A stretch of 64,000 bases of DNA. Origin: Oopsacas minuta (Eukaryota > Animalia > Porifera). The stretch is taken from positions 124,001 through 188,000 of the forward strand of contig JAKMXF010000313.1 in NCBI GenBank assembly GCA_024704765.1, read 5' to 3'. This document shows, in pieces, positions 1 to 64,000 of the stretch (position 1 is the stretch's first letter; every line of letters begins with the position of its first letter). Below the pieces are notes generated by a model. It saw only the letters and a list, made by a program, of their open reading frames with translations. It made no database searches and was not told where the DNA came from. The position numbers were made by a program, and so were the translations under genes.

Positions 1-168
1 CATACCGAGTATATTTGAGGACGGAGTATAATCTCGGCTGTTACACCGGACCAGTTTTAGTCGCTATAACTGGTCTGCCCAGACCAGTTCTGGTACCAAT
101 AACTGATTCAAGAACATATCGGATATAAGACCATTCTCTGGAAAATTTTTCTCATATACTCTTGTATA

Positions 169-256
169 ATTATGGTTGTGAAGTTAGCAGCGATTTCATG
201 TCATACTTGATACCTTGTAACTTTGTTAAGGTGGGCTCAATCGACATCCCATCTGT
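169..256 (+). repeat. Dispersed repeat copy (partner at 10507-10596)
   Basis: ATTATGGTTGTGAAGTTAGC...CCTTGTAACTTTG...GGTGGGCTCAAT...CCCAT is shared, with substitutions, with 10507-10596. Confidence 0.7.
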
Positions 257-381
257 GTATACATGCTTATTTATAAATTTCTATTCATTGATATTCGACA
301 CGAGTATGTGTAAGTGTAATATAACTGCTAACTGCTAACTAAATTTGTATATATTGTTCGTTGAGCACCTTTTCCTTAGTG

Positions 382-878
382 CAGTGCAACCTATATAAGT
401 GGGGTCTCTATAAATGGGGAACCTCTATAAGCGGGACACTTTTGGTCCATCCTCATTCATTTCCATAGAAACGAACCTCTATATGCGAGGAGTAGGGAAT
501 GGGGCATACTTTAGAGGAAATTATGCCTCACACAATTGACATTTACCTCTACTATAAGTGAGGTATTCTACTACAAATTTTCTTGAATGAACATTTTTGT
601 GCAAAATTTAGGGAAAAACTACGTATTTATCGCTATGATGAAATATTTTTTGGTTTCTCAGAAGAAAATTTATTGCAAATTTTATGTCCAACCAACAATC
701 TTAGGGCATATTATAAGAATCTAATATCGGTGAAAAGAGGTCTTTGGAGGAAGTGGCTATACATATTGACTCGAATATCTCTCGTTCAAGGACATTTAAT
801 TTCGAAATCATAAATAGGGAATGGTGGTTATCTGGAGATTCCCCGGCCCGACCTTCCCCACTTATAGAGGTTCTACTG
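382..878. mobile_element. Tc1/pogo-type MITE (CAGTRRAACC family)
   Basis: 23-bp terminal inverted repeats: CAGTGCAACCTATATAAGTGGGG vs reverse complement of the right end CAGTAGAACCTCTATAAGTGGGG (20/23). Internal repeats of ACCTCTATA. Flanks read TG/TG rather than the usual TA. Confidence 0.65.
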
Positions 879-1770
879 TGTTTACTTTTAAGACAAGTTG
901 GAAGTGGTTGAAATTGAGTATATTCGCGAATTTTGAACATAGATGACTCTACTTTTTTTAGTGATTATGTGTAATTATATTATCTTCCTAGAACAAGGAA
1001 TGATTTTTTGAACGATTTCCTTCATTGAGTGTGGTCTACTTTCTAACTACTTGCATATTTTGTTGACAGAGCTCAGTTACTAAACAAACTAACTATTGTG
1101 GTTCGTGTGAAGGCTTCACAATATGTACTTGGAGAGGAAACAAACTTTTCAACGTAATTTTAAGAAAATTCTAGAACACAATGACCTTGTTCAGTATTTT
1201 ACCTTATTAACTTTCTAAAGATTTACTTATTCCATTATTCAAGCCATTCAGTTTAAACCACGAACACAAATATTAGAAGATAAGGGTTTGCATTTGCGGC
1301 TCACTGCTAAATTGCGAGGGCCGCCAGTTTGACAGCTCTGCTATAAATATGAGTGTGCTTAATGACATAATTAATTAATTAATTAATATTATTCTACAAA
1401 TAACATTTACCATGCGTCATTAGGTAATCAATAGTGGAAGTAATTCCCGCGGATTAGAGGTTGTCTGCTCAGACCAAGTTTCTGATGTTATCAGACTCTA
1501 CATGACAGTGCTCTGCATCCTGGAATCAACCTACAATCAAGGCTGTCAAACACGAATATTTCTGGCCAGGGATGAGCAAAAATGTTAGAAATTATGTAAG
1601 TTTTGTGAATTTTTAAAATTGAAATGCTCATCCAAGTGATCCAACCGAGTTGATATCAATATTTTTCTTCATTGAGTTATTTACGGTACATAAATTGCTC
1701 GCTCTAACCGCTTTACAATATATTATTATAGTATGTGTTAGATTTGTCAGCATGGTTTTCCTTTAATTAA

Positions 1771-3010
1771 TCTATACTATTAAATCTCAATTGTTTGTTT
1801 GTCTGTGTGTTTGTTTGTCCGTTGTCAAGGAAAGGATTTACGGTATGCAATTGTAAAATTGTCGCATAACTATGTATTTATCGTGTTTATCAAGGAAGTA
1901 AAAAGAATTCAATAAAACTTCACTAAACATATCGAACATGCTGAATTCGATTTTCACACTTTTGGATTAATCATATGTAAATTCAATGTTGTTTTTATGA
2001 ATAGACAGTAAACTAATTAGTCAAATCTCAAAATACACGTACAGCCTTGCTCTAAACGGCTGCCCAGAGTTAACTAAGTACGCTGAATCCGAATTTTCAA
2101 GTTTCTCATATGTAAATTTATTGTTGTTTTTATGAATATATAAAGTAAACAAATTTCAAAATTGTTGTAGAAACATGCTTTCAATGGTTATCCTGAGGTA
2201 ATCGAGGAGGTGAGCCCAATATGATATTGTAAACAACATATTCTGAATATTTGTTTACTTCTAGGTACATAAGTAAACAAATTTCAAAATTGAGGTAGAA
2301 TCATACTTTCAACGACTATCCTGGGTTAATCGAGTATGCTGGTTCCAAATATGGTACTTTAAACAGCCTCTATATTATTAAATCTCATTTGTTGTTTGTC
2401 TGTTTGTTTGTTTGTCCGTTGATATGTAAATATATGGTTGTTCTCAAGAATAGGTTTGCTCTATACGGCTACATAAGGGTAACACAGAAAACTAATTCCG
2501 AATTTCGCATTTTCAAGTTTCTCATATGTAAATTTATTGTTGTTTATATGAATATAAAGTAAACAAATTAGCCAAATTTCAAAATATACATACAGGCTTG
2601 CTTTAAACGGCTACAAAGGGAGTTGATCTTACAAAATAATTCCATAATATATATGCCATATACGTATATTTGTGAATTACATTGTTCTAAATATATCTAT
2701 ATTATAATAGTCTAAGGGGCCGTCAATTTGGAGAATAAAGGATACCTCGATGGGCAATACGCCAAGTTCATCACGAAGCGACGAGCCAAGGCTCGTATAT
2801 ATTAATAAATCTCAATTGTTTTGTTTGTCCGTTGTCAAGGAAAGGATTTACTGTATGCAACTTTGAAATAGTCGCGTAACTATGTATTTATCATGTTTAT
2901 CAAGGAAGTAAATAGAATTCAATAAAACGTTGAAACCACTAATATATTGAACATGCTGAATCCTATTTTCACACTTTTTGTTTTTATGAATATAAAGTAA
3001 GCAAATTTCA
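1771..3010 (+). mobile_element. Head-to-tail array of three non-autonomous Helitron-like elements
   Basis: 5' ends of the TCTATA(C/T)TATTAAATCTCA type plus a TGTT/TCTG microsatellite at 1771 and 2369, and a truncated start at 2797. 3' end GCCAAGTTCATCACGAAGCGACGAGCCAAGGCTCG(T) at ~2761-2796. Same family as 34360-34822 and 60260-60784. Confidence 0.75.
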
Positions 3011-4142
3011 AATTCGTAGTTGATTCACACTCCCAACGGCAATACTGGGGTGATCGAAATGCTTGGTGACATAAAGTAAGCAGATTTAAAGATTATGGCA
3101 GTATCATGTTTGCTTCGGTTAAGATTATGAGTGTATGTACTCGAGGGCCGTAGGCCCGAGTGTGGACACAAGGTGTTCGCTACCGCGTAGCGCGAGCAAG
3201 CAAAGCGCGCGAGCGCGGAACGAAACGCGCTCAAAAAATGAGGAACGCTTAATGCTCTGAAAATATCTAGTCATGGGGGTGTCATAAATTTAATATTCTG
3301 TCCACCATAATAATTAGAAATTCCATGAAACTTTGTTCCAACATTACTAGCGCACCTTGAGAGAAGCTGGTGCAATAACTATGCGGTTAAAGAGTACATG
3401 AATTGTTTCTAACATACAACCTAACCTTGATACGAACACAAACGAACGATCAAAATTGGTTTGCCTTAGCCGGAGTATTACAAATTGAACTACCATTGTA
3501 GGTAACAGAATATATGCAAATATATGTGTACCTTACCCGGGAATTCTATTAACTGAGTTCGAATTAACGAGGTGCTGTTCAAACTATACCTGACGTTACA
3601 AGGCGAGTGAGTGGTTTTGATGTGTGACAGTCCCATTCATTTTGAAAACGGTGAAAATGCGTAATACTGGGAGGAGAGTGAATCAAAATTTAGGGAATTT
3701 TGCGTTTTGAACGACTTCATATACAGGATGCAATTTAGTTGCAAGCAAAATAGTCAGCATAATTACAGAATCTTACACCCCCCAACTTTTTTAATGTGGT
3801 CTCTCAACATGCTCTATAACGGCTCATATAGCGATTTTTACCATCTTGCAAAAAGTTGGGTATGTAACTTTCTATAATTGAACCCTAAATTGTTCTTAAC
3901 AATTCGATTATCGGTAGGGTTCTGATTAGAAACAAGTCCTACACCAGTTCTTATGATGGGGAGCTAGCCTCGCTACTGGGCATGCCTAGGTTTCCTAGAA
4001 GTTTGGATAATAAACGAGTTATTCTCGATCGAGGTTAGATAGCCTAAATTATGTTAGATTACGATTTTAGAAATTAAACTCAATATTAAGACAGCATAAG
4101 TGTTTATTCAATGAATCAAAGTTACAAAATATTGTGAAAAAT

Positions 4143-4158
4143 GGCTTTGAAAAAAGCC
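4143..4158 (-). terminator. Histone mRNA 3' stem-loop
   Basis: Minus strand reads GGCTTT-TTTC-AAAGCC (6-bp stem, 4-nt loop), 18 nt after the H3 stop. Matches the metazoan GGYYYT-TYTN-ARRRCC consensus. Confidence 0.9.
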
Positions 4159-4176
4159 GGTAGTCATCTTTAGAGC

Positions 4177-4710
<534 letters not shown>

Positions 4711-4984
4711 TCATGGTTTGAGTACGAGTGCTACTAATGCATTTACCTATGTAAATATCTTTATAAATATTTCTAATGTTAATTATCATTTTTCCAAAAT
4801 TCAATGGCAAGAGCATATTTAATTCAAAGTAGAAACTTGTCATGGAAAGGTAGATTCACATACTGACAATAAGCTCACTTCTCTAAGCGATCTATCTATA
4901 GTTATATCTCAATGTATGTCTGTGCCACATAGAAAACATATAGGTTCAGTTCTTAAAGTCCAGCTGACCAAATATTACACAATA

Positions 4985-5285
4985 TAACAACATTGTAGTG
5001 AGATAATCGAGTATGCTGATTCCGAATATGATATTGTAAACAATAGATTGTGAATATTTGTTGTTGTTTAGGTGTGTAAAGTAAACAATTTTCTAAATAA
5101 CCCAGTAACTTGCTTTCAACGGTTATACCAGGATATTCGAGTAAGTTGATTCCGAATTTCAGTGTACTCATGTGTAAATAATAGTTGTTCTTATGAAAAA
5201 ATAAAAACGCGAAGTGCCGAGTTACATATGAACACATTCTGTGTTCGTAAGCCGCGCAGCGCGAGCAAGCGAAGCGGTTCATATA
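4985..5285 (+). mobile_element. Partial Helitron-like copy
   Basis: Internal sequence resembles 2170-2360 (ATCGAGTATGCTG..TCCGAATATGATATTGTAAAC). Ends in GCGCGAGCAAGCGAAGCGGTTCAT. Confidence 0.5.
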
Positions 5286-6125
5286 TTATATAGCCAAACA
5301 TTTATGTGCCAAAATACGGGCCTGGTCTGGGTCGTTAATTTGCTTAAATGAATTATAGCACCAGTAGGACTTACAATCTGGGATCCCTGGCCAACCTCTT
5401 ATTGTGTTACTAAATCCAAAATCTGAATTTCCTTCTTCCCAGATAATTTCTCAATCCCAGTATTCCCTCTTGGTAATAAATTGATACATATCAGTAAAAA
5501 CGCGACAGGCTTGCATTAACTTGGAATATACGCGTATGTAATTTATCAAATTTCTTTTCGACTCATATTTGGATCAATAATATACCAGCGTATGGTTCGT
5601 TGCTTTGTGCCTTTACCAATACTTTGTGTTCCAAATTAACGGTTCCTTTCAGGTCGTATTTAGGTAATTCATAAGAAATACAATAAATAACGGATACTAA
5701 AAATTCACATTTGCGAAACTTAAAATGCGAAATTTCAGAAAATGTATATTCTTTTGTTAATCCTAGAATTGCAAGCCCTACCACCAAATAGATGCAAAGT
5801 ACAGTTTCGAAAAAGCTAAATTATACTTGGAGGTTATATTTTGTGAACAAACAATTAGCCAAGTAATATTGAGACACATGCAAATTTATTAGGCATGTAA
5901 TAGAGGAGCAGCTGACCCAAGAGAACTCCTAAAGTATAATAATGTTGAAAATAGAATTTCCATCCACCTCGTAGATGTCTTGTGTATGTGTATATTGTAT
6001 TATGAACAATAAACTCGCTAGTGACGTGAATTCTCTAAACACTCAAAACAACAAATAATAAACTCGTGAGTAAGACATGCTGTAATTTATAATTACATAC
6101 TCTAATATAATACAATTATATAAAT

Positions 6126-7844
6126 ATGTGTTTTTTGAATGATGTAAATACTTTATCTGACGTTATGCAAGAATATGAACAAGTTCAACCTAAAAAATGG
6201 TATAAGAAATTGCTCTCCTTTTGGCTAGTGACTGAGTTTTTAACTATTAACAAATTAGCTTGGCCTTGTGCAATCACTGCATTCGGGAGTCAAATGCTCC
6301 CAGTCATAAGTCTGTTCTTCACTGGTCACATTGGAGAGGGAGGAGTGTATCTAGACGGAGCAGCGTTGGCCCTTTCATTTGCAAACATTTCATGCAAATC
6401 CATAATGATAGGATTGAGCTCAGGAATGGATACTCTCTGTTCTCAGGCTTACGGCGCGAAGAACTACCCTCTCGTTGGTTTGTACTTCCAACGTGCTTTA
6501 CTCATTGGCCTAGTATCCTGTCTTCCTATTATAGCTGTGTGTTTGAATGCAGAACCTATCTTGATAATGATACACCAGGATCCACAAGTTGCAGCAATCG
6601 CAGGCAAGTATCTGAAGATTCTTTGCATATCTAATCCAGCAGTCGCCATATACTTCATGGCGAGAAAATACGTACAATCACAACGTGTGGTATATCCATG
6701 TATAATTCTGAATGTAATAGGTAATCTGATTAATGTCACGAGCCATTATATATTGATAATCCAATTAAAATTAGGGGTGGAAGGCGCTGCTATATCTCTA
6801 GTAATTAGCTATTGGTCTCTAGCTATAATCTACATGGGGTATATCCGCTGTTCTTCTCTGTACAAATCTTCCTGGCAGGGTTTGAGAATGGACGCTCTGA
6901 AGGGTTGGCTCCACTACTGCAAGTTCGGAGTTCCTGGCTTAATAATGCTATGTCTGGATTGGTGGACATTTGAGATAGGGTTCCTGATAGTAGGGGCTAC
7001 TAGTGTTGATCCAAAAATACAGGTTGGTATCTTCTCAGTGATGTTAAATGTGAGTGGTCAATTATTCACAATTCCAGTTGGTTTTGGGGTAGCTGCAACT
7101 GTCCGTGTTGGAAATCTTTTAGGAGCAAACAACCCATCATTAGCACGAAAAACCTCCTATTTATGTCTGTTCATCATATTCTTGATAGGAATGCACTTCT
7201 CAGTAGCAGTCTTCTTACTCAGGTCCAATCTAGCCCAGTTATTCACAAAAGATGAATGTATTATAGCAGGTGCATCTAGCGGTCTCTATATTACTGCTAT
7301 TTATTTAAACTTTGATGGTTTAAAACTTATAGGGGGAGCGATTATAAAAGGATGTGGTCGTCAGAAGATCGGTTCGATTACAAATCTAATTGTCTATCAA
7401 TTGTTCGCAGTGCCTCTCTCCATTTGCTTATGCGTGGTAGCGAAAATGGAAGCAAAGGGGTATTGGATAGGAATGGCATCCGCTATCATTTTACAATCCT
7501 TAATATTCCTATTAATTGTGATATGTACTAACTGGAGAAAAGTAGCAGATGAAGCACAAGAGAACGCTGGAATAAAATCAATATATAGAGAACAGCATGC
7601 TAACCATGAATATGAATCATTGAACCTCTTAACCTCAAGGTATAAAGTTGACAAACGAGCAAAGGAAAGGAAATTCTCTGGGAGCATATGCAAGATAATA
7701 ATGATTGGATTATTCGTCGCCTTATTTGCTTTAGGATTTGGATTCTCTTTCAAACAATATGACAACAAGGCTCCTGCAAGGAATGTTCTTATTGATCATT
7801 TTAATTCCTCTCTCAATATTAGTAGGATAGTGTGTCAATACTGA
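6126..7844 (+). CDS. SLC47A: MATE/SLC47-family multidrug and toxin extrusion transporter (572 aa, intronless)
   Basis: Motifs GMDTLCSQAYGAKNY, WWTFEIG, AATVRVGNLLGA, GAIIKGCGRQKIG and GYWIGM. About 12 hydrophobic segments plus an extra C-terminal TM helix as in animal MATE1. Confidence 0.95.
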   Translation: MCFLNDVNTLSDVMQEYEQVQPKKWYKKLLSFWLVTEFLTINKLAWPCAITAFGSQMLPVISLFFTGHIGEGGVYLDGAALALSFANISCKSIMIGLSSGMDTLCSQAYGAKNYPLVGLYFQRALLIGLVSCLPIIAVCLNAEPILIMIHQDPQVAAIAGKYLKILCISNPAVAIYFMARKYVQSQRVVYPCIILNVIGNLINVTSHYILIIQLKLGVEGAAISLVISYWSLAIIYMGYIRCSSLYKSSWQGLRMDALKGWLHYCKFGVPGLIMLCLDWWTFEIGFLIVGATSVDPKIQVGIFSVMLNVSGQLFTIPVGFGVAATVRVGNLLGANNPSLARKTSYLCLFIIFLIGMHFSVAVFLLRSNLAQLFTKDECIIAGASSGLYITAIYLNFDGLKLIGGAIIKGCGRQKIGSITNLIVYQLFAVPLSICLCVVAKMEAKGYWIGMASAIILQSLIFLLIVICTNWRKVADEAQENAGIKSIYREQHANHEYESLNLLTSRYKVDKRAKERKFSGSICKIIMIGLFVALFALGFGFSFKQYDNKAPARNVLIDHFNSSLNISRIVCQY

Positions 7845-8816
7845 GAAAAAAATTGCGAGCTAATTATTAAAATGTGACATAAATGAAAAGAGAAGCATAA
7901 AGCACATAAAATTACATAATTTGAACTAAATTTTGTAAGATATTCACTAATATATTTCAATGCTTATAGTTTCCTTGGCATATGTGAGGGGAGAATATCA
8001 CATATCATATAAAATAGTGTAACAATTTTCTATTGATATGATATTCAGGTATTTTAGATTACTTATTTGCGTATATTGATTCCTAATCTGGCAATGAATA
8101 TTCAGTCACTAATGTATCACCAAAATATTCATTAAGTTATGCTAGAGATTTTCAATGCTAGTCACGGGCAATCGGTAGAAATGGCCTGAGCAGAACGACT
8201 AGCGTGTCGGCTGTTTCTAAACAAAGACCCTGACCCCCTGCCAATGAAATTGTTACTATTACTATTCGCTTGCGAATAAGATAATATTCGCATGTAAATG
8301 ATGTAAGAATGTGCCGATGTATTTTGAAGCGATCTTCGCAGTAGGAGAACGATTTTAATCGAATTAGTTCATCTTCACAATTATCTAAGTGCATTTTATA
8401 TTCAATATTACGTTAGTTGGGAAGAATTTTTCCTCAAATTAGTATCTATCTTGGCCGCGACTGTTGTCCGGACTTCTTGAGAACCCCATGGTTGTTGGAT
8501 GGCTTATTTCGAAGCGCTATTATCAGTGCGTTAAGCATTTTACCGAACTATTTAATGAACAGGCATGTATTGCTGTATTTGTGTATTAGATTTCAGGTTG
8601 CAAATTCACAAATGAATTTTATGCATCTCGTATACATATCCAATCTTTATCACCAGCAAATGAACTCATTCTCGCACACCTCACATCAGTGCCGTAAGCC
8701 CGTAACTACCGCGGTGTCGCGGGGGGCCCCATTATCCCTCGGCTGCAATTCGAAATGAACCATTCGAAATTATTTTACAGGAGTACGTCTTTATCAGAGC
8801 TCAACTTTACAAACTA

Positions 8817-9065
8817 CACTCCCTGGCCAAAAGTATTGGAACATCATACCACTAATGACACATGTGGCATTTGGAACTTTGTGAGAATATATGTATTGAA
8901 TATTCTGTGGATATATCAGAAAGGCGATTGTAATGATAAAATTTATGATAGAATTAAGTTCACAAATATTTGAAACTATCTTCAGCCCATACAACTAAAG
9001 TAAATGCATAATTATGCCAAGTGTCAATTCTGGCCGAGTGTTCCAATACTTTTGGCCAGGGAGTG
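8817..9065. mobile_element. Tc1-like MITE, 249 bp
   Basis: Perfect 27-bp TIRs CACTCCCTGGCCAAAAGTATTGGAACA (8817-8843 and 9039-9065), TA duplicated at 8815-8816 and 9066-9067. Confidence 0.92.
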
Positions 9066-9275
9066 TACAAGTACAATTTTATTGATTAACGGTATTAAAC
9101 AGTACACTTAGTTAATTCGAACCCTCGCTAATCCAATTAAGAGATCCAAGAAAATTGGATCAAAATTTATATAAAATATCAGTCAAAAGGATACATGTTG
9201 ATGATATAACCTGAAATAATCTTTCGTATCACTCTTTGAGTGCAGCACTCGATTCATAATTTTAATTTTCTAGTA

Positions 9276-9407
9276 CAGTAAGTGTTCGAATTATCGAGGT
9301 GGTGATTTTCAATAGGATAATTTGTGTTATTTCACTAATCCGAACAGTTGATACTTGATATAATCTGCAATTGGTACAGAACTGTTCGGAATAACGAGAT
9401 TGTACTG
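9276..9407. mobile_element. Small TA-flanked CAGTA...TACTG MITE
   Basis: TA|CAGTA...TACTG|TA, with internal TTCG(A/G)A(T/A)TA(T/A)CGAG-type repeats. TIR similarity is short. Confidence 0.45.
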
Positions 9408-9736
9408 TACCTCTTTAAACCACAATTGCATTTCATTCATTTTGATTGGAGAAGACATAGACTCGGATAAAACTCACTAATTTATGGTCCCGAAGTGGTA
9501 TGCCTTATTCGAGTTCAACTGTACTTGTTTTTGCATATATTAAAATCGACGAGGGGCATGCGACTCGAATTCCAGGCTGCCGGAACCCATAGAATATTAA
9601 AATTGGTGACAGCATTGCGCCTCATCTACGAGGCAAGAGTAATAGGCACATCATTGTCAAAAAAATTGTTATGATCTTTTCTGATGATAAACCATATTCC
9701 TTGAAATAATGCAACGAGAAGAATGCCTGTGAAGTC

Positions 9737-10025
9737 TTGCTAAAATTATGTGACCAATTTCAAAAGGTTACTGGCGAATCACTGGGAATAACTTTCATCT
9801 GGGATGGTAGCCTAGACATTTTTGGTTCAAATACTTTCCGCGAAATTATCCAAGAAAGAAAGGACGATATATGGAAAAGTTTGTTTACAAACCAGTCAGA
9901 CGAAAAACAAACGTTTATTGGACATGGAGATGTTTCAGATTCTACAGGGAGATGCGAATAAATGTACTTCTGACAAACTAAGACGTTTGAATTCTTGGAT
10001 AGTTGAAAGATCAAGAGGTGAGTAA
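9737..10025 (+). pseudogene. Frameshifted fragment resembling the NRF1/EWG DNA-binding region
   Basis: LLKLCDQFQKVTGESLGITFIWDGSLDIFGSNTFREIIQERKDDIWKSL, then in another frame DANKCTSDKLRRLNSWIVERSRG. Spacing and hydrophobic pattern recall NRF1 (LRATLDEYTTRVGQQAIVL...VFGAAPLENVV...; VDKMTQAQLRAFIPEMLKYSTG). Eyeball similarity only. Confidence 0.3.
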
Positions 10026-11645
10026 ATGAATACAGATTATTGTGAGTATGGGAATTGGGATTTAGGTCTTGATGACTCGATCAATAAATATATCACAAGT
10101 ACTCCTAATTCGAAATATATTCCCACTATCTCGAGTACAGTTCCTCAAAATACATACCCTTCTAGATGAAAGTAATTCTAACAGTTGCTTCTTTGACTTA
10201 CAGAGCTTACAAACAACTTATCCAATTCCACCCGTCTCATCTAAGAGCTTACAACCTAGCGTTAGAGACAATGTCTTAACTGCTTCTCCAATAAAAACAT
10301 GCATGAAGGAACTCTCTGTTTCCTAAAATGGTTTCAGAGATTGTCATATACTACTGTGTAAGTTGAACTATTCTTTTTAAATAATAAACTAAACTAACGA
10401 CATTACAAAGAATAACCAACATAAACTACTAAAGAAGAGCTATCCAAACTTGAATGGATTACAGGATACAATATTTTCCCAGGTAAAATAATTAGAATAT
10501 ATTTCTATTATGGTTGTGAAGTTAGCTGCCAAAGATTTTGTCATACTTAACACCTTGTAACTTTGCAACGGTGGGCTCAATTGATATCCCATTTGTAAGA
10601 GGGCTAAGTGGCCTAGGAGGATTATGTTATTTCATTTTGAAATTTATCTGACACCTCTAATCTGTACAATGACTAAGCAAAATATGAACATTTTTCAGGA
10701 ATATTTTTTCATTTTTTCCGAAATCGTGTCATACATAAATCCGTTAAGATAATTTTGCAAAAGTTGTTTACTTGAAATAACTTTGCCAATAGTTCCTCAA
10801 TTGGCACCATTTACATAAAATTCATTTGTTTAAAATTTACACGTCCGAGCGAGGACATAGTTTCACAGAATAGCTTCACTACAACAGTTTTTATAGAAGC
10901 CATACTAGAGTCGGACGTCAAATTTAAGTTCCAAAGGCTAGTTAATATTTTTATCATTATTACTTGCAGTGTCATAAACAATACGTATCAGGATCTCATA
11001 ATCACATGGCGATCATTTTTCCTTCGATGGCGGTTTGTTGCCCTATTTGGATCGCAAACTTTGCTCCCGAATCATTACGATCCTCTATGCTGGTATTATT
11101 TCATTTGATTATGTTCAAAACCCTCTTTGGTGTTCGTTTCTATTGCAAATCTGGTGTGTTAGAAATTACTTTACTTCTCCAATGGGTTGATATTGAAGTA
11201 ATCCTGGATCTTTAACATCATGTGTGCTTCGATATTAATTCTTTGTAATTGTGGCGTGGTGCCCATGGTATCTGGGAGGGTTGCATCACCACAAGTTTTT
11301 AAATTCCCTTGGAAATGCTATATTTCTGGTTCTTTTGTAACTCAACCCATACGCCACCATGTTTACGCTTACTGGACTGTCTAATTGCACACATGTAGGT
11401 TGTAACAAGCATGATTCCCGGGATAGTGTATGTGATTTTCGCTCTGTTTTTTTCTGATAAAGTGCAGGTTTATTTTTGCTTTGAAACTGATAATTAATAT
11501 TTGCATGACTGTGTATAAAGGATTTGCTTATTTTTCTGTTCTGATAATTATTGAACATATATTTTAGAAATTATGTGTATCAAAATCAACCAATCCGACA
11601 TCCCGTATGTAATGCAAAATTCAAAGGTTTTCTGGGGCAACCCAG

Positions 11646-11647
<2 letters not shown>

Positions 11648-11683
<36 letters not shown>
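11648..11683. repeat. (AT)18 microsatellite
   Basis: Direct read. Confidence 0.95.
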
Positions 11684-11686
<3 letters not shown>

Positions 11687-12140
11687 CGCTCCCTATGCTC
11701 GCTCTGAACCCAATACAATTGTTTTAGCACGATGCCCAATGTATATGTGCATATGCGATTTATTGCATTATCTTAGGGACAGCACAATACCATAGTTAAG
11801 GGGGCAGGAAGAGACGGAATTTAAATGTCACGATTCGTTAAAAAATCATGAATTTTTCGATACAATCGATTGAAGATTAACCAAATATTGCAAAGTCCAA
11901 TCTCCCAGCTATCTTGCAAATCTATTCAACTTGAATAGAATTCATGAATGAACCAACCAATAATGGTGATAGCAATCCTTACGAATCATGTTCAGAATCT
12001 ATTAGATCTTTTGAAATCTTCCACAATCTGCATCGGGCCCAAATACTGCAGAATCTCTGGTCCTTACACAGAAAACTAATACTAAATAGGACATCTCACG
12101 ATAAAATCTTCCCAGGTTGAGAGCTCTGATAATATTAACA

Positions 12141-12674
12141 AGCAGCGTACTCCAGCAATGAAATATGAGCACAACTTAACACTTAATAATTCTGTCAATT
12201 CTCAAACAATTCACCTGAAATTTGGTCAGTACCTTTGTCTAGAGTTGTACATTTTCTATATTCAATAATTAAGCCCTATCACACCTACTCTTGCCACAAT
12301 GACATCGCAATATTTGTAATAATACTAAATCCCCATATACTATAGTCAGGGCTGGCTGTTAGCCCTAAAACCGTGACATGTCGGGTAAAAGCACCAAATT
12401 TGGTACAAAGTTACAGTAGAGTGTACTTGAACTTTTAGAAGGGGAGCCAGTTGTGGTGTGATACACAATCAGTTTTATGTGCCACTTTGGACACATTGTG
12501 AAGGTGTTTACATGCATATAACTCATCCAGTTTGAATCGAAAAAGGATTTTAGTGTCGACATTCGTAATCAACGAAAGGTTTTACGTCGTTTAAGTGGTC
12601 GCTCGAATGTGTTTGGGAATATTTTTGCCTAGCAACACAGGAATGTCTTAGGAATGTAGTAACATTCCATTCTC
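12141..12674 (+). repeat. Left arm of a 534-bp inverted repeat
   Basis: Reverse complement of 13465-13998, with mismatches only at 12148/13991 and 12660/13479. Confidence 0.97.
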
Positions 12675-13464
12675 TAAAGTTGATCTAAACCTATCGACTG
12701 ACCCCTTCTTCCACGCCGCTAGGATAGCTGAGTCTAGTTATGCACATACCGACCCTCTAAATGTTCTTTAAATACGATTTTACTAGATCGACCTCCGCGG
12801 TCAATCTCTTTTCTTCATATTTTTAACATAATTAACATGAATACATGATGTCATCGTCTTATAATAAAAGTGTAGAGAGTATGCTCGTTTGGTGCTGAGA
12901 GCAAAGAGTTCAATTTGATGTTCTGATAATTTAAATTTGGTATATTCTAGATGGCTGAAACCACAGAATGACATATACTTACATTCCTCTGTTAATTTAT
13001 AGTTACGTGGTAAGAATGATGTAGAAAACATGCCAAGATAATAAATTCCTCTGGCTACAGATGATAACTATACATGTAGATGCATTTGTACTAAAGTAGA
13101 ATATATATTTGAATACTACTCTATTTTCAATAAGATTTCAAATATAGAACATGACAGAAAACCTGGATGTTATAAATCTCCATATACTAAACAAAAGAAT
13201 CGAAAGATTGATTAGGACGGCGGAGAGATGCTATTTATGTCGAACATTGAACCTATTTCACTAAAGAAATGGTGTTTGTGGTTGACAGTATACCTAAACG
13301 ATATTCTAAATAGTGTGAAGTAGGTTGATTGTCTCAAACTATCACATGGATAGGTTTGGGGCAATCAACATTAAAGCATCTAAATGATTTACTATTGAAT
13401 ATCATTTAGATTTTAGAGGGCAGCTTCGAACAAGGGGTCACTGGATAAGATTATGACAATTTTT

Positions 13465-13998
13465 GAGAATGGAATGTTGCTACATTCCTAAGACATTCCT
13501 GTGTTGCTAGGCAAAAATATTCCCAAACACATTCGAGCGACCACTTAAACGACGTAAAACCTTTCGTTGATTACGAATGTCGACACTAAAATCCTTTTTC
13601 GATTCAAACTGGATGAGTTATATGCATGTAAACACCTTCACAATGTGTCCAAAGTGGCACATAAAACTGATTGTGTATCACACCACAACTGGCTCCCCTT
13701 CTAAAAGTTCAAGTACACTCTACTGTAACTTTGTACCAAATTTGGTGCTTTTACCCGACATGTCACGGTTTTAGGGCTAACAGCCAGCCCTGACTATAGT
13801 ATATGGGGATTTAGTATTATTACAAATATTGCGATGTCATTGTGGCAAGAGTAGGTGTGATAGGGCTTAATTATTGAATATAGAAAATGTACAACTCTAG
13901 ACAAAGGTACTGACCAAATTTCAGGTGAATTGTTTGAGAATTGACAGAATTATTAAGTGTTAAGTTGTGCTCATATTTCATTGCTGGAGTTCGCTGCT
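13465..13998 (-). repeat. Right arm of a 534-bp inverted repeat
   Basis: See left arm. The ORF track shows the identical 65-aa peptide at 12365-12562(-) and 13577-13774(+). Confidence 0.97.
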
Positions 13999-14369
13999 AA
14001 CTTCACATTCGTGTATAGCATTGTGGTTGTATGTAGGTTCGGACGAGTCTATTGACAGAGATTCATATAACAATTAGCATCAAACATTATTACAAAGTAC
14101 ATCATATATCCATTGTTCAATGTAGTGAATGTCTTTAATAAGTAACCCTAGTTACTAATTTGTATCTATGGAATTTTCAGTCGGCTTCTTGCATTTATTA
14201 TCTCATGAATTCTCAAAGTAGTATTCGTAACTAAGAAGCGAGATTCTCTATAAAATGTATTAATTTAGTACTTTTATTAAGACTTTAAATTCTCGATTAA
14301 TTTCTTCATTTATTGTCCTAATACCTGAAAATTATTCCTATACGTATAATATTCTCATTTACTAGCATA

Positions 14370-16805
14370 ATGGATATTTCAGCACAACACCTAATGTTAT
14401 GCAATAATATTCGAGAGAGTTCTGATTTTGAATACAATTCAGACGAAGAGCTCGCTAACAAGCCAGCTCTTCAGAACACCCCCGTGGATGTTCATATTGG
14501 TATGGACTCGTCGTACCTAAACAGACCTTACTTATCTCCTTTCTCAAAACATATTTCTAACAAACAGCGGAGATTGAATAATCATGCTTTGTTTGTATGG
14601 CTGGAGGACAACTACCAATTGAAAGACGATGAGTGTTTGGCTCGCAGCGTTATGTACAACCACTACCTAGACTACTGTAAACGAAGCAAAATATTTCCAG
14701 TCAGTCCAGCTTCATTTGGGAAGATCATCAAACAAAAATTTCCTGAATTGAAGACACGTAGACTTGGTACAAGAGGGCAGTCTAAGTATCATTACTACGG
14801 CGTTTCTATAAAGCAACAATCACTCTATTACAGATCTTCTGACCATAAAAATGGACTTTCTCGTTTTTCAACTTCACTTAGTAGTTACATCACCACCTCT
14901 ATCATCCCCAAATCAAAGAAGGAAAATTGTACTTCATGTTTTCCTAGCGTTAAGTTAAGAACGCCTCTTCCTGACTTTCCTGATACTTCCTACCTCGACT
15001 TGAAGCCTAACACTTACAAGAACAAGCTGGACACATTTATGATAATGTATCGTACTCATTGTCAACGGATAATGGACTCAGTAATTCGGGCAAATTTTGA
15101 AGAAGTAAATGACTTGATGGTACATTTTTGGCAAGGAATGCCCCAACATATGCTAGAGGTCTTAAACTATTCAATTACTTTACACATAATTACAGTATGT
15201 GACGTCATGCTCTACCGTGTGCTAGGCGAAGTTCTCATTCCGGCTTCTTTGCAGGCACTGCCTGACTCTCTCCTCTCTGACATCAAAGATTTCGCTATAA
15301 ATATAAAAGAATGGCTATTTGAAGCTCTCTCAGACTTACCCCCTAAGCTGATGATCAGGAAAATCGAGCTTGCTAAGAATTTCTCTAAAATTCTCCTCAG
15401 ACAAACTACCCTGGTTATGCTGGCACAAACCGCACGGGGAGTTTTGAGAAACTGTGACTCTGTCTCCCAAATGCTAGAAGATTGGCGTACTTTAGATTTC
15501 TGCGATATCTCACTCAGACTCACTTTTGTGAAGAAGAGTAGAAATTCGGATGACAACAACTTGGTGAGGATTCTATCTATTGAACTTGAGAGTCTGTTCA
15601 TAAAGCAAGCACCTCTTGACCTGTATCTCGAATGGATTGACTCTATGATTAACTCACTAGTAGTGATGCCTGCTGGCTCCAACATAAAGAACTTCAAGGC
15701 TCTGAGCAGACAAGTGATGCTAGAATGGTTCTTTATTGGGAGAATTATTGAAGAAGAAATGACTATCAAATCGGCTCCTAGCTTTGGTTGCTTCCGTCTC
15801 CTATACTTGATGCTGTCTGAATACATATTCTTTATAATAGAACATTTAATATATCAAAAGATTGAGAAAGGTTATGAAGATGTCCTTCGAGAGATTTTCA
15901 TTGCTCACAATCCTCACCTTCAACCTCTGGACAAGATTCCCACTCGGAACATAGAGATAATCGTGCCTGGTAACTTAGACCTATCTCCAGAAACAGATGA
16001 ACCCGAGATAACACTTTCAGACGAATGCGAGTTTCAACGTCCCGAACCGAAAGAAACGTTCCTTTACCACGATTATCCACAGTTATTTCCTAAAATACCT
16101 TCTAAGGACAACCGGATAGCATCTCTTATAGGATACCCTACTTGTCCTGCTGACACTATCCAACCCTCTACTATGCCGATTAATATTGACTACCCTTCTC
16201 CGATAATACCTTCTATTCCATTGGATCAACCTAGAGGGGTGTTTAGATTCGATTTCCCAAGGCAATCCCATTTCTCTGAGCGAATTGAATCTCGCAATTT
16301 ATCGATTCCTTCACATATTGCTTTCCAAAGCCAGCAGGCGACTGACTCTTCCGATGCTTGTACTACTCCACGACACTCCCCCACTTGCTTCCACCCCACC
16401 CACTCTCTAATTTCTGAGGAATCCATGAAGAGACAAAACCCTATAGTAAACGAGCTGTATCATGGTGACATTCCTTACCATCCTCCTGCTTTCGAGTACT
16501 CAGGAGATGAGTGTTACTCACACAGTGAAATGTCAGATATACCTGACCCGCCAATTACTCAGGGGTTGTTTCAACAGAAACAATTGTCATCTTTTCACAG
16601 TAACAATCTTCAAGGAGATTCTATTTTTCCCCAGGGCAGGGTTAACAAATTACTGCACCCTTCTCCTTCTTCTCTCCCATACGTCATCTCTGGGGATCTT
16701 CCTCAACAAGATCACGCTCTCCAACCCAACGTTCTGAATGCTGGATCCATGGTAACATCTGCTCGTCTCGTTTACCCTACTAGCATAGTTAATCATACCT
16801 ATTAA
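14370..16805 (+). CDS. RFX: RFX winged-helix transcription factor, RFX4/RFX6-like (811 aa, intronless CDS)
   Basis: RFX DNA-binding domain WLEDNY...PVSPASFGKIIKQKFPELKTRRLGTRGQSKYHYYG. The downstream MYRTHCQRIMDSVIRANFEEV...FWQGMP block is RFX4/6-like. Dimerisation region ends in SFGCFRLLYLMLSEY, followed by a Pro/Ser-rich tail. Confidence 0.96.
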   Translation: MDISAQHLMLCNNIRESSDFEYNSDEELANKPALQNTPVDVHIGMDSSYLNRPYLSPFSKHISNKQRRLNNHALFVWLEDNYQLKDDECLARSVMYNHYLDYCKRSKIFPVSPASFGKIIKQKFPELKTRRLGTRGQSKYHYYGVSIKQQSLYYRSSDHKNGLSRFSTSLSSYITTSIIPKSKKENCTSCFPSVKLRTPLPDFPDTSYLDLKPNTYKNKLDTFMIMYRTHCQRIMDSVIRANFEEVNDLMVHFWQGMPQHMLEVLNYSITLHIITVCDVMLYRVLGEVLIPASLQALPDSLLSDIKDFAINIKEWLFEALSDLPPKLMIRKIELAKNFSKILLRQTTLVMLAQTARGVLRNCDSVSQMLEDWRTLDFCDISLRLTFVKKSRNSDDNNLVRILSIELESLFIKQAPLDLYLEWIDSMINSLVVMPAGSNIKNFKALSRQVMLEWFFIGRIIEEEMTIKSAPSFGCFRLLYLMLSEYIFFIIEHLIYQKIEKGYEDVLREIFIAHNPHLQPLDKIPTRNIEIIVPGNLDLSPETDEPEITLSDECEFQRPEPKETFLYHDYPQLFPKIPSKDNRIASLIGYPTCPADTIQPSTMPINIDYPSPIIPSIPLDQPRGVFRFDFPRQSHFSERIESRNLSIPSHIAFQSQQATDSSDACTTPRHSPTCFHPTHSLISEESMKRQNPIVNELYHGDIPYHPPAFEYSGDECYSHSEMSDIPDPPITQGLFQQKQLSSFHSNNLQGDSIFPQGRVNKLLHPSPSSLPYVISGDLPQQDHALQPNVLNAGSMVTSARLVYPTSIVNHTY

Positions 16806-17501
16806 ACGTGATTATCCTACTTACATCACATCTAGACATTTCTCCTGAGAAGATTCTTACAAGGCTACGTCACTTATGTATTAATATCTCTATTGTACTT
16901 ACACTTTTCACACAGCTTTGCAATCAATTTCAATTCTCATAAACAGTGTCATCATATAACTTCTCTCTTACTATTATAGACTAATACGCTTATATTTTTG
17001 ATTCTTTATTTGTTGTAACTGATCTAACTTTTATTATAAATATGAGTCTAAGTGTATTAGTTTGCCCCAAATATGTGTATACGTATGCAGTAGATTCTCT
17101 CGTTAATACGAAATCGGTTAGATATTGCATACTACTGATTACGTCACATTGGTAAGAGTAATCATATCGTAATATATTATCAGGGTATGGGAAGTCGAGT
17201 ATATATTATAAAATGGCTATACTGATTTAACGATAACTTTAATGATTATTGACTTGCTAGCGCGCTTCGCTTGCTAGAACGGTGCGCGACAGCTTAGTGC
17301 CTCAGGTTATCTTAAGTATTAAACAGCTAAATTTCTTGATCCAGATATTCTCGGCACTAGGGGCCTCGAGTTGGAGTTATTTTTTGCTGAAATTTAATTT
17401 TTTTTATTATCCATGGTCCATCCAAATTCCATTTAATGGCCTTCTGTGGTAATACTGGATCTGCTATCGTTCTTTGGATTAGTGATCTGAGCAGTGGTTA
17501 A

Positions 17502-17673
17502 TAATGTGATTTTTCGAAAACTGTTACAATAACGTCATAATTTCGTCAGGTATGAATTTTCTCCAAGACTCAAACTTGTCCTAGCCAGGCCCAAAATGCC
17601 CCTGTATGCCAAAAATCAGCCCTCAGGTGTGTCTTCCAGTTTCTTCAATCAATTCCGAACATACAAACATATA
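17502..17673 (+). repeat. Dispersed repeat (Helentron/HINE-like 3' part); partners at 21542-21820 and ~22585-22640
   Basis: Shared TAATGTGATTTTTCGAAAA...CTTGTCC(T/G)AGCCAGGCCCA...AAATCAGCCCT...TTCCAGTTTCTTCAATCAA..CCGAACATACAA. Confidence 0.6.
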
Positions 17674-17688
17674 TGTTGTAGGAGATGC

Positions 17689-20156
17689 TGTTGAATAACC
17701 AACATCTCCTGCATGACATGTTGGCGATTTGGTGGTGTATGGCTTGAGAAGTTTATCACCGGTTTTAAAGTGAATTATGTGGCTTCAACAAATTATACTT
17801 GACACACGGATATGCTATAGGAAATGTTGTCGAATAACCAACATCTCCTGTTGGACATGTTGACGATTTGGTGGTTCAGTAGTTTATTTTATAATTTATA
17901 ATTTTATACAATTACTAAGCAACTGATAATTTAGCTAAGCTATGCTTGTGTTTTAGGTCAACTAAAAGGAATATCCAAGTAGATTGCAAAATTGACTTTC
18001 ATGTTTCGTGGTGGATTTGAATCTTTTCAGATATTAATTTCTTTTTTATCATTCCATCGTAATGGTAACGATCCCTTTGCAATAAAAGTTTTAGGGGAAA
18101 ATGATTACCAAAAAGAAGTGTATACCCAAGCAACTTGAAGTGTTTGAGTTTATTTTGATGAATTATGTGAATTTTCTCTTTAATTTTCTCCTCCAGAACT
18201 TTATTATCTTGGAAATTCTTGAGAACAGCCCGAACACTTCATCTGACACTGATAATGCAACTGAATCCAATGTTAGTTAAATATTTTACCACTGTATACT
18301 CTAATCAATAAAAGTCAACTGCATACAAGTTTTCCAAAATTTCCATCTCTTTTGGTAGGCTATAACGTAATAAATCAAATTTCCCAAGTTGTACTTTTTG
18401 TTAAAAACTTGTTTACTTGATTACTCAGCTCTTTCTGTAGGTACCCGAATGCTGCCCTAATAGGATCAATGTGCAAGCTAATTAGAGTGAGAAAATTGTC
18501 GAGGACATGTTTTATTAATTGTGTTCCATTATATTCACCTCCCCACGCAACACAAAGAGCTATAAGAGTTTCTAATTGAGAAAGAGATGGAGCAAGATTA
18601 GGTATTCTACCTAAGTGAACGTCTGAGGGAATAGCAATGAACTAATTTCTGTAGAATTTTCTTGTTTATGACTTCATCGAGTGGGATCGAGGATGAGATT
18701 GTTACGAATTGTAGATGTTACTTTAGATTTTAACTTGTGTGATTCTAGTGAAGCATTCTTATTATCAGAATTTTATACATGGAATTAGATTTGGATGACG
18801 CCCGCCAGAAGTGCAATAGTAACCACTGACTTTACGAGGACAATGTTTCGTTGCACAATTCCTCTATACGAACATTTTTTTTCTACCATGAGAAAGAAGA
18901 TTAGCAATTGTATGCATTTTATTTCTGTAGTAGGTATATTTGAAAACTTAGATAAGATGAGTCTGTCCAAGGTGCGAACTCGCCCCTCGGATAATTCCGG
19001 TCTAACATTCCTTTTCGGTTCCTACACGGTATGAATTGTTTGATACTTTGATTATCACACCTAGAATATGATTTGGACCTAGTTTGCCTTTATCTACTTT
19101 GGGGATAGGTACCCTTATAATGCTTTAAGATCTTCGACGCTGTTAATTGAATGGTTGTATTCTTCGGGTAAATGAAAATCTCGCAATACTATGGGGAGAT
19201 CTCTGTTATATAGCATTCTATAGGGACTGTTTTACAAACGCTATGTACAGTGGTGTTTTCATGTAGGCGACTTTTTCTAATTCGCTAACTCAATTGAGTG
19301 TTGAAATTTATCAAGCAAACTGGTGAGAATATTTTCCACCCGCTTGTTAGCACTCTCAACAGAGCCTTGCGATTTTCTCTTCAATGTGCTTGACACTATC
19401 CATATATCTTGATAGGTGAGTATCCAATTATATTCACCATCAGGATTAGCTCTCATATCAATGAGATCAACTTGACCTCTAGCTCCAAATCCTTCAGACG
19501 ATATTGGTTTGGTAACGAGTGACTTCTGTGACTTTTTCATTATTCTGGCTTGATGTTCGAGACTTTGCGAAAGAAAGATCTTTATCAACTCAATATTTAT
19601 GGAATACCCTTGTTCTCTGATTTTTGTGAGTAAGGAATTCCATCCTTCATAGCCAGTTTGCTCCCAACACCAATTTATTTATCAAATAAGTTCTCAAACG
19701 GAACTGCTATAAGTGATCGGTTTGTAGTTACTTTCGAGTATGGGTCAATGTATCGTAATTCTTTTACATTGCTTACCTCTTAAAGATGGAAACTTTGCAC
19801 TGAACGCTCATCTCTTTTTGTCTTGGGACCAGAAGTCAGTATGTCGATCTTCTTTTGTATTTCGAAATTGGTCCAGGCACGACATTGTGGATTGTTCATC
19901 TTTATGTTAACAACTTCTTCAAATTTCTTCCTGTTGTAATTTCAGCCATTTTAAGTATGAATAATATTAAATTTTGGGTTTACTATTTATTTGTAGAATC
20001 GTGTCGTACAACTATCGTACGACAATCGAAATAGGTATATCCGTGTGTCGGGTATAATTTGTTGAAGCCGCATAATTAACTTTGAAACCAGTGATAAACT
20101 ATTCAAGCCATATACCACCAATCGCATGACCTGCAGGAGATGTTTGTTATTCGACA
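17689..20156 (-). mobile_element. Decayed Ginger2/KRBA2-SCAND3-type integrase DNA transposon
   Basis: ~130-bp diverged inverted repeats beginning TGT (17689-17818 and 20031-20156) enclose an integrase pseudogene. A second partial left end starts at 17828. No target-site duplication recognised. Confidence 0.7.
18760..19949 (-). pseudogene. KRBA2/SCAND3-like rve integrase (transposase) pseudogene
   Basis: KPISSEGFGARGQVDLIDMRANPDGEYNWILTYQD, then an internal deletion removing the second catalytic Asp region, then SQGSVESANKRVENIL. Further down: VPIPKVDKGKLGPNHILGVII...YRVGT and a frameshifted Cys-rich tail (KCSYRG/NCATKHCP...YCTSGGRHP). Multiple stops and frameshifts. Confidence 0.85.
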
Positions 20157-20532
20157 GAATTTCCCGATTGAATTTTAATAGTGTAGATTAGTGTGTTCAT
20201 TAAAATGTGTTATTCCTGGTATCTACTGTAACTCAAGAACGAGCCAACTGTTGTATTACAATTTTCAATGGCTTGGTCCCGATGTGCTTCTGTTATAAGC
20301 CACTGTTTGTTGTAACTTGTCTTACTCACACAGATTACATTAAATTTGTGAAAATACAATAGAGCTTAAGAGAATTGGAGAAACGCTTCCCTACTTGAAT
20401 AATTATGTTGAGGTGGAATTCAGTTTAATTGAAAGTATAACTTCTGATACATTACAATTTATTCTGGTAGCTAAACTGTAAATTTTAAGTATCAATGGTC
20501 TGGTAATAGAGATAGTTGAACTGTCATGGTAG

Positions 20533-20938
20533 TACCCGACGGCCAAAGTGTTGCATATGTGGGGCTCCATAGGATTGGGAAGACGTTCACAACACAATCA
20601 ACTCTTACGCGACTCGCCATCCTATACTTCAAAAGATCCCTGGAGATAAATGGTCCGATGGCTTCAACTTTCAACGTGTCATCATATTTGATGAGCTTGT
20701 GCGGGGGCAATTCCTTTACACCAAATGGAACTCCTATTGTGATCCCGACCCGCCACTTCTCGAAATTAAGGGCGCTAAGTTGCCTAATCCAGCTACCTAC
20801 TACATTGTACCCTCAAATCGATCCCCCGAAGATCAGTACGTTCGAATTAAAGAGGAAAAACCGGCTGAATGGCAACCTACAGGCGTCGCAATACGTCTTC
20901 TCACCACCTTGCCCCTTTATCCGACGGTTTATCTGTAA
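20533..20938 (+). pseudogene. Endogenous CRESS-DNA-virus-like Rep, SF3 helicase domain (2 frameshifts)
   Basis: Reconstruction: KVLHMWGSIG/(I)GKTF (Walker A, 20560-20585), KWSDGFNFQRVIIFDE (Walker B, 20681-20695), PLLEIKGAKLP, YYIVPSNRSPEDQY (motif C, 20804-20818), and AIRLL near the Arg-finger position. Confidence 0.8.
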
Positions 20939-21009
20939 TTCACCGAAGATGAGGACAGCAATTTTCGATTTAATATAAAAGAAGAAATAAATATAGACAG
21001 AATCGGAAG

Positions 21010-21321
21010 ATGTTAGATAGAACATACGCAGATAGATTAATGGAAGAAGGAAGAGTAAGAAAATTAGACCAAGATTTGAACACAGTAAATCTATACATGG
21101 ATGAATTACAAAGAGAAATTCAAGAATTAGAAGAAAAAATAGACGGGATGGAAGAAGATCATACATATATTCTATCAGAAAGTGACGAAGATGAAGAATC
21201 ACAGATGGATACTACATGCGAATGTGGCAATAATCTAGAAGAAATACTACTTCTAGTAAGAAAAGACTTGGTAAACTATCTAAAGACCAAGAGTTTTGAT
21301 GAAAACTCAATAGATATTTAG
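21010..21321 (+). CDS. Orphan acidic coiled-coil ORF (103 aa), possibly part of the viral insertion
   Basis: ATG-initiated and stop-free, strongly purine-rich codon pattern, heptad-like LNTVNLYMDELQREIQELEEKIDGM, acidic run SESDEDEES, CECG. No family recognised. Confidence 0.4.
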   Translation: MLDRTYADRLMEEGRVRKLDQDLNTVNLYMDELQREIQELEEKIDGMEEDHTYILSESDEDEESQMDTTCECGNNLEEILLLVRKDLVNYLKTKSFDENSIDI

Positions 21322-21541
21322 AAGATTAATGGTAGTGTGTTAGGATTAGTTCATTATATTAAAGAAAAAGTCTCATTGGGTTTTCATCAAAACTCTGGAA
21401 ATGTTGATTTTTTTGTACAGTTATGATGACGTAATAATTCCATGATGATTTTGGTATATGGTCAAAATCGTCACAACGTGTGGCCGTAAACTACGTATCT
21501 GTGATTAATTTTTCAAACTTCTATCATGTATATTGGCTGAG

Positions 21542-21784
21542 TAATGTGATTTTTCGAAAATCCAAAAAAGGTGACATATGTTCAAAGACTTGTCCGAGCC
21601 AGGCCCACAATCCGAAATCAGCCCTGGGGGGTATTCCAGTTTCTTCAATCAATCCGAACATACAACATATACGTATATATGTTCTTCCCCGATACCTAAC
21701 CTGACGGTTACATAACCTGCGTTCCAATCACGCAACGGAACGTCAGGTACATAACGAGAAGGAAGTTGGGCATCCGGACGAAAC

Positions 21785-21817
<33 letters not shown>

Positions 21818-21820
21818 GAT
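21542..21820 (+). mobile_element. Helentron/HINE-like non-autonomous element, 3' part with (AT)n tail
   Basis: Homologous to 17502-17673. Hairpin ACCTGACG...CGTCAGGT (21699-21748), (AT)12 at 21785-21809, terminus CACACATAGAT. Confidence 0.5.
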
Positions 21821-24800
21821 TAATCGCGTTTAAATAGTATAGATTCGTTACAAAGAAGTAGAGGGGCAGCTCCTGACCTTAATCTCTAATATTATTCATG
21901 CATCTTCGCTCTGGAACTATTATCGCGGTCGATTTTTATGTTTTTCAGCAGACATACAATTTTCATAGTTGTATCTCTCCAGAATAAATACATGGCAGTA
22001 CAAGCCACCGAAAATGTAACAAATCCAGGCTGATTAATTTTCAACTCTCATATTCACAATATCATTCTTTAGCAGCTTCAGTATATAAAGAAATGATTGA
22101 GGCTTGAGACTACTTTAACAGCGGCTATCTGCAAATGGTCAGAGCTCTATTATGCTTGACTAACTATTGGGTCTGCCGCATGATTCTTGGTATTTTATTG
22201 GAATATACTACTCTCACGAAGTCACCATGTAATCTTGACAAATAATACGAATTCACAATTCTGAAAGTTCTCGGCTCATAATCCTTGTTATATCTGAGCT
22301 AGAGATATCTGAAGTGATCTTCAAGTTGATGTAAGTTTTGAATCTATTGTATACTAATGGTATTGAGCTTATTAGTTATATCCAGAGGGGCTGGATCATC
22401 CATAAATCCATAATTCATGGATTTGGAATTACTATCCTGTGGAAAATTGAGTACGGATTGGATTGGATTATGATTTATGATTTGGATCCATCTGCCCTTA
22501 AGGTTATATCCCACACTAGAAATCTGTTTTTCTTACTTTTCCATTTTTTCTTACTCTATTTTCATGCTCAGATTGTAAAAAATGTGAGATTTCAGCCATC
22601 CAGTTTCTTCAAACAATTCCGAATATACAAACATTCGTATACAGTAGTGGAGTGCTCAAAATGAAAGTGGTGGAGCGCCTCTAATAGTAACTTACGATAA
22701 TTGTTGGTGAAACATAAACAAAATTTAACAAAGCTTGTAGTTGTCCACAGTATTTAAATCATATATACTAATTAATACTCAATTTTTTTGTTGTTTTTCC
22801 AAAATTCATTGAGGAACTGGACTCAGCATAGTCGTTGAAAGTATGAATCTATCTATTGGCTGGACTGATTCTACCATAACTTTAGCGATTATTGTGTTAT
22901 AAGTAAATATTGGGTAAACATGTGCCATCCATGGTATCTAAGATAACTCAGTAAGGTGACAGCTTTATATTTACAAAAATTGTATATTTAATGTATGAAC
23001 ATCCTCAGATCACTTGATATTAATTCTGGAATCGAAAACACATTAGTGTTCGTCCAGCAGAGCTTCAAAATTAGGCATTTTTGACAACATATAGCCCTCG
23101 GAACGGAACCAAAGATCACGTCATTTCGAACTGGAAATAGTTGGATTACATTGCTTGTGTTGATTATTATCTTTCATACATTCTTTCGAGCTAAAATGTA
23201 CCAATTTGATATTATCGAGAATAATCAAAATGTAATGCAAATTTAATAAACTTGAAGTAATCCATGATTAAATATTATGAAATGTCTATATACGATGTGC
23301 GTGCTATTTCCCATAATTGCATTTTGCCACACTGTGTACATTCGAGTCCCCAAAACGAACACTCCGAAAAGCGGACAATCTCTCTAAACGGACAGGAATG
23401 AATATACCATACATATAATTATTACTTGTGCTGGCCCCGAATGGTGTTTCTTAATACAAAATTACCTCTCAAGAACGGATAACAAGACTAAATCGAATAA
23501 TTTTCATGGATATCACTATTTTAACAAAATATATATAGTTATACAAGTCTCGTCTCTCTCAAGCCTTTCAACAATTCTTTCATTTTGTCAGTGTAAATTT
23601 TGGGTTCATATAGGTGGTCCAGAGTGGCGGATGGGGAGCATCCCCACCAGGATAATTATACATGATATGGTATCACAGTGGTACATATTGAAATTTATGT
23701 CAATACAAGAGAAATTATTTCAAGATTCGAAGTTACCACAGTACAAAGGGAACTAATTTGGGGGCTAGTAGGACTTGTGGTCGAGGGGTCGATCAGATCT
23801 TCGGTTAGGTTTTGGCGGCGATTGAATAAAGGTATTCAAGTGTACTTCAATAAAGTTATCCTAATGCTGCATACCTATCTATGTATACTTGTATCCAGTA
23901 CAGTGCAACCTCTATAGGCAGAGAGCGGGGCACACTTTAGAGATAATTATGCCTTAGAGTTTAAATGATATGAGCAATATCCATACGAGGGGTACGACCC
24001 GTTTCTTTTCTTCAATGCGAAAAACAATCATGTGAATGTAAGGTAGACTCATTGCCAAAGCAATCTACCTCACATTCACATGATTTTTGTTGTGCGATCC
24101 TGGGTACATTTATGTAGATAGCAGACTTATCTCAGAAACTTACATTAATAACATCGCGCATGATTTAATGGAATTCCATAGATAGATTTGTCAAGTTGAT
24201 TTTCAATGAGAATGCACGTATGCTATAGAGTCCTGTTGCATATATTTCGTAGTAATTTGTATTAACGGATCATGGATGAATACATCCCATATATTTCGGA
24301 GACAACTGTATCAATAAACCATGGATTACCATAGATTTCGGAGACATTTTGTATTATCAAAACATGGATATTTAAACCCTGTAGCATATATTGTAGTTAT
24401 CTATAAAGAGGGAGGTTAATATAACTGGTCTATGCTCGATTTTCACATCCACGAAGTGTTCTCTACTGTATAGTCAAAATCGGGGTTTTTGCCTCGCGAA
24501 ATTCACTGGAAAAAGATAAATAACCCAATTCAATCACATGTGTTGATATTTTAAACAGAAATAATAACACCTTGCAGTTACGTACAGCATGAACGAGAGA
24601 TGGAATATCTGCCAGTGATGCAGAGATAATGGCAGCATCAGCAAATCACAGACAAATATTTATGTAGTCAACAACATTTATTCGAGGCGCACGCGTTACT
24701 CAAAATTTCTAAGTTGTATTTAGTTAGGATTTTGGAGACTGGTATTAGTCGGAATGCTTTTTCGGTGAGTTGGCGTTAGTCAGAAGGAGTAGCCTAATTC

Positions 24801-25530
24801 TGACCCCAAGTTACATCAGAAAGTGATTGAAAATGTGTGGTGTTGGAATTCCTTGAAATCTTCATTGTTTCGTGTCAAAACTTAAATAGGCATGAAGACA
24901 TTGGACAGCGCTTTCCGCGGCAATCGCGTTCATTTCCGCTGCACTCCAATACTCGCTACGTTTGTTTGCGCGTTTAATAATTATGGAAAAAATGGGGATT
25001 AAGGGCATTGACCAAAACTCTTGTCTACCAATGCTAACGTCTGATTTTTGGGATTTCAGAGAAAATTGTCCCAAAATCATACTGACCTACGCCAACAGCC
25101 TAAAAAAGCATTTTGACATTTTACACCCCCTCAAGCTTGGAGGGCCATAGGTATAAATCTCCGGTTTTGTAAATATGGGTAGTTACTTCAATTGCTTTCA
25201 GATCAACTTTTTATGGTCTTCTTCGTGTTCAGCATCAATTTTCCGGCAGTTTGATATATATTTTGACCCTATTTGGAGGGATTTTTTCCCTAGCAAAGCA
25301 AATTTTCCTCAGGAATGTGACAACATTCCATTCTCTAATTATATCCGAACCCCATTGAGTCACCCCCTGTTCGATGCCTCTAAGCTAACTCAGCTAGTTA
25401 AACACATATTTACCTATAAACAGTCTTTTAACACGAATTTCCATAATCGGTCCCTGCGGCCCACAGTTTTATTATTCATCTTCACAAATTTTTGAATTAT
25501 ATATTCAGAAATTTATACTAAATTATTGAG

Positions 25531-26220
25531 GATAATTGTACATTTGCATAGTCTAGTACAGGGCTGGGTATACTACGGCCCGCCTGGCTTAAGTTATTTG
25601 AGTACTCTAATTATTTGATCACTGTCTTACTCTTCCTTACGCATTCGGAAATTTCGTCCCATGGAAAATTTGGTTAAGTAATCTAGGAGATGTATAAATT
25701 GACACAAAGTGAACTTTCCGCGATACCTTCCTGACCTATTAATGAATTCGTTTTTAGTTTTTATTACTAGTACTGTATCTTGGTACGGCTTCGAAAATTT
25801 CAAGAATCAGCTGCATTGCTCTCATGAAACAATATTAGTTAATTATTATGTTTAATTATTGTTTCATTTACAATTAGCTAGCAGAGTTTCTATAAAAAAA
25901 ATTAGAACACGGAACGTAATCGTAGGTCAATACGGCCCGCATAAAATTTGGAATTAGAATGCTGCCCTCGCAGAAAAAGTTTGTTCACCCCTGGTCTAGT
26001 ACCTACGCCTTGTGGTAAATTATTGAAAGTTCGCTCGTTTCTATAGAGATACATCATATTCTATTAACTGGGAACGCAGTAAATTAGGGCAAACGAGGAT
26101 GGTAATAGTTTAACACTGTTCAAAGTTACTGCGAAATCTTCTCAGTTGTTGGAATATGAGCGAACTTTCAATAATTTACAACAAGGCGTAGGTACTAGAC
26201 TATGCAAATTTACAATTGTC
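25531..26220. mobile_element. Long-TIR (63 bp) MITE whose left TIR is split by a hAT insertion
   Basis: 25531-25558 joined to 26002-26036 is the reverse complement of 26158-26220 (3 mismatches). Confidence 0.85.
25559..25993. mobile_element. hAT (Charlie-like) MITE, 435 bp
   Basis: Perfect 8-bp TSD GTCTAGTA (25551-25558 and 25994-26001). Imperfect TIRs CAGGGCTGGGTATACT / CAGGGGTGAACAAACT. Confidence 0.88.
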
Positions 26221-26404
26221 TATGTGTAAATTTTACCGTTTACCACGATCTACACTGTATGATATATTATAGCATTTATTGTTCTATTATTCCCAAAAAA
26301 ACTGACGATTTCTGAATGTATCATTAAAACTATTGGGCTGCAGGGAGCATCATGAAAATTCGTGTTAAAAGACCGTTAAGAGGGTCAATATGTGTTTAAC
26401 TAGA

Positions 26405-27010
26405 CTCAGTTAGCTTAGCGGCGTTGAAATAATGGGTCGCTCGATGGGTTTCGGACATGAGAATACAATGTTGTCACATTCCTGAGGAGTTTTGCGTTAC
26501 TAGGGAAAAACACTTCGGAATATGCTCAATATATATATTAAACTGCTGGAAAAATGATACTGAGCACGATTATAACAATCAAAAATTGATCTGAAAGATA
26601 TTGAATTAGCTAGCCTACATCTAAAAGACAGGTGATTTCTATTGGGCACCAAGTTTAAGCCCCTAGAATTTTCAACTTCTGGGGATCCTATCAAGTGCCT
26701 CCACATCTATATCGATTCAGCATTCCTTAAAACCTGTGTATACCAATTTTCATACTTTATGCCAGAGGTGAACATATTAGCTGACTTTTGTCACATACCC
26801 GCCCCACTAAAAGTGAACATAATTCAATATATATCTTGACTAAAATATCGAAAGACAATATAGAAGGTCGACATTTGTATAATTAGACTCACCTAGCCTA
26901 CTGGCGTCGAACAAGGGGTCACTCGATAGGGTTGAGGCATATTTAGCAAATGGAATGTTGTCACATTCCTAAGGAAAATTTCAGTTCCTAGGGACAATAT
27001 TTATATCAAA
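26405..27010 (+). repeat. Two diverged copies of the repeat family forming the inner part of the 12-14 kb inverted repeat
   Basis: CGTCGAACAAGGGGTCACTCGATAG...AATGGAATGTTGTCACATTCCTAAG (~26905-26975) and a similar unit at ~26420-26490 match 13425-13495. Confidence 0.65.
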
Positions 27011-27505
27011 CTTCCGGAAATTTGATGCTGAACATGAATAAACCATAAATAGTTAATCTGAAAGCAATTGAATTAGATATCCCATATTTACAAATCCAGC
27101 GTTTTAATCCTATGACGCCCAAGTTTGAGGGGTGTAAAAATTTTCCTCGCAATTTTGGGCTTGCACCTTTTTCTATGTTAATTGGGATTTCCTGTGTTGA
27201 AATTGTTTGCTAACAAAGTTTTTCAAGGTTGACATATAATTTGAGCTAAAATTCCTGTGAACAATTGATTGAAACATTTAAAAATTGTTGTAATATATTG
27301 CCCTACGGCCAATGTCGCTCCGTAGCCTGAATATTTAGCAATTGTTTATCTAATAAAGATATTAAATTAAATATTTTTTGAGTCTATATATCCTGGGGAT
27401 TTCCTTAACATATTTCAGAGCGAAACAATTCTGCCAAAATGAGGATTGCCAATTTTCCACACCACTCAAAATGTACTTAATCTGTTTGATTTGGACTCAC
27501 TTATA

Positions 27506-27701
27506 CAGCAAACTCTCATCATAACGAAGTGCTCAGGACTCTGGTTTTATTTCGTTTTAAGCTGAGTAAAATCAATAACTTTCAAGCTATAGAGGGCAGA
27601 GAATCACTTCGTTATAATGGCCGGTGCGAGTTTCTTTATACCCGACTTGTTTATAATGGGAGTTTCCTTAAATCCGACTTGGTTTTAACCTGAGTTCACT
27701 G
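27506..27701. mobile_element. TA-flanked Tc1/pogo-type MITE
   Basis: TA|CAGCAAACTC...GAGTTCACTG|TA (8/10 TIR match), internal repeated (C/T)GTTATAATGG units. Confidence 0.65.
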
Positions 27702-28177
27702 TACTAACTCTGACTCAATCTATGGTAACTGTGCTTGAATCATGATGTACAAATCTGCGGTAGTATAAAAAGGTTGAGAAACACTTGCTCATAGTATTTA
27801 TTTGGGAAGTTGTTACGATGTTTCCTACTGCTTTTAATCTATTATCACCTTCTCTCGTATATTCATCTTTATGAGTGTTCGTCAGTTTGTATAAATTATC
27901 TATTGATTCACTTGCTTCCTAAGAAGCTAGCTACTTGTGATTTGATTACAGTCTAATACTCTATTGTCCGTATTTTCCGTTATAGATTATGGTTAGACTC
28001 TTGATTAGTGTGATGGTACTGCTATTATTTCATCGGAAATAATTGCCCATAGGATTCCAATTTGGTTCCAATTCTTAACAACTTTGATGTTAACTTCCGT
28101 CTCGATCAAGTATATAAATCATGTGGCCTCTCTAGAAAGAAATTATACTTCTGTGCTCTATTAAACTTTATTGTATT

Positions 28178-29341
28178 ATGACTCATACGTTTTTCCTTCT
28201 TTCTACTATATTTTTCTTGATTTCAGTCTGTTTCATTTTGCAATTATTCATTTCCCACTACCTATTTATTACCACATCCCAACCACTCTCTAATGCTGTT
28301 GATCACAATTCTTCTCTCTCTTCTACCATGAACGCTTCACAATCACAACTACTAACATTTGATCCTGTCATACAATCACTTACAACAATTCCTAAACCCA
28401 ATGAAGATCTGAATATATTCGCGTTACCAGTTGGAAACGGTGATTGTACAATCGTCCAGTGTCCGAGTGGTGAGCTCATAATTATAGACGCAGGCAATAC
28501 CGGAGGAGAGGGCTGGATGGAAGCTATGATCGCTACATTCTTGAAACCTCAGCTGTCTAAAATAACCACACTCATGATAATGCATGCAGATAGGGATCAT
28601 TTTAGTTACATACCTGAACTTTTCACACTTAACGATGTTCCTAACTTAGAGAGGATAATCCTTGGTGGAAGAAAGGATGACTACACTTCTCCTCCATTTC
28701 GAAAGTGGCTTAACATGCACGCAGAGGTTGTTGAGTATATTAACAATGGAGAGCCTTGTATTGGGAAATGTAACAATGATCCTCCGCAGTGTAACGGTGG
28801 GAAAGACGGAGTTCAGTTCAGATACTTAGGAGCGAACCTTGGTAATTCTGTTGATGGTAGAAGTATTATGATGCAGATTGTAGCAGGTCCGAATTTCCAA
28901 ATGTTGCTTCCAGGAGATTTCCTAGGGTCTGATATAGAAGAGCTGCTAGTAAACGAGTGGGAGAGGAGGGGCCAGCCCCTCAGATCTACGCACTTGAAAA
29001 TGTCACACCATGGCAACTCTATACGAGCGAATAGTAAGGTGTTTCTATCAGCTGTTGCGCCTGCATTCGCATTCGCAAGTGCGAGTTACCCAGCACCTCC
29101 CGAATGGTATCCATCATGTGAATCCATTAAAACCTTACTAAACGTAGGGTCTATTCAGCTCAGGAGGGTACCAGGCCGTTTCTCATGTGGCGACGAAGCA
29201 GACAGAAAGGCAATTCAGTATGAGAATTGGCCCTACTCTATCTACACTCTTTCTCCCAATATAGGAGATTATGAAATGGTTACTATTAATGTGCCGATGC
29301 CTCCCAGGCCTCACACTAATGATTCTTATATTTTACAATAA
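28178..29341 (+). CDS. ComEC/CbpE-like metallo-beta-lactamase-fold hydrolase with N-terminal membrane anchor (387 aa, intronless)
   Basis: Motifs ALPVGNGDCTIV, IIIDAG, MHADRDH (HxDxDH), LLPGD and LKMSHHGNS follow the ComEC-like MBL order. Residues 5-30 are hydrophobic. Confidence 0.88.
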   Translation: MTHTFFLLSTIFFLISVCFILQLFISHYLFITTSQPLSNAVDHNSSLSSTMNASQSQLLTFDPVIQSLTTIPKPNEDLNIFALPVGNGDCTIVQCPSGELIIIDAGNTGGEGWMEAMIATFLKPQLSKITTLMIMHADRDHFSYIPELFTLNDVPNLERIILGGRKDDYTSPPFRKWLNMHAEVVEYINNGEPCIGKCNNDPPQCNGGKDGVQFRYLGANLGNSVDGRSIMMQIVAGPNFQMLLPGDFLGSDIEELLVNEWERRGQPLRSTHLKMSHHGNSIRANSKVFLSAVAPAFAFASASYPAPPEWYPSCESIKTLLNVGSIQLRRVPGRFSCGDEADRKAIQYENWPYSIYTLSPNIGDYEMVTINVPMPPRPHTNDSYILQ

Positions 29342-29690
29342 TTTTATGTGCTTTATAATGCTGCTTACTATTATCCCATGTCAATATTTAAGCCTTATCC
29401 CAGATCTTGAATTTACATACTAAACAACTACACATATACTATTATATTACTGTGGTTTTCAACAGCTATTCCCCCAAAAATGATACATAATTTACAGAGC
29501 ATTAAAGGAGCCCGCTCCTATGATGATCCAGGAGCGGAAGGTGGAGAAGCGCTCCATTGTAATTGCAAACAATTTACAAATTTCTTCGTTATTCTGCATA
29601 AAATTCAGTATTCTTGCTATAAAAAGTGGATGCTGGGACACTTTAGTATAATTCAGAATTCATTGAAATGGTTTGACGTTGCACAAATAG

Positions 29691-30164
29691 CAGTGGTGTA
29701 TCCAGGGGAAGGGGTCTGGGTGTTCAAACACCCCCTCATAACTGGTTTCCCAAAGGGGTATGTTGTTATTTATTATTCGATTTTCCTTAATAACCGCAAA
29801 GCTTTTTGGAATCTTATTTACAGAATGCTATCTAATTATCACAATTATTTTTTCAACGAGTTTCCCAGACGATATCCCAGAAGACTCCAGATGACTAATA
29901 TACTAGCAGACTAAATATGTATTCACTAAATAGTATAAATATAATTATGTAGCAAAATTATCAAGTTATCTAAACATAAACATCTATACAACTTTGGTAC
30001 AACTGCACACTATTATAATCTTCCTACTATGTGACAAGAATAGCTGTACATCGATGTTTGAGCTTCTAAGATTGAAAAGATTTCTGGGGCTTACCCCCTA
30101 GTCCCCCCCTTACTGTCGCTCGCTCCAGAGCACCCCCCTCACGATAATCCCAGATAAGCCACTG
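29691..30164. mobile_element. CAGTGG-ended MITE
   Basis: Ends CAGTGGTGTATCCAGGG / reverse complement CAGTGGCTTATCTGGGA. AATAG lies on both flanks (29686-29690 and 30165-30169). Confidence 0.55.
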
Positions 30165-30829
30165 AATAGCAATTTCTCGAATGTACAACGGTTAAATTCC
30201 ATCCTGATTACTTAAAATATACATCTAATGTAATTCTGAAAGAATAAAATGAGCGCGATTAGAGCCCGCTCCATTTCTTACCACGGCAGTCGGAGTGAAC
30301 TCCTTTTCTTAGTAAGGAGCGGAGGTGGGAGCACTCAGCGAGAACCCACTCCACAAAATGAGGTGTGCTTAATACTCTGAAAAATTTATATTTTGTACCT
30401 AGAAGTCTGTTCAGTCTGTTCAGTACACAGCAAATTGAAAAATGGATACTGGTTATAAGACACCTCATGCTTTGTGGTAGCAAAATATATATTGTTATTA
30501 ACCAGTATAAGGTATATGAACAGTTGAACACTCTTTCAGAAGTGGTATATCCAGGTGTTTATTTATTTATTCTGAAATCACAACCTAGATTATTCATATT
30601 AGTTCTCCGTAGCCTATCCTCAGCCAAAACTGTAATCTGAAACTTTCAAGATAGAAAGACAATTACCGTCGGGTTTGTGGATATTGCTTCAAAAGTGGGT
30701 CTGCCACAATCATCCACTTTTGTGCCACTTTATATTTTTTCCATAGAGATTGTATTAGTTTTTTTATGATCTTTTGAATACTAGGAGCGAACTCACAAGA
30801 ATAGTAGCAAAATAGGTTCTTAGATCAGA

Positions 30830-31318
30830 ATTAAATTTATTTAAAGTGGCACTAGTAATTGGAGGCACTATATATTTAGATGCTATATTTGAACGATTTC
30901 GCAAAGAATGTTCCGCCTACGAATTTAATTAACAAAAAATAACCCTTCTATCATTATTGCATTTTCGAGAGATTCGAGTCATTTGCGTCAAGTTTTAGTT
31001 AACAAAATTAAGCCTAGGGTCCACCATGGGAAATAGATCTAGTGTAAATTTCTCATAAATCTAGTCCCCGCCTCAAAGCCTGGATTATCCACACCCTTAG
31101 GTACCCAAACTTTGCACCTATAATTCGATTAATACTTTGTAACTTTACACATTGTAATCCATATTCGCTCAAATCAAATGGGAATAGAGCAAATGAGTTT
31201 CGCTCAAGTGCGGACCAATCCTATGTCTACTTGTATTGGGGTTTTACATTTATTATTTTATAGTGCCTCCAATTACTAGTGCCACTTTAAACAATTTAAT
31301 ATACTAAGCTGTCGGTAC
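30830..31318. mobile_element. Inverted-repeat MITE (same family as 51088-51232)
   Basis: ATTAAATTT..TTTAAAGTGGCACTAGTAATTGGAGGCACTATA at 30830-30872 is inverted at 31259-31300. Right end CTAAGCTGTCGG is shared with the 51 kb copy. Confidence 0.7.
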
Positions 31319-31727
31319 GGATTGTATTTAGATTTTTGTGATACTTCAAACGCACATGCCAATATCTAAAAGTTTATTCACATGATCTTCTATGTATTAC
31401 TAACCATATAACTATGAGTTAACATGAAAGCATTCCATAGTGAAATAATGTTATTCAAAACCATAATTATCTAATCTAACACATTATGATATTATGTGTG
31501 TTCCAGCCACTCAGCCATGTGGTATCTAGTTACATTGACCTAATTGCTTAATCAAATGCAGTAATGTTAAGGGAAACAGTACACTTGTATAATCTTTCAC
31601 TTTCAATTAACTTATATTATGAGTTCATTGTTTTCTTTGAGATAACATGTCGTATATATATAAGGTAATGCTTATCTAAGGAGAAAAACTTTCAGTATCA
31701 GTTTCATTACTCTCTTACCTTTATATA

Positions 31728-31934
31728 ATGTCAAACTGTTCCAGTGAAGATGAAGAAAATACGCTATTCTATCAGGTTAATGAACTGATCCAATACTGTG
31801 CGGATGGAAAATTAGACATTATTCCCCTCTATATTAATCCAAAAACAGTTAACTGTGTGGACAATGAAGGTAGAACTCCGCTCTACGCTGCAGCATGCTC
31901 GGGCAATGTTGAGTTATGCAGTTTTCTATTATCA
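31728..31934 (+). CDS. Ankyrin-pseudokinase gene, exon 1 (ankyrin repeat)
   Basis: VDNEGRTPLYAAACSGNVELCSFLLS, followed by donor GTGAGT at 31935 (phase 0). Confidence 0.9.
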
Positions 31935-34900
31935 GTGAGTTTAATATCTATATTATTAAATTGCTAATTTTGTCTGTCTCTCTGTCTGTTTGTCCGTTGT
32001 CTAGGAAAGGATTTATAGAATTTTGTATTGAATTCGAATTTATCAATTCTAAGATGTTGCATAACTACTTATTTATCGTGTTTATTATCAACAAAGTTAA
32101 CATAATTCAATAAAACTTTACTAAATATGTCAATAATGCTTGATCAGAATTTCATACTTTCAATAAATTATTTGTTGTTCTTAGTAAACAAATAGTTGAA
32201 ATCTTAATTTATCAATTCAATTTTGCAATTATTTACTTTGCTAATTCGATCCACGAAGTGCCGAGCCCCATGCAAACACAAAGTGTTCGCAAGCGAAGCG
32301 ACTCTTATATATGTATTATTGTAGTACATATAAAATCCCCAAATATTGTAGTGCCTACAGAGGGGCCGGAAGGATTATGGATAATGGATTTAATGGATTT
32401 CAAATCCATTAAATACATAAATACATACATTTGGGATGAATTTGGATTCTTTGAAGTCGAATGAATCCATCAGATCCATCAAATTTATGAATTTCATGGA
32501 TTTTTCATAAATTTGATTTTAATATTCGATTCCAAATGGATTGGATTTAGATTATATTTGTGTGGGGAATGGATTGCAGATTGGATTTGGATTATGATTT
32601 GTATCCATTCAGCACCTCAGAGTTCATATATTCCAAAATTTGACCAATATGTCCAGCCGACAGACTGGGAGTGCAGTTCGGGTCATTAATTCTACCTAAT
32701 AAACCTTTTTTACTCGTTGGAGCGAAGGGATTAATTCCTTTGAGTCAAGGGCGGCGGAAGGGGGCTAGGGGGCTATAGCCCCCTACTTTTGACTCATCGA
32801 ATATATATGTGCCGATATATTTCGTTCTCCTTTTTGAAGGTGGACATAGTACACAGGTTAGCCCCCCTAGTTTTCGTTAGCTTCCGCGCTACTGCTTTGA
32901 GTCAGGAGACCCAAAAGAGTAGATATACAGTGGACGTCGATTATAAGAACACCCTTGGGTGTAGCAAGTACTAACAATACATGTTCTTATAATATGTTCA
33001 TACAACAGCCGTAAATATACAAGAATATGTGAGAACCGTTTTCCTGAAAATGGCTCTTATTTCTGTTATGTTCTTATAACCTGCGTCCACTGTATAATTA
33101 ATTACATGAAAATCATGTAGGTATTATATTGTAGGTCAAAATTAGAGTTTATATGCTCGATAAATCTTGACCACAGCATTCTACGCACTAAAGCGTTGGT
33201 GTTCGCTGATAATTTTAAGCAGATGGTTCATAGTTTCAGACTTTGTTAGGCAGGTCAGAAGTGTACCTCGGGGCCCATTTTCCACCTTAATACCCATATT
33301 TATCCACCTCTAATTACTCTTAGATCATAGGATAAATGTGTTTACGTATATTCAAACTTTAGAATCATTTTATACATTGTCACATTACTCAAGCATTATT
33401 TGCTAGCAGATGCTAGTATAGACATGAGTATACAGATATTTCAATTAATCAGAATTTATTTTCTCATCATTTCTTATTTAATTAGTCCAACGCAGACGCT
33501 AACCAACAGACTGGACATGATTTCTACCCGATCCATGGAGCTTCTTCTCATGGACACGATAATGTGCTAAACCTACTGTTGAAGCACACTACTGGGATTA
33601 ACGTACAAGATTCTAATGGTGATACAGCATTGCATCTAGCTTGTTGCAGAGGTAACGAAGAATGTGTGAATATTTTGTTAGATGCAGGATCTGCCCTCGA
33701 TATAAAAAATAATCTTGACAAGACTCCTGCAATGGAAGCTGCCAGTAATTCTCATTTTAACATAATGCAAGTTCTCAAAGACTTCGGGAATTCTAAAGGT
33801 ATATCTCTAGAAATATTTTCTAAAATTTCTACGTATATGCAAATTTTGAAATGAGTAACCTCTTCTACTCTCTATCAAAACCCAAATTACACATTACTGT
33901 TAAAATATCTTAAAATAGTTATCAGCTGTTTGAGTTCAAACATTCGTGAATAATAAACTCCAGGCAATGACTTGATTAATATATCTATCTTATTTATTCT
34001 CAATTGTTGTCTGTTTATTTGTTTGTTCGTTGTCATGGAATGGAAATATAGTATGCGATTAGAATTCGAGGATCGTAATTCGGAGATGTGCGTATGATTA
34101 TGGATATTCGAGGTCGCAACTTGGCTAGTTTTCGGTCCGAACCCAAAAAGGCGACCTCCAATAATACGTATATCGTGTTTATCAAGGAATTTAATTGAAT
34201 TCAATAAAACCAAATATATCTGATTTTTTGGAATAATCGTACCGTGACCTTATGTAAATGCAATACGGCTGAAAACAAATATTCGAATATTAGTTCGTAT
34301 TGATGACTATGAAATTTAGGATGGAATGTTTTCAGAATCATCATGACTCAATTAGACAATCTATATTATTCAATCTCAATTGTTGTCTGTGTGTTTGTTT
34401 GTCCGTTGTCAAGGAAAGGATTTACGGTATGCAATTGTAAAATTGTCGCATAACTATGTATTTATCGTGTTTATCAAGGAAGTAAAAAGAATTCAATAAA
34501 ACTTCACTAAACATATCGAACATACTGAATCCGATTTTCACACTTTTGGATTAATCATATTTAAATAGATTGTTCTTTCTATGAATATAAATTAATCAAA
34601 TAGCAAAATCTCGAAAATTACGTAGATACTTGCTCTCAACGGCTACAAAGGGAGTTGACAAAACACTTCAATAATAAATGTGCCATATACGTATATTTGT
34701 GAATTACATTGTTCTAAATATATATTTGTATAATACTCAAAGGGGCCGTCAATTTGGAGAATAATGGATACCTCGAGGCGCAATGTGCCGAGTTCATTGC
34801 GAAGCGACGGGCCAAATACTCGTTTATAGAATATTATCAGTATAACTATTAACTAATAAATAATATCTTACATAAGATATTACTACTAAATGATATTTGT

Positions 34901-37900
34901 TCAATTATTTTGAATGAATATTGGAAAATATATTCGCTTTAGCCCTGAAATTTAAAGATTTTAAAATAATTAATTTAATTGTATATTATTTAAATTTGGT
35001 CCCCCACACTAGGTCCGGTAGGACCATAAATTGCGCCATGGATGGTCATTCTGCAATAAAATGTACCCCTTGATAATTTTAATAATTCATTAAGAAGTGT
35101 TGGACTAAATCTACCATGTGGATGTGGAACTTGCCCTGGTTGCTAAATGGGATATTCTCCCGAATATTTACTAATAAATCTTGATATTGTAGTAAATGTG
35201 GAATTTCCTATTTTTATAGAATATAAGAGGTGGGACCATCCATGGCTCCCATATATGATCCGGTCGGACCGAATAGTGAGGCAGGACCGTCAATTTGGAA
35301 GATTAATTATAGACTTAAAGTTCGAGTTCATTGCAATTCGACTAGCACTCGTAATTAGTAAAATCGAATCGATTGTAAATCAGCTTACGCTAATATAACA
35401 AAACATACAAACATACAAACTGATAGACTAACAACTCATGAGATTTCTCTCTTCTAGTTCCTGCCAAGAAATCTATTGCCCCGAGTCCTATTTCTAACCT
35501 TCCTCCGCACATCTCCTTGCCTATTTTCAGCCCAGTTGAGTAAGTTATATGTTTAGACTAATCCGTATATAATCGCTATGTTTATTCCATTATGAGCATT
35601 TCTACAATTCTAATTTATTCGATTGTTTTCGTTTGTTGCACACATACACACGTATCCTTATATATACGTACTTTATTTGATTTACTTTTGTGAAATCACA
35701 GTTTGGTGCTTATATTTTCAGCCTAAGTTTGCAAAATATAGCTTAGATCAAGTTTAATTACTATTTGACGAGCTTACGTTTAATACACACACATTCTAAT
35801 CTCAGCCAGTATTATATCACGTTTCAGTGTAATCTCTTTGAATCGCGATCAGTTTATATATCTTGAATATTAATTTGATTTTTTATTGACTGTATTAAAT
35901 GCTTACGAACGAATATTCGAATATTCGAATATTCTATCAGCCCTACAACTATAATTACGTAATTACTACAGTAGAACCTCGTTAATACGAACAAGGGTAA
36001 GGCATACTTTATTATAAGAAATTAACAGCTCCATGAAATAAATGCGAATTGAAGTAGTTCTCATTTATTTCCTTGAGTGTTACTAATTTTCAATGGCGAT
36101 AATTTACATGAGCGTTAATTTCATGAATTTACTAATATCCTTTCCCTCATTCTGGTAATTCAATGCATCGAAAATGTTTTGCTCCAATTCACATTAATTT
36201 CATTGAGAGATAATTTCCTATAATATGGTGATTATTGGGTACAGTTTTTCTTCCTTATGACTCTTACTTACTTATATTGACAATACTCCCGGTAATACCT
36301 GATCCAGATAAGGAGTTCAAATTTGACGGGACTGTATTAAAATGAAAGGGACTAAATTTTGAGTTTGTTGAAGTAGCACGTGTTTTCGGGTACGTCTTAT
36401 ACGAGCTCTAATGTATGCTGATTTCGCTACCTTGTGAATGAATGAGCCAATGAGAACCTAACTCCAGTTTTATTCTGCCTGTGTGAGGCGAATTTTGGTG
36501 ACATTATCTAGTAATTTGTTTATCGCGTTAAATAACTGAAAATAAGTACAGTAGAACCCCTTCACTACGTACTCTATGGACCTAATCGGATAAGACCCTA
36601 GACGTACACTCGAATAATACTTATTAATTTCCGTGGGGGTCGGTATTATCCGAATTCTACTGTGTAGCTGTCATGGAGAGCAATAATGGTATTGAAAATA
36701 CCTTTCATTAGTTAACGATCGAAACCACAGTATTTTACCGAAACGGTATTTCGGTATTTCGGCCACTATTTACATGACAATAAATATGATTAAATTTTCA
36801 TCATCATAGTTGTCCTACCATTATATTATTAATCAAGTTCAAGTTTGCTTTCCTGAATTTTAGAGTCTCAAGGTGTTACTACTACATGACTAAATTATAA
36901 TTAGCAAATAGCAAATTTCTTATCAACGGCATTGATCGAAAAGAGAAGAAATACTACTAAACACATATTGATAATTAAGAATACGAGTATGTATGATATT
37001 ATAGTTTATAAGTAGGATACAGAGGCTAATATTTGTACAATTGCATTGCATATCCCAATTGAAAGACTATATAGATTGTGTATGTTCAATCCTAATTTAC
37101 ACTTCTGAAAAGTATTCTTTTCTTACTCAGAATTATTACTATATTAACATGATTTCGGTTACACCACCGATACCTAAATTCTGCCGAAACCCAAACCGAA
37201 ATTCGGTCAGTAACTACAATTCATCAATAATATCAGCATTTAGTCTTGGGCTAGCCTAGATGGGCCCGAATGGCCCTAACCCCACTACTTTAATTATTTA
37301 AAAATTTCATAAACTATGCATGTTATTACCACTGTTTTATAACTAAGATATCATAAACGAATATATCTAACCACTCCAGTATGTTTAGTATAATGCCATA
37401 TATAATAAATTACCAATTGGTACTCCCTTAGTCCATTGCTTATGGACCAAGGGCGACATTATATTCAATTCCCATTCCCACGGCAATCCTGAATTGATAG
37501 TTGACACAGCTTGGTATTGTATTTGACCTGAAATATTCACAGATCCAGTGGTCCTAAATCAGGCCGAGGGTGGTGATTCGCGGTATCTACACGAGGGTCA
37601 GGGGGCCTACGCCCCATGATATCTTGGAATCAACGCAAAGAAATAGCACAGAGCTACACTACCAGTCTGTTGGCTGGAAATTTTTTGATACATTCAATAG
37701 TCCACTGGTAGATATTGTCCAATTTATGATTCACAGCCTGGCTTATTTTCTTTCAATTGTGTCTAATTATTAGATTTTTTGAAATTTATAAATGCTCATT
37801 TGCAAACTTTATTTATAACGATAGAGAACATAAAATGTTTGTCCTGGCAGGATAAATAATTGAGACGGGTGGGATATATATTTCATACATATGAACTAAA

Positions 37901-40900
37901 GTTCCAAATTCGCATATACAGGTTAAAACGATATTTACCGAGAGTAGCTTTTTATCAAAGTATTATATTCAAACTTAAGGTTAATACATCAATATTTTTC
38001 ATATATGCGCTATTATTCCTTTCTTAGAAATGAGAATCAGAATATTCAAAAGCTTTTGGAAGATTCTCGAACTCCAGAATCAGGTATTCGATACATGTTT
38101 TTTGTTTATTATTCCATCATTGATTTCTTTGATACTCAAGTATCTGAATCGTATAGAACAAAGGGGTCGATATCTTTAATCAAGTTTTATAGAATTATAT
38201 TTACTTTCTTGATAAACACAATAAATACATAGTTATCGAGATTGCGAAATTCGAATTTTTAATAGGATACCAAAAACCCTTTTCTTGACAACTAACAAAC
38301 TAACAACAATTGAGATTTAGATTAACTAATGTAATGTTAGATCAAAAATATTCTGTGGAGGCGGAGAGGTTATTCTGAGATCTAAATACTGAAGCTTTCA
38401 GGATTTGAAACAACATATTCACACAATATCTTCTTATTTTAATTATATTAAGAGTTTTCTTGTGCATTGCTAGGTCCTACTATTGGGAGTCTGCCTGAAC
38501 TTTTATCCCCCTCTATTATTGACGTCAGATTCTTACGGCAGAATAACAGACCTTCTTCAGAGCAAAGCTATTATACACCCTCAAGGTATAAATCTATTAT
38601 TATTCTTAGAGTCTAAGGATCTATTTTTGCCTTAGTATGTGCAGAATACATTGAAGGAATTGATAAAGCTCTAAGTCTGATTAGTTCAATTTATCAGACG
38701 TTTATTATTCTAAAATGAGGTTAATAAATTGGACTTCTTATTTTCTGCCTCAGGGACCTATCCATAGCCCATAGGCTCCTATTGTTTTGTGAATATAATC
38801 AAACCTGGGGATAGAAATCTATTGACCATATTACATATGAATGTATAGTAATCAGCGTTAAAATTCTTGTACCTTTTTATTTATTTAGTTCCTATTCAAA
38901 CTCTGTTTGTTCTAACAAATTTTCTGAAATACCTCTTCCAAAGAAATCTCTATCTGGAAACTACCTTAGAGCTGGCACTTTCACAAACTCTGTTAGTGAT
39001 GATCGTCACCCCCTGGAAACTAACAGTTTATCTGATTGTGTTATAAAACATATGTTGGAAAGTTTCTTACCCTCACCAGAGTCTCTACTCACCTTCAGAT
39101 TGTCGATGGTTAAGGAATTGGTGCAGAGACAGGCTTCACAGAATAATATCGCCAAGGAATTCTTTGTTATGCTACACACCCTTAAGAGTAAGTAAATATT
39201 ACTAAGTATTCACTCATAGGCTAGCCTACCTATTGAATAGTCAGTACCTGGAAAGGGGCAATAGCCAATATTATGAACTCAATTGATATTATCGTTTTTG
39301 CCAAGATCTGATAGTTGGTTTTGAAACCTTGTTTTAGGATATTAACATTCGATGAAATTACCACTAATTGGAGCATTTTTTGTCTTGTAAGCTTTGAATA
39401 AATTCTTTATTCTTAATTCTATATAAATTAATCAGATGTTTTGTCTTTTGTCTTCAGATTTTCATGTTTTTTTGTCTCTTGAGGATTTAAACAATTGATA
39501 ATGTGATCGAAATATTTTGTCCCATAGTGAATATTAATGATTTGTCGAAAGTACTGGAATATTACTTAACATATTTTCCTGAATAACCGCCCGGGCGCTT
39601 ATTCGGCTGCAGGTCAAAATGACCACAACCAAAATGGTCACAACCTGGCTGGAGCCTGAGAGCTGGCAAGAATTTTCCTTGACGTCTCTACCTTGTTGCT
39701 GAGAGTCTTTCTAACTCACTAAGGATGTTATGGAATATCAATTTCTTGGATTATCTAACTAGATTGGCATTAGCGGAGAATATGAGCATTTTAGTACACT
39801 AGTTGGATAGCAGTGATGACTTTTCATTGCATTAGCTTTTGGATCTGGAGCCTGGGAGTTGACCAGAACTTTCTTTGACGTCTCTACGTGTTTCTGAGAA
39901 TTTTTATCGCATCTAAGATATAATTTCGGTGTCTTGGTTTGTGGCCGTTCGGTTGTGGCCGTTTGAACTTGAGAACGCTTATTTTTTTGTGGGCATTTTT
40001 TCGTCCTAATATTTTTTCAATTTTGAAAATACAAAAGATTTTGGGAAACTAATCCTCTATATTTGTAGCATGGTCAAATGTGGCGTAAATTTCAACAAAA
40101 TATTCTTCTAGAGGGTGGCTTCTGGGCATAAATATAATTATTTAACTACACTTGTCGTAAAATGTGGATTGCACAGCCTGAAACTAAAGAATAAGCCATA
40201 AATTTGGAAAAAATATAAATATCATCCTTCCGGATGTGGGGCATAATTTGGGACGGGCGGGGATTATAAACAAGTATGTTTACTTTACATGGCCTAATCG
40301 TCTCATTTTGTTTTGAATTTCAAGTGGAATTTTAAATATGTTATACACGAAAGGTACCTGAGATTCGAATAAAACATTATTTGTTTTCTGAGCAGTGGTC
40401 AGGAACTGGACTCGGGCCTGCAGATCCTGGGGCAGAACTTGACAGTGGTCATTCATGTGAAGTTTCAATAATCCTTATGAGACTCCGTCAAAATTCCGTT
40501 ATTGGTGGAATTTTAGTCCAGAAATTGAAATGGGCCTAAAATTAGTGGCGGAGCCAGATTATTAACTTTGAGTCACACAGTGGTCGCGCGACCCATGCTG
40601 CAAATCGAAATTATTGAAGAGGATATCCTCAACAAGTTTGTAGAAAATGTAGAGGGATTATACTTGTATTGGCTAAACCGGGAACGTGGCAAAATACTAT
40701 TAAATTTTTAGAGGAATTTCTACACATTTGAATTTTTTGTTTTGAAATAGGAAAACATTTTCCAAAATTATTTCTTACCCCTGTGACTCCGCTGACGCGC
40801 CATTGCCTAAAATACCCTTTACTCCAGACATCATCCCTCTTCAGGATTTTGATTAAAACTTCTCAGATCTATCATATTCTATCCTTCTGTGTACCATATC

Positions 40901-43900
40901 CACAATTGTCGAATAGCCAGTTTGTACTCTTAATAGTTCCTCGAAGAATTCGTACAAATAATTACCGACAATACACAAACAACAAACAAACGAAAGAACA
41001 TCAAGTTTCAATATAATGTATTTTCTTTATTGCGAGGCTATGCATAATGTTACTATTCAATAGCATGTTTCTATCTTAGAAGATGCCAGTCCATCAACCC
41101 TTCTGATTATCGATAATATATTCCGGGATTTTCGAATCGACAGCATTTTTGACTTCTACACTAACTACAACGTTGGAAATGGAATGAGAGTGAATATTGA
41201 CTTTGCTATAGACACTAGCAAGGACTGTCTATTTATTCGGGACCCCTCTTCTTCCAGGGTAGAACTCATTTCATTAGACACAACTGGACTAGGGAATTTC
41301 AACATCAAGGTTAGTGTCATTACAGCTGTGCTTTAATTTAAATATTTTTGTTCCTTTTTAAAATTTAACTTATTCGCTCCAGATAGCTCTGCTTAATCCA
41401 GAACAAGGCCAATTTTACGATCCCGCAACTGAAAGAGTTAATAACGAGAAGTTGCTGAGATATCTCAGCAAATATGATCCAGCTTATCAGATTCTATACC
41501 ACACTTATATTCTACAGGTATTGTAGTGTACAGTCAACATCGGTAACTCGAATGCCCGTCACATTGAACATTCATTATCTTGAACGAATATTCACTTCAG
41601 CAAATTTGGCACAAAGTTGCACTAGGGTGTGCTTGAACCTTTTAGGAGTGGAGCACTTCATGAAAGGTCAGGGGTGTGATGCACACTCAGTTTAATGTGT
41701 CACTTTTAGACTGCATATAACTCGTTCAGTTTGAAATCACCTCGTTGAGTGGTTACACATTTACAAAGCAATTTATTTTGTAATTTATTGCTCATTCTGA
41801 ATTTTGATTTCCTTCCTAACTAGTATGTATACCACCATGTTCTAACTCGATTTAGAGTTTATTATTTATTAACATAATCAAATTTAAATCTAAAATATGA
41901 TGGTACTAGGTTGCCAGACTTCCGTGTTTGAAGGGTTTATCCAGGAATCTCTGGGCAGGCACTTTTTCTTGCAGGGACTCTCCTGGAATGGCACTTATCA
42001 ACGAAAACAGTCCAGAAATTAATTCGAATTGATCCTGTACTAATTTGAGTCTCACGGTCGCACTTTATGTCCTTCATGGCTGCTGAACTGGCACTTTTAG
42101 GTTCCCTCAAGTAAACTATATGAATCCCTGCCCTAGACGTATCAATATTATAGAAAATTCCCCAATCATGACCTAGAACTGATTGTAATAATGACGGAGT
42201 ATTGTTTTATAGTCTGGCATTTGGAATATATTGAGGTGATTATATTAGCGGTAAGTGGAGGGCATTCCCCATTCAAGTTAAACGTTGCATTTTCTTATAA
42301 ACCCTGGTGAAAACAGCGTCAGGATAAGATATGTATCCCGTATTCGATCCTCTACCCCCAAAAATACACCATTGATTATCTAAACGAATTTTTGTCCAAG
42401 TTTAGGATGAAAATCTGGCAACACTAGAAGGTTAGATAGAAAGGAATAATAATTCAGAATGAGCAATAAATTACAGATAAATTACATTGTAATTGCGTAA
42501 TAGTAACTGCAACAATGGATGAGGCGCATACATTAGTCCAAATTTTAGTGATCGAATGCATGCATTCACGGGGAAATTTCGTCGCGAGGAAATATAGTCA
42601 TTTACCTTGGTTGTTTTGAATCTAAATGCTCTCAGTAACTCACAGCCTGCTCCAGATCCAACTCAAATCCAATCAAACACCACACCAGTTATCCAAATAG
42701 TCTACTGAAATGCTCATATTCTCTCGACTGTTAATTCTTATGTGATGATTCCAAATTCTAATTGGGGATAGTGGCGTTGGCGTTCTTCTAGTCATATCTT
42801 CTAATCATAAATTATCGCGACCAATATTCCTCGCGACCATCTTTCCGTCAACGGCCCCCTATTAAGGCATGATTATATTTCTCATTATAATGAACACGAA
42901 TTATTTATGGAATATAAGATTGGATAATATCGACGAGCAAAGGAGGTAAAACTAACGCAAACATCACAAAAAATTTGGACTAATGCCGATTTTGATATTT
43001 GGACTACCGCAAATATATGAAATTTGGGCTAATGTATAAATACGAATTTGGACTAACGACGCGACCCCCAATGGATGAGTGTGAAGTCGGCAGAGAAACT
43101 AATCGAGCGCACTTTAACAAGTCATAATTATGCAGCTACTGCACGTAGAGAAGTACCATTTGGAATACATCAATACTAGCCTAGGAGGTTTCTGTCATTT
43201 ATATCAACTCATTCTAACACCCCAGTGTGTAACGGTGACGTTTCAAAAATTGGCAAATTCGTATTCACCATACTAAGTTAAAGGCCACTATGTTGCTCTG
43301 ATAGAGGAATTTCCCTATGTTATTCACTGAAAACTCCGTTAGTGAAACTTTTGATTAGTGAACACTATTCTTTGGCCTCAAGTTTATCCTTAGCATTTAT
43401 TTGAACCTCTAGTTTGTGACCTCAATATATTGCAATTATCTTTAACATGTCTCACTGATAGAATTTAATACACAATTTGATGGCAGATATCCCCCATCAG
43501 AGAATGGCTCCGCCGCTTCCAGGCCTTCTTATGAGGATTCCTGGATCCGCTACTCGCTAGTAGACTACGTATAAGTTTTGTTTCAACTTTGACTAACATA
43601 TCATAAGCTATTATGTGTCATGGTGCGTATAGTACCTGTAGTACATACCCGCCATTACATCTAAAGCAACTAGCATGCATAGCTAGTAGAAGATATAAAC
43701 CTGAGATTTGGGGAATCTACTTAAGTATTTTGATATTGAGGGTAAATGTAAGCGAAGCAAGCCGAAAATTTACTGATAGCAATTTGAAATAGTAATGGTT
43801 ATAAACTTTTCTTGTTTTGAGATAATATGTCGGCACGAAACGTAGTGTAGGACTAGTGTCCGATTTTTCTCATGGACTCTGTCACTATCATTCATGTACT

Positions 43901-46900
43901 TAATTATCCTGGCGAGTGGGATATATCCCCCTACTCCCTGGATCCGCTACTGCATTTGCTTAGGTCACGCTAATATTGAATATAGGAGTTATGTTCTTGC
44001 TCCTTGACGTCTACAAAAGAGAATAGACATTGTTAGTTGATTTCTAACATGATTACATGGGTAGGGATGGTGAAAATGCTGTTAACAGCTACAAATTTCC
44101 AAATAATTAATAGTTAGAGTTGATTTGAGATTTCAAATCTAATCTTTGCTGTTAACAGATGACTGTGAAGTTTCCATTAATAACAACGTCACCGTTACTC
44201 ACTAAGGTGTTAGAATGAGTTGATATAAATGACAGAAACCTCCTAGGCCAGTATTGATGTATTCCAAATGGCATCTCTCTACGTGTGCTGGTTGCATAAT
44301 TATGACTTGTTAAAGTGTGCTTGATTTGTTTCGCTGCCAATTTCACACGCCTAAATAATAGCAAGTCATATCAAGGAAGTAGTAGAACTGTCATAGGTAG
44401 TTGTTCTGTCATACAACAGGACAAAATTTAGGATGGAATGTTCGGGTTCGATGTTGATCATTTCTAACTTAGAACTTTGTGAAGTACAGTCATATCATTC
44501 TAATTGCTCAAATTATTTATGTAAAATGAACGAAGATTATATCTATAACAGAATTATAAACTCCTCATACCCTGCTAGGGTTCGGAACTATCCGACAATG
44601 AAAGTAATACTTTTCCCAGTTTGTTATTAGACTCACTTTATGCCTGTATTGGATGAATACTATGCTAATATACGAATTGATTTTGAAGGATAACTGAAAT
44701 ATAAGAATGACTAATATTCATTTGCTAAACTAATGTATTATATTTAACCTAATCTAACTTCTTGAAGTAGCTTTTCAGGAAACATGATGTATCTATTATA
44801 TCGTCACCTAGCTGGGATCGTATCTTGGTGATAAATAGACCTGCAGCAGAAAATGCTCTTTCAGATTCTACGCTTGTTGGAGGTATTGAATCTAAGGCAT
44901 TTAGGAGTATATTGAGGTGTTAGACTACGATTTACAAATGATATATGGATGCCAAATTATCCGGATATTCGACCAAATATTATCCGGATACCGGATAGTT
45001 GCAGTAGATTTACTATCCGGATTCCAAACTCTATACCCTGCCCCAGACAAGAGTATTCAGCTAATTCAAAAATATCCATACAGATAATACTATAATGGGT
45101 TTATTCTTGATGGTCAATACAATAAAACATTATGATTAAGAGTGTGTCTAGCGTTAAAATCGCTATCCAAGTATTCGGATGGCACAGTTCCTAAGATTTC
45201 TATGAAATACTCACTAATATAGTTGAACACTTTCAACCCTGTGTCACTTAGTGAAACCTATCACCATATGTATATGGCTGTAAATGGTATAAAGTGAGAC
45301 AAAGTGTCATGAGTTGAAAATATTCAACATTATCAATTAGTATTTAAACCGGAAGTCTATCTACTGAGGTTTTCAAATAGTCAGAATGCAAATTTGACAT
45401 GGGATACACTCTAAAATCTAAATCTTACAGTTTTACTGTATTGGCCCCTCGATTAGTACTTTTGCATGGAAATTTTAGCAATGAGCAGATCCGAAATTCT
45501 TTGAGGTCTTAATGTCACTAACATTAATAATATTAAATTTTATCTGAATTCTTAATTGGACCTCAATCCTGGTAACTTAAAATCCTTTAAATTGACATTT
45601 TAATGTTACTAGCGCGCTTCGCTTGCAAGGTTGCTTCACGACGTGAGGCGCCTACACAACTACCTCTTCAAATCCAGAAAAACCCCAAGGGGTCAAATTG
45701 TATAATGGAGTCGAGAACTACTGGTCTAGAGGGCTTTCAGTTATTATCTACACTTAGGAATATACAGTGGCATACCTAGGATTTTGTAACTGGGGAGGCA
45801 AAGGGAGGGCCAAGACAAACTCCAGGGATCTTACATTTGACCCAAGAATGCTGAAACAACACACGAACATTACCTTTGGTTTCTCAGATTAAATTTCTTA
45901 CAAGTTTATAAACTAAACCAACTTATGGTATACCTATTATAATAATCAAATACTACAATTTGTAAAATAATTATTGGCTATACATATTAACTAAAAAATC
46001 TCTGGTTAAAGGACATATACATTGAAATTATTTGGGAATGGGGGGTGGGGGTTATCAGGAGATCTTCCGACCCAACCTCCCCACTCATAGAGGTTCTACT
46101 GTATTTGGTCGGGGGCGGACCAAAACAACACTGGCCAAACATTTCGTGACATAGCTTTTAACAAACATATGCAACTAGGGAGTAATAATTCTTCTTTAAG
46201 AAATAGCAAATCTTACAATCTTAAAAAACTGGGTATATACACTTCGGGTTGGGTTGGGTTTTGAAAAGTGGACCCGATTCCAACTCTGATTCGAGTGACC
46301 ACTCAAACGACTTGAAATCTCTCACTCATTACGAATATCGACACCAAAATTCGATTCAAACTGAATATGTTTTCTGCATTTTGATGGTACTGTCAAAATG
46401 TATCCACAAGTGGCACATAAACCTGAGTGTGCATTATATCGCCTGGCCTTCGATGAAGTGGCTCCCTCTAAAATCTTAAGCACACCCTAGTCAACTTTGT
46501 ACCAAATTTGGTTCTTTTACTCGACTTGTTTCGATAATCGTCAAATTCGATACTAACAGTCGGGCTACTTTATGCACGTAGAGATAGACTACGTATTAAC
46601 TGATAATGTCTTTTTCAATCTAATTACTCTAAAAGAGTTTGTTGTATTTACTTTTATTCATTTTACTATTTCTTAAAGCCATCCCACATATACTGTGCAT
46701 CAATTGAGGATTATCTCCCATACCTCAACTACAAAGATAAGTTAAGTTTTCCGCTACCTGCGACTGTATTCTTCATCCTGACTCCCATCATAGAGACCTC
46801 TCTATACCAGTTCCTTCACCAAGAACCAAAAGACCAGGACTTTTCAGATTCCAGTCAGGATTTGATAATCTTATCTCTCCTATCCGACTGCCTACTCGCA

Positions 46901-48569
46901 CTTGAGCACCTCAAACAACTCGGAGTAGTACACAGGAATATTACTGCCCAGAATATTTTAGTCGATATGTAAGTATTGGTTATATGATTGCAAGAACTCT
47001 CGGAAATCTTTCGATTTATTTTCCCATCTTATATTATGTTTTAATTATTGCAATAACGAGGTGGCTTTGGGCTATGCTTAGGGATAATGATGGGGACTGC
47101 CTGGCCACCTAATAAGACTAAAAGGAAATGCCGACTATTCATATGAATAAATTTTGATGTTTATGCATTTCCTTTCACACTAGAAAACTCCAACGAGCTC
47201 TACTTTCCAACTTTTCAACTTGTATTGATTTGTTTAACATTAACGAAGAGCCTTACCTCCTTAAAGACATCAATAACAAGATTCCTCTATTTGGCGGTGT
47301 GTCAGAGGCTCCCGAACTCATTCACTTCTCCTCCCTCCCGCAGGACCAACTCTCAGATCTGGAGCTCAGCCTCGTGTACAGACATGTTGATACTTATTCT
47401 ATCGGACGCTCTTTCTATCACAATATTTTCAATAGAGATGCTAGATATTCTCCTTCACAGGTTGTTATCTATTTAACATATTGACCAATATAAGCTGTTT
47501 ATCTTATTTTCATAACCGTATCCTTGTAAGCAACACGTCTGTCCCGTACCACTTCTTACAACACACAACTCTCCACTTAGCACTTACTTTATAGGTTCAG
47601 TATATCGCAACTAGGTTTCTTAGTCTACGTAGGCAAAGATGACGTCATGCCAACCCGCCCTATACTTTTTATATTATGGGAGTCTAGATCCGGATCTGGG
47701 TGGGCACTGCAAAGACTACAACCAGTTTTTTGCGCGCCCTTGGACACTCTTGTTCCTGGTGATGTCGGCACTGCGTTCAAAAAACCGCACCAACTCTAGC
47801 CAAACCTTTGCGACATTATGACACTTTTCTACTTTACGAGCCTTTGGCTCGTCGCTTTGCGCCTCGAGGTATCCATTATTCTCCAATTTGACGGCCCCTT
47901 TGAGTATTATAATATAGATATATTAAAAACAACAAATTTACTACATATGATTAATCCAAGTGTAAAAATCTGATTCAGCATGTTCGATATATTTAGTTAA
48001 GTTTTATTGAATTATGTTAACTTTGTTGATAATAAACACGATAAATAAGTAGTTATGCAACATTTCAGAATTGAGAAATTCGAATTCAATATTGCATTCC
48101 ATAAATCCTTTCCTAGACAACGGACAAATAGACAGACAGACAATAACAGCAATTATATAAGACAGATTTAGTACTACGTAGTACAATTTTGACTGTTATG
48201 GACCTGTCTTTAGAATGGTAAACACTAATACATCTATTTCCCCTTCCTCTATAGGAATATTACGAAGATGATATTATCACTCCTCATAACTCTGGTACTA
48301 CACGAGAGTTCTTACAGAAAATCCTGCTAAATCTAATATCTAACTCCCCTCAAGCACGTATGGAGCCCCTCCCTGCTGCTAGGTCGATAATCTGTCTCCT
48401 TTCTTTGGAAGAATACCTTCTTAGAGAACCCACCGACCTCTTACTCACCTCTCTTCTTGCAGCACACCTCACCGACAATCGCTCCCTCTCTCTCGCTTCG
48501 TTGTACTTCTACATACTGTGTGGTAAAGAGGAAGTAAATCAAGCTCAAGAATACTACTTCAAAAAATGA
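31728..48569 (+). CDS. Multi-exon ankyrin-repeat + pseudokinase (PEAK1/Pragmin/PINK1-like) gene
   Basis: Phase-consistent GT-AG model: 31728-31934, 33486-33798, 35458-35539, 38028-38083, 38474-38585, 38889-39187, 41080-41309, 41383-41517, 44771-44916 (or -44882), [tentative 45431-45505, 45888-45927], 46679-46968, 47184-47460, 48255-48569. All exons are stop-free in the joined frame. Confidence 0.75.
31947..32305 (+). mobile_element. Helitron-like copy in intron 1
   Basis: TCTATATTATTAAA...TGTCCGTTGTCTAGGAAAGGATTT...GCGAAGCGACTCTT. Begins 12 nt after the splice donor position. Confidence 0.7.
32746..32894. mobile_element. hAT MITE, 149 bp
   Basis: 8-bp TSD CTTTGAGT (32738-32745 and 32895-32902). 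Imperfect TIRs CAAGGGCGGCGGAAG / CAGTAGCGCGGAAG. Confidence 0.8.
33486..33798 (+). CDS. Ankyrin-pseudokinase gene, exon 2 (about 3 ankyrin repeats)
   Basis: Acceptor ATTAG. SNADAN...YPIHGASSHGHDNVLNLLL...QDSNGDTALHLACCRGNEECVNILLDAG...KNNLDKTPAMEAA. Donor AG|GTATAT. Confidence 0.92.
34360..34822 (+). mobile_element. Full-length non-autonomous Helitron-like copy (463 bp)
   Basis: A|TCTATATTATTCAATCTCAATTG...GCGAAGCGACGGGCCAAATACTCG|T. Inserted between A and T with no TSD. Confidence 0.82.
36549..36662. mobile_element. Small CAGTAGAA...TTCTACTG MITE
   Basis: 8-bp perfect TIR, TA/TG flanks. Same family as 382-878. Confidence 0.5.
38170..38330 (-). mobile_element. 5' fragment of Helitron-like family
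   Basis: Reverse complement of AATCTCAATTGTTG...GTTGTCAAG...TAACTATGTATTTAT.GTGTTTATCAAG. Confidence 0.6.
38889..39187 (+). CDS. Ankyrin-pseudokinase gene, internal exon
   Basis: TTATTTAG acceptor, 99 stop-free codons, GTAAGT donor. Phases 2 to 1 match the neighbouring exons. Confidence 0.75.
40159..40297. repeat. Dispersed repeat end (PIF/Harbinger-like); partner at 51743-51877
   Basis: Shared AAATGTGGATTGCACAG...GGGCGGGGAT...AAACAAGTAT..TACTTTACATGGCC(T)TA. Confidence 0.6.
41080..41517 (+). CDS. Ankyrin-pseudokinase gene, two exons (41080-41309, 41383-41517) separated by a 73-nt intron
   Basis: TCTTAG|...AAG|GTTAGT and CTCCAG|...CAG|GTATTG. Open in the joined frame. Confidence 0.75.
41907..42426. 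mobile_element. hAT-like MITE
   Basis: Ends TAGGTTGCCAGA / TCTGGCAACACTA. Flanks only partly duplicated (5/8). Confidence 0.5.
46288..46565 (+). repeat. Diverged copy of the family contained in the 12-14 kb inverted-repeat arms
   Basis: TTCGAGTGACCACTCAAACGAC...ATTACGAATATCGACACCAAAA...AAGTGGCACATAAA...ACTTTGTACCAAATTTGGT.CTTTTAC.CGAC matches 13530-13790. Confidence 0.75.
46679..46968 (+). CDS. Pseudokinase exon with catalytic loop (HRN)
   Basis: LLSDCLLALEHLKQLGVVHRNITAQNILVD, donor GTAAGT at 46969. Confidence 0.88.
47184..47460 (+). CDS. Pseudokinase exon (NFS, APE, subdomain IX)
   Basis: ALLSNFSTC...GGVSEAPEL...VDTYSIGRSF. Acceptor CACTAG, phase 2 to 0. Confidence 0.88.
47836..48162 (-). 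mobile_element. Helitron-like copy in the last intron
   Basis: Reverse complement of the family: 3' end GCGACGAGCCAAAGGCTCGT at ~47836-47856, microsatellite-containing 5' end at ~48120-48162. Confidence 0.75.
48255..48569 (+). CDS. Terminal exon of the pseudokinase gene
   Basis: CTATAG| EYYEDDIITP...LLNLISNSPQARMEPLPAARSIICLL...KK*. Resembles the kinase subdomain XI/C-terminal helices of Pragmin/PINK1-type proteins. Confidence 0.85.
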   Translation, partial: EYYEDDIITPHNSGTTREFLQKILLNLISNSPQARMEPLPAARSIICLLSLEEYLLREPTDLLLTSLLAAHLTDNRSLSLASLYFYILCGKEEVNQAQEYYFKK

Positions 48570-49852
48570 GAAATGCTATCAATGCTAAACTTAATTCTTA
48601 GTTCTATTTTTAGTTAATGTTTGTATTATTTTTTATTTTCTTGACCATTGTGTGTTGAATTTTACCTTAAATTTATGTCAGGCTTGTTCCTGTATGTTGT
48701 CCGGATGTCTAACTACCTTCTGATTGTTGGATTCTGTCTTTGGAATCGATATTTACTTGCTGAATTGGAGTTTATAGGATTTGTTAAGAATCTTGCTTAC
48801 GTATAATTGATGTCGGCCATGATTCTTCCACCCTGTACCAGCTATGGTCGGCCAATGATAACTGGTTGAGGCATGTCATGGGATCCGGACCATTTAAAGC
48901 GTTACATTTCCTATTAACGAGGTTTCACTGTAATTGTGAAACATTTCATTACGCGACTTATTCATTATGCTGCTCTTTTTACTGTGCCGACTACTACTTA
49001 GTGTGCTAGTTGGGAAATTGTTGCTTATATCTTTTTTCTCCGTATCACCTCTATTGCCAAAAGTGTTATATGCTAGTCTAAGTATTTAAGAGATTCGTCG
49101 GATGGGCTTCTCCCCTTTTTGCTAGCCGATCGGACACCAAGAGCCACTATTTCACACCAGGGTCAAACTTTTGTCTGACCTCTAAAAATTTCACATCTTA
49201 CGAAAGAGAAAAACTTCTACACCTTTGTACTCTTCTAGAATTTATTTTGGTTGTAGTTTTTTTGCTAAAGGGAAATGAAAAATAGTCATTTTATAGCTAT
49301 GTCATCAGTGATATTCATATTGTTCTTTAATGTTAAATACACTCGAACCTCTCTCATCCGGACCTCTGATATACAGTCACCTCCCTCAACCGGGCCCCTA
49401 CCCGTCCCGGTTCTGCCAGATCATCAGACCGCCACTTCCCATTACATAATGAGATTTTGCCCTGGGTATGCAAATCCTGCGCATGTGCACCCGAGCTACG
49501 CCTCTGGTTGAATCGAATATTGAATCATTTTGTTGTAACCTTGTAATAACAAAACTTGAATACTCAATCATGTTCCAACAGATTCCACCCTACAGTCAAT
49601 CCCCCAAAGTTTGCACACCATTCAAAATAGAAAATATCTAAACCTTTGTACTCTTCTCATATTTTATATTGTTTATAGTTTTTTACAAATGTATATGAAA
49701 ATATTCATTTTATAGTACTTATTGTTTTTAATGTTAAATATTTATTTGTTAATTAAACAATTAATTCTGTTTAATATGAATTCATTGAAAATGTAAGCTT
49801 AACAATAGCTTTAATTATTTAAATTATATTTAACGATTTAAGTATAATATAT

Positions 49853-50190
49853 ACGAACCTTTGCTTCGTCGCTTCGAAATTAACTCGGAAGTATTTTGTA
49901 AGATCAACTCCATTTGTAGCCGTTGAGAGCAAGTATCTACGTAATTTTGAGATTTTGCTAATTTGTTTACTTTATATTCATAAAGGACAACAATAAATTT
50001 GCATATGATTAATCCAAAAGTGTGAAAATCGGATTCAGCATTTTCGATATATTTAGTGAAGTGTTATTGAATTGTATTTACTTCCTTGATAAACACGATA
50101 AATACATAGTTATGCGACATTTTCAAAATTGCATACCGTAAATCCTTTCTTTGACAACAGACAAACAACAATTGAGATTTTAAAATATAG
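49853..50190 (-). mobile_element. Helitron-like copy
   Basis: Reverse complement CTATATTTTAAAATCTCAATTG...GTTGTCAAGAAAGGATTTACGGTATGC...CGAAGCGACGAAGCAAAGGTTCGT. Confidence 0.75.
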
Positions 50191-51087
50191 TTTTTTGAGG
50201 CGTTTGCATTAGTCAAAATTTGACATGTTGTCATTAGTCCAAATTTAAAAACTCAATTCACCGTCTGTGCCACTCAAATTTTTACCAAATTTTTTTTAGT
50301 GGATTATGAAACTATATTATTCTACTAAATATCCATTTTAGCAAAGAAGAGATTTGAGTCTACACAATACAAATACATTACAGTGCTAATTAACTTACAA
50401 ACACTCCACAAGAACTAGTTTTATGCATTTATGCCTATTTGTAAAACACTACTTTCTGATTGGGCTAAAATACAGAGGTGTCAAAAGGTGTAAAACTATA
50501 CACATAGGAATTTTTTCAAATGTCAGGTGCACATCTAGATGTCACTACGAGTATATATATTTTTTGTAATATTGCTCCATTGCAATTTGCAATGTCAAAT
50601 TGTCAAGTTTATACTTCAGAATTGATATATGTACTTTAATTAAAAGGACCCGAAAATATCTTGATAGTGAACGATACAACCACATTGTAAACCCATATTA
50701 ATAACTTTTTAACAACTCTCTGAAAATATGGACTAAAACCAATTTTTAGTGCAGCTCCTATAGGGAGGTGCTCTAATGGCATGGACGATGTACGTAGTTC
50801 GTACGTAAAATATTTTTTCAATTCAAAAAGGTAATTTAATAGAAATGTATTTCCCTGATATTTAACGTTTTAATAATCGTAGAAGATTGGTATAAACAGT
50901 TAAATGAGAATAATTTAATACACTAATTCCGAATTCCGAATTCATACTCTTGAATTTGTACCGATCAAATCCCCATCCATTAGTCCCTTCTTTAATAATA
51001 TATTTAGTCAACCGATACTTTAATAAAATTGGACATTATATGGATATTCAATCCGAGCGGAGCGAGGAAAACTATATAATTACAACT

Positions 51088-51232
51088 TGTGCCAACAGCT
51101 TAGTCTATTAATTAAATTTGTTTAAAAAGTGGTAATATTAATTGGAGGCACTATGTGTATTGGAATTAAACCTAACCTTTCATAGTGCCACTTTTGAAAC
51201 AAATTTAATTAATAGACTAAGCTGTCGGCACA
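51088..51232. mobile_element. MITE with ~45-bp TIRs (TGT...ACA ends)
   Basis: TGTGCC(A/G)ACAGCTTAGTCTATTAATTAAATTTGTTT(A/C)AAAAGTGG on both ends, inverted. Confidence 0.8.
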
Positions 51233-51964
51233 TTTTGTAATTTTTTCACTGGCCCAAACTTAAACGACCATAACTCCGTTAGTTTAGAGGAAGCTATAGG
51301 TTCCAGAATAGGTTCAATCGATTTATTTGTTTATTTTCTATCCTTCTGTAGAATTCTAATAAAACTTCCTTTTTAAGTAGGGTTAACAACTTAATTTATG
51401 CGAAATACACAAGCTTGTGACCAAATTGTTGAAAATTTGTTATTTCAATTTCCTCTAAAATTGAGCGAAATAAAATTTGGAAGCATCCTCGCAAACATTA
51501 GGAAATTTTCTAGAATCGGATACCCGAGAATAGAAAAATTCAATAGTCTATCCAAATGTATATTTAGGCTATGTAAAATTAATTACTTGTTTCTCATCCG
51601 GAATTTCTTCGGAAACTGTCACGGCGGGCGGTATTTTATTTTTATAGGTCAGTTAATACATAAAATATTTTGACCCTTCGATTATCTCGCCACATTCTCT
51701 CTGGGCACTAAAAATATGGAATTTTTCAACTATATAACTAGTAAATGTGGATTGCACAGTCTGTGGCCAAAGAATTATCCATAATTTGGAAAAATTTAGA
51801 TAAAATCTTTCCGAACGGAGGATAAAATTTGGGGAGGGCGGGGATGAGAAACAAGTATATTACTTTACATGGCCTTATAGGGAATATGTGGGATTGATGA
51901 GGTGCTATGTTTATTTTGAATAGAGTCGAATTACCTTATTATAAATGATTAGATTATCAGTTAG

Positions 51965-52333
51965 ATGAACGATCCTACTAACATACCAAACAGCAAGCTA
52001 CTACATTGTGAACATGCTCGAGAACGGATCGTGTTCCAGGTCTCAGGACAGGTCGATGAGTTCGGCAGACTAGCCAAAGGAGTTGTGTCTGATTCTGGGA
52101 GCAGCGAGTTGATTATCAAATCAGCAAAGAAATTAGTTTCACGTGAAAGTTATATTGAGAAAACAGAATCTGATATAGCAGGATCTTGTGAAACTCTTAA
52201 CAAGCAACCTCTACAGTTGGAAACAATGTACCAACATTTAGTTGTTCTAGAAGAATCAAACAAGTTAATTAATGAAATAGTGTCATCTATAAAAGAAGGG
52301 CTAAATCTAACAAATTATTCTTCCATTTCTTGA
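51965..52333 (+). CDS. BORCS7: BLOC-1-related complex subunit 7 (BORC) (122 aa, intronless)
   Basis: LAKGVVSDSGSSELIIKSAKKLVSRESYIEKTESDI aligns by eye with human BORCS7 LTKQVLKGSRSSELLGQAARNMVLQEDAILHSEDSL. Coiled-coil C-terminus. Confidence 0.75.
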   Translation: MNDPTNIPNSKLLHCEHARERIVFQVSGQVDEFGRLAKGVVSDSGSSELIIKSAKKLVSRESYIEKTESDIAGSCETLNKQPLQLETMYQHLVVLEESNKLINEIVSSIKEGLNLTNYSSIS

Positions 52334-52614
52334 CTGAATTATTATCTGTACACTTCTCAGAATAAATTACTTATTTATATTGTATGATAGATAGGGCATA
52401 GTTAGGCTGAATTATACTTGCAAAAATTATTCCTCACACGAAAATCTTAAATACATGTTCTCTTACTCCATTTTGTCCCTTTATATGTGAATGTGATGCT
52501 TATTAAACACAGCACAACAAATATTTGAGTTATTCAGCTATTCAATCAGAGAGCATTACATATCAAAATTTCAACTATGAATACATAGGACATATCTAAT
52601 AATTGCATTGGGTA

Positions 52615-52828
52615 CATACTTGCCAACTGTCCCGTTTGTGGCGGGACGTCCCCGATTTTTGGAACATGTGTTGAGAGTCAATGAGGTTTATGTCCGGCCA
52701 CAACCTGCCCGAACCTTATTGGTCCTTTTTTGTAGTACAGTCTCTTACAAATATGCTAAGTCCCGCGATGTCCTGCTAGATTAGAACATTCCGTCCCGCT
52801 TTTTTCTTCACTCAGGTTGGCAAGCATT
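52615..52828. mobile_element. hAT-like MITE (CATACTTGCCAAC ends)
   Basis: CATACTTGCCAAC...GTTGGCAAGCAT, with internal GTCCCG repeats. No clear TSD. Confidence 0.55.
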
Positions 52829-53649
52829 GTAATTTTATAGATTATTAATTGAATATGAATTTAATTATTCTCCACTAATATCAGTAGAAGCTAAGCAAAT
52901 ACTACTTGCTTAGCTTCTACTGATATTCATACAATGGAAGAGATTCTTAATATTTGATCCGTATGTTAACTAGTTCATTAATGAAACCATATTATACAAA
53001 TATCATTTAGTCTCATTAGTGAGGATACATAAAGAATCAGCTGATATTCTATTATCTTTGAGTTTACTAAAATAAAGAGTCTACTAGCAATACTAGCCTT
53101 TATTTTTAGTGTGCTACCTACTACAACTAGTATTGTTTTATTTAAGTAATTTCCCTTACTACTACTTATGTATTTTAATTATTTTTGTCAGTGATCTTTT
53201 ATCTTTGAATACCCCTTAAACAAATTTTGAAATCTTCGCCTAGTTTTATTTTATAGGAACTCAGAGCTCAAGTCTGAAATGTTATTGAGTATTCAAGTGC
53301 ATCATTCATTTTTATTCGTGTAATACAATCTCAAGTTGATGAATATGGCCATACTGATTTTATTCCCGTTTATGCTGGATAAAAACAATATTCCCCGGTG
53401 TACTCACGAATATCTCTTGTAAATAATAAACAATATTTTGGGAAAATATCAGAGCTGTATACATAAATCAAGATACGTACATATAAATACGAGTGTGTGA
53501 CTTATTGTTACTCTACACTGAGTGTTGGCATTCCCAGTTTGATTGTTTGATTACCACTCACTTATTTATTTAATCTATTCCCTTGGATTATTTGCTTGAT
53601 AACTTAACTATTAATTAATTATTTTGTATAGATTACTCTTATTATATTT

Positions 53650-55941
53650 ATGGACCCATCACCACCACCTCCACTCCCTTTTCGGAATTCTAGAACAAAA
53701 TTATCTTCTGATAAGTTTCCTTACCCTAACCCGCCTCCCCTCCCTTCTCACTCTACTTCGTCTGATGTACCGATGTATTATTCCTCATGCGACATACAGA
53801 CTGACTTCCCACCAATCCCTCCTGCCCCTATTACTGAAATCGAAATAGCTCAGTATCATCAGAAGCACAATTCGAGGAGCTCTGTTGCTCTTTCGGGGAA
53901 AGATTCTCGATTACAATCAGCTGTAAACAATGTTACTGGGCCTCTCAGACTTGGAAAACATCCCAAAAAGAACAGAGAAGACTTCACACAATCTTGTAAG
54001 AATCCCCCTAATAATGAGGTGCAGATACTGTTTGGGGAAGATCAGATTACTTACTCATTCGAAGAGGACAGGCGTACCCCTCAGAAATCTCCCTGTAAGC
54101 AAGAGGTTTTGCCATATAAGAAACAGGATATAATTACAGAACCAATGATTTATCAAGCAGAAACACACAATACCTTATCTCCTTCAGCCAGTTCTCCTCA
54201 ACCACAATCCTCTCATAAATATTCTTCTACTCTTCAACAAGATGAATTTAATGTCTGCTCCCCGCCCAATGACCTGCTAGCCGCATGTCTGAACGAGCTG
54301 TCTACCCTTCAAGGGTTCTCTCCTAAACAATCAGAGACAGATTCTAATAGCAGTAATTTCAGCTTACAAGAATTGTCACAGCTAAAATCACCTTCTATGT
54401 CTAAAATAGAATCTAATTCTTCTCTTGACACCTCAATGAAGTGTGATGATCTCGGAATAGAAGATCTAGACGCTCTAATTGCAGATCTAGACGAGATGAC
54501 ACAAGCCATCCAAACAGATTCTGAGCCCAGTATTCTACCTTCAAATCCTCCTCCGATAATATCTCCTAAACCTATTCTTAAACCTGAGGTAGTCAGCTGT
54601 GAGGATAATGCAGCGAATTGCACACCAGAGTATGTCCAACCTTTCAATCAACCTTCTAATCTCTGTCAGACAGAAGCTGTACACTCTCCTGCGGCACAGA
54701 TTACCCAGTCAGTAGCTCTAGACTCCAAACAAGCTAAGATATCGTTAGCTTTATCCAAACTAAAGCGGGCTAATCAGAAGAGAGTAGTTCTTAAGATCTA
54801 CGACATTAACATGTCTTATAAAATGGTAGTTATTGACGAAAATATGATTTCACGATGTGTGTGTACTGTTATGGCTGAGAAAAATCATCAGACTCCTGGT
54901 CCTAATTGGTGTCTGGTCGAACTGCTCGGAGCACTGGGATTAGAAAGAACCATTGAAGATCACGAAAAGGTGCTTGATGTGCTCTCTCATTGGCCTAGAC
55001 AACACAACAATGTAATAATGTTCAAGAATATTTCTGACAAATATTTACTTTTGAAAAAACCTCAGTTATTTATGCCATCCATCCACCCATTAGCAAGTGA
55101 AAACGAGTCTAAATTTGATGATGCCACTCGTCGTAGAATTCTGATCAAAGAATTATTCTACGATAAAACTCTCCCTCCAATAGCTAATGTAGTTAATATT
55201 AAAATAGGCAAGAAAGGGTCATGGAGGAAAATATACTGTGTGCTACGTACATCTGGTCTCTATTATTCAAAGTCTAAAAGAGCTTCTACCAAAGACCTTG
55301 TTAATCTAGTTACTTGGAAGAATGTAGGATTATATAGAGGACAGAGATATGGAGAATTGTATAAGTCTCCTGAAAAATTCTGTTGCTCCCTGATTCCAGC
55401 GGGTCCTCTTGACCAAACCGAGAAATCCATAGTCCATCTATCTTTCTCCAATAAACAACGTTTGGATTCCTGGATAGCTTGCATTTCTCTTGCCAAATAT
55501 TCAATTCAATTATTCAATAATTACCTACAGAACTTTGAATTGTATCCATGGCTTGAAAATGGCGGAGAATTAACTAATCCTGAATCAGACCCAGCTGTCA
55601 CACCTCGGTCCCAAGAGTCAGCACTCACTAGTGAAGAAAAACAGATGCTGCATAATGAATTGCAGATGACTAGCTTAACTAACCCACTGATTGACTCATT
55701 AGATGTATTGGATGAAAAGAAATCCAAATTCAACCAAAGTTTTGACTCTGAAATGAGAGATTCAATAAAGAAGAGTTCTAAAATCGCTGCTACTTTCAGT
55801 AATGCCTGGGTTGCAGGAGATTCAACACTTCCACCTCGTACCGCCTCTATAGATCGTAGTGAGGATAATTCAATCGACAGACAACAACCGTTCTCTTACA
55901 CTCAAAGTATTCCTGCTCATTCCAAATTCACACTTGTTTAG
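53650..55941 (+). CDS. MRL-family adaptor (RIAM/APBB1IP-lamellipodin/RAPH1-like), RA + PH domains (763 aa, intronless)
   Basis: RA domain (VVLKIY...WCLVE...LERTIEDHEKVLDVLSHW), PH domain (GKKGSWRKIYCVLRTSGLYYS...W...ISLAKY), N-terminal DLDALIADL and Pro-rich motifs. No SH2, so not Grb7/10/14. Confidence 0.92.
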   Translation: MDPSPPPPLPFRNSRTKLSSDKFPYPNPPPLPSHSTSSDVPMYYSSCDIQTDFPPIPPAPITEIEIAQYHQKHNSRSSVALSGKDSRLQSAVNNVTGPLRLGKHPKKNREDFTQSCKNPPNNEVQILFGEDQITYSFEEDRRTPQKSPCKQEVLPYKKQDIITEPMIYQAETHNTLSPSASSPQPQSSHKYSSTLQQDEFNVCSPPNDLLAACLNELSTLQGFSPKQSETDSNSSNFSLQELSQLKSPSMSKIESNSSLDTSMKCDDLGIEDLDALIADLDEMTQAIQTDSEPSILPSNPPPIISPKPILKPEVVSCEDNAANCTPEYVQPFNQPSNLCQTEAVHSPAAQITQSVALDSKQAKISLALSKLKRANQKRVVLKIYDINMSYKMVVIDENMISRCVCTVMAEKNHQTPGPNWCLVELLGALGLERTIEDHEKVLDVLSHWPRQHNNVIMFKNISDKYLLLKKPQLFMPSIHPLASENESKFDDATRRRILIKELFYDKTLPPIANVVNIKIGKKGSWRKIYCVLRTSGLYYSKSKRASTKDLVNLVTWKNVGLYRGQRYGELYKSPEKFCCSLIPAGPLDQTEKSIVHLSFSNKQRLDSWIACISLAKYSIQLFNNYLQNFELYPWLENGGELTNPESDPAVTPRSQESALTSEEKQMLHNELQMTSLTNPLIDSLDVLDEKKSKFNQSFDSEMRDSIKKSSKIAATFSNAWVAGDSTLPPRTASIDRSEDNSIDRQQPFSYTQSIPAHSKFTLV

Positions 55942-56879
55942 ATTTAATTCTATCCGCATATTTCCTCTCCTTCATGCAGTAGTTAGAAGATATCTTTCAT
56001 TGCGTCACTTATTCTAATGAACACTAAAATATGTTATGTATTCTGTCACTTTCTCTGATAAATAAATAAGTTTTGTGTATGCTATGTTATGAATAAAAGT
56101 TGACTTGAAGATTATTTTATCTGATTTTGTTCTACCATATTTGCTAGGATACTGTGACCTACTTTATATGCAAGGTTACAACCGAATAGTTCAATTTTCG
56201 GCTACCAAACGAATATCAGTATTCAGTTAGGTTGCTATTCATGAATGCTGATATTCAGTTTGATCGGTTTAAACCTTGGTTATATGTATATAATGTTATC
56301 AATCAATACGTAATTACACTTTCTGGTTAAAAATGTATTATTTTCGATAATCAAATTGTAGTGTCCTTCTGAATAAGCCCGGTTTCTCGAACGAATTTCT
56401 ATTTCCCCTCTTGCTGACTTCTGTATCTAACATTAGTTATCTCGAACAGATCGTAGACAGATACTTGCATCTATACTGGATTATGATAATCACAATTTCT
56501 GCAAAAATTAACCCCGAGGTACGTAGAGCCGAGTATATCCCGTCGCGTAGCGACCCAAAATCACTGGCAAATGTAGCTATTTTATACTTATGCTAAAACA
56601 AGGGACATAAGTTCAAGGATACTTCTGCCCATCGCCCAGCGACCTAGCAAACGAACCGCGCTAGTATCCACAAAGTAACAATGCTCGTTACGTTACTGCC
56701 AGGAGGGGAATACCCTCCCTGATTGTTCCTCAGTCGGGGGTAAGACCTCCTAGCAAAACCAGGGGGCAAACCCTCCTAACACCCTTCCGCGGCTTTGCTA
56801 TACTGTATAGATTATCAAACATCTTCACTAAATCTGTTATGTTTTCGAAGACATAGAGTATTTGATATCTAGTTAGAAC

Positions 56880-58799
56880 ATGTCTGTAGCAACCAGAAAC
56901 CCTAGAGCACACATTAAGGTTTCTGATGGACGCTGTGGGACTCCGGATCCTAACCTCCGACTTCCGCTCCGGCCGCACTCTGAGTCAGAGAGCAAAGAGT
57001 CTGGATACAGCAGCAACCCAGAGAGTCAGTTCAACAATACTGACACCTCTTCTCAGAGCAAACAGTTGACGGTAAAACGCATACATAGTCGTGTCCGCTC
57101 TACTGGACACACACTTCTGCCTCGCTGTAACGACCTATCCACCAGCATGGCAGCAGATTATAAGATATTCCTACGTCTCAATCTTCCCTCGAACAGCTGT
57201 CCTTCCAATTACAAGAATAGGCCCTCCTCTCATCCAGTCCCTGTCCTCTCCCACGCAATCTCTGAGTGTAGCTACACACAAAGACTCCCTTCAACAGAGC
57301 CACACACCCCCACAGGATATCTGTCTCCAGGACCACCCAGCGACACTACATCTGTACCTCAACAAAAGGTAAAATCTATCCCAGCAACAGTAATAACTAA
57401 CACATTGGAAGAGCTAAGAGATGAATCTACTGACAGAGATAACTATTTGAGTGGATTCAGTTCTCTAGATGAAGAGAATCTGCATTTCTCTCTGTCAGAA
57501 GCTGTCCTGATATGTGTTGAAGAGTTGTTTGCTGAGTCCCACCAGAATCTGTGGGATGAAGCTGAGGGACCACTGGTAATTGAAGATGACGAGGTTGTAC
57601 AAGATATGAAGAGTATGCTATCTCTCTACCAGCGGATGCCTCACCTCTCTTTCTCAATCCCGTCCGCTATTCCTACCGAAATAGCTCCTTTCAGTGAATC
57701 TCCTCTCAGCTTAGATGAGAGACCAGTGACAAATTCTCCAATATCTGATTGCCACCTACCGAATGGGGCCAGAACTATCGGATCAAATTGGGACAGTCTC
57801 TCTCTCCAGCTGCCCTCTAGTTCTGCGGACCTTCTCTCTCAGACCATCCTAAAGCGTGCTGTCGTCAATAATGTTCTAGGATCTCTGGATTGGCTTGTAG
57901 ATCGTACAGAGGCGCCTCAAAGTCTCTTGCCGCTGCCACACCGTCTCCTCTCGGAGCACGCTTCATCTAAACCTTTCCCTTCCCCCAGAGCTCCTGTCCA
58001 CATCACTCACGGCTCTACTCGTCTCAGAGGCAACTATCAATGGGCGCCCCCTCGTCCTCAGATTCTATTCAGCATCCAGCCTACTCCATCTCTTGACCAA
58101 GCAATGCTGCAACAAAGCTTCTTGTGTGCAGGTTGTGGTATGCACATAGAACGGTCTTTCTACAAAAGTCTCAATCTATGTCATTACTATAACAAGTACT
58201 TTTGTCAGACCTGTATGGCTCAACGCCCTATTTGTATTCCTGCTTACATCCTCAATTCCTGGGATTTCAAACGATACTCTGTGTCCAGCATAGCTTCCAA
58301 TTTGCTTAATAGAATTGCTACAGAGCCGCTATTTAATGTTATTGTTATAAACCACGGATTGTATAAACGAGTTAAAACGCTGCATAAGGTCTATCTTAAG
58401 CGTTTCCAGCTATGCCACATGTTTCACTACATCCATTCTTGTAAGAAAGCTGGCAAGTTCGTGTCTATGTTCGATACTCATACGTACTGGGCTACAGACA
58501 TACATCTCTACTCTTTGGCAGATCTCTATCAGCTACGTGACGGTATGCTCCTACAGGCCCTGGACAGGCTTGCAGTGGATTGTCGTAATCATATAATTAA
58601 TTGTTTCAGTTGCAGAGGGAAGGGGTTTATCTGTGAGTACTGCAGACACTCAGAACCTGTCTTCCCTTTCGACCTGTTTACTGTTACTCGATGTAAAGAG
58701 TGTAGAGCTTGTTATCATTGCCGCTGCTACAACTACAACACCTGTCCTAAGTGTATCAGACTCCTGCATCGCTCCTCGGTTACTGAGCCTATCTCATAG
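56880..58799 (+). CDS. Rubicon/Pacer-family protein with C-terminal Rubicon-homology (Rab7-binding zinc) domain and no RUN domain (639 aa, intronless)
   Basis: EENLHFSLSEAVL, SLDWLVDRTEAPQSLLPLP, LRGNYQWAPPRPQILF, FLCAGCG, CHYYNKYFCQTC, WDFKRYSVS, CFSCRGKGFICEYC, CKECRACYHCRC, CPKC. Confidence 0.93.
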   Translation: MSVATRNPRAHIKVSDGRCGTPDPNLRLPLRPHSESESKESGYSSNPESQFNNTDTSSQSKQLTVKRIHSRVRSTGHTLLPRCNDLSTSMAADYKIFLRLNLPSNSCPSNYKNRPSSHPVPVLSHAISECSYTQRLPSTEPHTPTGYLSPGPPSDTTSVPQQKVKSIPATVITNTLEELRDESTDRDNYLSGFSSLDEENLHFSLSEAVLICVEELFAESHQNLWDEAEGPLVIEDDEVVQDMKSMLSLYQRMPHLSFSIPSAIPTEIAPFSESPLSLDERPVTNSPISDCHLPNGARTIGSNWDSLSLQLPSSSADLLSQTILKRAVVNNVLGSLDWLVDRTEAPQSLLPLPHRLLSEHASSKPFPSPRAPVHITHGSTRLRGNYQWAPPRPQILFSIQPTPSLDQAMLQQSFLCAGCGMHIERSFYKSLNLCHYYNKYFCQTCMAQRPICIPAYILNSWDFKRYSVSSIASNLLNRIATEPLFNVIVINHGLYKRVKTLHKVYLKRFQLCHMFHYIHSCKKAGKFVSMFDTHTYWATDIHLYSLADLYQLRDGMLLQALDRLAVDCRNHIINCFSCRGKGFICEYCRHSEPVFPFDLFTVTRCKECRACYHCRCYNYNTCPKCIRLLHRSSVTEPIS

Positions 58800-60259
58800 C
58801 AGTAGTTTTATACGAACTCTATTGAAGAAATTGTTGTACAATTTATGTGTAGTAATTATTAGTTCTCATCTGTATACAGTTTTATTTATGTTGGGACTAA
58901 TGCTTAGTAAATTTATTGTCTAATACAAGTATATATTTTATAATCAAATTATGATGATTAGGTTAAAACACACAATCTATACTATTGAAATTATCATATT
59001 TCTGATGCTTGCAAAAATCATTTATTTGATCTTCTAATTGACATATTTCTAATGCCTGAATTTTTGATTCCTGTTGATAAATATACGTAGAATATTATTT
59101 TCCATTCCGGAAGTTAATGTAGAGAGAGGCCAGTCATCTTAGTGGCTGATGTAGGCAAGACCAACTCAAAATTTGTCATAATAGATAGGGTTAGGGGCGT
59201 AGCCATGTTGGCGCCACCTACTATTTAATACAGTCAGCTTTGTTTATGGACATTCAAGGTACCGAAAATTTAATTAGCAATAGACTTGGGTGGTAAAACC
59301 CAAAATGGCTCCACCTCACTTCCGGATTCTATCTCGGGAGGTTTATTGATATCCATTAAACCCGGCTGACTATATCTCATTATATTCATCCTAGTTATGA
59401 TCTACTACGTATTTAATTTAAGATGTTTATTTCTAGGCAATTACCCACAGCCCCCAACCCAAATAAGTCACCCGTAAAACAAAGTTCACATCCAACTCTG
59501 AACCCGTTTATGTTCAGATCTATATGCAAGATGATAACATTATAATAATCATTAAGTTTGAACCCTTTGATACGTTATTTATCGTATTGCTGTATCAGTG
59601 TTTTCCCCAAAGAAGTTAAATGACGCAATTTTGGGCTTCCATCATTCACCGAACGGAACTGACAAGTTTCTGTTGAAGAAATTTCAAATTTATCGTTTGT
59701 GCACATTTCTTGTGTATCACAGAATTATGACGTTTGTCAAGCATTTGTTATCAACTTTTACGTTGGTGTGGTAATCAATATTCTTAATTTTTGGTAGCGA
59801 AATCTATAAAGTTTCTAATAATACCTCATGAACAACTTTTTCATTCTATTCGCGATTTCCAAAGAAGATCGATATTAGAGAGGGAAAGTTTCTAGGTGGA
59901 ATTGCTTTAATGTTGTACAAATGGTTCAACGTGAAATGTCATAACAAATGCTTGACAACTCTTGTTCTACACTATTCTGTGATTTCAAGGTTAACTATGT
60001 GTCAAGCGACTAATGTGAAATTTCTTCAAGAAAAACATGTCCGTTTCGTAAATGAGGAAAGCCAGCAATTTACCAATCTAGGCGCGTTAAGATGTGGATT
60101 ATATGGGGATTAAGGAGTAATCCGGCATATGCTTCATACTTCAAAGCCAGCTCTCAAGCCAAATTATAAGCCCTTCACAAATGTGCTGTGGGAATAGGGA
60201 AACATTGTATAGTGATTACCATTTCCCCAAGCAAAACGAGAACTTATGTACTAGTTTAA

Positions 60260-60784
60260 TCTATATGATTAAATCTCAATTGTTGTCTGTCTGTTTGTCT
60301 GTTTGTTTATTCATTGTCAAGGAAAGTATTTACGGTATGCAATTTTGAAATTGTCGCATGACTATGTATTTACCGCGAATATCAAGGAAGTAAATAGAAT
60401 TCAATAAACTTCACTAAATATATCGGACATGCTGAATCCGATTTTCACACTTTTGGATTGATCATATGTAAATTTATTGTTGTTCTTATGAATTTAAAGT
60501 ATAAAAATTTGCCAAATCTCAAAATGTACATACAGGCGTGCTCTAAACGGCTACACAAAATCTCAAAATTTACGTAGGTATTTGCCCTCAACGGCTACAA
60601 GGGAGTTGATTTTACAAAATAATTCAATGACACATGCCATATACGTATATTTGTGAATTACATTGTTTGTTATATATATATATTATAATACTCAAAGGGG
60701 CCGTCAATTTGGAGAATAATGGATACCTCGAGGGTCGAGGCGCAATACGCCAAGTTCATCGCGAACCGACGAGCCAAAGCCTCA
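60260..60784 (+). mobile_element. Full-length Helitron-like copy
   Basis: A|TCTATATGATTAAATCTCAATTG...GCGAACCGACGAGCCAAAGCCTCA|T. Confidence 0.82.
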
Positions 60785-60792
60785 TAAATAAA

Positions 60793-61440
60793 TAAATTCC
60801 CATGCCGCTGGAAGGTTACAACGGTTAGATAACGGAGTTCCCGGAGGAATGCAAGGCCTGTACCGAACCAGGGAGCGACACTTAACAAATAATACCCGAA
60901 TGCTCTTGAAGGGACCCACAGATGACCTAGGAGAAATGGCAGCCACCGATACACCCATGAGCCCCCCCACCCGAAAGCTGGTTAAATTAACATTCCAGGT
61001 CCAGGTGTGAAATTTAACCCTCACTTGTAACCGAAGGAGGCTGCCACTGAAGTCGTTTCAGAAGACACACATGAGCAGTGGAACAAGCCCACCTGGGCAG
61101 AAGCGGTTGGTGCTTAGCGAACCAGCGTCACACACGCGACCCTCTGACACCAAACCCTCAGGTCCACCACCCAAGGCACCCACTGAAAGACCTCTAAGCT
61201 AAGGGAAAACCCCAGAGCCCCAGACCCAACTAACAAGAACCAAACAAACGTAGCGGTTCACTTGAACTGGAGGAAACCAAACGAGGTAACTCCATGATGC
61301 ACGACATACCCAAAAGTACTGCACGCCGTACCATGGATACATCGATGGAGACACACCATATACCCAGGGTTACGCCCTTTTTCGACAGGAGGGATCTGAA
61401 GATCTTCCCTTGACGGGAGCTAGTAGTAGCGGAAGATTAA
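60793..61440 (+). mobile_element. GC-richer island, possibly a decayed non-LTR retrotransposon ORF1 fragment
   Basis: Abrupt compositional shift. Broken zinc-knuckle-like FPEECKACTEPG(..)HLT and KPTWAEAV, then a Pro/Lys-rich stretch. Multiple stops. Confidence 0.3.
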
Positions 61441-62094
61441 CGTTACTCCTATACAGCTGCACTAGGGATATGAGTTCTAGTACAAGTTGCATACTGACAG
61501 TAAACTAATACCAAATCAGTATACCGCTGGCAAGGCTAGAACTAGAGTAGAAATCCATGACTCTAACCTTTATGCTACCCTGGCAGCATACCTCAGGTGC
61601 TCGCTTACTACTTATAAGTTAACACACGCAATTGGCCTAAAATTTGAAATTCATTGTGCGAATTGTTGTCTTCTTGAGTCTCAACTATTAATACTTTCCC
61701 TAAGCCTTGCAGTATATATCTTAATGCTGATATCATGAATGCATTTTCTAGTATATTATTTATTGCCTCTAAAGCATACATGCACTAGAATAATATAATA
61801 AGAATATCTACTCAAATCGTTCAGTAAAGAGAATTTGTAATACTAATGATATCTGTCTTGGCGAGAGAAAATAGAAATAGAGCTAGAGATGGGGAGAGAG
61901 AGAGAGAGAAAGATAACGTACTAGGTGTTGAGAGTAGCTAATAAACGACAATAGAACTAGTGTAGACGTGATGACAATTTGCTAGATTGATAAACGAATT
62001 AGATTATAGCTGTAGAGTAGTAGTAGGACGCTCAATTGAATATTACTAGAGACTAGATCTACGATGCTTTAGAGGCAAGTGAGTTAGTATGGAG

Positions 62095-63408
62095 CTAATT
62101 CTCTACTGAAGTAGTCTCCGGGGTCAACTCTTGTAATGGTTGTGCTTCCTTTGGTATAGAGGTTGCTTCAATTTCTTCGTAATCTTGTTCCCCATTCCCA
62201 GGTCCAGTCTCCCCATTGACTTGTAGCCCTGCTAAATCTTCGGCCAGTTTATTCATATTATGCTCAGAAGATACTGGAGAGATAGCATCAGCTTCTTTCT
62301 CCTCTCGTTCATCTTTGTCTCTCTTAGGTCTTCTCCGTTGGTAGTTAGGTCTGCGAGGACCCCGCTGACCGCGATTTTCTCTGCCCCCTCTGCTCCTCTC
62401 CCTATCTACTCCTTCCCTATCTCTATCTCTAGGGTTCATTCCTCGCTCCCTTTCCCGATTATCTCTATCACTATCAGAACGAGTATTTCTCCTCCTACGG
62501 TTATCTCTGTCCATATCTCTATCTCTGTCACGGTCTCTGTCTCTCTCATGATCTTCCCTGTCTCTGTCTCTGTCCCTATCCCTGTCCCCGTCTACTTGTT
62601 TGTTTCGTCGCGAGTAGAAACTCCTAGCCGGCCTGAATCCGGGGTCGTTATAGCTGTTCGGCCCGTATCTTTCCCAATACGAACCATCTCGGTCCCTGTA
62701 CGGGTCCCTGTAGTAGTCAGGCTCTATATATGCTCGCTCTCTGTAAGGAGGCTCTCCGTACTCCCGGTATCCGTTGCGTGGAGGGTAGCTCCGGTATTCC
62801 CGGAAATTCATAACACGGGACCCTTGACGTGGCGGATTTCTAGGAGGAGCCCTGTAGTCGACTGGAGGCTGTGGGACAGGTCCCGCTCGGGGAGGAGGGG
62901 GAGGACCAGTTCCTCTGGTACGAGTTTGGTAATTCTTCACTCGGCCTTGTCTACCCATTATTCTACCTTTGTAGTCTCCTTTGTTGCGGGCGTATTCGCT
63001 TCCCAAAACCGAAATTAATTCAGGACCGGTCACTTCAGCTGCCTCGGGACCTTTGACTCCTCTGATAACAATATACTCTACGTCTTCTCCTTCTCGTACG
63101 CTGCGCTCAGATTTCGCAGGATTATTGTGTATTATTGCAGTCTGATGGATAAATATATCATTGCCCCCGTCCCTCTTGATAAACCCATAACCTGCTTTCA
63201 CATTGAACCATTTGACAATACCTCGTTCTCTGGGTAGATTAGATATTTCATCAGCTGATAAGGCTACTTTAGGGTCAGGTGTATCTGTGTTGACGTTGTC
63301 ATCACTCCGAGTCTCTGTCTCTGTAGCAGGCTCAATACAAGTTTCAGTTTCTTCTGGTTGAGAGATAGTTTCCTCTACTTTTGGTTCGTCCACATAATCG
63401 GATGCCAT
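62095..63408 (-). CDS. YBX: Y-box / cold-shock-domain protein (437 aa, intronless CDS)
   Basis: Cold-shock domain GIVKWFNVKAGYGFIKRD...DIFIHQTAI...SVREGEDVEYIVIRGVKGPEAAEVTGP, plus VLGSEYA as in YBX1 (VQGSKYA). Arg/Asp-rich tail. Confidence 0.96.
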   Translation of the reverse strand: MASDYVDEPKVEETISQPEETETCIEPATETETRSDDNVNTDTPDPKVALSADEISNLPRERGIVKWFNVKAGYGFIKRDGGNDIFIHQTAIIHNNPAKSERSVREGEDVEYIVIRGVKGPEAAEVTGPELISVLGSEYARNKGDYKGRIMGRQGRVKNYQTRTRGTGPPPPPRAGPVPQPPVDYRAPPRNPPRQGSRVMNFREYRSYPPRNGYREYGEPPYRERAYIEPDYYRDPYRDRDGSYWERYGPNSYNDPGFRPARSFYSRRNKQVDGDRDRDRDRDREDHERDRDRDRDRDMDRDNRRRRNTRSDSDRDNRERERGMNPRDRDREGVDRERSRGGRENRGQRGPRRPNYQRRRPKRDKDEREEKEADAISPVSSEHNMNKLAEDLAGLQVNGETGPGNGEQDYEEIEATSIPKEAQPLQELTPETTSVEN

Positions 63409-63422
63409 GTGGATTTAGTGGA

Positions 63423-63483
63423 CTGTAGATTTAATATTATGTTTGATTCTCTGGTAGTTAGGATGGCTGAGGTATGATGTTAC
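63423..63483 (-). other. Putative 61-nt intron in the YBX 5' UTR
   Basis: Minus strand CAG|GTAACA...ATTAAATCTACAG|TCC, ending 14 nt before the ATG. Confidence 0.55.
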
Positions 63484-63659
63484 CTGAAGTTGTCCGATTG
63501 ATGATATCGTAGAATTTCTAACTTATTCTTCTGATCCCTCAATTCTACTTCAGTCTTATCTCAAACATATTTATCTAATTCTTCTATGCATATTCTTCTA
63601 GAACTGAATCCTATGGTTTCTCTGTGCGCAAGACTGAATAATTCTCGTTTCAATGCTTC

Positions 63660-63673
63660 GCTTCCATGGAAAC
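63660..63673. promoter_or_regulatory. X-box-like (RFX) palindrome
   Basis: GCTTCCATGGAAAC, one mismatch from the palindrome GTTTCCATGGAAAC, ~250 bp upstream of the YBX ATG. Confidence 0.35.
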
Positions 63674-64000
63674 CAGATTCGTTTAGTTTGGCACTTTGAT
63701 ATTAGCGCTTATTACTTTCTAGGGTACAATTCACTATTATTGAATACTCGTAGCTAAAATTAGACATAGACTAATTACATAAGTTGCTTAAACTTCACTA
63801 TTTCCAAAGCTTTTTTCACTGAATAAAGATTAACTTACGTAGATCAACCAAATAATTAATATTTTTGACATTTGGGCTAAAATACTTCTACTGCTAGGTT
63901 TCTAGCACGATCAATAGTACAGGCAGATATTCACAATTTGCTACAGCCATTTTGCACTATTTCGGACTACATATTTTGGATTTTGGGTATAAACTATAAA

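What the first reader, a model, noticed from the sequence alone, without database searches (positions are those of the whole stretch)
20533..20938. Endogenised CRESS-DNA-virus Rep helicase hidden by two frameshifts
Seen: three successive reading frames join into KVLHMWGSIG(I)GKTFTTQSTLTRLAILYF(K)KIPGDKWSDGFNFQRVIIFDELVRGQFLYTKWNSYCDPDPPLLEIKGAKLPNPATYYIVPSNRSPEDQY, with a 1-nt loss near 20575 and a slip in the A-run at 20631-20634. Known: GxxGxGKT, KWxDGY/F...VIxDE, VEIKG and (I/V)xSNxxP..Y are the Walker A, Walker B, B' and motif C signatures of circovirus-like Rep SF3 helicases. Inference: this is a fossil ssDNA virus integration in an early-branching-type animal genome, possibly from an undescribed virus family. 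No single ORF in the track shows it. The HUH endonuclease half and a TAGTATTAC-type origin were not found.
Basis: partly seen in the sequence, partly recalled or inferred. Interest (0 to 1): 0.8.

Follow-up and report, generated by a model that had tools for sequence, protein, structure and literature searches.

The report
Fossil CRESS-virus helicase in animal genome
A 400-base, five-times-broken piece of the replication gene of a small circular DNA virus sits as a single copy in the genome of an animal that is likely a glass sponge, a fossil that likely marks the host of a virus group not found in the reference collections searched.

Summary
Window 20539-20913(+) is the helicase half of a CRESS-type Rep, 58-65% identical to five intact Reps over 120-130 codons, with no stop codon. 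The best solved-structure matches are circovirus Reps, not 2C or host ATPases. No endonuclease half or origin lies nearby. Contigs from three runs span it and its flanks with no differences at single-copy depth; a fourth shows a second allele with the same breaks. It nests among unnamed Reps plus a broken Oopsacas minuta copy, apart from circoviruses and all 70 reference-locus rows; BFVD matches reach only 26% identity. Several relatives appear repeated on single 8-12 kb contigs or lie on 2-kb contigs, likely small circles. Verdict: a dead endogenous viral element, a well-known kind. Its value is as a host marker for a probably unclassified lineage. The host (likely a glass sponge) and the relatives' capsids were not established.

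The parts
20539..20574 (+). Rep helicase piece 1 (frame of 19801): strand before Walker A and the first half of Walker A
20577..20633 (+). Piece 2 (frame of 19800): Walker A GKT and the following helix; second break in the A-run 20631-20634
20633..20698 (+). Piece 3 (frame of 19802): W-x-D-G motif and Walker B (IIFDE)
20701..20724 (+).
   Evidence: 4-7 of 7 identical in 6 of 11 relatives
20723..20875 (+). Piece 5 (frame of 19802): clade-typical CDP-x-PP, motif B' (LEIKG) and motif C (SN)
20875..20913 (+). Piece 6 (frame of 19801): arginine finger; weak similarity may run on to about 20946
20510..20959 (.). GC-rich island: 0.40-0.55 per 60 bases against 0.22-0.37 on the flanks; 0.48 over 20533-20930 against 0.364 for the window
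20536..20542 (+). 7-base direct repeat CCGACGG, left copy, at the left edge of the homology (possible junction mark; lead only)
20921..20927 (+). 7-base direct repeat, right copy, near the right edge of the homology (lead only)
19944..20126 (.). Left-flank multi-copy host repeat, on the same contigs as the element
   Evidence: depth bins and pieces; inverted copy at 17729-17813
21408..21468 (.). Start of the right-flank multi-copy host repeat, reached by the spanning contigs of X2 and X3

Best explanation
This is a single-copy, inherited, five-times-broken fragment of the helicase half of a CRESS-type Rep gene, likely captured from a small circular DNA virus replicating in a germ-line nucleus and likely non-functional. 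Shown: homology, breaks, missing endonuclease half, single-copy depth, joining to flanking host repeats, and a second allele with the same breaks. Inferred: the donor copied a roughly 2-4 kb circle by rolling-circle replication, with the HUH domain nicking the origin and the SF3 hexamer unwinding it, as established for circoviruses. Also inferred: a roughly 400-base piece was patched into a chromosome break by end-joining repair, or a longer insert was later cut down, and the piece has decayed neutrally since. It cannot make a helicase as it stands.
For: Homology. Intact relatives carry HUH plus SF3 domains. Foreign composition. Integration and real breaks: (depth 44/48/231 in X1/X2/X3, within the range of other unique contigs; no listed joint skips the element). 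Decay: five breaks; 3 of 19 scorable invariant and 2 of 8 near-invariant helicase columns differ (counted by hand). Recurrent integration: a broken member is annotated in Oopsacas minuta on a 386-kb contig, and four more members lie on unnamed contigs of 171 kb to 1.05 Mb. Small-circle donors: relatives on contigs of about 2.1-2.4 kb and as near-identical, non-identical repeats sharing one contig length.
Against: No capsid gene was seen for any relative, because their DNA could not be fetched, so 'virus' rests on the Rep alone. No listed contig bridges from the element to the nearest host gene; that link rests on the window's assembly. All four runs are one sample. No empty site or orthologous insertion was tested, so there is no age. 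Tree support for the 12-row subclade is only 86 (quick tree, 125 columns). The host name is an inference.
Confidence: 0.85

Rival explanations
1. The donor was a capsid-less Rep-only circle (satellite or plasmid-like) or a Rep-based transposon of the host, not a complete virus.
For: No capsid was seen. P0024 has a 547-residue Rep with at least five copies sharing a 12,408-base contig length, which leaves at most about 0.85 kb for other genes. Rep-derived transposons exist in fungi (PMC3198968, passages). Repeats on one contig could be chromosomal tandem arrays.
Against: P0010 (314 residues) on 2.1-2.4 kb contigs leaves room for a capsid. The element is single-copy and no transposon ends were seen. 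Rep-only fossils are the rule for CRESS viruses in invertebrates (PMC6069186, passages).
Confidence: 0.09
2. The fragment has been co-opted as non-coding antiviral sequence (a source of small RNAs) or as the 5' part of a transcript running into the ORF at 21010-21321.
For: Only a weak hint: run X4 has a contig starting at 20469 that covers the element at depth 278, against 55 on the left flank. Some such elements are expressed in other hosts (PMC3198968, passages).
Against: The kind of run X4 is not on record and contig depth cannot rank expression (tool notes). Five breaks exclude a protein. No small-RNA data. This reading adds to the main one and does not replace it.
Confidence: 0.1
3. It is a contaminant or mis-join from a virus of a co-sampled organism, with sequencing errors as the breaks.
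For: Sponge samples hold circovirus-like contigs (PMC10280926 section 6; PMC7532657 passages). Several relatives show error-like frameshifts.
Against: Separately assembled contigs of four runs carry the same breaks with 0 gaps, and three span both junctions into host repeats at single-copy depth.
Confidence: 0.03
4. It is a decayed RNA-virus 2C helicase or a host AAA+ ATPase.
For: The helicase domain shares Pfam PF00910 with 2C proteins, and 2C structures match by fold.
Against: The relatives at 57-63% identity carry an N-terminal HUH domain. Circovirus and vientovirus Reps take ranks 1-9 in the fold search.
Confidence: 0.01

Closest known systems
Endogenous CRESS-DNA / circovirus-like Rep elements of invertebrates (Dennis et al. 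2018, PMC6069186; Liu et al. 2011, PMC3198968)
   Same: Rep-derived, no capsid found, divergent from circoviruses, embedded in host DNA. These papers report such elements from placozoan, hydrozoan, myxosporean, mollusc and arthropod genomes (passages seen).
   Different: The word 'sponge' occurs in neither main text. Here close intact relatives at 58-65% identity exist, while the published invertebrate elements tend to sit on long branches.
Circoviridae Rep (PCV2, PDB 7lar/8xms)
   Same: Same HUH plus SF3 architecture in the intact relatives, and the same order of Walker A, Walker B, B', C and arginine finger.
   Different: Only 24-31% identity to P0002; a separate tree clade (L006 is PCV2). 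The clade has DE/EE-F Walker B and a DP-x-PP motif, and its closest members have long disordered N-termini.
Oopsacas minuta hypothetical protein LOD99_6441 (P0011)
   Same: A broken helicase fragment of the same subclade on a long glass-sponge contig; 50% identical over 68 residues.
   Different: It is no closer to the window's element than the intact Reps are, so it is likely an independent insertion; orthology was not tested.
Circoviridae-affiliated contig in the O. minuta metagenome (PMC10280926, section 6)
   Same: Shows that CRESS-like DNA was already noted with a glass sponge.
   Different: Reported as a separate viral contig, not as an integrated element.

Membership tests
CRESS-type Rep (Cressdnaviricota) | SF3 helicase with Walker A, Walker B, B', motif C and arginine finger | tested here: met
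   All present across six frame pieces
CRESS-type Rep (Cressdnaviricota) | N-terminal HUH endonuclease, in the window's element | tested here: not met
   Clade HUH profile finds nothing in six frames of the window (best iE 0.41) while scoring three control Reps at E<=1e-13; tblastn with 53 proteins agrees
CRESS-type Rep (Cressdnaviricota) | N-terminal HUH endonuclease, in the intact relatives | tested here: met
   Viral_Rep hits in 11 of 26 proteins scanned, some below the curated cut-off; motifs aligned; P0002 matches PCV2 over residues 43-317 and HUH structures
Cressdnaviricota virus | Small circular ssDNA genome | tested here: inconclusive
   Relatives on 2.1-2.4 kb contigs and as repeats sharing one contig length; circularity and strandedness not seen
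Cressdnaviricota virus | Capsid gene | not testable with these tools
   DNA around the close relatives could not be fetched (searches found none); Pfam scans of the window's ORFs show no capsid
Cressdnaviricota virus | Stem-loop origin with nonanucleotide | tested here: not met
   No TAGTATTAC-type match in 18000-23000 for six recalled patterns; one match of the loosest seventh pattern at 21439, which has 28 matches in the window
Circoviridae | Rep groups with circovirus/cyclovirus Reps | tested here: not met
   A 97-support split separates the element's side from the side holding PCV2 (L006) and all 70 locus rows
Other named CRESS families | Rep groups with that family's reference Reps | not testable with these tools
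   No labelled references were on hand; the top 50 BFVD matches are 16-26% identical
Endogenous viral element | Joined to host DNA on both sides | tested here: met
   Contigs 19798-21439 (X2, X3) and 19798-21334 (X1), 0 differences, single-copy depth
Endogenous viral element | Germ-line inheritance (several haplotypes, individuals or species) | tested here: inconclusive
   A second allele with 2 differences in 578 bases and the same breaks in X4, but one sample only; no genome of a relative could be searched
LINE-retroposed viral mRNA | 3' poly(A) inside a target-site duplication | tested here: not met
   No A-run before the right-hand 7-base repeat; homology stops about 35-40 codons before the relatives' stop

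The most novel reading that the evidence does not exclude
The element, together with the Oopsacas minuta copy, is genomic evidence that glass sponges are true hosts of an unclassified, family-level lineage of CRESS-DNA viruses. Its living members are the intact Reps seen on 2-kb contigs and as head-to-tail repeats on 8-12 kb contigs, and the lineage has entered sponge germ lines several times independently. That would assign a host to a virus group in one of the earliest animal branches, where circovirus-like reads could so far be filtered food.
Probability: 0.45. Interest if true: 0.6.

Novelty: new member of a known kind. Interest (0 to 1): 0.4.

Why it matters
Endogenous Rep fragments are the standard way to assign hosts to CRESS viruses known only from sequencing. 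Circovirus-like sequences are reported from sponge samples (PMC10280926, PMC7532657), but a filter feeder's virome does not show infection; an inherited insertion does. If the host is a glass sponge and the intact relatives come from sponge samples, this gives a named host, a fossil record and living members for a lineage missing from the IMG/VR and BFVD searches run here. The element itself is a dead 400-base fragment with no new mechanism.

Tried and rejected
HUH half, capsid or origin in the window: not found. Idea that the relatives are 11-12 kb viruses, from their uniform contig lengths: dropped, because several of those contigs appear to hold 2-5 near-identical Rep copies; 'same contig' is inferred from equal contig length, as ids are not shown. 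DNA of close relatives: none obtained. Rep C-terminus in frame 1 at 20892-20975: no alignment. Expression: no RNA holder listed. Neighbouring ORF 21010-21321 as a viral gene: only coiled-coil noise in Pfam, NCBIfam and the Atlas, scores under 0.9, and its GC is host-like. The 7-base edge repeat: 3 matches in the window against 1.1 expected, 9 of 100 shuffles reach 3; my rough post-hoc chance of a match at both edges is about 0.05, so it is kept as a lead only. Bacterial promoter scan: at chance and not relevant. Earlier scan findings: three look-ups, nothing. A planned script for leave-one-out conservation loss and edge statistics did not run, so the conservation count is by hand. The careful tree did not finish; the quick tree is reported.

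Full report
Observation. Three reading frames on the + strand carry, in order, the strand before Walker A, Walker A, Walker B, motif B' and motif C of an SF3 helicase. The frame-3 piece has no Pfam match but hits porcine circovirus 2 Rep in the PDB at E 9e-5. It finds 52 proteins at E<=0.001 among 1.84 billion representatives, the best five at 56-63% or 43% identity; two or three weak rows are unrelated repeat proteins (P0021 is one). A frameshift-aware alignment against 11 intact relatives scores 215-387, against 25-35 for 8 other stretches of the window. It shows five breaks: near 20575, near 20633, a compensating pair near 20700 and 20723 (6 of 11 relatives), and near 20875 (11 of 11). Against the five closest relatives 120-130 codons align at 58-65% identity with no stop codon. 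GC is 0.48 against 0.364 for the window.

What is missing. A profile of the clade's endonuclease and oligomerisation part finds nothing in six frames of the window, while it scores three control Reps at E<=1e-13. No origin-type nonanucleotide of the strict recalled patterns lies in 18000-23000. Homology stops about 35-40 codons short of the relatives' C-terminus. The element is therefore about 400 bases from the inside of a Rep gene.

Is it in the chromosome? No whole genome is held. Four runs of one sample hold the region. Contigs of X1-X3 run from 19798 to 21334 or 21439 with no difference and no gap, at depths 44, 48 and 231, within the range of other unique contigs in those runs. They include multi-copy host repeats at 19944-20126, and those of X2 and X3 reach the repeat at 21408. 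The only joint listed in 19700-21500 does not skip the element. X4 has a contig over 20469-21046 with two differences and no gaps, so a second allele has the same breaks. Limits: one sample, possibly the source of the window; contigs drop rare variants; no listed piece bridges to the nearest host gene.

Host. The window has GC 0.36 and long single-frame genes for MatE, RFX, an RA-PH protein, a Rubicon-domain protein and a cold-shock protein. The RFX protein has four unnamed orthologues at 66-80% identity and falls outside the cnidarian and bilaterian clades on a long branch. Oopsacas minuta has GC 36% and 1.59 introns per gene (PMC10280926, section 7), and it carries a broken member of the same Rep subclade. 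A glass sponge is therefore likely. Against it: no named O. minuta RFX appeared among the 120 listed of 676 hits.

Relatives. The intact relatives are two-domain Reps. P0002 matches PCV2 Rep over residues 43-317 at E 2e-20 and 2C helicases at E>=0.018. Its model (mean pLDDT 77.6) matches vientovirus and PCV2 Reps first in the PDB; named matches among the top 50 in BFVD are all CRESS-type Reps, at 16-26% identity overall. A quick helicase tree of 133 rows (34 duplicate or short candidates dropped; 70 of 81 loci then held included) puts the element in a 12-row subclade (support 86) with P0001-P0004, P0006, P0007, P0066-P0069 and the Oopsacas copy, inside a 46-row group (94). A split with support 97 separates this side from PCV2 and all 70 locus rows. 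The tree has few columns and no labelled references for other families, so 'unclassified' is likely, not shown.

Form of the relatives. P0008 and P0010 lie mostly on contigs of 1.2-2.4 kb, one of 4.2 kb. The closest relatives lie on contigs of 8.3-12.7 kb, one of 20.7 kb. I read these as head-to-tail repeats of a 2-4 kb unit in long-read contigs, from replication, amplification or tandem arrays; that they are the same contigs is inferred from equal length. Five members lie on contigs of 171 kb to 1.05 Mb and are likely integrated; only the Oopsacas one has a name.

Mechanism. By established knowledge of circovirus Rep, the donor would nick its origin with the HUH domain and unwind the circle with an SF3 hexamer in the host nucleus. 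The simplest route to an internal fragment is capture at a chromosome break by end-joining, or later trimming of a longer insert; neither is shown. Retroposition is disfavoured (no poly(A), no 3' end). A 7-base direct repeat sits at both edges and may be a junction mark, but it may be chance. Decay looks neutral: five breaks, and 3 of 19 scorable invariant plus 2 of 8 near-invariant columns differ (hand count). No protein function is possible as it stands.

Comparison with print. Rep-only CRESS elements are widespread in invertebrate genomes: Dennis et al. found 93 sequences, about 60 likely integrated, all new ones from rep (PMC6069186, passages); Liu et al. list Trichoplax and Hydra (PMC3198968, passages). 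Neither main text contains 'sponge'; their supplements were not read. A Circoviridae-affiliated contig was noted in the O. minuta metagenome (PMC10280926, section 6 and passages; two supplement files searched with no hit), and circovirus-like reads are frequent in sponge viromes (PMC7532657, passages). Buck et al. describe CRESS endogenisation in sea anemones and do not mention sponges (PMC11071296, passages). Searches for sponge CRESS elements listed no such report (listings only). A broad 2021 survey of endogenous CRESS sequences across eukaryotes (recalled) was not held and may already cover sponges.

Verdict. A real endogenous viral element of a known kind, and a new member. Interest 0.4: the element is ordinary, but its close intact relatives and the second glass-sponge copy make a testable case for the host of a probably unclassified virus lineage.

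Noticed in passing
window 28136-29341 (+): Single-frame ORF (401 residues stop to stop) with a hydrophobic N-terminal segment and a ComEC-type metallo-beta-lactamase fold: NCBIfam Avs1a E 3e-10, ComEC_Rec2 E 3e-8, PDB ComEC E 2e-5, PADLOC LmuA E 4e-10; below curated cut-offs, no Pfam hit. It lies on unique contigs in X1-X4. Possibly a bacterial-type nuclease gene in an animal; relatives were not searched.
   Followed up: partly
window 20676-20736: A second, short related piece (about 35 bases by my estimate from depth) at single-copy-like depth lies over the third break in all four runs and differs there by gaps. It may mark another copy elsewhere in the genome, or be a chance match.
   Followed up: no
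window 14134-16968 and 20469-21537: Run X4 differs from X1-X3: depth 1570-3972 over the RFX gene and 278/179 over the element and the next ORF, against 25-85 on many other unique contigs. It looks like an RNA library, but its kind is not on record and contig depth cannot measure expression.
   Followed up: no
window 19280-19678 (-): 133-residue stop-free segment that resembles, from recall only, a KRBA2/Ginger-type integrase remnant. It is multi-copy; Pfam, NCBIfam and PDB searches did not confirm it.
   Followed up: partly
window 21010-21321 (+): Single-copy 103-residue ORF with a coiled coil and an acidic stretch, about 100 bases downstream of the element; no family found.
   Followed up: partly
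window 4177-4710 (-): Histone-fold ORF, 177 residues stop to stop, longer than a canonical core histone (Pfam Histone E 4e-48); possibly a variant.
   Followed up: no
window 17257-17813, 20037-20164, 21410-21700, 22599-22634: Families of short high-copy repeats, direct and inverted, around the element; likely non-autonomous transposon remnants.
   Followed up: no
P0013, P0017, P0026 (unnamed long contigs): Apparently intact Reps of the same wider clade on contigs of 523 kb, 171 kb and 1.05 Mb: candidates for young or retained integrations.
   Followed up: no
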